Source of the DNA: Octopus bimaculoides
Taxonomy: Eukaryota
Direction: 5' to 3'
NCBI RefSeq assembly: GCF_001194135.2
Contig: NC_068982.1
Coordinates: 136,079,030 to 136,124,520, forward strand
Length of the DNA: 45,491 bases
Shown here piece after piece: positions 1 through 45,491 of this stretch. Within the stretch, counting starts at the first letter, position 1, and each line of letters opens with the position of its first letter. The position numbers were made by a program, and so were the translations under genes. Below the pieces are notes generated by a model, which worked only from the letters and a program-made list of their open reading frames with translations, was not told the origin of the DNA and searched no databases.

Positions 1-291
1 CCTACACGCCTATTTCACAGCAGTACTCTACCCAAAAAACGAAAACGCAACAACACATACATATAAAACATGGAAGAAAAATAGACAAATACATAACAAA
101 AATACCAGGACTTACAAATATATATAACATACAGAAAATTACACTACTGGGTACTGCACACATTCTACGCAAAACACTTTGAATACAGTAAACATAAGAG
201 CACCACAGCAAACCACAGCACATACCCAAGGCGCACAGAGCTGCGCTCGGTAGTGAAGTGAAAGCACGTTATAAAACTAAAACAACTGAAC
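1..291 (+). mobile_element. Internally deleted R4/Dong-clade non-LTR retrotransposon, copy 1 (5' part cut by the window edge)
   Basis: Bases 1-83 match the Myb-like coding region at 860-941 (LHAYFTAVLYPKNENATTHTYKTWKKN). This joins directly at about 83/84 to the ORF C-terminus (DKYITKIPGLTNIYNIQKITLLGTAHILRKTL) and the 3' UTR shared with 3770-3975. It is followed by (AAT)n. Confidence 0.85.
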
Positions 292-310
292 AATAATAAT
301 AATAATAATA

Positions 311-1139
311 ACACCGGGTACGTTTAAGAGAGGATACAACAGGGATGTTTAACATGTGAGAACGATAAATCACTGCTCCGAAATTTATCCAAAAACATCG
401 GAACTAATGACATCGCATGGAGCCAAAAATAGCTGACAAAGGGTTGGACTATATCCGAGTAAGTAATACTCATTGAAATTTATTTCTATATTCCAAATGA
501 AATGATGTATTTTAACTGGGTATCATCTCAACTGCTCGCACAGCACATGTAAACACGCTTGATACATCAACACCAGACCATCTCCGGCTCCAAACACACT
601 GTACAAAATAAATTACAAATAAATTAAATAATACCGGTATTATTCCACCCAAGAATAACAATCGGGAAGTGCGTACTTTAAACTTGTTACACAAAAAGTA
701 CGAAAAACTACACGTGCAAAACAATTTGACAACAGAAATAAAAGGATCGGTACCTTACAAAAATGATGACCGTCAAAATAAAGGACCGGACATTGTTCCT
801 CATGTCGCGCAAATAAAACCCAAACGGCATAAATGGACAGGTGAGGAATATATTTCAATCCTACACGCTTATTTTACAACAGTGCTCTACCCAAAGATCG
901 AAAACGCAACAACACATGCATATAAAATATAGAAGAAAAATAACCTAAATAAAGACTTCGACATAACAAAAACTCCAGGACTTATAACATACAGAAAATT
1001 GGACTACTGGGCACTGCACACATCCTACGCAAAACACTTTCAATACAGTAACCATAAGAGCATCACAGCAAACCACAGCACATACCCAAGGTACACATAC
1101 CTGCGCTAGGTAGTGAAGCACGTTATAAAAATAAAACTA

Positions 1140-1142
<3 letters not shown>
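311..1142 (+). mobile_element. Internally deleted R4/Dong-clade element, copy 2 (5' region + Myb-like N-terminus fused to 3' end)
   Basis: ORF 669-932 contains KRHKWTGEEYISILHAYF (Myb/SANT-like, as at the N-terminus of R4/Dong ORFs). At about 960-962 it joins to ATAACAAAAACTCCAGG, the ORF C-terminus and the 3' UTR homologous to 3779-3975. (AAT)n lies on both sides. Confidence 0.8.

Positions 1143-1202
<60 letters not shown>
1143..1202. repeat. (AAT)n microsatellite at the 3' end of Dong copy 2
   Basis: Pure AAT run, seen directly. Confidence 0.98.
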
Positions 1203-1204
<2 letters not shown>

Positions 1205-1430
1205 TCATAATTTTAATCCTCTCTATTATAGGCAAAAGGCCCGGAATTTGTGGGAAGATGGATAATTGATTACGTCGACACCAGTACTTGACTGCTACTT
1301 AATGTATCGACCCCGAAAGAATAAAAGCACACTCGAACTCGGCAGCATTTGAAATCAGAACGTAGCGACGGGTGAAATATCTCTAAGCATTTCGTCCAAC
1401 GCGCTAACGATTCTGCCAGCTCATTGCCTT
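1205..1430 (-). mobile_element. tRNA-derived SINE, family C (GAGCTGGCAGAA head)
   Basis: The reverse complement begins AAGGCAATGAGCTGGCAGAATCGTTAGCGCG. It has a B-box-like ATTTCAAATGC and shares its core with the copies at 19881, 25817, 29471 and 36545. Confidence 0.85.
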
Positions 1431-1600
<170 letters not shown>

Positions 1601-1611
1601 AATGATAATAA

Positions 1612-2560
1612 TATAAGATTGAAGCTATCAACACCTGGGTGGTTTCACTCCTTATATATGGAGCATGGGTAATCGCATAGACAGTAGGCAAACTAAACAC
1701 CTTAGACAGAAAGACAAGGAAGCTGCTAACTAGATATGGGACGCTCCACTCAAAAAGTGACACAGACAAACTGTATGTACCAACAAAAAGAGGGGGAAGA
1801 GGACTTATTGGATGCGAACACAGCATTAGAGCAGAAGAAAACAACATAACACAGTATGTAAAAATGCCACAGAACCGCTATTATTAGAAGTAAGAAGGTC
1901 ATGCTTGTGTAGGTTGAAAGATTGCAAAGATAAAGCACTATACAAGAAATTGAAAACGAATGAAACTGAAAATAGGTGGGTAAAGAACAGAATGCATGGA
2001 CAATTTCATAGGGATGTTGAAGATAAGACAGACAGAGAAAAAAGATGGCTGTGGATGACTAGAAGTGATTTAAAACTGGAAATGGAGGCTATAATCTGTG
2101 CTGCCTAAGAGCAAGCATTAAGGACCAGTTACAGATACGGAATAGACAACACACTAGAAAGTAATACATGCAGAATCTGTGGATAAAACGGTGAAACCGT
2201 AGGGCATATTACCAGCCAATGTACGCTACTAGCCCAGAAGGAATATAAGACACGCCACGACAATATAGCAAGGCTAGTCCATTGGATGCTTTGCAACCAG
2301 TATGGTCTTGACACAACAAGTTATGCGATGAGGAAGAAAGAAAAGTCGATAGGTATGAGAGCTTAGCTTGGCAGATAAAGCAGTTGTGGTCGATGAAAAA
2401 GGTGGTAGTGGTACCAATAATTGTCGAAGCCCTGGGATCAGTGAGTAAAAATCTCGAGAAGTACATGGAACAAATAGGGTCTGCAATAAGGGTGAAGCAC
2501 TTGCAGAAAACAGCACTGCTTAGAACCGTTCGAATACTCCGGAAAGTGCTTGAAAACTAA
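1612..2560 (+). pseudogene. 5'-truncated, decayed R4/Dong-clade ORF (second family): RT thumb, CCHC knuckle and partial restriction-like endonuclease
   Basis: Translates as KIEAINTWVVSLLIYGA..LDRKTRKLLTRYGTLHSKSDTDKLYVPTKRGGRGLIGCE..MHGQFHRDV..CRICG*NGETVGHITSQC..YKTRHDNIARLVHW..VVVVPIIVEALG..LLRTVRILRKVLEN*. It has stops and frameshifts, and the PD..D catalytic segment is deleted near 2311. Confidence 0.9.
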
Positions 2561-2700
2561 TCTCCCCCAGAACTACGTTAAGGGTACACGTGTATGTGGA
2601 GTTCTCAGCCACTTGCACGTTAATTTCACGAGCAGGCTGTTCCGCTGATCGGATCAACGGGAACACTCGTCGTCTTACCCGATGGAGTGCCAACAACAAC
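2559..2700 (+). mobile_element. 3' tail of SINE family D, ending in (CAA)3 and fused to the Dong stop codon
   Basis: AATCTCCCCCAGAACTACGTTAAGGGTACACGTG...GATGGAGTGC aligns to the reverse complement of 8448-8575. Confidence 0.85.
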
Positions 2701-2768
2701 CTACCACAGCTGCATGGGATGGAGTACAGGCAATCTTTGGTCATATTCTCTTCTATTGGTGGTTTCAC
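2697..2768 (-). pseudogene. Penelope-like GIY-YIG endonuclease fragment (inverted)
   Basis: The minus strand reads VKPPIEENMTKDCLYSIPCSCGRL, matching the PLE VYxIPCSCG motif that starts the GIY-YIG domain. Confidence 0.7.
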
Positions 2769-3088
2769 TCGTAAATAATGTAAATAATGTACATAATTCC
2801 TCATCTCTTAAATATAGAACTGTATTATCTAATCAGTACGGAGCCGACATTAGACTTCAATGGAGACATATAGAGAAACTCCATCAAAAACTAGCTCGTC
2901 TTACAAACCATCTAACTTTCCTGTGTAGATGTAGAGACTCAAAGCTAATACCACCTGGTTTAAATATAATGGCACCGGTGGATTCATATAAACCTAGAAG
3001 AGTAGCGGAAAGGGCAGGACATACCCTCGTCCGTGAGCGGATCCATTACAACCGTTGGAAAAGACATCAGCCAAATAACGAAATCAAA
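2768..3088 (+). pseudogene. Penelope-like element ORF N-terminal fragment
   Basis: YGADIRLQWRHIEKLHQKLARLTNHLTFLCRCRDSKLIPPGL..RVAERAGHTLVRERI matches the typical PLE N-terminal pattern (NHLxFLxRCxxxxLIPxGL). Confidence 0.8.
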
Positions 3089-3302
3089 GTGAGGATGGGC
3101 TGCTTGATTTGAAGAAAATTCTAGCTGGGCCCCACCTGCAAGGTCATGCGTTGTTTACCTTGATATGAGCTTACTATGTCACGCACATATGGTTGTGATG
3201 CATGTGCCTTGTGCAGTATATTGAGCTTCGTATATTTTACCCCATGTCATTTTGATTGTATACCCTGCTCCCTCACTGAATAATAATAATAATAATAATA
3301 AT

Positions 3303-3972
3303 ATATGTGGAGATCGACAAGAAACAATAAATCATATTATCTCTGGCTGCCCAGTCCTGGCTAAGAAGGAATATATTCACAGACACGACAGAGCTGGGAC
3401 CTATATACACTGGAAGCTATGCCAACATTATGGAATAGCAACAGAAAAAAGATGGTATAAACACACGCCAGAAAAGGTCACAGAAAACGAGAAAGCAACC
3501 ATACTCTGGGATATGCCAATACACACAGATAGAGAAATTAAGGCAAATAGACCAGATATAGTTGTCAAAGATCATGAAGGAAAAAAATGCCTTCTAATTG
3601 ATGTTTCAATACCAGCAGATGACAACGTTTCTCTAAAAGAAATGGAAAAACTTTCAAAATACAAAGACCTGGAAATAGAGATAACTCNNNNNNNNNNNNN
3701 AATGTGGAATCTAAAAACAGAAACAATTCCTATCATAGTAGGTGCCTTAGGTATAATAAAAAAATATTCAGACAAATACATAACAAAAACACCAGGACTT
3801 ACAAATATATATAACATACAGAAAATTGCACTACTGGGTACTGCACACATTCTACGCAAAACACTTTCAATACAGTAAACATAAGAGCACCACAGCAAAC
3901 CACAGCACATACCCAAGGCGCACAGAGCTGCGCTCGGTAGTGAAGTGAAAGCACGTTATAAAAATAAAACTA

Positions 3973-3975
<3 letters not shown>
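3303..3975 (+). mobile_element. 5'-truncated R4/Dong-clade element, family 1 (CCHC knuckle + PD-(D/E)xK endonuclease + 3' UTR)
   Basis: The ORF to 3878 reads ICGDRQETINHIISGC..RHD..ILWDMPIHTDREIKANRPDIVV..CLLIDVSIP..EKLSKY..PIIVGALG..ALLGTAHILRKTLSIQ*. It is flanked by (AAT)n at 3280-3302 and 3976-4035 and contains a small N gap at 3688-3700. Confidence 0.93.
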
Positions 3976-4031
<56 letters not shown>

Positions 4032-4035
4032 TAAT
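3976..4035. repeat. (AAT)n microsatellite at the 3' end of Dong copy 3
   Basis: Seen directly. Confidence 0.97.
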
Positions 4036-4197
4036 ATAGCTGAAAACTACCGATAGCATGGTATCGTAGGCTGGAGGTATCAAGCACGCTACGCATGCGA
4101 GACTCTAGGAGCTCCGATAAAACCTGTGATATAGAGAAGTGTTAATAATGATGTACTATTGCGATTATGCAGATTCAATGCAATATCTATTTAACTT

Positions 4198-4599
4198 ATT
4201 ACTCTTTAAATTGTTTCAGTCATTAGACTGTGGCCATTCTGGAGCACCACCTTTAGTCGAGCATATCGACCTCAGGACTTATTCTATGTAAGCCTAGTAG
4301 TTATTCTATCGCTCTCTTCTGTCGAACCGCTAATTTACGGGGACGTAAACACACCAGCATCGGTTGTCAAGCGATGTTGGTGGGACAAACAGACATACAA
4401 ACTCATACACGCACATACATATATACACATATACATATATACGACGGGCTTCTTTCAGTTTCCGTCTACCAAATCCACTCACAAGGCTTTGATCGGCCCA
4501 AGGCTATAGTAGAAGACACTTACCCAAGGTGCCACTCAGTGGGTCTGAACACGGAACCATGTGGTTGGTAAGCAAGTTACTTACCACACAGCCACTCCT
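4198..4599 (-). mobile_element. tRNA-derived SINE, family A (full length, internal CA/TA tract)
   Basis: Minus-strand head GGAGTGGCTGTGTGG (A-box-like) with a B-box-like GTGTTCAGACCC; collinear with 13681-14092. Confidence 0.92.
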
Positions 4600-5749
4600 A
4601 CGCCTATTCTTTTTTTATAATTCTATCATTTAAGTGTTCACCTATAAGAGAGCATGTATGTTGAACCAGAATGTACAGTCGAAGCAAAATCAAAACGTTG
4701 GGTTACCAAAATTTTCACTATGCCGTAAATACAGCTTTTCTTGATGTTTTTTTAAATATATTCCACCTTTAACATTCATATTCGCACGATGTACACCATC
4801 CTTTTTGCTTAAAGATTCTATCTTCTAGTTCCTTCTCTTCGACAGGTTTACTTTGAAGGCGAGTGAAAAGATGAAAAGAACACTATATAAATTCTGCATC
4901 AACACGTTCTTAAGGTGATACCGATTCACCACAAGGAAAAGGGAAAAATAAAATAAATGAAATAAAGAATTTGTATGTAAAAAGGTTATTTTTAAAATAC
5001 TTTTTTTACGCTATTATAACGTTATTACAGTTATAATAGTGAAAAGAAATTTATTTGTGATTCCAGTGTATTAAAATCTATTGAAAATATAGAAATATAT
5101 TAGTGAGTTATTAACTTCAATATACTATTATCGAAATCGCATTTTCATGGGTCAGCTTAATCATTATTATCACACTTTCCTTTGGCATGGTTTTTAGCTA
5201 TGAACTCGATAGTGTTCAGTAAATTGTTGTGAGATTCTGGATTTTGGTACACCAGGCCACTTTTAGTTTGTCCAATAAACCAAACATCATTCCTATGAAA
5301 AAATATCGTTTAATGTGGTTTGATGTTACTTCTATTATTTTTGTTTCATGGCCCATCGTTTTTATTGCTAAAAATGCAGTGGTAAATCTCTTCCTAAATA
5401 GTTTTACTTGAAATCTTTTTCTGATCCCGTATAGTTTTAGCAGTCATTCCTCTAAGATCTAGTTTTCATTTAGTAGTACTAAATATTTATTATTTCTCCT
5501 TCACATCATTCATAGGAGATGAATTGGCACAATAGTTAGAAACTTGGTAAAATGCATTCCTTTATCTATTCTGACATTTTGAGTTCGAATCGTACTGAGG
5601 TTAACTTTACATTTCATCTTTCAGGACTGTTAAAACAAAGTAACAGTCAAATATTGGGTTTGGTGATATCTACTACTCCTCACCCCTTTCAAATAGCCTT
5701 CTGTCTAAGAGACGAATTTCATATTTGCGTAAAAAGCAATGTATTGGTT

Positions 5750-5920
5750 GTGTCGGCTAAATACCATGCCATATCTATCCCAGCTTTTTATATTCTGAGT
5801 TCAAATCCTGCTGAGAGTAACTTTGAATTTTACCCGTCTGGTGTCGATCAAGTACCATGCAATACTGCATAAACAATTGAACCACTTCACCAAATTTCAA
5901 GCGTTGTGGTTATATTAGAA
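5750..5920 (+). mobile_element. Degenerate SINE family C copy
   Basis: TTCTGAGTTCAAATCCTGCTGAGAGTAACTTTG...GTCGATCAAGTACC resembles the family core. Confidence 0.6.
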
Positions 5921-6959
5921 GTAGTCATAATCATATTTTGTATTCTTAAAACTGAAATAAGTGTTACTATGTATGGTCACATTTTCTCATACTAAACATG
6001 CAGCTTCCATATTTTTCGATATATACATGTAAAAATGACAGAAAAGAACGACTACAACTGAAAACGCATTTAATAGAATTTCGTTTCAGGCTATATGCAT
6101 ATATTGGCTTCATTTTGTTTTCTCTTATTTTTCAAAAGTTTTTGACACATCATACTCTTAGAGAAGATAAATAAAAACAGATTGTTAATTTTAATCATGA
6201 CTATTGTCTCGAGCATTCCACAGATAATTTTGCTGTGTAATTTCACCGAAGACAAAACGATTGTTAGTTTAACTTCTATAGAATTTTGTTTGTAATTCAT
6301 AACGCAGAAATGAATTCAAAGACTAGCATCATAAAAAAATATGAAACAGATAACAAACTTCAGACTTTGAAAAATATATTCTCCTTATCTGGCATAACTA
6401 TACTAACTCAAACAGTGAACATGAAGAGGAATATTAGCGGCATTTATTTGTTCTAGCTGTCATTCTGAGACATCGACTTTAATATGGATACACCTAAATC
6501 TATTTCTAATTATTTTAGTGTTAAGAGTAAAGTAAGAGAATAAATATTCTGCGGTGTTCAAATCAATTGTAATCTAAACATGAATAATTTCAAATTAAAT
6601 TGTTTATTTCTGTCTTTAAACATTCTCTTGTGTCGATAAAGTAAGAATAGATTTTACAACGCCATCTTGATCAAATAATTGCTAACATTTAATTGAAAGC
6701 ACATTTTGATTACAAATATCGTTTTAGTTATGCTTTACAGTCAGAATCATCATAGATATTCGATACTGGCAAATGCTTTGCACAATGTTTATCTGAGTGG
6801 CTGAGTTACTTGTAAAAATATTGGAAGAAGACATTTTATTGATAAACTTTAATTATTTATACGTAAAAATTAGATGTTTTTAAATGACGATATATTTGTC
6901 ATTTACAATATCTTTGGAAATATATATGCAGATAAGCATTCAGTGCATTTTACGTAGCT

Positions 6960-6984
6960 AAACATACACATACATACATACATA

Positions 6985-7058
<74 letters not shown>
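6960..7058. repeat. (CATA)n(CA)n(TA)n compound microsatellite
   Basis: Seen directly. Confidence 0.95.
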
Positions 7059-7059
<1 letters not shown>

Positions 7060-8447
7060 GGTAAATGAAAGACGGAAGATGTAAGATATAAAAATATTTA
7101 TTAAACACGACAATTGATTCGATACATCTAGCATCCATCTCTTACAAGTGGGATACTTAACAACTGGTTCAGGAGTATCCGACAATGCAGATGTGTCTCT
7201 TCGGGTGGCAAATAGATATAACTCGTTAAAATAACAGTTCCGCAATGTATCTTCTCATTTTGTGTAAAGAAAAAGCAGCAAAACGAAGGATATATTTTCA
7301 TTTATATAGAAGGTCAATATTAAAATAACAGATGCCAAACAGAAACGAACACGCAGTACATTACAGCATATCTATAATCATACTGTATGTACAAATATAT
7401 TGTTATGCAGTGGAAAAATTCTAACAAAACCTAATGCCTTGTCATGCAACACTACTAAGATGAAATGTGCCTTGATCTCCAAACAATACTTGACTCTATT
7501 CTTTCATAAAGGTTAAACCACATTATAGAAGCTGTTGCATTCAAAGTCAATATCTTTTCGGATGTAATCTAAATAAATATCAACAACCTCAATGAATCCT
7601 GCTAGCCCCCGATTAGATATCGGCGACCTTCCTTAGCTGAAATGATGCTGTGTCCATACATATCGAGAAATTCGTTTATAACCACTGAAATTTCACATGC
7701 TTTAACAGTTGACCGTAGATTTAAGTCATATGGTTCATTTTACGAGTAGAGAATACTATTGGGAAAATTTTGCTGAATAAAATAAAGTTTAAGTGAGACA
7801 GTGTGCCCCAAAGAAATCACAGCTGAATATCTTTCATAATATTCCATTTAAAAACAGAGTAGGGGGGTAGCCTTGAGACCATGGTAGAAAAACAACGGAG
7901 AATAGAATTTTATTTACGACACCTAGTAAACTTGTACCAGTAATCGTTCAGTGGAATAACTGATAGACTAACGTCATTGAATTTATCACGGACAGTGTAA
8001 AAGAACATAATTTCTAACTCTGCGCAAAAAACTAATCAAGTGATATAATATATATATAGCTTTGTAGAGAGCTTAATGAATTCCACGGAAGTTTACTAAA
8101 ACATTCAATACTATTGTTTCAACAGTAAACGCATTTAGGGATCCGATGAAGAAATTCTGATCAAAGTACTGCTCCTTGATATATAATACGGCAGCTAAAG
8201 TGGAATCTGGCATTATCGCAACAAAGGCATTCCGTTCCGTTCTCAACTATTTGACGATAAAGTGATTTCGTTCTACTAAATACTGTAAACAATGCTGACA
8301 GTTATAAAAATGTGAGTACTTTTCGATTATCCACCATAAATGTAAAAGCCGAAAAGAGTGAATATAGACTTTTACAGCAGATAATGTCAGTGAAAATAAT
8401 ATCGTGATTTCCGGGGAAGGTTAGCGGGCATAACGTTGTATATAGGA

Positions 8448-8760
8448 GCACTCCGTCGGTTACGACGACGAGGGTCCCAGCTGATACGATCAACGGAAGA
8501 GCCTGCTCATGAAATTAACGTGCAAGTGACTGAGCAATCCACAGACACGTGTACCCCTAATGTAGTTCAAAGGGAGACTCAGCATGACAAGGCTGGCTTT
8601 TTGAAATACAGGTACTACTCATTTTTGCCAGCTGAGTGGACTGGAGCAACGAGAAAATTAAAGCGTCTTGCTCAAGGACAAAACGCCTCGCCGGGAATCG
8701 AGTTCACGACCTTACGATCGCGAACCGAATGCCCTAAGCACTAAGACACGCGCCTTCCAC
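8448..8760 (-). mobile_element. tRNA-derived SINE, family D, full length with 16-bp TSD
   Basis: Minus-strand head GCGCGTGTCTTAGTGCTTAGG...GAACTCGATTCCC with a central TGTCCTTGAGCAAGAC. The TSD AACGTTGTATATAGGA lies at 8432-8447 and 8761-8776. Confidence 0.93.
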
Positions 8761-9290
8761 AACGTTGTATATAGGAAAACCAGAAACACAAATCTAACCA
8801 GTTTCTTTGATGATGACTCAAGTACAAGATGAATATCGAGAACATATAAAGCTTCCGTGAGAAGAAATCTGCACTATCGAATTCAACATTATTAAATATA
8901 AAAAAAAAAAATAAAGAAACAAATAAGCGTTGCACAGGTTCCCCTCCAAACAGCAGTTTCGGATGTGGTTTGAAAGAGTTCAACAATATCAATGTATTAT
9001 TCATCACCCGAATGTATTATTGATGTAAATGAGTTAAATGTGTATGCATAAATTCAAGAAAATTTCGATCGTTTGGAAGTAAAACCTGTGAGCTATTAAT
9101 TTATTGTGTCGTAAATATTGTCATACTGTCACATTCAGAGTTGTGCAGATTTATTTTGAGAACGATATCTCGCATTTCAACACAGAAAGTCACTCACAGT
9201 CATGTAACATGTTGAATCGAGAAAACTATATTTATATGTCGGTGTGTGTGCGTGTGTGTGCGTGTGAGTGCGTGGGAATATGTGTGTATT

Positions 9291-9334
<44 letters not shown>

Positions 9335-9354
9335 AATACGCATATATTTCACCA

Positions 9355-9785
9355 ACTATTTCGGAATTAGAAGCCTTTGAAAAAGACCTTTTCGAGCTAA
9401 GTAGAAGAATTAAATTCCGCAAGTTCATCAACTAAATCGAGAAAGATATGAAGGTAAAAATTAGAGACATAAAGAATTCGGATAAGATCTTCGTAAACTC
9501 CGACAAGACAAAAAACTTATACGCGGTTGACGAAGATATTTATAAACGTCTACTTTCGAACAGCATCACGGACACCTTCAAGAAGATAACACAAATTTAT
9601 ATACAGAGGTAAATTTTGAGGCAAGAAGAATTGCTAGCGATCTTAAAGTTAGTGATAGGATAGAATACTTCGCCCTACGCTAAACATTTAGTATCCTGAA
9701 AGACCACAAAGCTAATTACAATAGAAACCCTCAATGTTGACTAATTAACCCAGCTAAAACTGGAATAGGCATAATTAGCAGATAT
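9355..9785 (+). pseudogene. Penelope-like RT N-terminal fragment, resembling the Naiad/Chlamys type
   Basis: ELEAFEKDLFELSRRIKFRK..KIFVNSDKTKNLY..LLSNSITDTFKK / EARRIASDLKVSDRIE..FSILKDHKANYNRNPQC*LINPAKTGIGIIS. It carries the DKT and LKDHK...(R)LINP motifs, three stops and one frameshift. Confidence 0.8.
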
Positions 9786-9840
9786 ATAAGCATACACGCT
9801 TGAAACACTGAGTACCAAGGAGTCTGAATCAAACTATTTT

Positions 9841-9842
<2 letters not shown>

Positions 9843-9893
<51 letters not shown>

Positions 9894-9905
9894 ATATATA
9901 TATAT
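9843..9905. repeat. (TC)n(TA)n microsatellite
   Basis: Seen directly. Confidence 0.95.
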
Positions 9906-9913
9906 GTAAATAA

Positions 9914-10252
9914 TGTGACAATTATTCAGTAGCCATGATAAATCTCCGAGTTTCGGATGCCGGGACGGAAACCCACGCCGCCAGCTCCTCAGTTATCTGG
10001 GCATTGAGAAATGGTATGAAAATGACAGTTAAACAAAGGGAAATTACTGTGAGGTTGATCGTTATTAAGGCAAAAGAGCCATTAGAATGACCGCTAAGTG
10101 AGGGGAAGTTGACCACACAGTAATTTCCCTTTGTTTAACGGTCATTTTCATAGCATTTTTCAATGGCCAGATAAGTGAAGAGATGGCAGCGTGGGTTTCC
10201 GCTCCGGCACCCGAAACACGGAGTTTATCATGGCTACCGAATAACTGTCACA
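9914..10252. repeat. About 340-bp inverted repeat (about 145-bp arms, about 50-bp spacer), each arm carrying a degenerate hammerhead-like motif
   Basis: 9914-10058 is the reverse complement of 10108-10252 with scattered substitutions. The arms read outward as GATAA-(C/G)TGA(G/A)GA...CC-GAAAC...TTATC. Confidence 0.9.
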
Positions 10253-10509
10253 TATTGATTACAGATAAATTCATCTATTTTACATAATATCGATGTNNNN
10301 NNNNNNTATATATGTATATATATAAACAACAACAACTATATACGCGTTTCTGTGTATATGCATCTATACGTGAGTGTACTGACGTCGGTGTTTAAAAGAT
10401 GGTTTAACTTTCATTTTGTTACTTATGACAAATCGGGCCAATGAAAAATCTATATTGAGATAAGAACCTATTTAACCTTGTTCTGAATGAGATAAATATT
10501 TGGTACTAT

Positions 10510-10886
10510 GGTAAGCACAATGCCTGAAGTTTCGTAGGAGTGATAGTGTCAATTACATCGACCTGAATGCTTGACAGTTACGTATTTTAACGTCCTCGAA
10601 AGGATGAAAGGCAAAGGCGAACTCAACGGATTTGAACTCAGGATGTAAAGACGGGCAAATGAGATATTGGTTTCGAATTTTGGTACAAAACCAGCAAAGT
10701 CGGACATGGAGTTTAATTCAATTACATTGATTTCAGTGTTCACTTGGTACTTATTTTATCGGCCCCGATATGACGTAAGGAAAATTCAATATCGCGAAAT
10801 TTGAACTTTGATCGATCGTAAAGACGGGTGAAATGCTGCTTAACATATTTCCCGGCCTGCAAACGACTCCACCAGTTCGCTACCTT
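10510..10886 (-). mobile_element. Two tandem degenerate SINE family C copies (about 10510-10668 and 10669-10886)
   Basis: GAAAGGATGAAAGGCAAAG..GATTTGAACTCAG and GGTACTTATTTTATCGGCCCC..ATTTGAACT..ACGACTCCACCAGTTCGC are reverse complements of the family core and head. Confidence 0.7.
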
Positions 10887-11334
10887 AAAAATGTGATAAA
10901 TATTAACTAAGAACTCTATTACTGAATTCAAGCCCTCTTATTAATGTTCATGTTACCCCTCAATGTTCTAGTTTCAAATCTCAAAAACATTTCCCAGAGA
11001 ATTTCCACTCATTTTGCGTCAAGAAATAGATAACTCAAACGTACAAAATTTATTTAAATCCATTTAATTTCCTACGCAATTCCATCCCACGTACTTACGT
11101 GAGAGAGTATTATTTAGATTAATAAGATTTAAATTATAGTTTATACTTTAGACAAGAATGATAAAAACTTCAAGCAGATTCCATGCAGACATTGTACGCG
11201 ACTTTAGATATTATTCAAAAGAATGTATAAGGTTTAGTCTGAAGAAATACGATGTAAAATATATTTCTATACATACATTGATATGTTTATTTAATACGGA
11301 GGATTAAACTATAAATTCATGACTAATAAAACTC

Positions 11335-11371
<37 letters not shown>

Positions 11372-11402
11372 ATATATATATGCACAAATATATATATATA
11401 CG

Positions 11403-11475
<73 letters not shown>

Positions 11476-11486
11476 NNNNNNNNNNG

Positions 11487-11638
11487 CTTAACAGAATTTC
11501 GCCCAGGTTTATGTTCTGAGTTCAAAGTCCATCCTTTCGAGGTTGATAAAATAAGTACCAGTTGAGCACAAGGATCGATGTTATTGACATGGCCCTTACT
11601 TCGAAATTGTCATCCTTGTCCCAAACTTTGAAATCAAT
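11487..11638 (+). mobile_element. SINE family C fragment next to a gap
   Basis: TTCTGAGTTCAAA..CATCCTTTCGAGGTTGATAAAATAAGTACCAGTTGAGCAC. Confidence 0.7.
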
Positions 11639-11736
11639 GCATGTAAATATGTGTACTATATATATAAATTTTTGCCTTATGAGGATTTTCACTTGATAAT
11701 TTCATGTAAAGTTTTTATCCTATTTTTAAATGATAC

Positions 11737-11771
<35 letters not shown>

Positions 11772-13399
11772 CGTGTGTGTGTATGTGTTTTGTGTGTGTG
11801 TGTGTATTCTAATATATAAATATAATAAGTATATTGAATTATATATATATATATACACATGCAATATATGTGAGTATGTAGGCATACATTATAGTTGATA
11901 GTTTTGGGAAAATCAATAGTTTGTGGTCTAATATATTTTCTTTATTACGTGGATAAATTGTATTACAAACTATTTGAAATCAAATACACTGTGTATGATA
12001 ATATGTTGTTGCCATGATGACTTCAAATGGAACTTACATAATTATAAATCTCATTACTGTGAAAGAAAATGAGATGAATGCTTAAGATCTCAGAAGTTAT
12101 GTAACTGGCACCACGTCAGGTACGATGAATACTTCTGTTTATGCGATCAACGAGACAGCTCTGATAGTGTGGCTCGATCTAAGTGCAACAGGAATTTAAT
12201 ATCCTTTAAATGTCATCTCGCCAGTTTTTAAATCAAGAGCGGCTCCATTTTCTGAGAAACCATAGGACATGTTGATACCAAGGAAGCCGTTCAGCTTGTC
12301 TCAGTCAGCTTATCCTTAGCACTATCAATTGCCATGTGCTACTCGTAATTTTAACAAACACAAATCGGCAACAATTAACCTTTTTCTTTCATGTCAACAT
12401 AATTTTAATTGTTAATCCAACGAATCGAGCTGATCACCACTTTAATTTTCCCTATTTGCTTTTAGTTACTTGAGTTTCCAGGGCTGATCCCAAGAATAAA
12501 TAATCCTAAGTTAATTGATTCCTCGTCACCTACGAACAATCAATGAGAAAAACTAATGACTTCAGTAATATGAAAATGACTGATTATATTTTTTAGGTTA
12601 TTATGATCGTTGAAGATTCTCTTTCCTTATTTAAACATTTTGATTTTACTCTTGTTATCATCAACACACAAAAGAGCACATTTAGAAATGATTTTTAGCT
12701 GAACTCAGGCTTCAAAAAAAAATATTATCTGCTGCTAATGTTAACTATACACATGAGTTAGAAGATGAAGGAAAGTGAAATATCTATTTCTGATGAAAGG
12801 AAAAAATTGCATTCTGGTTCACTTACACTTCTCCTCATGCTTTTAACACTCATTTCTTTTCCAAACAATTCTCTTGGTTTAAACAAAATTTCAAAAGGAA
12901 TATCATGAATTTGGACTCTATTTTCAATCTGTGACCAACGATGCGCATGCCAATTGTAAAATGGCATTTTCAGCGAATTATTAAGGAAAATGTTCACGGT
13001 GAAATAAAAGACAATTATTGATTTTTTACATCATCAGAAACTCTCATATGTATTACAGAAGCCAACTGGAGTATTGTAACTAATCTGAATCCGAGTGCAA
13101 AAATTTGCTGCAGTTGAGAATCGTTATCCATCTGTTATTAGATCACATAGCGCAATTGATGTTGATTCGATCTCAATAGCAGCAATAATCTTTTACGTAA
13201 ATTGTTATAAAAACTTTATACTTTGTCTACTGAAATGTTAATATAGTTGGAGTCTAAGCTTATGTTAAATGTATGAACATTAATACGTTCTCTTTATATG
13301 ACACATTAAATGTTCCAATCAGTGAAGGCGAGCGACAATTTAATATCTATCTCTCTATCTATCTGTTTGTCTGTCTGTCTCTGTCTCTCACGATTTGTC

Positions 13400-13442
<43 letters not shown>

Positions 13443-13680
13443 TAATATCTTAATAATAATGGAGGGTAAAATCAATAATGATTTAACCATGTAGCCAGTG
13501 TGGACATAAAAACCTTTTAGGTAAATTTTACAAATTATTTTATAACTACATACATAATTATAACAGGAGGTCAGCTTAATGCCTCACCACGCACTGCTAG
13601 AAATAGACGTTAGTCTTTTTTACTACCTTAGTATCTCCGAAAATAACACGCGTATTGTAGGCAAGTAAAAGAAAAATAAT

Positions 13681-14092
13681 GTGGCTGTGTGGAAAGTAGC
13701 TTGCTTACCAACCACATGGTTCCGGGTTCAGTCCCACTGCGTGGTACCTTGGGCAAGTGTCTTCTACTATAACCTCGGGCCGACTAAAGCCTTGTGAGTG
13801 GATTTGGTAGACGAAAACTGAAAGAAGCATGTCGTATATATGTATATATATATATATATATGTATGTGTGTATGTGCGTGTTTCTGTGTCTGTGTTTGTC
13901 CCCCCAACATCGCTTGACAACCGATGCTGGTGTGTTTACGTCCCCGTAACTTAGCGGTTCGGCAAAAGAGACCGATAGAATAAGTACTAGGCTTCCAAAG
14001 AATAAGTCCTGGGGTGGATTTGCTCGACTAAAGGCGGTGCTCCAGCATGGCCGCAGTCAAATGACTGAAACAAGTAAAAGAGTAAAAGAATA
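13681..14092 (+). mobile_element. tRNA-derived SINE, family A (full length)
   Basis: GTGGCTGTGTGG..GGGTTCAGTCCC head, internal TA/TG tract and a (GTAAAAGA)2 tail. Confidence 0.93.
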
Positions 14093-14110
14093 ATCAATCT
14101 TGGTTGGTTA

Positions 14111-14174
14111 ACCGTGGACGCGTTTCGAACGAAAAGTAAAAGTAATTTTACTTACAGTTACTCTTCAGCACGGT
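14111..14174 (-). ncRNA. Type I hammerhead ribozyme motif (PLE-like, palindromic stem III)
   Basis: Minus strand: ACCGTG-CTGAAGA-G..(stem II)..C-GAAA-CGCG-TC/CACGGT. Stem I is a perfect 6 bp, stem III is the palindrome ACGCGT, and the GUC cleavage site falls between 14117 and 14116. Confidence 0.85.
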
Positions 14175-14275
14175 ATTCCTTATTAGTATAAATTCGCGAA
14201 CTTATACTCATAAGGAATACTGTGCTGTAGAGTTAGAGTAAGTACAATTATTGTACAGACGTTTACATTTCGTTC
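14122..14275. repeat. Head-to-head inverted repeat centred at 14196/14197
   Basis: 14149-14196 vs 14197-14244 pair at 41 of 48 positions with no spacer; weaker homology extends to about 14122 and 14275. Confidence 0.9.
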
Positions 14276-15519
14276 TAGGCGCTAATATATTAGCGAATTG
14301 TATTCAAGTATCTTTGTCAATACAGAATCAAGGAAGAAGCCCTTTAAGTGCCCAATCAACCTGTTGGAATTTCCAATCAACTGGAATGTATGAATTGTGT
14401 CAGTTATTGCAATTTGCAGTCCTATAAGCTTTAATAGACATTGTAGTACCATTAAAGAATACCCCCATTAGTTCTAGTCTCACCAGTTGTTGAACACATA
14501 AATTCTTTTTAATCTTCCTTGTCAGTATAATCAAACATATCTTCAAGATTATGTTTACGTAGGTGTTTATTTGAACGGCTGCTTTACGAAATTCTGCTCA
14601 GTATACAGGATATATTTACCTTATCAGTTTCTCCTCATTAAAAGTATAGACAGACAATATGTGGTCTATCATTTAAATTATGTAAAGTAAAACAGTAATG
14701 TTTATAAAGAAATACAATACGAAAAACAGAATACAATGACTGAGAAAGAATTATGCGATATAAACATTTTCAGTGACATATCCTGCTATTTTAAATTGCT
14801 TAACGTGTCATGATAATGATAAAGTATCTGATTTGATGTAAAGAATTCATTTAAAAATAATTGCGACATTATATTTAGCTTTTATGGCTGATATCTGACA
14901 TGTCAAGAATGACAATATATCTCTGGAAAGATAAAGTAAATTGAAACATTTTACGTAGGAAAATAACAATTAACTACTTATCGCTACTATTTGCGAAAGC
15001 TAATTATTACTTAATATAATATTTTTTGCAAACACACATGCCAGTAAATTAAGTATGTCCATAAAAACTTATATAAAAAAAACACAAACATATAGCCACA
15101 CTTTATGAATGAACACTTAAAATATTTATATGTGCATCAGAACTTCTTTCATCACTAAAGTGTATTGACAATAGTGAATTCGTATGATTTCATTAAGAAA
15201 TTGTCCCATCATCTTTCAATAACGAAACTTCCTGATATTTTTGGCTTGAATTCAATATAAGTATGGAAGTATGGCTTCAAATTGCACGTTTCTGGTATGT
15301 AATAATGATTTGAGATAATGTGTTGTCTAATTTACGTACATAACAGCTTTTAGGGTCATCAATTACTTCATTGTATTTTGAAGTGTGTCTTTCTCTCACA
15401 GAAGATCTACATTTTTATCGGATGACGCGTATGACTTAAGAATTTTTCATAATAGTAACGTTATGAATTATAGGTTCTAGCAAGCCCATAACTGAATCGT
15501 TGCATTTTCGAAGGCGATA

Positions 15520-15790
15520 GACTTCGACTAAGGTCGATTAGTAGCCCTAAGACGCATAAGGCCGAATGTTAACCTGATTTCTACGGTGTATATGTGAATG
15601 ACATTATTATACTTCCCTCCTGAACGGTACGCCGGTCTGTCGCAGGGTTAATTTCCCCACTTGCTGGAAGTCTTTAACAGCTCAGCAGATTCGAGTAAAT
15701 GTTTTGCTCAAAAACACAATGCATTGGAATCGAAACCATGACCTTGTAATCATGAGTACAACAAACACATCATTAGGCCATGCGCCTTTA
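15520..15790 (-). mobile_element. Degenerate tRNA-derived SINE, family E (D-like head, different body)
   Basis: TGTTTTGCTCAAAAACACAATGC..GGAATCGAAACCATGACC..TAGGCCATGCGCCTT is the reverse complement of a D-type head; it shares GACGCCAGT/ACGCCGGT..TCGCAG with 45245-45428. Confidence 0.6.
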
Positions 15791-15937
15791 CGGTGGTGAC
15801 AGAAAAGGAAGATTATCGCTCGGAGGAATTAGCTCTGAAAGAGTAAATAAAGCAAGGTAAGACAAAGATTTATCAGTCAATATGGCGATGTTTGTAGCTT
15901 TGCTTGCGAATATCGGATTGTAAATACAGACTGTTTT

Positions 15938-16012
15938 CCTTCTTCTTCTTCTTCTTCTTCTTCTTCTTCTTCTTCTTCTTCTTCTTCTTCTTCTTCTTCT
16001 TCTTCTTCTTCT
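15938..16012. repeat. (TTC)n microsatellite
   Basis: Seen directly; source of the spurious poly-E ORF 15877-16059. Confidence 0.97.
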
Positions 16013-16523
16013 CCTTCTCTATTCCTCTCCCTCGTCTTGATACACATATACACAGACATGCGTACGGTATTTTATAAAACTAACTCACAGTACCGGAATG
16101 AAACATATCAGCTACAAGTGATATGTCAAATGAACAGCTACAGATTTTATCGCTGTGCAATTAATTTTGCATTTTCGCTCTCGAACGCCCTTCCAAAATT
16201 CTTGAACTCTTGATTTCGGCTGACTTCATTTGTGTATGTATGTATGTATGTATGTACACACAGACACACTCACACATATATACAAATAAAGAAATTGTAT
16301 ATCCAACAATACGGTGTATATTTGTATGCATGAATGTGCAATAGATTGTCAGCTAATTATAAGCTTGCAGTGTCTCGCTCTGTGATTATTCTACTCCTGT
16401 GCTTCATGTAGTTACCGCCAATGAGCAGTTTCATACCATGTACATTTGTCTCTTTCGATAGGAAACGACTGGAAGTCGAATACATATGCAATGCACGTGT
16501 CTACATGCATACATTACAAATAT

Positions 16524-16558
<35 letters not shown>

Positions 16559-16580
16559 ACACACGCACACACACATACAC

Positions 16581-16715
16581 GTACGACGAGCTTCTTTCAG
16601 TTTCCGTCTACAAAATACACTCACAAGGCTTTATTAGGCTCGAAATTATAGCAGAAACTACTTGCTCAGGTTGCCAGGCGGTGAGATTGACGTCGGAACC
16701 ATGTGGTTAGGAAAT
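16581..16715 (-). mobile_element. SINE family A head fragment
   Basis: ACGACGAGCTTCTTTCAGTTTCCGTCTAC..CTCACAAGGCTTT..GGAACCATGTGGTT matches 4441-4566. Confidence 0.8.
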
Positions 16716-16876
16716 ATAATTTATGCATAAATATATTAGTGTTCGTCTGTTTTGTGTTGAGTTATAATAAAAGCATTACTCTAATTACTAATAATTATAA
16801 AGAATACATATTTACTACATATTTACAAGAAGTGGGGATGATAATGACTTCGAAGTTTCGGCTAGCAGGCTGACAC

Positions 16877-16986
16877 AGGTTCAGTCCCACTGCGTGGCAT
16901 CTTGGGCAAGTGCCTTCTACTATAGCATCGGGCTGGCTAAAGTCTTGTGAGTGGATTTGATAGAGGGAAACTGGAAGAAGCCCGTC

Positions 16987-17042
<56 letters not shown>

Positions 17043-17312
17043 ATATATATATATATATATATACATATGTATGTGTGTGTGTCTGTATGTGTGTGTGTGT
17101 ATCTTTGTGCGTCTGTGATTGCCCCCCACCAGCGCTTGACAACCGATGTTGGTGTGTTCACGTGCCCGTAACTTAGCAGTTCGGCATAAGAGATCGATAG
17201 AATAAGCAGCAGGTTCACAAAGACTAATTCCTGGGCTCGATTTGTTCGACTAAAGGCGCATAGCCGCAGTCAAATGACTGAAATATGAAAGAATAACAGA
17301 ATAAAAGAATAT
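16877..17312 (+). mobile_element. SINE family A, slightly 5'-truncated
   Basis: Begins at the B-box GGTTCAGTCCCACTGCGTGG and is collinear with 13725-14092. Confidence 0.9.
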
Positions 17313-17328
17313 GCGTATGCATGAATGT

Positions 17329-17460
17329 GAACAGCCTAGTGGGTAGGGTGTAAAACTCATGATCAAAAAGCTTTAAGTTCCAATCCGGAAACTGTCAAAT
17401 GTCTTACGTCCTTGTGCAAAGTAGTTCATGTTTTACCCGGTCTACTCAGTTGAAAATCAT
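17329..17460 (+). mobile_element. Degenerate D-type SINE head
   Basis: GCCTAGTGGGTAGGG..AAGTTCCAATCC..GTCCTTGTGCAAAG..CGGTCTACTCAG. Confidence 0.5.
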
Positions 17461-18639
17461 TACAGTCGACTGATGGCACACCTATGTGACTTTCTCTCCA
17501 GCGGTCACTTTCCCGATGTTCTACCGGATCGGGAATGAGAGGATCACAGTGTTTCTGAGTATCCTCATGATTGCATAAGTGCCATAAACAATTAGCGAAA
17601 GCTTGGTAGAAGTCACCAGATGATATTCACTTGCGAGTGACGTCTTAGCTTGATTGAACTCTAGAATGGGTAGACGTATTCACAATAATTTCTTTAATTT
17701 TCGCTGCGCAGAGACGAATATATTTATTGGCTTACGAATAAGATTGTTTAATGTCATACAGCATTGCTTACGGCTCATAAAATACTTTGGTTCTTATATG
17801 TCCTTGACGTCGAATACCACTCCCGTTGTTTCGTCTCTTTCTTTTTATGGGATCAATAAAATATGATATACAATTGAAATGGAGTCTACTTAGTTCTTTG
17901 AAAATGTAACTGATCAATATAGGAAGTTGATATTTTGCTGTCACAAGAACGATATTTGTACCAAACAAATAAAATATGATTTCGGAAAAAGAAAATGATA
18001 TTTGTCATGGGTTATTTATTCCTAGTAAGCTTTTCAAATGCTGTTATCAAGTTACCTATTAATTTCCATGCAGCTAGTGCCAGTGAAATCTTTTAATTGC
18101 TAGAGAATCATAATAATTTTTTTTCTATACTCAGCATGTTTCCTACTGCTTCCGCACCAAAAATTATATGAATGCTATTTCAGCAAGTATAGTACAGTGG
18201 TGAAAGGATAATTTTTTACGAGGTCAGAATAAGAAAGAAACATTTCCGTGGTTTTCTCCCGCACTTGCAAGAAAATTTTAAATGTTTTACTCGTTGACCG
18301 ATATTTTGTCTCCCCGCCGAATATTTATTCCGGATTATGTTTATTGCATTATGTTTAATCATCAATTTACAAAATCTCCTGATGAACCGAGATAAAATCC
18401 ATCTCATGATGTTTATAAGAGTAACAAGCAAGATCATTGACGCTAATCTGCGTCTACGTTCAAAATTCACATCTAATAAATGTTAGGTGAGACTAACTCT
18501 ATGTTAGTCTCACCTACCAAACATTTTGTTGTACTGAAATATACTTTGTAAACTATATGTACCGAGTTTGGTTTTTCAATGACTTTAGAATATAATTGTT
18601 TCGAATGTAAGAACAATAGGAGCAATTCTAAGAGTAGGT

Positions 18640-18815
18640 TGATGTTCTTTGATTGAATTCAGCTCAGTAATTACTCGGTACTGCAGTTTCTATACTCCGA
18701 ATCGATGAATGGTACAATTGACCCCGGTAGGATTTGAACATAGAAAGTATAAAACTGAACTAAATGCTCCACGGCAATGTTTCGACGCTCAAACGATTCT
18801 ACCAGTTGCCTGCAT
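18640..18815 (-). mobile_element. Degenerate SINE family C copy
   Basis: GATGAATGG..GACCCCGGTAGGATTTGAAC..AAACGATTCTACCAGTTGCC is the reverse complement of the head and core. Confidence 0.6.
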
Positions 18816-19880
18816 TAATTGCTTAGAATATACGAGTGGCATTAGAAGAAAAGTAAGATTTTCAATTTATAAATACTTCATCTAAAGTAAAGTTGCCATG
18901 TATATAGCAAAAAAAAAAAAAAAAAAAAAAAAGAAATCATGAAAATACAAAACGAAATCGATGCATAAAATTCTTCAGAAAATATTTAACTCAATCATTT
19001 TCATTCCAGCATCATCAAAAACCCATTTACTTTGCATAATCTATAGAGTCTCTCTGCCTAGTCAAAACTGTCAGCTCTTATAATACTTCTTATAATTCTT
19101 ATAGTCGCGTACATGAAGTTGTTCTGCAATCTGTTTTAAATAAAGGCGCGCATATGCAGTTATTTTGCATAAAGAGGGTGTCATAAACTACCTTCGAAAA
19201 TATGAAAATATCGAAAAAATATCAGGATAACTTTTTGGAAAACAGATAAACAAATATAATTTTATTACAAACATATAAACACTTGTACATGGGCTCCATT
19301 GGTTGCACGCAACCTGCTGAATGAGTCATGTAAAGGTAGATTATGGACATCTTGTTTTTTTGTTATGGTTCATTGCTACGATGTAAAGTAATTATAATAG
19401 AAGTTAGTCCTGTTAATGAATTATAGGTAGGCACGTATTTCATTGATAGTCATTAGCATATATTGGGTGATATAACCATGGTACTTTTTTAAATATATTT
19501 ATTCCAATATTAATGTCGATGACGTTGTTGGAGGGGAAAGTTAGAATGGTGTGGTTTTTACTACGTTCTAGAAGACATTATCTACAAAGTGAAATGATGT
19601 GATCTTGCCCCAGAATTGAAACCACCATACAAGGTCGTCTTATAAGGAGCTCGTATATTATTCTAATTCACTCACCCCGGCTCCTTTAATATCGATTTCT
19701 TCAGACGTAACACAAATGGTTTGGTAAAAATAGGAATATTTCTAATATTAGTCACTTCTCGTGCAATTGCTTCCTCTGGCTCAGTGAGCTCAAACGGTTT
19801 GATTTGATTTCGAATTCTACTGGTTTAAAACTTTTGTTACATGGTCATTCTTTTTGCCAAGCAACATTTTGTATGGAGAA

Positions 19881-20107
19881 GGCGGCGATCTGGCAGAAAT
19901 GTTTAAACGCCGGGCGAAATGCTTAGCGGTTATTTCATCTGCCGCTACGTGCTGAGTTCAAATTCCGCCGAGGTCGACTTTGCCTTTCATCCTTTCGGGG
20001 TCGATTAAATAAATACCAGTTACGCACTGGAAATCGACTTAATCCCTTTGCCTGCCCTTGTTTGTCCCCTCTATGTTTAGACCCCTGTGGGCAATAAAGA
20101 AATAAAT
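19881..20107 (+). mobile_element. tRNA-derived SINE, family B, with 15-bp TSD
   Basis: GGCGGCGATCTGGCAGAA head and GAGTTCAAATTCC B-box; TSD ATTTTGTATGGAGAA at 19866-19880 and 20108-20122. Confidence 0.93.
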
Positions 20108-22905
20108 ATTTTGTATGGAGAACTAAAGTTGAGTCCATTAAACGAACTGAATATACAGATAATTGTTTTATCGATTTGTGAAAGTTGCATAATAATGTGA
20201 TCTAGACGTCAATTTAGAATATTCAAGTACTCTTTTAATCGTTTCATATATCACTTTTTAACTTACGTTGTACGTAATAGATATTATTTCTCTTTATTTC
20301 TGTATAAAACATTGGCATTGATGTAAACGATATTCTACTTATTTATCGCAAACTTAGCAAGCAGGAGATTTCAATTGTTCATGATCAACAACTAGACGAA
20401 CGAAGCAAATAGACTTCTTTTGCTCTGAAAAATAGAGAATCACAAACACATATAACGGTATTGGATTCTTGAAACCTGAATAAATAGACAAATGACTTTG
20501 GGTGATATTATTACTAGAACTGTTATTTATAGTATAGAAATCAACCACCTTAAATTGTTAAATAATATTTCAAACTATAAACGCTATATTCGAATATATA
20601 GTCCTAGACGCTATGTCTGAAACAAATACGAGATGTTGAAGGCTGATATTATATTTGCTCATACGTCAGTATTATCAGGACTTATCAGGGCTTACAGAAA
20701 CAATAACTTCATCAACAACACAATACACGATATATCAGTAAATACCAAGGTTCATTTAAATGATTGATTGAAATTAGCTTCAGCTTTTTTGAATTAAAAT
20801 GAGGATGAAATCATTGTCACTTCCTAGGTCCTATTTAATCTGACACAAGTTTTGAGGTGGCCGGCAAATAATTCCCCAAACTTAAGTAAATTGCGGATAT
20901 GTAAAATTCATTGTAGCTCACTTTACACGCTCGTCAAACTGCATTGAACTCAACATATACCAACTCCAATTGCCATTCCTGTTAGCATCCAACATGAACT
21001 CAACCAGTGACGTAAAAGAAACTGCCTGTAACTAAATATCATATTGAGCATATTTTTGGACAATCATCTCCATACATTTTCTCACCCTTAATTATAACTA
21101 ATGCTTTCATTGTACAACAGCCACTGACAATACTGTTTAATAACGATTGAAAATAGGAATTTGTAAGCTTCTTTCCAAAGTCATTAGTAGCGTATTCAAA
21201 ATAAGCCAGCATCTCTCGAGAACCGAATCCTCTTTCATCGCCGACACAAAACACATTTGGATTACTTTGTGCTCACAAATTATTGAGGCATTTTAAAAGT
21301 TGGTTTCGTTTCATGAGCAATACCTCAATTTAATTTATGCCTCTTAGGATCACGTTTGCCATGCATATGTAACTAGATCATTTCTACTGAGAATTGAAAC
21401 TGGACCGTGTATTCGATTTAGACCGATATTAAATCAAATGGCACGGCACATCAAACGAATTAATTAGTCATATTTTTAGGCAAAATTTCTCTCATTAATT
21501 CTGATTTCCTATTTTACATTAATATTTGTTTAGATATAAGTGTGAAATAATGGGTTGATTTATTACTATTTTGCTTTCAGCTTTTCATTCTCCTGTACGC
21601 GTCTATTATTCTGATAAATTCTTAATGAAACAACATTACGTAAATTACGTCTGATACATAATATAACAATAAATCTGTCATGTGATCAATATTTTATAAA
21701 TTAGATATTTTTCTGTGCCATGAAAAGAGGTCACTTCTGAGATTTTCAGTAGGAATCATTTTCGAAAATATCAGAACGTCAGAACGAAACTCGGGTCTAG
21801 AAGGCTGTAAAAATGTCTTCTAATTTTTGTTTGTTGATTTAGGGATGAAACACTCTATGAAACTTAATATCTATAATCTACGCTGTTATACGTAAACACA
21901 CACATTTTTTATGAATTGTATTTATTAGTTTGTTTTTCTTTTGATGCTCACTAATTTCCTCGGATTCGGTATAATTATCCATTTTACAGTCAATAAATCC
22001 AAGAAGGAGGGAGAATACCATAAATATTAGAGTACCACCCTAAGTGAATTGTGTTTATAGTAACAAGCTTTTTACACTTTCGGTTAACCTGTATGGCGGA
22101 TGGCGCCGACTTAGCCTTTCATTCTTCTGAGGTCCAGAAAACAACTATGCCCAATTTAATTCAGATTTCTTGGTACAGTATTTTAATTTTTTTTGTCAAT
22201 TAGAAATCAGATTTGAAGTAGATGCATTTATGGTCAAGAGGTTAAAAAGTACGGAATCATTTGGTTTTGTATTCGATACCATTTCGTGGTTTCATAGATA
22301 AATGTCATTCACGAGAGTTTAGTCTCAGTTCCTACCTTTGAGTGAAACTGGGAAGTGGGTAGCTGCATGGGATTTCATAAGACAAATTGTGCCCTTAACT
22401 CAAAGTTGCACTTGTATTATTTTGTCCCTCTGATTGGGCATGAATCATTTAGTGTATTCGTATCGGTGGAATACTCAACTCCTCACGCTTTATTTCAACG
22501 AGTGAGACGATAGTCTAGTGACTGAATGCTCATCGCCAGAATCGACGGCAGAACAAGTTATCGTCTGTATAACGTTATTTGTCTTAATCTTCAGAACCTA
22601 CATACATCCCGTATCTTAGTAACTGGCGAAAATGAGGAATGTGTGATTATCTATTTTTATTGAAGGCAATTAGAATTGCTAATAAAACAGAACGAAAGGG
22701 CCTGAAGCGTCACGTGATTCGCTTAAGATAATTATTATAATCCTACATATAAACATTTATTTTCAATTTATGACACACATTTATAGGATAATGTTCAAGG
22801 ATAAAACTGATTGCCTGAAGGTATCTTGTCCTGTTCCACTACCGACTTTGCAGTTTGGCCATCTTCCACCTATATGAATATTAATTTTGTTTCTTTCAGT
22901 TCCTA

Positions 22906-22945
<40 letters not shown>

Positions 22946-23315
22946 CTAAAGGAAACTATATATATATATATACACACAGAGAATGATAAGAAAAAAAAAG
23001 ACAGCCAGATCTAATGAAGCTATCCTTATTTATATACAGATATAAAAAGTCTGATTTATCCAAAGGAAACGGTACAATATTGCTTAATTTCTTTTGTCAG
23101 GATGTTTTAGTGCATGTGTATGTATGAGGACAGGGCATTGTGAACAACAACACACAGAAAAAGAAATACAAGGACATAAGTATCATTCTGTCTGATTTCC
23201 TAAGGAAAATTCAAACTCTCTCAATCTTTCTATAAAGATAACACCGTTATTTCTGATTAATTCGTCTATCATTGTACATCGCCAAGAATTTGCTTCCTAC
23301 ACACACACACGGATA

Positions 23316-24160
23316 NNNNNNNNNNNNNNNNNNNNNNNNNNNNNNNNNNNNNNNNNNNNNNNNNNNNNNNNNNNNNNNNNNNNNNNNNNNNNNNNNNNNN
23401 NNNNNNNNNNNNNNNNNNNNNNNNNNNNNNNNNNNNNNNNNNNNNNNNNNNNNNNNNNNNNNNNNNNNNNNNNNNNNNNNNNNNNNNNNNNNNNNNNNNN
23501 NNNNNNNNNNNNNNNNNNNNNNNNNNNNNNNNNNNNNNNNNNNNNNNNNNNNNNNNNNNNNNNNNNNNNNNNNNNNNNNNNNNNNNNNNNNNNNNNNNNN
23601 NNNNNNNNNNNNNNNNNNNNNNNNNNNNNNNNNNNNNNNNNNNNNNNNNNNNNNNNNNNNNNNNNNNNNNNNNNNNNNNNNNNNNNNNNNNNNNNNNNNN
23701 NNNNNNNNNNNNNNNNNNNNNNNNNNNNNNNNNNNNNNNNNNNNNNNNNNNNNNNNNNNNNNNNNNNNNNNNNNNNNNNNNNNNNNNNNNNNNNNNNNNN
23801 NNNNNNNNNNNNNNNNNNNNNNNNNNNNNNNNNNNNNNNNNNNNNNNNNNNNNNNNNNNNNNNNNNNNNNNNNNNNNNNNNNNNNNNNNNNNNNNNNNNN
23901 NNNNNNNNNNNNNNNNNNNNNNNNNNNNNNNNNNNNNNNNNNNNNNNNNNNNNNNNNNNNNNNNNNNNNNNNNNNNNNNNNNNNNNNNNNNNNNNNNNNN
24001 NNNNNNNNNNNNNNNNNNNNNNNNNNNNNNNNNNNNNNNNNNNNNNNNNNNNNNNNNNNNNNNNNNNNNNNNNNNNNNNNNNNNNNNNNNNNNNNNNNNN
24101 NNNNNNNNNNNNNNNNNNNNNNNNNNNNNNNNNNNNNNNNNNNNNNNNNNNNNNNNNNNN
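23316..24160. other. Largest assembly gap (N run); others at about 3688, 10297, 11476, 32910, 34439, 36281, 37168, 38506, 39647, 41618, 42299 and 44211
   Basis: N runs, almost all bordered by dinucleotide microsatellites. Confidence 0.99.
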
Positions 24161-24595
24161 GTTACACACATAGATACGCACAGCGTAATTTATTATATAA
24201 ACAATATATGCGTATAAATTACGATTAAACCGGATGAAATATGTCACAAGGAATAACATTTTTATAACCGCCCAGCAGTAACTCTATTCAGATGAATAGA
24301 CGTCAGTGATTGGTTGAAATTACAGAAATACGACAACTTTAACATGGAATAACTTGCGAATTACTTTTTTTTGTTAAGAAGACTAAGAGTAAAAGATGTT
24401 TTATATGACACATTCTACCAGTGTCCCAAGTTTCAAAGTGTTTCGTTAGTGTTTCGTTAAGAAAATACTGGTGCCCCCGTTTTAAACTAGATCCTATATT
24501 TGTTATGGCTGACGTTCATTGGAACACCTTGAGAAAGTACATATGCACCATCAACTAGAGTCGATCACGTAAGGAAATCTAATGAATTACCTCTT

Positions 24596-24676
24596 CCATT
24601 TCAAATGTGTTATTATTTTCTTTCTACCATCTGGCTCCAATTGACAGTGATGTACATTGAGGTTTTTGACGCCTAT
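24596..24676 (+). repeat. 81-bp direct repeat, copy 1
   Basis: 78/81 identical to 25578-25658. Confidence 0.92.
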
Positions 24677-25577
24677 ATATAAGCATACAAACGATATATC
24701 CTACCGAACTCGTAGGACAATGTTATCTGATATAATCATTCTGACTTTCGCTCATGAATGTTGACCATGGATATACATCTTTCACTTTCGCCAGTCGTAT
24801 TCAAATCACACCACTTGTCTTTTGTTATGAAATCAGTTGTGAATCTGCAATGAAAAATACAGTAGCGATTCAGGTAGAACGGAGTAGAATTCAGTTCTAA
24901 AATTTATAGCTGTAATAATGCAAGGATTTTCCTAGTGAGATTTAAACTACAAATGTGAATTGATAAAACAAAGCACTGGAGAAACTCAACCCGACGATCT
25001 GCTACACCAATACGAAATGACCTTCGAACTCTACTTATTAGAGAGTTATTTAGCGCTGACGAACAGGTGTCATGTTTACTGGTGTGTGGAATGTACAACC
25101 GAGTTTCACTTTAGACAAACCTTTCATGTTCTTTGATTATAAACTGAAAGATTAGCTCACGCATCAAACAAAGAATTGTAATGTACTTTTAGGCCTAATG
25201 TGTGATATAATTATATTTTGTGATCGATTAATCTCGTGCCTTTGTATTAACGTTTAAATATGTTCACTAAAATGTTTGTATCGTTTTTTAAAATTTTTAT
25301 TTCAGTCGATTATAATTTGAATGTTTGAAACAAATTATCTACACTACAAATGAAAAAGACAGATGAATGCACGTTACTGACAATGTCGCACACAACAATT
25401 GGATGATGCGAACGAACAAATTTCTCGACTGATCAAATGATCTAAAAATTACTTATTTTGCTAATTAATTAATTAGTGGACTTGCGTATGTTTTTCACAA
25501 ATGATGTTCGCAATCTGTGATGTGATATATACATGCACATAATAAGATGAAACTTCAGTTCGTTGCAACTGAGTTTA

Positions 25578-25658
25578 CCATTTCAATTGTGTTATTATTT
25601 TCTTTCTACCATCTGGCTCCTATTGACAGTGATGTACACTGAGGTTTTTGACGCCTAT
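25578..25658 (+). repeat. 81-bp direct repeat, copy 2
   Basis: 78/81 identical to 24596-24676. Confidence 0.92.
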
Positions 25659-25816
25659 CTCATCAATAAATTTCATAGAAACAGGTAGCCTGGAATGGAA
25701 ACTGAATGACTGAATAATGTAATATTCAATCATGATTGTATATCTAGCTTTGTTGTTAGGTTATATTTTGAATATTTTCTAATTATGTCTTCAACACGTC
25801 AATATTTACATTCAAA

Positions 25817-26050
25817 GGCAGCGGGCTGGCAGAAACGTTAGCACGCCGGTCGAAATACTTAGCGGTATTTCGTCTGCCGTTACGTTCTGAATTCAAATTC
25901 CGCCGAGGTCGACTTTGCTTTTCATCCTTTTGGGGGTCAATTAAATAAGTACCAGTTACGCACTGGGGTCGATATAATCGACTTAATCCGTTTGTCTGTC
26001 CTAGTCTGTCCCCTCTGTGTGTAGCCCCTTGTGGGGAGTAAAGACATAAG
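25817..26050 (+). mobile_element. SINE family B
   Basis: Collinear with 19881-20107 and 29471-29702. Confidence 0.92.
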
Positions 26051-26252
26051 AATGGTTAGCACGATGGGCGAAATGCTTAACGGTATTTCGTCTGTCTTTA
26101 TGTTGTGAGTTCAAATTCCGCCGAGCTCGACTTTGCTTTTCATCATTTCGGGATCGATAAATTAAGTACCCGTTGCGTACTTGGGTCGATCAAATCAAGT
26201 GACCCCACTTCTCCAAACATTTCGGGCCTTGTGCCTAGAGTAGAAAAGAATA
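26051..26252 (+). mobile_element. SINE family C directly after the family B copy
   Basis: Has the same head and core as B but a different 3' tail (..TTTCGGGCCTTGTGCCTAGAGTAGAAAAGAAT); lacks about the first 15 nt. Confidence 0.85.
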
Positions 26253-27964
26253 TTTACATTCATTATAATAAAATCCTACTATCCAGGAAAGTCTTAGCGG
26301 GCGAGCATAAAGGCAACGTGACACAGACCACACGATTTTTAACTCATTGATTGTACATAGTACAAAAGGTACCAATGTCGAAAAACGTGGTCGGTGAATG
26401 GGGCTGTTGATCCACTTTCTCCTTTAATAGCTATGCCACTGCTACTGTTATATTGTTATCATTTCCTCATCTATTTGGTGGTGGAGTCATATTTTTTACT
26501 CCTCCTGTTTCTATCTTTGTATCTCTTTCGACAACTTCCCAAACTCAATTTACGTCACCAGGCTTTCTCCTCAACTATCATTACCCTGTTACTTTTCTCA
26601 AGCATTTTTTAGCCATTTCTTTCACCTTTCTGAAATAGGTTTCATTTTGTTTTTTTTCCCTTTCTTTTTTTCAAGCCAACCCATTCTTTCTATCACTGCT
26701 TCTATCTTCTTTTGCGTTCTGTATATTCTACACAATTTTTCTCCCATTAGATTCGCGCCATATCAATTTTATATCTATATTTGCTGTCTTCTCCTCTTCA
26801 ATAAACTTTGCACTCACATCTTCACCATCCATTTTCTACCTTTACAAACACTTTTACACATCATTCTGTTATCGATTTCTTTCTTCCTTATTCCTTTCTT
26901 CCTTTCCCTTATTTACGCTTCCTTTCCGTCACTCATTCACCTGAAAATCTCTTGTTTCATACTTCAATCGCTAAATCATCCTAATCATTCTCCTACATTA
27001 TACTATTACCCTCTCTCTCCCATTCTTTCTCTCATATCAAGTAACTCCTTTATTTAAAGCATGCGAATTTTCCTTTCCCTCTCTTTTCTAGTTTTCTCTT
27101 CTCCCTGCTCAGTTTCTCACATTTCATATAAACGTCCACTCAGTCCTGTCTTACGTTTTTACCATACACCATACTAATACTTTCAACGAATTTTTATCTC
27201 ATCTCTTCATCTTTTTCTTCAAGGAAGTCGTCTTATTTTCCCTTTCTCACTTTATAACTTCTATGTATTACTTTACTCTCTAAAAGGTCTACCAGTTTAA
27301 TGTGTAATATGATAACCCCTACGGATTTGAAATTGATTCTTTGTGCAAGTACTTCAACAGAAAAGAAATCAAGAATTCTTAACAAAAGAAAAAGACAAGA
27401 AGCGAAGCAACAGGAAAATGGAATGAAATATTCCGACAGATCGTAAATCGTAAAATGTAGTTGATATTTAGGCTGAGCGATAAAAGTTATTCCCTGTTCT
27501 TTCTTCCCTGTCAATCTATTTTCCAATACAACGGATAAGGAACAAAAATCTTTTTCCTCTATCATCTCATTAATAATTGTTTCCTCTGCATATGCAGACA
27601 CAAACAAAACAAGAGACAAGAGAGGAAAGGAGGAGAATATGTCAAGCACTTAAGTTTAAAAACAAAAACGTTTACAAATCCTTAACAAAAGTGTTGTGAA
27701 TACGATAACATTTTTAGCATTGTTAAAAGAAGCAGCACGGAAGTTAGCGCGATAATAACGGTGAAAGCAATGGTGTCGTGAGTAGCATCAGAATCATGAT
27801 TACTTTGTGCAATAAATCATAGAGATAGGTTTCGGTGGCAAGAACAGTAATATGGAAAACAGTGCTTGTTGAAGAAAATACTTCAGGCTGGAAATATAAA
27901 AAAAAACAGAAGCTTTTATTCACCTACTTTGAAATGGGAAGCAAATTGTCAAGTGCCAGGTGTG

Positions 27965-28065
<101 letters not shown>

Positions 28066-28357
28066 AGACACAAACATAAACTCATGTGTGCCTGTATATT
28101 AATATATATACAAGAATAAGGGCAGAGAATCGTCAATTAATAATAGAATTAATAATTAACAATTTTGCCAAGTAGTTCAGTATGAAAAAAACCTTTATCC
28201 GGTTTTTGTTCTATGTGTGCCATAAATATCGCCATCCACTTTAGAGAAAAATTTGTAGTTTGGAATCAGTAGTTCTTTGACTGCTATTTCTAAATTTTCA
28301 GTATGTTGGAGAAGCAACTCAATTGCTAATCCCTGTATATTTATAATTATTAATATA

Positions 28358-28406
<49 letters not shown>

Positions 28407-29470
28407 ATTTGTGTGTGTGGGTGAGTGTGAAACGCGTGTGTTTTCAGCATATATGCGTTTGTATATATGTCTATATGTGTATGAGTGTGTGTGTGCGTGC
28501 GTGTGTGCACGTGCGTGTTTGCATGTGCGTGCATGGATGTATGTAGGATAAAAATCGGTTTAATTATGAGTATTACTATGTGCCAATGAGATGCAAGACA
28601 ATATCGTTTGAGTCTCGATAACGATTTGCCTCATTTAACACGTGTATTACCTAAATGACTCTTCTCACTTGAATACAATACAGAATTATGGAGATTGGCA
28701 TTATGTGTCTGCACGTGTTTATTTAGCCACTGACAAAAAGAAAACGTTCATTATATGAATGTCAGGCATATTCTCTTTCAGGTTGCCAGTCTATTTGTAA
28801 TTGGTTTGCTTTGGTTCATGTGTCCTCGAATGACACATAAAACGAACTTTAATATATTGCATTGCACTTGGTTGCAAGTTGAACATTTGACAAATATCGT
28901 AATATTTATAGTGTTTCCTTTCCCTGCGCTCATATAAATTTTGCGTGGTTATTGCAGTTACCTACAAAATGCATAGGTGCGCCGGGTAACTATTTTATCT
29001 ATGATGGTCAATCAACAGCATGTTGCCAAATGTTCCACATGAATATTTTCTTCAGAACAGACTTGAAGAACATTTGTACCTTAAATTAATTATGTGACTT
29101 CTCTAGACTATTTTCTCTATAGGCTAGAGACTAGAATTCTTTCATGTTCCAACTCTATGGAAAAAGCAAGAATATGAGGTCTGCCTAATTCAGTTACATA
29201 CGACATTTTCTAATTCTCAAAACTCAATACTATTCAATACTATTCACGCTGTCTTTCGAGGATCCACGCCAAATTTTGTCAAGACGTTTTAGATGTGAAC
29301 ATTCCGACTGTTTAACATGTTTTGAATATAACACCGCCAATACAATACGACACAAGTGTATTTTGGAAAAAGATATAGTAGTGTGATTTATAGCGTTTAG
29401 ACCATAACGAAGTATATTATTTTCCAATAGAAATAAATTCTATTTGTATCCCTTTAGAAAAAATATGAAA

Positions 29471-29702
29471 GGCGGCGAGCTGGCAGAAAAGCTAGCACGC
29501 CGGGCGAAATGCTTAGCGGTATTTCGTCTGCCGCAACATTCTGAGTTCAAATTCCGCCGAGGTCGACTTTGCCTTTCATCCTTTCGGGGTCGATTAAATA
29601 AGTACCAGTTATGCGCTGGGGTTGATCTAATCGACTTAATCCGTTTGTCTGTCCTTGTTTGTTTCCTCTGTGTGTAGCCCCATTGTGGTCAGTAAAGAAA
29701 TA
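29471..29702 (+). mobile_element. SINE family B with 15-bp TSD
   Basis: TSD AGAAAAAATATGAAA at 29456-29470 and 29703-29717. Confidence 0.93.
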
Positions 29703-30244
29703 AGAAAAAATATGAAAGTATCTGAAGAACGATATGTTTTTCAAAGTTTTAATATATACCATAAATGTAGGAACCGTGAAAGTTTTTTTTTCTCCAAGAG
29801 CAGTGCTAGGAAAGGAGAACGGTTTTCAAAAATTTTTATGGGGACCACAAACATGTTAGATCCCAGTAGCATATTTGCTGTGAGATTTTCAGAAGGGTTT
29901 TAATTGTGTTCAACACTATCGCCGCTATCAGCGTACAAACAATTTCTTATCAAAAATTCAGTTTGTCTCTGATGTGGAATCAAGCATTCTGTAGTTGATT
30001 AACTTATTAGTCATGAAGTCGGGGAAATAAATACTGGTTTTGAAATCGATATAAAAAAGGAAAAGAAATCTATAATGATGTATATGACAAGGAGAGCACG
30101 TGCAGTTATAACACCCTAATTTGCACTTCAACTGGAACTGCACATTCTCCATCATTTGCATTGTGCTCTCTCACTTAATCTTGAAAAGACATGATAGTAT
30201 ATTAATGCTTTTGATTTCCTTCTGAAACTTTCACTTAACTTTCA

Positions 30245-30430
30245 TCTTTTATTTATTTTAGTCATTAGGCTGCAGCTATGTTGGGGTACCGTCTTGAAGA
30301 ATATTTAGTCGAATCAATCAACCCTAGTTCTTATGTCTTTTTATCATATCGGTCATTTTAGCTGAACCACTAACTTACTGGGGCGTAAGCACTCTAAAAC
30401 CGGTCCTCAAGTGGTGGTGGTGAATAAATG
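30245..30430 (-). mobile_element. Degenerate 3' half of SINE family A
   Basis: TTAGTCATTAGGCTGCAGCTATG..TTTAGTCGAATC..GCTGAACCACTAACTTAC..GGGCGTAA matches 4215-4380. Confidence 0.65.
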
Positions 30431-30537
30431 CAGACATAAGGAAACACACACATATGTACACACAAACACACACGCATACACACACATAGACACACACACA
30501 CAGGCACACACACAAACACAGACACATACACACACAC

Positions 30538-30600
<63 letters not shown>

Positions 30601-30762
30601 TATACAAAATTCAGTAGAGCATTAAAATACCACTTGCTATAAACAGACCTCTCGCTCTAAAACCACAAATTACTCCTTATTAAAATACACACGATGAATT
30701 CAACAAACATAACAAAAGTAGGCTTACCTTGTATGAATGACAGAAGTAAGGGATGCGTATAT

Positions 30763-30821
30763 TCCGGGATCAATTGATTTCGCTTTCTCTATGAAAATCT
30801 TACTTAAGCTCGTCAGCCAGA
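30763..30821 (-). ncRNA. Type I hammerhead ribozyme motif
   Basis: Minus strand: TCTGG-CTGACGA-GCTT(20 nt)AAGC-GAAA-TCAATTGA-TC/CCGGA. Stem I is 5 bp (one G-U), stem II 4 bp, and stem III the perfect palindrome ATCAATTGAT. The AUC site falls between 30768 and 30767. Confidence 0.8.
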
Positions 30822-30986
30822 CTTAACGGCACAACACCTATTTCTGAAATAATCATCACATTACATCGTGTGCGTTCTCATATTTGAATGCCCCCGCGAC
30901 ACTCAAAACGAACATATCGTGAGCCAGTATAATTTAAAGATGAATAGGTAACATTACCATTATTATTATTAATAATAATAATAAGT

Positions 30987-31318
30987 GAAGACGCATTGCT
31001 CAGTGGTTAGAGCGTCGAGCTTACGATCGTGAGGTTGTGAATTCGATTCTTGGACTGGGCTGTATGTTGTGTTCTTGATCAACACACTTTATTTCACGTT
31101 GCTCCGGTTAACTAAGCTGTAGAAATGAGTTGCGACATCACTGGTGCTAAGCTGTATCTGCCTTTGCCTATCCCTTGGATAACATCAGTGGTGTGGAGAG
31201 GGGAGGCTGGTATGCATGGGCGACTGCTAGCCTTCTACAAACAATCTTGCCCGGACTTGTGCCTCGGAGGGTAACATTCTATGTGCGATCCCATCGTCAT
31301 TCATGACCGAAGGGGGTC
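30987..31318 (+). mobile_element. tRNA-derived SINE with D-type head and alternative tail (D2), inside (TAA)n
   Basis: GCATTGCTCAGTGGTTAGAGCG..GAATTCGATTC head with TGTTCTTGATCAACACACTTTATTTCACGTTGCTCC. The 3' part (..GACCGAAGGGGGTC) is unlike that of 8448-8600, and AATAATAATAAT lies on both sides. Confidence 0.85.
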
Positions 31319-31417
31319 AATAATAATAATGATATAAAGTGGTCAGCAATTTTACACCGTTATTGGTAAAATAGAAACAAAATTCAGTAGGGTATTAAAA
31401 ATACCACCTACTATAAT

Positions 31418-31571
31418 CAGCTTTTTTTTCAGTTTCTGCCTTCGAAATTCACTCACAAGAATTGGATTGCCCCGGGGCTATAACAAAGCACATATGGCCA
31501 AGAGGCTACGCAGTGGGCCTGAACCCGGAACCATGTGGTTGGGAAGAAAGCTTCTTACCACATAGCCACTT
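31418..31571 (-). mobile_element. SINE family A head fragment
   Basis: TTCAGTTTC..CACTCACAAG..GCAGTGGGCCTGAACCCGGAACCATGTGGTTGGG..CCACATAGCCACT. Confidence 0.8.
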
Positions 31572-32639
31572 AACATTAGTCCAATAAACTTCCCTTTTGA
31601 TTGTGTTGATCTCGTAGTTCTCATTGCAAAGATAATAAACTTTCTCTTTGTTTTTTTTTTATATTATCGTCATATAGGTTCTCTTTTGTGGAGGCGACAT
31701 TGTAATATCCAACTGTTCTTTTGAAATTTGGTGTAATTTGTTTTCAAAGACGTTCCATTTACTATCATCCTCAAGTTTCTTAAAAATTTACACCTTTTTG
31801 ACATTAACATAGATTTCCATAAAATTCGAAACATCAAGTCTCCTCAACGTTGAAATTTCTACTCTTTTCCTTTGGTCCTTTTGATTAAATAATTCAATTT
31901 ACTTCTTAAAGATAATGGTATTTTGTCAAATGTTGCACCTCTTTCAATCCTGTCGTCTCTCACAGAATTCAAATATTTCCTCCTAATTTAAACATTGTGC
32001 GACACTTCTTGACACATTTGTGAAATATTTTATGTGAATGTATGACGTGTTTAAACAATGGAATTCAATTAAGTGCACTTTGGTAGCCAAAAAATTGAAG
32101 TTCGACTATCTCAAATCCTCTGATGTCCTAAACGTTTACATACTTCAAAATGTCCGCAGATTTCTGCAGCGAAGTCTTCAATTACTATGATTTTATGTCT
32201 GATCGATTTTTTTCTTCATATTAATACCCATTAATTGTTCATGAAAGTGATTTTCCTATTTTCTGAGGACCAATCATTTCTAGTGCATAGTCGCTGATGA
32301 ACGTCATAGAGAGAGTACAGGACAGAAATATTATCATAAATATTAATCAATATTTTAAGCTAGATGGCTGTGAAGTGAGATATATGAAAATTATTTACGT
32401 AACTGCCATGCGAAAATAACTGTATAACCACTAATTATTTCCATATATAATGGACACCTACATCGAAATAGACATATATTTAGTGATATGAGAGTTTGTA
32501 TGAATGTTTATGTGTGTGTGTGTGTGTATGTGTATGTGTGTGTCTGCGTGTGTGTGTGTGTGTGTGTGTGGGATACATACACGCACACAAACACACACAC
32601 ATATATATATATATATATATTACACATAGTTAAAATTTA

Positions 32640-32812
32640 TAGAAAAAGAAAAGACGAAGAAAGGTGCATGAATAACAAGTAAGTATATTGGAAAAATGAA
32701 AAGGGCTTTTACGTTTCGAACCTACGGTCTTCTACAGAAACGAATGAGAGAAAATACACAGAAAGAAAATGAAAAAAAAAATGTGGAGTTCAGCGGTCCA
32801 ACATGGCGAATA
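32640..32812 (-). mobile_element. PLE pseudo-LTR-like repeat with variant hammerhead-like motif (CUGUAGA)
   Basis: Homologous to 39405-39600: ATTCGCCATG...TTCGTTTCTGTAGAAGACCGTAGGTTCGAAACGTAAAAG. Confidence 0.6.
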
Positions 32813-32869
32813 ATTGGAAAAAAAGAGTTTGAATAATTATAAATATATATATATATATGTGTGTATGTA

Positions 32870-32909
<40 letters not shown>

Positions 32910-33731
32910 NNNNNNNNNNNNNNNNNNNNNNNNNNNNNNNNNNNNNNNNNNNNNNNNNNNNNNNNNNNNNNNNNNNNNNNNNNNNNNNNNNNNNNNNNNN
33001 NNNNNNNNNNNNNNNNNNNNNNNNNNNNNNNNNNNNNNNNNNNNNNNNNNNNNNNNNNNNNNNNNNNNNNNNNNNNNNNNNNNNNNNNNNNNNNNNNNNN
33101 NNNNNNNNNNNNNNNNNNNNNNNNNNNNNNNNNNNNNNNNNNNNNNNNNNNNNNNNNNNNNNNNNNNNNNNNNNNNNNNNNNNNNNNNNNNNNNNNNNNN
33201 NNNNNNNNNNNNNNNNNNNNNNNNNNNNNNNNNNNNNNNNNNNNNNNNNNNNNNNNNNNNNNNNNNNNNNNNNNNNNNNNNNNNNNNNNNNNNNNNNNNN
33301 NNNNNNNNNNNNNNNNNNNNNNNNNNNNNNNNNNNNNNNNNNNNNNNNNNNNNNNNNNNNNNNNNNNNNNNNNNNNNNNNNNNNNNNNNNNNNNNNNNNN
33401 NNNNNNNNNNNNNNNNNNNNNNNNNNNNNNNNNNNNNNNNNNNNNNNNNNNNNNNNNNNNNNNNNNNNNNNNNNNNNNNNNNNNNNNNNNNNNNNNNNNN
33501 NNNNNNNNNNNNNNNNNNNNNNNNNNNNNNNNNNNNNNNNNNNNNNNNNNNNNNNNNNNNNNNNNNNNNNNNNNNNNNNNNNNNNNNTTTTTTTTTTTTT
33601 TTTGTTGGGTTATTATTTCAAACTTCGTAATAATGTTTACACTGAGTTACTCCAATAGGAGTTTCGAGCTTCGAGTAGCTGTTGTCAAACTGAAAAATGT
33701 GTTTTTTACTGGTTGCTTAAATAGCAAACAG

Positions 33732-33769
<38 letters not shown>

Positions 33770-33974
33770 AATAATAAAGCGTAACAATCATTAATGATTT
33801 TTCCAAGGAGTCAACGCGGAAATACAACCTTATAGGTGTATTCTACAAATATTATATATATATGTATGTGTGTACACAAAATCATTCACACCGATATCAC
33901 ATAGGGGTTTGTTTACAAAAAACAACTACGAACTAATATAGTTTTTAAAATTGGCAGAAACAGGGAGGCTAATT

Positions 33975-34045
33975 AATTGGTGTAATGGTAACATACTTAG
34001 TTGCGCTAACAAAGGTTTCTGGGCTCGAGTCTCACGCGGATGGGA
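33975..34045 (+). other. Degenerate tRNA-like (SINE head) sequence
   Basis: A-box-like TGGTGTAATGG and B-box-like GGGCTCGAGTC about 40 nt apart; no complete cloverleaf found. Confidence 0.35.
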
Positions 34046-34406
34046 AAGTCAGCTTATCTGTCGAGGGCTTGCTTATATGCCCTATTATTAGACTATTTTC
34101 CTTAGTCATGGCATGGTGATCACTATAAGCTTAAATTTTATATAAATACAATTATTGATATTGAGAGGATTGTAATAATCGGCACCGAATATATATCTAT
34201 AACCAGCATGGGAATAAAAACCACTGATGAGGCAAAGCGTTTCTCATGCAGAGCCAGGAAACCGGGATCTGGAATTAAACAGTAATTTTTGCTAGTTTAT
34301 TTTGTCTCTTCGTCTTCTCTCCTGGTGCTATATGAACATTTACTGTGGTTTTAGAGTCAAGCTTTGACTGCTATTTTCAGCGTGGTGTTCTTAGATTCAC
34401 TAAATC

Positions 34407-34438
<32 letters not shown>

Positions 34439-35088
34439 NNNNNNNNNNNNNNNNNNNNNNNNNNNNNNNNNNNNNNNNNNNNNNNNNNNNNNNNNNNNNN
34501 NNNNNNNNNNNNNNNNNNNNNNNNNNNNNNNNNNNNNNNNNNNNNNNNNNNNNNNNNNNNNNNNNNNNNNNNNNNNNNNNNNNNNNNNNNNNNNNNNNNN
34601 NNNNNNNNNNNNNNNNNNNNNNNNNNNNNNNNNNNNNNNNNNNNNNNNNNNNNNNNNNNNNNNNNNNNNNNNNNNNNNNNNNNNNNNNNNNNNNNNNNNN
34701 NNNNNNNNNNNNNNNNNNNNNNNNNNNNNNNNNNNNNNNNNNNNNNNNNNNNNNNNNNNNNNNNNNNNNNNNNNNNNNNNNNNNNNNNNNNNNNNNNNNN
34801 NNNNNNNNNNNNNNNNNNNNNNNNNNNNNNNNNNNNNNNNNNNNNNNNNNNNNNNNNNNNNNNNNNNNNNNNNNNNNNNNNNNNNNNNNNNNNNNNNNNN
34901 NNNNNNNNNNNNNNNNNNNNNNNNNNNNNNNNNNNNNNNNNNNNNNNNNNNNNNNNNNNNNNNNNNNNNNNNNNNNNNNNNNNNNNNNNNNNNNNNNNNN
35001 NNNNNNNNNNNNNNNNNNNNATATATATACACATTATCCTTGAATATATATATATACATACATATATATATATATATGTGTGTGTATA

Positions 35089-35158
<70 letters not shown>

Positions 35159-35172
35159 CATACATAGATACA

Positions 35173-35204
<32 letters not shown>

Positions 35205-35261
35205 GATAGATAGTTAGATAGATGTTTATATGCATATATATTGTATAAATATGTGTGTATG

Positions 35262-35301
<40 letters not shown>

Positions 35302-35369
35302 ATTATATATATATATGAGACATAAACATATATATACATAACATATATAATATTATACGTGTGTATGTG

Positions 35370-35401
<32 letters not shown>

Positions 35402-36341
35402 CATGTGTGTGTTGTATGACACCCACACTGGTAACAAGTGGTGATCTTATGTCTTCTGGCACTCTCTCGTAATAGTCATCTCCTTTTTATCACAACAGTC
35501 TTGATGTAACTGAAGCTGTCATTATTTTATTGCATCTGACATTATTGCTTGAGTAACGTGATGCCAGTAGAATTAATGCTTATGTTGATGATGTGGGAGT
35601 GAGATGTTTAACGTTCCCGGCGCACTAAGTAGTTTTCTGTATTAGCCAACATTCGCTGTAGTTTGTAGTTAGAGTAATTAAACTCTTGTTATACTCGACG
35701 CTATCTGATATTAGAGATATGTAAAGAAAGTGTGACACAGTTGGAGAAATAAACTTACGAAAGATATAGATTACATAAAGGAAATGTGTGTGTGTGAGGG
35801 AGAGAGGGAGTAAGAGAGACACAGAGAGAGAGAGTGTGTATGACGGAACGTCACTGATTCAGTGGGTGAGAAGGAAGAACTACAAAAATGGAAATAAAGT
35901 GCTATATTGTGTGTTGATATATAGGAGGGTTTTAATCACATTAACAAATCGTTCTGTGCTGAAAGGTGTCTGGATTTTAGGAGATGGGGGAAATGATCGC
36001 TCTTGTGTTATAGATATGGTGGTAGCAATATGGAATGTAAGATAAAGTGTGAGAAGACAAGACAGAGAAAACAAGAGAGAGAAAGAAAGAAAAGAAGACA
36101 GAATAATACTTACACATGTTCACACACACATATAGATGGTTATTTGATACATAACGAACAGAATTTCAATCTTTCAAATCTCGGGATAGAAAAACAGAAA
36201 AGGAGTCAATCGATGTATAGGTCGACTGAATTACAGAACGCGGCAAACCTATTATTCAAATTAATCTCTTCGGTAAAGCGNNNNNNNNNNNNNNNNNNNN
36301 NNNNNNNNNNNNNNNNNNNNNNNNNNNNNNNNNNNNNNNNN

Positions 36342-36387
<46 letters not shown>

Positions 36388-36544
36388 GCAAACACACACA
36401 TATAGATGGTTATTTGATACATAACGAACAGAATTTCAATCTTTCAAATCTCGGGATAGAAAAACAGAAAAGGAGTCAATCGATGTATAGGTCGACTGAA
36501 TTACAGAACGCGGCAAACCTATTATTCAAATTAATCTCTTCGGT

Positions 36545-36762
36545 AAAGCGTTGAGCTGGCAGAATCGTTAGCACACCGGACAAAATGCCTGGTAGCGATT
36601 CGTTCGACATTACGTTCTGACTTCAAATAGCGCCGAGGTCGACTTTGCGGTTCATCTTTTCTCGGTAGATAAAAGAAGTACCACCGGAACACTAGGGCCG
36701 ATATAATTGACTTACTCCCTCCCAGTAATTGCTGGCTTTGTGCTAAAGTTTGAAACCAAATT
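36545..36762 (+). mobile_element. SINE family C
   Basis: GAGCTGGCAGAATCGTTAGCAC head, GAGGTCGACTTTGC core and ..GCTGGCTTTGTGCTAAAGTTTGAAAC tail. Confidence 0.85.
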
Positions 36763-37532
36763 AATCACTCATCTGAGCGGTAAAAACTGCGTCACAAATG
36801 CTCCGCTATATAAAAAAAAGCAAATAGATTCATAATAACATATGTAAGCGATAAATGAAACATCAGAGTTAGACAGAGAAAATATAGCATCGCTATTTTT
36901 AATGTCGAAATAGCCGAGGCAGGTTGAAACAACGTTCATTGAAACTTTATAGAAATGTTTACGTGATTACTTTGTATTAAATACCTTCTAACTTATGGAA
37001 TAGTTTATATTTACGACGAAATGTTTGATGGACACACCCAGGACATATTGAGCATTTAGTGATTCTCACTTATATAACATTCATTCACATGTACTTCTTT
37101 GTTCTAAATACCTTGGGAGGATTGGTATCAGAAGGGCTTAAAACATGGGGCAAAATTGTTGTGCTATNNNNNNNNNNNNNNNNNNNNNNNNNNNNNNNNN
37201 NNNNNNNNNNNNNNNNNNNNNNNNNNNNNNNNNNNNNNNNNNNNNNNNNNNNNNNNNNNNNNNNNNNNNNNNNNNNNNNNNNNNNNNNNNNNNNNNNNNN
37301 NNNNNNNNNNNNNNNNNNNNNNNNNNNNNNNNNNNNNNNNNNNNNNNNNNNNNNNNNNNNNNNNNNNNNNNNNNNNNNNNNNNNNNNNNNNNNNNNNNNN
37401 NNNNNNNNNNNNNNNNNNNNNNNNNNNNNNNNNNNNNNNNNNNNNNNNNNNNNNNNNNNNNNNNNNNNNNNNNNNNNNNNNNNNNNNNTTTACACCACCT
37501 GTCCTCGTCTGTTTTCTTTTTCGTACATTCTT

Positions 37533-37606
<74 letters not shown>

Positions 37607-37815
37607 GTGTGTGTGTGTGTGTGTATGTGTGTGTGTGTGTGTATGTATATATATGCGTATAAGAAGGGATGACCACTAAGTGGACATCCGATATGCTAGA
37701 AAGAGGTCATCAACGACCCAATCTAAAAGAAAATAATGTTCTCTACAAAAAGTTCAGCGAACACCAGAACATAAGCGGGCAAGACAAATGGAAATTTACA
37801 AAATAAAGAATTAAT

Positions 37816-37878
37816 CGTATACCGGTTTCCCCATCAACATTTTTACTTCCGTAAAAACGTCCGTGGTTCATCAGTACG
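37816..37878 (-). ncRNA. Type I hammerhead ribozyme motif with long, GNRA-capped stem II
   Basis: Minus strand: CGTA-CTGATGA-A-CCA-cgg-ACGTTTTTAC-GGAA-GTAAAAATGT-tga-TGG-G-GAAA-CCGG-TA/TACG. Stem III is the palindrome ACCGGT, and the GUA site falls between 37820 and 37819. Confidence 0.82.
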
Positions 37879-38430
37879 CCCGTTCTAAATTCAATATAAT
37901 TTGCAGTACTATACATCAATTGTCTTCATAAAGTTTGATGTGCGTAGAGTTCTACCGATTACATTGGGGTTATTTTTAAATGCCTCAGTTCTGGCGCGCT
38001 AAATTCCGGAAACAGTTCTGCAGAAGATGTTGCCGGTTAGAGAACATAATTATTTAAAATTTATATCTATATACTGAGGATCATAAATTGAATCTTAATT
38101 TAGTTAACATCAATTTAAAACCAGTGGCCTAGCATATAAAAAATTTGAAAATTCAGAAAAAATTGTATTACATGCGTATAAGAAGGGATGACCAATCTGA
38201 AAGAGACAAACGTGGCCTCCATAACGGATTAAGTAAATAGTCATTGAAAAGGTTGCAAGTAACAATAACAGAGCTTCGACAAACAAAAACAAAACAAATC
38301 AGTTAGTTGGATATTTAGGCAATTGACTTATAATAAAGGAGTGAAATTGAACCATAACGTGTGTCAGATATATCGGCATAATGACCCACCCAAGGCACAA
38401 CATATCATACAAACCAGATACAAAGACAAA

Positions 38431-38505
<75 letters not shown>

Positions 38506-38959
38506 NNNNNNNNNNNNNNNNNNNNNNNNNNNNNNNNNNNNNNNNNNNNNNNNNNNNNNNNNNNNNNNNNNNNNNNNNNNNNNNNNNNNNNNNNNNNNNN
38601 NNNNNNNNNNNNNNNNNNNNNNNNNNNNNNNNNNNNNNNNNNNNNNNNNNNNNNNNNNNNNNNNNNNNNNNNNNNNNNNNNNNNNNNNNNNNNNNNNNNN
38701 NNNNNNNNNNNNNNNNNNNNNNNNNNNNNNNNNNNNNNNNNNNNNNNNNNNNNNNNNNNNNNNNNNNNNNNNNNNNNNNNNNNNNNNNNNNNNNNNNNNN
38801 NNNNNNNNNNNNNNNNNNNNNNNNNNNNNNNNNNNNNNNNNNNNNNNNNNNNNNNNNNNNNNNNNNNNNNNNNNNNNNNNNNNNNNNNNNNNNNNNNNNN
38901 NNNNNNNNNNNNNNNNNNNNNNNNNNNNNNNNNNNNNNNNNNNNNNNNNNNNNNNNNNN

Positions 38960-38989
<30 letters not shown>

Positions 38990-38997
<8 letters not shown>

Positions 38998-39400
38998 TCT
39001 CTTTCTGTCTTCTCTTCACTCCTACCCCCTCCTCCCTCAACAGCCCCTCATTGTCAACCCTCACTCGTAACCCCACCCCACCCCTACGCATTCGAGCCCC
39101 ACCTTCCCAGCACCATCACACCAGGCACGACCACACCATGCATCACCATACACTAACTACCATACCGCACACATCTCACATCACACCACATCACACCACC
39201 ACGCACACACTAGCACTGACTAGTTGCCAGCCCTACATCCTCACACTTAGACATACACACACGCACACGTTAAGGTCGCCAGCCCTCTTCTACACGCACA
39301 TACATACTTTCTTATACCTACGCACGCACACCTTAGTTTTTGGATCACCACTACTTTACTATATCCCCTTCTTCCTAACTCTCTTGTCTGATCCTTCTGT
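38990..39400. repeat. Low-complexity C/A-rich tract (CAC/CCA-like units)
   Basis: Seen directly; gives the spurious His/Thr/Pro-rich ORF 39051-39416. Confidence 0.7.
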
Positions 39401-39404
39401 CCGG

Positions 39405-39600
39405 CATTCGCCATGATAGATCGCTAGCCCCTACACGGTCTTTATTTTCTCTCCTTGTTTCTTTCTCTGTTCGTTTCTGTGGAAGAACGTAGGCTCGAAA
39501 CATTAAAGACTTTTTCCCTTCCCGAGTGTTAAACTAATACATCTGTTTGTTGTCTACACCACCTGTCTTCGTCTTTATTTTTTTTTTGTGTGAATTGTCC
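39405..39600 (+). mobile_element. PLE pseudo-LTR-like repeat with variant hammerhead-like motif (CUGUGGA)
   Basis: TTCGTTTCTGTGGAAGAACGTAGGCTCGAAACATTAAAGAC. Its 3' part, ACACCACCTGTC(T/C)TCGTC, also occurs at about 37492-37510. Confidence 0.6.
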
Positions 39601-39601
39601 C

Positions 39602-39646
<45 letters not shown>

Positions 39647-40890
39647 NNNNNNNNNNNNNNNNNNNNNNNNNNNNNNNNNNNNNNNNNNNNNNNNNNNNNN
39701 NNNNNNNNNNNNNNNNNNNNNNNNNNNNNNNNNNNNNNNNNNNNNNNNNNNNNNNNNNNNNNNNNNNNNNNNNNNNNNNNNNNNNNNNNNNNNNNNNNNN
39801 NNNNNNNNNNNNNNNNNNNNNNNNNNNNNNNNNNNNNNNNNNNNNNNNNNNNNNNNNNNNNNNNNNNNNNNNNNNNNNNNNNNNNNNNNNNNNNNNNNNN
39901 NNNNNNNNNNNNNNNNNNNNNNNNNNNNNNNNNNNNNNNNNNNNNNNNNNNNNNNNNNNNNNNNNNNNNNNNNNNNNNNNNNNNNNNNNNNNNNNNNNNN
40001 NNNNNNNNNNNNNNNNNNNNNNNNNNNNNNNNNNNNNNNNNNNNNNNNNNNNNNTGTAATATTAATGCTTGATGAAAATTCTGTTGATGCTATAGTTCCT
40101 ATTATTGTAAATATAGATGTCAGAAGAAGCGAGTACACAGCTACATCAATGAATGTCTTGCTAGATAGAGAATCTATGTGTCTGGGAACTCTATCATGAA
40201 AATGGAACGTCGATAATATACCTCTCTTAATCTTTCAATATTGATTTACAAAATTCGAATACTATTGATCATTGAAGTTTACATCGTGTTCTGCATAATC
40301 TTTCAATGATTTTAGTTTTGCTTCCTTTTTCTTTTCAGTTCAGACGGGTTGACGTATTGTCTACAAAAGGTCAGAGAAGTATATGAATGTTTGGAAAATA
40401 TACTTGATGATCACCAGGTTATTATTTTGGCTTCTGGCTATTAAGAAACAGAGTAGGCGTGAGGGAATTCCAGTATTCGAAAGATATGATGTGAAATTTT
40501 TTGTGAGAAAAATCTTAGCGGTGGAGAGCAGAAGAGTTGACGATGTAATTAGTGGTGAGGGAATAAAACAGGCGGGTGAGAGGTGCGAATCCAGCAGGAA
40601 TATTCGCAGAAATAAACAGAACATGAAATACAGGAAGTAATCAGCACACAGGTGTGTCAGAAATTGTAACGTGTTAGTGAATGATGTTTTGACAATCAGT
40701 TGGATGCGACTTCTTTCTTTCTTTTTTTTTTCTAGTCTACAAAGAGAGAATGTTTGTGTAGGTGTTGCTATGACCCAGTCTCCTGATAACATTGCACTGT
40801 CGATTGTATTTTTACACTGTGCATACGTATCAACTGTTCAGTGCAGAAATAGCGAATAGTGATTGGTAGTGAGGAGAATGTCTTTGTTAA

Positions 40891-40960
40891 ATAAACAGTC
40901 TTACTCTGAATGCATATATATATATATATATATATATGCATTCAGAGTAAGACTGTTTAT
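40891..40960. repeat. Perfect 70-bp palindrome centred on (TA)11
   Basis: ATAAACAGTCTTACTCTGAATGCA-(TA)11-TGCATTCAGAGTAAGACTGTTTAT. Confidence 0.95.
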
Positions 40961-40971
40961 GTATGTGTGTT

Positions 40972-41013
<42 letters not shown>

Positions 41014-41717
41014 AACACACACACACACACATATATGTTGAAATCTATGATGTTTAAAAAAGAATTCCGAAATCGTTTATGAGGTTGTTATGAAACATTT
41101 TTGGGAAGAAGTATTTTTCTATTGTATGAGCACTTTCGTTTAACCTTTTCAAACATACGTGCTCTTAAGGAGGAAATTGTTATTTTTGTGGTAACAGTAG
41201 TATTAATTATTTCCGGTTTATTCCGGGAGTTATGGTTTTAGTCATAAATGTTCTTTTTCGATTGTTTATTATATGGAGTGTTGGCTATTTTCGGTTTCAT
41301 TTCTCATTTAGAATTCTTATAATTATTCTTCTTTTGCCTTTCGTAGTTGTACAATTTCGTCGTTTATTTTGTAAAATAGGAATATTTTAAGAAAGAGAGA
41401 AAATGTTATATAAAATCTATGAGCGAGATATAAACAATAGCATTACGGAACCGTAACATATATTTGCCATCTGAGTGTGGCGTCGTATACAGGGCAGTGT
41501 TACTTAGTATTGGCGAGGAGAGGTCACACTTAGTTGACAAATATGTATGTAAATCTTAAAACGAGCTCGGTCAGGGAACGAATTAAACTCGTACAGCGAG
41601 GAATGACTGTATATATANNNNNNNNNNNNNNNNNNNNNNNNNNNNNNNNNNNNNNNNNNNNNNNNNNNNNNNNNNNNNNNNNNNNNNNNNNNNNNNNNNN
41701 NNNNNNNNNNNNNNNNN

Positions 41718-41951
41718 TCCACAGGATTATCGCTCAGACGCAGATGCACTCTGCATCGACAGCAGATGGCATGGCCAGAATACCGAATGATACCTTTTAG
41801 TGAGCATATTGAGAAATGCGCAAAACAAATGCTACCACAATTTATAATCTTTCCTTTCTATCAATGTACCATTAGAACACCAACACAAATTAGATTAAAT
41901 AAGGAAACCTTTTTCATTCAAAAATACAAACCCAAACTGAACCATTGCTAA
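41718..41951 (+). pseudogene. GIY-YIG endonuclease C-terminal part, probably PLE (5' part lost in a gap)
   Basis: STGLSLRRRCTLHRQQMAWPEYRMIPFSEHIEKCAK..FIIFPFYQ..RLNKETFFIQKYKPKLN* shows the T-x3-L-x2-R-x3-H helix, the catalytic E-x2-FI and the terminal P-x-LN. Confidence 0.7.
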
Positions 41952-42855
41952 CACATTTAAATAAGGAAATTCATCACCCCACTGAGAGGGAAAAAATATA
42001 GAACAAAACCATGGTACATTTATCAAATTCTACCACCTCCTAGATTTCGATAATCTCCCTTATACAGGAAGAAATCCCTAATTACCTCCCCCTATCTAGA
42101 ACTTTTCTTTTCAGACTGGAGCGAACACATGTTACAATGAAGTAGAGAAATTTGAAAAGACAATACGAAATCGGTTATTTCTCCAAATACAATGTTTATA
42201 TACCCAAAAAAATTTATAACATTTTTCTAACATTTTTCTGACATAATTTAAATATATACTTTAACCATGTAACACAAGCCTTCTGTAGTTTTTTCAGTNN
42301 NNNNNNNNNNNNNNNNNNNNNNNNNNNNNNNNNNNNNNNNNNNNNNNNNNNNNNNNNNNNNNNNNNNNNNNNNNNNNNNNNNNNNNNNNNNNNNNNNNNN
42401 NNNNNNNNNNNNNNNNNNNNNNNNNNNNNNNNNNNNNNNNNNNNNNNNNNNNNNNNNNNNNNNNNNNNNNNNNNNNNNNNNNNNNNNNNNNNNNNNNNNN
42501 NNNNNNNNNNNNNNNNNNNNNNNNNNNNNNNNNNNNNNNNNNNNNNNNNNNNNNNNNNNNNNNNNNNNNNNNNNNNNNNNNNNNNNNNNNNNNNNNNNNN
42601 NNNNNNNNNNNNNNNNNNNNNNNNNNNNNNNNNNNNNNNNNNNNNNNNNNNNNNNNNNNNNNNNNNNNNNNNNNNNNNNNNNNNNNNNNNNNNNNNNNNN
42701 TATATATATATGTGTGTGTGTGTGTGTGCATACATATATATATGTGTATATACATACATATATATATAGAATAAAATGTTTTGAATGACACAACAATGCT
42801 CTATGATACAAATAATGAACTATAATAACTGTTATAATTTAATCATCCATAGTCT

Positions 42856-42895
42856 GATATGATATTTCGGAATAAAAATTCCTTCTTCAGATATC
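42856..42895 (-). ncRNA. Minimal PLE-type hammerhead ribozyme motif
   Basis: Minus strand: GATAT-CTGAAGA-A-GGAAT-TTTT-ATTCC-GAAA-TA-TC/ATATC. Stems I and II are perfect 5 bp, stem III is a loopless palindromic ATAT, and the AUC site falls between 42861 and 42860. Confidence 0.87.
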
Positions 42896-43792
42896 CCTAG
42901 GAATTGATGGAATCGCTGCTATAATCACTTTTCAACAGCTTTTCTGTTTATTTTTTTTTCGAAAGTGTCTCAGCAGTGGCCTCACGAAGCTCTTTCCGGA
43001 ATTCCTCATGAGAAGTGCTTGAGGTCGTTCATGTCTCAATCTTGTATATGCTGGCACATCCGTAGCGCTGCTTCTAAGTTGTGCAGCTTAACAAATACCC
43101 TATTTTAGCGAGATGTTAACTACAGTCATCCGAAGAACCATAAGAAGAGAATGGCTAGACATACAACTAGCCCACCTGGCTCCTCTCTGAGAAGACACTT
43201 CGCAAAGAAACGAACAAGGGACAACAATGAATGCACATTAACAAACTGTCCCATCCGTGACACAGATTTATGTCAGCAGATAAATGTTGTGTATAGAATA
43301 CAATGTAACAAATGCAACACGTTCTATGTGCGTAGCACAACAAGACCATTACACGTCTGTATCAAAGAACATCTGAACAAGATAACCCCCTCCTTCAGGA
43401 AACATCTAGACAGATGGCTGAACACCAACAAAAGCATAACAGTCACAATTGAGGCCAATGAAAGAAATTTGTGTAATTTAAGAATAAAGGAAGCTATGCT
43501 CATACATAGACTAGGGCCCCAAATTAACAGCAGGCTGAAGGTTGGTAATCAATATATTATTAAGCTACATCTGTATGCGAGTAGGTTCATTTTTAGATAA
43601 CATGCTCATGTATTGTTTATAACAAAAAAAAAAAAAAAAGAGAGTAAAGGAAAAATGGAGAAGGGGAAAAAAGGAAGCTGCACGTATAACATATAACTTA
43701 GAAACAGCACTACATATGTGCCAGCACACACGAGATTGAGACATGGCTGACCTCACGCACTTCTCATGTGGGTTTCCGGAAGGAGCTTCGTG
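42856..43792 (+). mobile_element. 5'-truncated Penelope-like element with inverted 5' pseudo-LTR
   Basis: 43090-43530 (+) encodes QIPYFSEMLTTVIRRTIRREWLDIQLAH / CQQINVVYRIQCNKCNTFYVRSTTRPLHVCIKEH..NLRIKEAMLIHRLGPQINSR (GIY-YIG). The 3' UTR at 43675-43792 is mirrored at 42983-43089 (-), which continues into the HHR. Confidence 0.85.
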
Positions 43793-43926
43793 TATATATT
43801 TGGTAAAACAAAAAATTAACAATGACTACCCCGAAATACAACAACATAATATATATATATATATATTACGGAAATGTACTTGCATAGCAAGTGACCTGAA
43901 GTGAGATCTTGTGCTGGAACGAAAAC

Positions 43927-44207
43927 AATTGCAGCGTGGAAGGTGTTTATAAGCCATTTAAGAAACACACAAAAACCGTTAGATTCACTTCAACATTTAA
44001 ATTTAGTTTGCCAAAATATTTTCGTCGCTTTGAGATTACGACCTGTTCACTGAAAAAATTCCGTGCTGCATGGAATTTTGTCAGTGAACAGGTCGCAGTC
44101 TCAAAGCAACGAAAATATTTTGGCAAACTAAATTTAAATCTTGAAGTGAATCTAACGGTTTTTGTGTGTTTCTTAAATGGCTTATAAACACCTTTTACAC
44201 TGCAATT
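43927..44207. repeat. 281-bp near-perfect palindrome (MITE/foldback-like)
   Basis: Two 140-bp arms, symmetric about T44067 with no net indel and only scattered substitutions. Confidence 0.92.
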
Positions 44208-44525
44208 ATANNNNNNNNNNNNNNNNNNNNNNNNNNNNNNNNNNNNNNNNNNNNNNNNNNNNNNNNNNNNNNNNNNNNNNNNNNNNNNNNNNNNNNNNNN
44301 NNNNNNNNNNNNNNNNNNNNNNNNNNNNNNNNNNNNNNNNNNNNNNNNNNNNNNNNNNNNNNNNNNNNNNNNNNNNNNNNNNNNNNNNNNNNNNNNNNNN
44401 NNNNNNNNNNNNNNNNNNNNNNNNNNNNNNNNNNNNNNNNNNNNNNNNNNNNNNNNNNNNNNNNNNNNNNNNNNNNNNNNNNNNNNNNNNNNNNNNNNNN
44501 NNNNNNNNNNNNNNNNNNNNNNNNN

Positions 44526-44570
<45 letters not shown>

Positions 44571-45244
44571 GAGAATTTACGAATGACTTCTACTTTAACC
44601 TCGGATCGAACAAAACCTGGTCACTTAATTTGTTAATGCACAAACGATCAATCCCACAGACACACACACTCAGACACAGCCATGCGTGAATGTATCTTAT
44701 GATAATTGAAATAAACTTTGCCTGTCTAGGTGGGTGATGCTTTATATCGTATAGAGAGAGAAGGAGAAGTGGGAAGAGATGAGAGACACTGAGAGATTTA
44801 ACTGAAGAGATACGAATTCGGTGACTTACAAGTCTCTGAAAAAGACGCATTTTGAAATGATATTTAGCAGAGATAGGTTTTTAAATGTGAAGATTGCAAT
44901 TATATTGTGAAAATTTAAAAAAGAAAGAACACATTTATTGTAAATATACAAATAAAAATTTGTTTTATTTAATATACTTTAAAGTAATAAGTATTTTTTA
45001 TAGAAAATTAGTATTGATTTCATCATTTTGTATAAGCAACAAGAAATCTGAGTGAAGTTAAATGATAATGATTCTATGTATACTATCTTAGCAAAGGTAT
45101 ACTTCGAAAGTTTCCCGCCCGATGGCGGGTAACATCATCACAAGCACACACACATAAATATACACCTGCATAAAAAGATAAAATAAATAAAATAAATGCG
45201 ACCTTTAAAAGCCTAGCCAGTTTCCTGTTTTCAATGGCATATGT

Positions 45245-45428
45245 ATTTCCCAGCTGGACAGGACGCCAGTTCATCGCAGAGTTACTCATTTTGCCAGCTG
45301 AATGAACTGGAGCAACGTAAAATAAAGTGTTTTGCTCAAGAACATAAGGCGTCGCCCGGTACAGAAATCAAAACCACAATCTAACGATCATGATGCTGAC
45401 ACCCTAACCACTAAGCCACGCGCCTCCA
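45245..45428 (-). mobile_element. SINE with D-type head and E-type body
   Basis: Minus-strand GTGGAGGCGCGTGGCTTAGTGGTTAGGG head and TTCTTGAGCAAAACACTTTATTTTACGTTGCTCCAG core. Confidence 0.82.
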
Positions 45429-45454
45429 CATACATGTACATACATGCATATATA

Positions 45455-45491
<37 letters not shown>

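What the first reader, a model, noticed from the sequence alone, without database searches (positions are those of the whole stretch)
1..1202. Tandem non-autonomous Dong/R4 derivatives: Myb N-terminus fused to the 3' end with two different breakpoints (SIDE-like family)
Seen: two adjacent copies both jump from the Myb-like N-terminal coding region straight to the last 25-30 codons and the 3' UTR, removing RT, the CCHC knuckle and the endonuclease. The breakpoints differ: copy 1 is GAAGAAAAATA|GACAAATACATAAC (about 83/84), and copy 2 is GAAGAAAAATAACCTAAATAAAGACTTCGAC|ATAAC (about 962, AC microhomology). Known: R2 gives rise to short internally deleted elements (SIDEs) that keep the 5' and 3' RNA signals. 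Inference: this is an R4/Dong SIDE-like parasite family, with deletions recurring in the same narrow windows that mark the minimal RNA needed for trans-mobilisation into (TAA)n. I am not aware of this being described in cephalopods.
Basis: partly seen in the sequence, partly recalled or inferred. Interest (0 to 1): 0.75.

Follow-up and report, generated by a model that had tools for sequence, protein, structure and literature searches.

The report
Two internally deleted octopus Dong-type retrotransposons
Two neighbouring copies of an octopus jumping gene that inserts into (TAA)n repeats have each lost their whole enzyme-coding middle, at slightly different cut points; this is a known kind of parasite-of-a-parasite, and I could not test whether they have multiplied as a family.

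Summary
Window 1-311 (copy 1, cut by the window edge) and 312-1211 (copy 2) each join the 5' part of a (TAA)n-specific, restriction-like-endonuclease LINE (Dong-type) directly to its last 32-35 codons, 3' UTR and (TAA)n tail. RT, CCHC knuckle and endonuclease are absent.

The junctions are at 83|84 and 962|963 and are really different. Copy 2 keeps 21 nt of N-terminal coding sequence that copy 1 lacks, and these match independent longer copies from public contigs. Copy 1 keeps GACAAAT of the 3' parent (copy 3 at 3304-4036 and contig L010), which copy 2 lacks. Microhomology is only 1-2 nt, and there are no splice signals.

These are bipartite, internally deleted Dong-type elements from two separate junction events. 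"Myb" is unverified, and no 5' ribozyme was found.

The two cut points lie 20 nt and 9 nt apart. Sequence homology, RNA complementarity and splicing did not explain this.

Verdict: a new member of a known kind, of modest interest.

The parts
1..83 (+). Copy 1, 5' segment: N-terminal coding remnant (...LHAYFTAVLYPKNENATTHTYKTWKKN). Its upstream part is cut off by the window edge.
   Evidence: 89.2% identical to copy 2 860-942. blastn to L002, L003 and L004 N-terminal regions. tblastn with P0122, P0132 and P0127.
82..86 (+). Copy 1 deletion junction (83|84): ...GAAGAAAAATA|GACAAATAC.... It has 1-2 nt of microhomology (A, or AG if the parent was L004-like) and is out of frame.
84..291 (+). Copy 1, 3' segment: last 35 codons (DKYITKIPGL...RKTL, stop at 189-191) plus the 3' UTR (192-291).
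   Evidence: 97.4% identical to copy 3 and 96.4% to L010. All differences from copy 3 are private to copy 1.
292..311 (+). (AAT)6AA: tail of copy 1 and target sequence immediately 5' of copy 2.
312..611 (+). Copy 2, 5' UTR. It reaches the family's 5' terminus to within about 30-45 nt.
   Evidence: Aligned with L003 and L006, which also start directly after a trinucleotide microsatellite. No Rfam family, including HDV-like ribozymes, was matched.
612..962 (+). Copy 2, N-terminal coding remnant of about 117 codons. The start codon is lost and there is an in-frame TAG at 930-932. Positions 942-962 (AACCTAAATAAAGACTTCGAC) are N-terminal codons that copy 1 lacks.
   Evidence: phmmer found 13 relatives, best E=4e-19. 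The 21 nt match L003 and L004 at 17/21 each.
961..964 (+). Copy 2 deletion junction (962|963): ...GACTTCGAC|ATAAC.... AC is shared with the 3' parent (TAC|ATAAC), and the fusion is in frame.
963..1142 (+). Copy 2, 3' segment: last 32 codons (ITKTPGL..., 10-nt deletion after 983, stop at 1049-1051) plus the 3' UTR (1052-1142, 6-nt deletion).
   Evidence: 93.9% identical to copy 3 with two gaps.
1143..1211 (+). (AAT)23 tail of copy 2.
   Evidence: TRF.
3304..4036 (+). Copy 3, used as the reference for the 3' parent. It is a 5'-truncated Dong-type element with a CCHC + PD..D..K endonuclease ORF (3304-3878; N gap at 3689-3701), a 3' UTR (3879-3975) and an (AAT)20 tail (3976-4036). It is inserted in the (AAT)8 at 3279-3303.
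   Evidence: It is 96% identical over 704 nt to public contig L010.

Best explanation
Copies 1 and 2 are bipartite, non-coding derivatives of an octopus Dong-type LINE. This LINE has a single ORF with RT, a CCHC knuckle and a restriction-like endonuclease, and it integrates into (TAA)n.

Each derivative consists of three pieces. The first is the element's own 5' end: about 300 nt of 5' UTR plus the first 110-117 codons. The second is the last 32-35 codons. The third is the roughly 95-nt 3' UTR followed by a (TAA)n tail.

Shown here: they arose by two separate junction-forming events, at different times, from the same subfamily. Copy 2 is about 6% diverged from the 3' consensus and copy 1 about 2.6%. 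The joints carry only 1-2 nt of microhomology.

Inferred, not shown:
- The joints were made by a template switch of the reverse transcriptase, or by non-homologous repair.
- The deleted RNAs keep whatever drives transcription at the 5' end and the 3' element that the Dong protein binds.
- They were therefore copied into (TAA)n by target-primed reverse transcription, using protein supplied in trans by autonomous Dong elements. That would make them SIDE-like / bipartite non-autonomous LINEs.
- They sit head to tail because every insertion regenerates a (TAA)n target, producing a nest that also holds two other Dong-type fragments.
For: Structure and homology of both halves.

The two junctions are independent.
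- Copy 2's extra 21 nt match the N-terminal codons of L003 and L004 at 17/21.
- Copy 1's GACAAATAC is identical to copy 3 and L010.

Dong-type nature.
- All three 3' ends finish in (TAA)n.
- Related N-terminus-bearing copies L007, L008 and L009 start right after (TAA)n.
- A C-terminal profile hits solved R2 proteins at E=2e-5.
- (TAA)n is the published Dong target (PMC3812793).
- A full-ORF Dong is reported in the O. bimaculoides repeat library (PMC9115989).

Copy 2 keeps the authentic 5' terminus and abuts (TAA)n, as expected for a complete TPRT copy of a short RNA.

A potential partner is nearby. Copy 3 and L010 have a near-identical 3' end (97-99%) and an open endonuclease ORF.

Both elements in the window that retain a 5' part are deleted in the same way. 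This is not expected if such deletions were rare random accidents.

There is precedent for repeated independent origin of SIDEs from one LINE with variable but clustered breakpoints: Persaeus/Zenon (PMC6740152).
Against: - No second copy of either junction was found anywhere. A search with a reconstructed copy-2-type in-frame fusion protein found only a C-terminal fragment.
- Eight independent N-terminus-bearing loci from related public data all continue into the interior, and none has the junction.
- Two different junctions in two neighbours is what one-off events would give. A propagating family would be expected to share one junction.
- Dong showed no sign of recent activity in O. bimaculoides by MELT (PMC9115989).
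- No ribozyme or other known RNA element was found in the 5' part.
- The 3' part folds only weakly (z=-1.8) and shows no covariation.
Confidence: 0.5

Rival explanations
1. The two copies are sporadic one-offs. Each would be a single dead-on-arrival product of an aberrant reverse transcription (an intramolecular template jump), or a full-length insertion that later suffered a genomic deletion. Neither was ever transcribed and copied again. The similar architecture would reflect a mechanical hot spot in the Dong RNA or DNA.
For: - There are two different junctions rather than one shared junction.
- No other copy of either junction exists in any searchable data.
- All related N-terminus-bearing loci are of the undeleted type.
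- Another related copy (L007/L008) has its own internal deletion starting about 35 nt after the same WKKNN codons. The second Dong-like element in the window (1600-2560) has lost its endonuclease core. Internal deletions are therefore common in these elements.
Against: - Random deletions would almost never fall within 20 nt and 9 nt of each other in an element of several kilobases.
- The hot spot this rival needs was not found. There is no local homology, no flank complementarity and no splice signals.
- Both elements in the window that retain a 5' part are of this type.
Confidence: 0.38
2. The copies are hybrid elements. The 5' part would come from a different LINE family than the 3' Dong part, as in the R2/R1 hybrid SIDEs, rather than from an internal deletion of one element.
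For:
- The C-terminus has relatives across phyla at 55-68% identity, whereas the N-terminus has only octopus-like relatives.
- Pfam did not recognise the RT-like stretch of L009.
Against: - N-terminus-bearing elements use the same (TAA)n target (L007-L009).
- The same 5' and 3' partners were joined twice independently, which is simplest if they lie on one RNA.
- L009 runs from the N-terminus into YxDD-type motifs when read by eye.
Confidence: 0.05
3. There was a single deletion event, and one junction was remodelled later by an 11-nt indel plus a 4-nt substitution cluster or a recombination. On this view the two breakpoints are not independent.
For: - The breakpoints are very close to each other.
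- Both parents contain AGAC, so a joint ...AAATAAAGAC|AAATAC... could have been ancestral.
Against: - It needs four adjacent changes (TTCG/AAAT) that happen to reproduce one parent or the other.
- Background divergence is 3-6%.
- Copies 1 and 2 share no derived state against copy 3 in the 3' part.
Confidence: 0.04
4. The junctions are an assembly artefact: chimeric joins made inside a repeat-rich, gapped scaffold.
For: - The scaffold has an N gap at 3689-3701.
- The region is a nest of similar repeats.
Against: - The two sides of each joint share at most 7 nt (AAAAATA) or 2 nt (AC), far below any assembler word length.
- The copies differ from each other by 3-11%, so they are not collapsed reads of one element.
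- Both copies have proper (TAA)n ends.
Confidence: 0.03

Closest known systems
R2 SIDEs (short internally deleted elements) of Drosophila (Eickbush & Eickbush 2012, PMC3414825)
   Same: - The parent is an RLE-type, target-specific LINE.
- The 5' end is joined to the 3' end and the whole ORF interior is lost.
- They are presumed to depend on the parent's protein recognising the 3' end.
- Independent origins are documented (five SIDEs from four events).
   Different: - R2 SIDEs keep a 5' HDV-like ribozyme and rely on 28S co-transcription. No ribozyme was detected here, and the target is a (TAA)n microsatellite.
- R2 SIDEs were shown to be multi-copy with TPRT-type 5' junction variation. That is untested here.
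- About 110-117 N-terminal codons are retained here.
Persaeus, a SIDE derived from the CR1 element Zenon in Lepidoptera (PMC6740152)
   Same: - Homology to the parent LINE is at the 5' and 3' ends.
[quoted passage not shown]
- Breakpoints vary between SIDEs but cluster in one region, flanked by short microhomologies.
   Different: - It belongs to the CR1 clade (APE endonuclease) and is not target-specific.
- It has a variable central region.
- Its copy number and co-amplification with the partner are demonstrated.
Bipartite non-autonomous LINEs in general: RIME/ingi, NARTc/L1Tc, Vingi-1_EE derivatives, Bov-A (reviewed in PMC5786205)
   Same: They have only the 5' and 3' parts of the autonomous LINE, were created by internal deletion, and have no ORF1-type protein.
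   Different: They belong to different clades and hosts, and their family status is established. Here only two copies are known, each with its own joint.
Dong elements of Bombyx, Anopheles and the snail Biomphalaria, and the Dong consensus of Octopus bimaculoides (PMC3812793, PMC9115989)
   Same: - They insert into (TAA)n.
- They have a C-terminal CCHC + restriction-like endonuclease.
- Copy 3 and L010 represent this autonomous type.
   Different: Those are autonomous elements. Copies 1 and 2 lack RT, CCHC and endonuclease. RT-based placement in the R4/Dong clade was not done here.

Membership tests
Dong/R4-type LINE (RLE-bearing, (TAA)n-specific) | A C-terminal CCHC zinc knuckle followed by a PD..(D/E)xK restriction-like endonuclease. 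| tested here: met
   This applies to copy 3, the parent type, not to copies 1 and 2. Its ORF 3304-3878 reads C..C...H...C and RPDIVV..D..K. It has 557 relatives. A profile of these hits R2 proteins 9nl3 and 9dou at E=2e-5 and 5e-5. zf-RVT hits are weak.
Dong/R4-type LINE (RLE-bearing, (TAA)n-specific) | Integration into (TAA)n, with (TAA)n at the 3' junction. | tested here: met
   Copies 1, 2 and 3 all end in (AAT)n. Copies 2 and 3 are also preceded by it. Related copies L007-L009 start after (TAA)n. The published Dong target is (TAA)n.
Dong/R4-type LINE (RLE-bearing, (TAA)n-specific) | RT domain that places phylogenetically in the R4/Dong clade. | not tested
   There is no RT in copies 1-3. 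L009 shows YxDD-like motifs by eye, but Pfam does not detect them. No reference RT was available.
SIDE / bipartite non-autonomous LINE | The 5' end and 3' end of the autonomous element are joined and the coding interior is missing. | tested here: met
SIDE / bipartite non-autonomous LINE | Several genomic copies share the same junction but have independent flanks, showing propagation in the deleted form. | not testable with these tools
There is no octopus DNA in the scanned collections. Protein-level searches and exact look-ups were negative.
SIDE / bipartite non-autonomous LINE | A coexisting autonomous partner with a matching 3' end. | tested here: inconclusive
   Copy 3 and L010 share 96-99% of the 3' end with copy 1 and 93-94% with copy 2, and have an open C-terminal ORF. 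No full-length copy was seen here. A full-ORF consensus is reported for O. bimaculoides.
R2-type SIDE in the strict sense | A 5' self-cleaving (HDV-like) ribozyme that releases the RNA from a co-transcript. | tested here: not met
   Rfam cmscan of 1-4300 at E<=5 found no ribozyme family. A divergent ribozyme cannot be excluded.
   Pfam gave no hit for the window ORF, P0122, P0127 or P0132. There was no PDB sequence hit. The AF2 model has helices in the right places but mean pLDDT is 53. The W-x2-EE...Y...W...LAN.RR.I pattern is only suggestive.

The most novel reading that the evidence does not exclude
Octopus Dong repeatedly spawns minimal replicons at one fixed pair of positions. The roughly 650-nt 5' module and the roughly 190-nt 3' module, which reaches 32-35 codons into the ORF, would then delimit the cis-acting RNA that suffices for transcription and for (TAA)n-targeted TPRT in trans. 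That would be a natural map of the minimal template for a microsatellite-specific RLE retrotransposon. Several independent SIDE lineages would coexist in one genome.
Probability: 0.25. Interest if true: 0.55.

Novelty: new member of a known kind. Interest (0 to 1): 0.35.

Why it matters
Internally deleted, non-autonomous derivatives of non-LTR elements are considered rare (PMC3414825, PMC6740152). My searches found none reported for the Dong/R4 lineage or for cephalopods.

If the two forms prove to be multi-copy, they would show that a Dong-type protein acts in trans on RNAs that carry its 3' end. They would also bracket the cis-elements needed for site-specific insertion into (TAA)n. This is relevant to understanding RLE-type retrotransposons, which are being developed as insertion tools.

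If they are one-offs, the finding is an ordinary example of LINE decay. Its only curious feature would be the near-coincidence of the breakpoints.

Tried and rejected

**Searches for more copies, all negative**
1. DNA scans found nothing. I scanned for the copy 1 junction in JGI metagenomes. I scanned for a conserved 38-mer of the Dong 3' end in JGI metagenomes, IMG/VR and GTDB genomes. These collections hold no octopus DNA.
2. Exact look-ups of 11 window ORFs, some of them junction-spanning, found nothing on record.
3. A word-indexed protein search with the repaired copy-2 fusion found only a C-terminal fragment. A search with an N-terminal profile found no new members.

**Explanations for the coincident breakpoints, none supported**
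4. Homology patch. The local alignment score between the 5' and 3' breakpoint regions is no better than shuffles.
5. Stem across the deleted interior. Duplex energies of the deleted flanks lie within the shuffles. The 5' flanks came only from related-species contigs.
6. Splicing. There is no GT...AG at either joint.

**Other tests**
7. No 5' ribozyme or other Rfam family was found.
8. The Myb assignment was not confirmed by Pfam, by PDB sequence search or by AF2. I skipped fold search because the model is low-confidence.
9. The SINE-like element at 1203-1431 could have been a Dong-mobilised SINE with a (TAA)n tail. I rejected this: it is a tRNA-derived SINE in reverse orientation, and its other five copies in the window have no (TAA)n.
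10. A Holothuria relative (L001), fetched in the hope of a full-length element, is 5'-truncated.

Full report
**What is there.** The first 4 kb of the window is a nest of Dong-type retrotransposon pieces, laid head to tail between (TAA)n runs.

| Element | Coordinates | Content |
|---|---|---|
| Copy 1 | 1-291, tail (AAT)6AA 292-311 | 5' side cut by the window edge |
| Copy 2 | 312-1142, tail (AAT)23 1143-1211 | retains the 5' terminus |
| SINE | 1203-1431 | unrelated, tRNA-derived, reverse orientation |
| Microsatellites | 1432-1599 | (ATA)42(AAG)14 |
| Element B | about 1600-2560, then sequence running to (AAT)8 at 3279-3303 | second, more distant Dong-like fragment |
| Copy 3 | 3304-3975, tail (AAT)20 3976-4036 | 5'-truncated, still encodes CCHC knuckle and PD..D..K endonuclease |

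tblastn with N-terminal and C-terminal relatives finds no other Dong-type coding sequence in the 45 kb. A UniRef fragment from Octopus bimaculoides (P0001) closely resembles copy 3. A Logan contig (L010) is 96% identical to copy 3 over 704 nt. The source is therefore an octopus.

**Checking the observation.** Copy 1 and copy 2 align over 1-311 and 860-1165 at 83%.
- Copy 1 from position 83 onward is 97.4% identical to the end of copy 3. Copy 2 from 961 is 89% identical, or 93.9% over gap-free columns.
- Upstream of those points both copies carry a different shared sequence, 89.2% identical over 83 nt. In copy 2 this sequence extends back to 312.
- Each copy therefore jumps from an upstream module straight into the last 35 (copy 1) or 32 (copy 2) codons of the Dong ORF, then the 3' UTR.

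**The upstream module is the 5' end of a longer element.**
- *Protein relatives.* An exhaustive HMMER search with copy 2's ORF (612-929) found 13 short relatives, best E=4e-19.
- *Continuation past the joint.* Their contigs are L002 from an ENA metagenome and L003-L009 and L011-L014 from one sequencing project. They align to copy 2 from about position 330-420 up to the junction. They then continue with sequence that copies 1 and 2 lack...WKKN(S/N)L(D/N)KD(L/F)D...NPNKLANIRRYI..., followed by more than 1 kb of interior.
- *Link to an RT.* L009 runs on to YxDD-type motifs when read by eye. Pfam does not recognise this decayed stretch.
- *Insertion target.* L007, L008 and L009 begin directly after (TAA)n.
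- *5' terminus.* Copy 2, L003 and L006 each begin within about 30-45 nt of the same 5' sequence, right after a trinucleotide microsatellite. Copy 2 therefore keeps the element's true 5' end.

There is no Pfam hit and no PDB sequence hit. The AlphaFold model is helical but low-confidence, with mean pLDDT 53.

**The downstream module is the Dong 3' end.** Copy 3's ORF has 557 relatives. A profile of them hits solved R2 retrotransposon proteins at E=2e-5. Together with the (TAA)n target, which is the published Dong target (PMC3812793), this places the parent among RLE-type, Dong-like LINEs. A full-ORF Dong is reported in the O. bimaculoides repeat library (PMC9115989).

**The two joints are independent.**
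- *What copy 2 alone keeps.* It has 21 nt (942-962) that match N-terminal codons of L003 and L004 at 17/21 each. Copy 1 lacks them.
- *What copy 1 alone keeps.* It has GACAAAT, identical to copy 3 and L010. Copy 2 has the N-terminal GACTTCG in that place.
- *Why one is not derived from the other.* That would need an 11-nt indel plus four adjacent substitutions that happen to recreate a parental sequence. Background divergence is only 3-6%.
- *No shared lineage.* In the 3' part, every difference between copies 1 and 3 is private to copy 1. Copies 1 and 2 share no derived state.
- *Conclusion.* Both derive from essentially the same subfamily at different times. Copy 2 is older, having lost its start codon, gained a TAG and suffered two small deletions. 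Copy 1 is younger.
- *Nature of the joints.* They have 1-2 nt of microhomology and no GT...AG, so splicing is excluded.
- *Misassembly.* The shared words at the joints are 7 nt or less, which makes an assembler chimera unlikely. I could not check reads.

**Why the cut points fall in nearly the same place is unexplained.** The cut points are 20 nt apart on the 5' side and 9 nt apart on the 3' side of an element several kilobases long. Three tests for a cause were negative.
- Local homology between the two regions is no better than shuffles.
- Complementarity of the deleted flanks, which could form a stem for the RT to jump across, lies within shuffles. The 5' flanks were available only from related-species contigs.
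- There are no splice signals.

Two readings remain: an unseen mechanical hot spot, or selection for the shortest RNA that still works. A related copy (L007/L008) has its own deletion starting about 35 nt after the same codons. Element B has lost its endonuclease core. Internal deletions are therefore frequent in these elements.

**Family or accidents?** This is the crux, and I could not settle it.
- The scannable DNA collections hold no octopus sequence.
- Exact look-ups of window ORFs and three protein searches found no second copy of either joint.
- All eight related-species loci that carry the N-terminus are of the undeleted type.

For a SIDE-like reading:
- Both elements in the window that retain a 5' part are of the deleted type.
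- Copy 2 is a complete copy, from 5' terminus to tail, flanked by (TAA)n.
- A 97-99% identical 3' end sits on an element with an open endonuclease ORF.
- Persaeus/Zenon shows that one LINE can spawn SIDEs repeatedly with clustered, microhomology-flanked breakpoints (PMC6740152).

Against it:
- There are two joints rather than one.
- No recent Dong activity was detected in O. bimaculoides (PMC9115989).

I put the trans-mobilised, non-autonomous reading at about 0.5 and sporadic one-offs at just under 0.4.

**Comparison with what is known.** The architecture is that of R2 SIDEs (PMC3414825) and of bipartite non-autonomous LINEs in general, such as RIME, NARTc and Vingi derivatives (PMC5786205). 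It is not an R2-type SIDE in the strict sense, because no 5' ribozyme was found. The 3' module shows only a weak fold (z=-1.8) and no covariation among four sequences. My literature searches found no description of such derivatives for Dong/R4 or for cephalopods.

**Verdict.** The functional part (a family, trans-mobilisation, a minimal RNA) is plausible but untested. I rate it a new member of a known kind, with modest interest. A junction count in the genome would settle it.

Noticed in passing
window 1600-3303: Element B is a second, more distant Dong-like fragment, 35-42% identical in protein to copy-3 relatives. It is 5'-truncated after (ATA)42(AAG)14. It has lost about 64 codons that cover the endonuclease catalytic core. 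About 720 nt of unassigned sequence follow, up to the (AAT)8 into which copy 3 inserted.
   Followed up: partly
window 1203-1431; also 26049-26252, 25814-25979, 29468-29632, 19879-20044, 36552-36683: This is a tRNA-derived octopus SINE. The copy in the nest lies in reverse orientation between two (TAA)n runs. The other five copies (73-77% identity) have no (TAA)n, so the association with Dong targets here is incidental.
   Followed up: yes
window 3689-3701: There is a run of 13 N (a scaffold gap) inside the endonuclease ORF of copy 3. The assembly is therefore gapped in this repeat nest.
   Followed up: no
copy 3 ORF 3304-3878 versus proteins P0004-P0121: The C-terminal 190 residues are 55-68% identical to proteins from sea anemones, corals, a sea cucumber and a tunicate. 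The N-terminal region has relatives only in octopus-like data. This points either to unusually strong constraint on the C-terminus or to horizontal spread of the lineage.
   Followed up: no
L007 and L008 (Logan contigs), about positions 322-370: A related-species copy starts after (TAA)n. It carries its own internal deletion of about 650-700 nt, beginning roughly 35 nt after the WKKNN codons. That is close to the 5' breakpoints of copies 1 and 2.
   Followed up: partly
L001 9722-10900 (Holothuria leucospilota CM055978.1): A 5'-truncated relative of the same C-terminal family sits right after a long trinucleotide run (read as poly-Val / poly-Cys-Ser in two frames). About 130 nt after its stop codon there is a short (AAT)4. 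This hints at similar microsatellite targeting in an echinoderm.
   Followed up: no
L009 about 1560-1850: Two YxDD-like stretches (YRDDL.LNA and YMNDLKLYA) lie about 150 nt apart. This suggests an internal duplication or a second nested copy in that contig.
   Followed up: no
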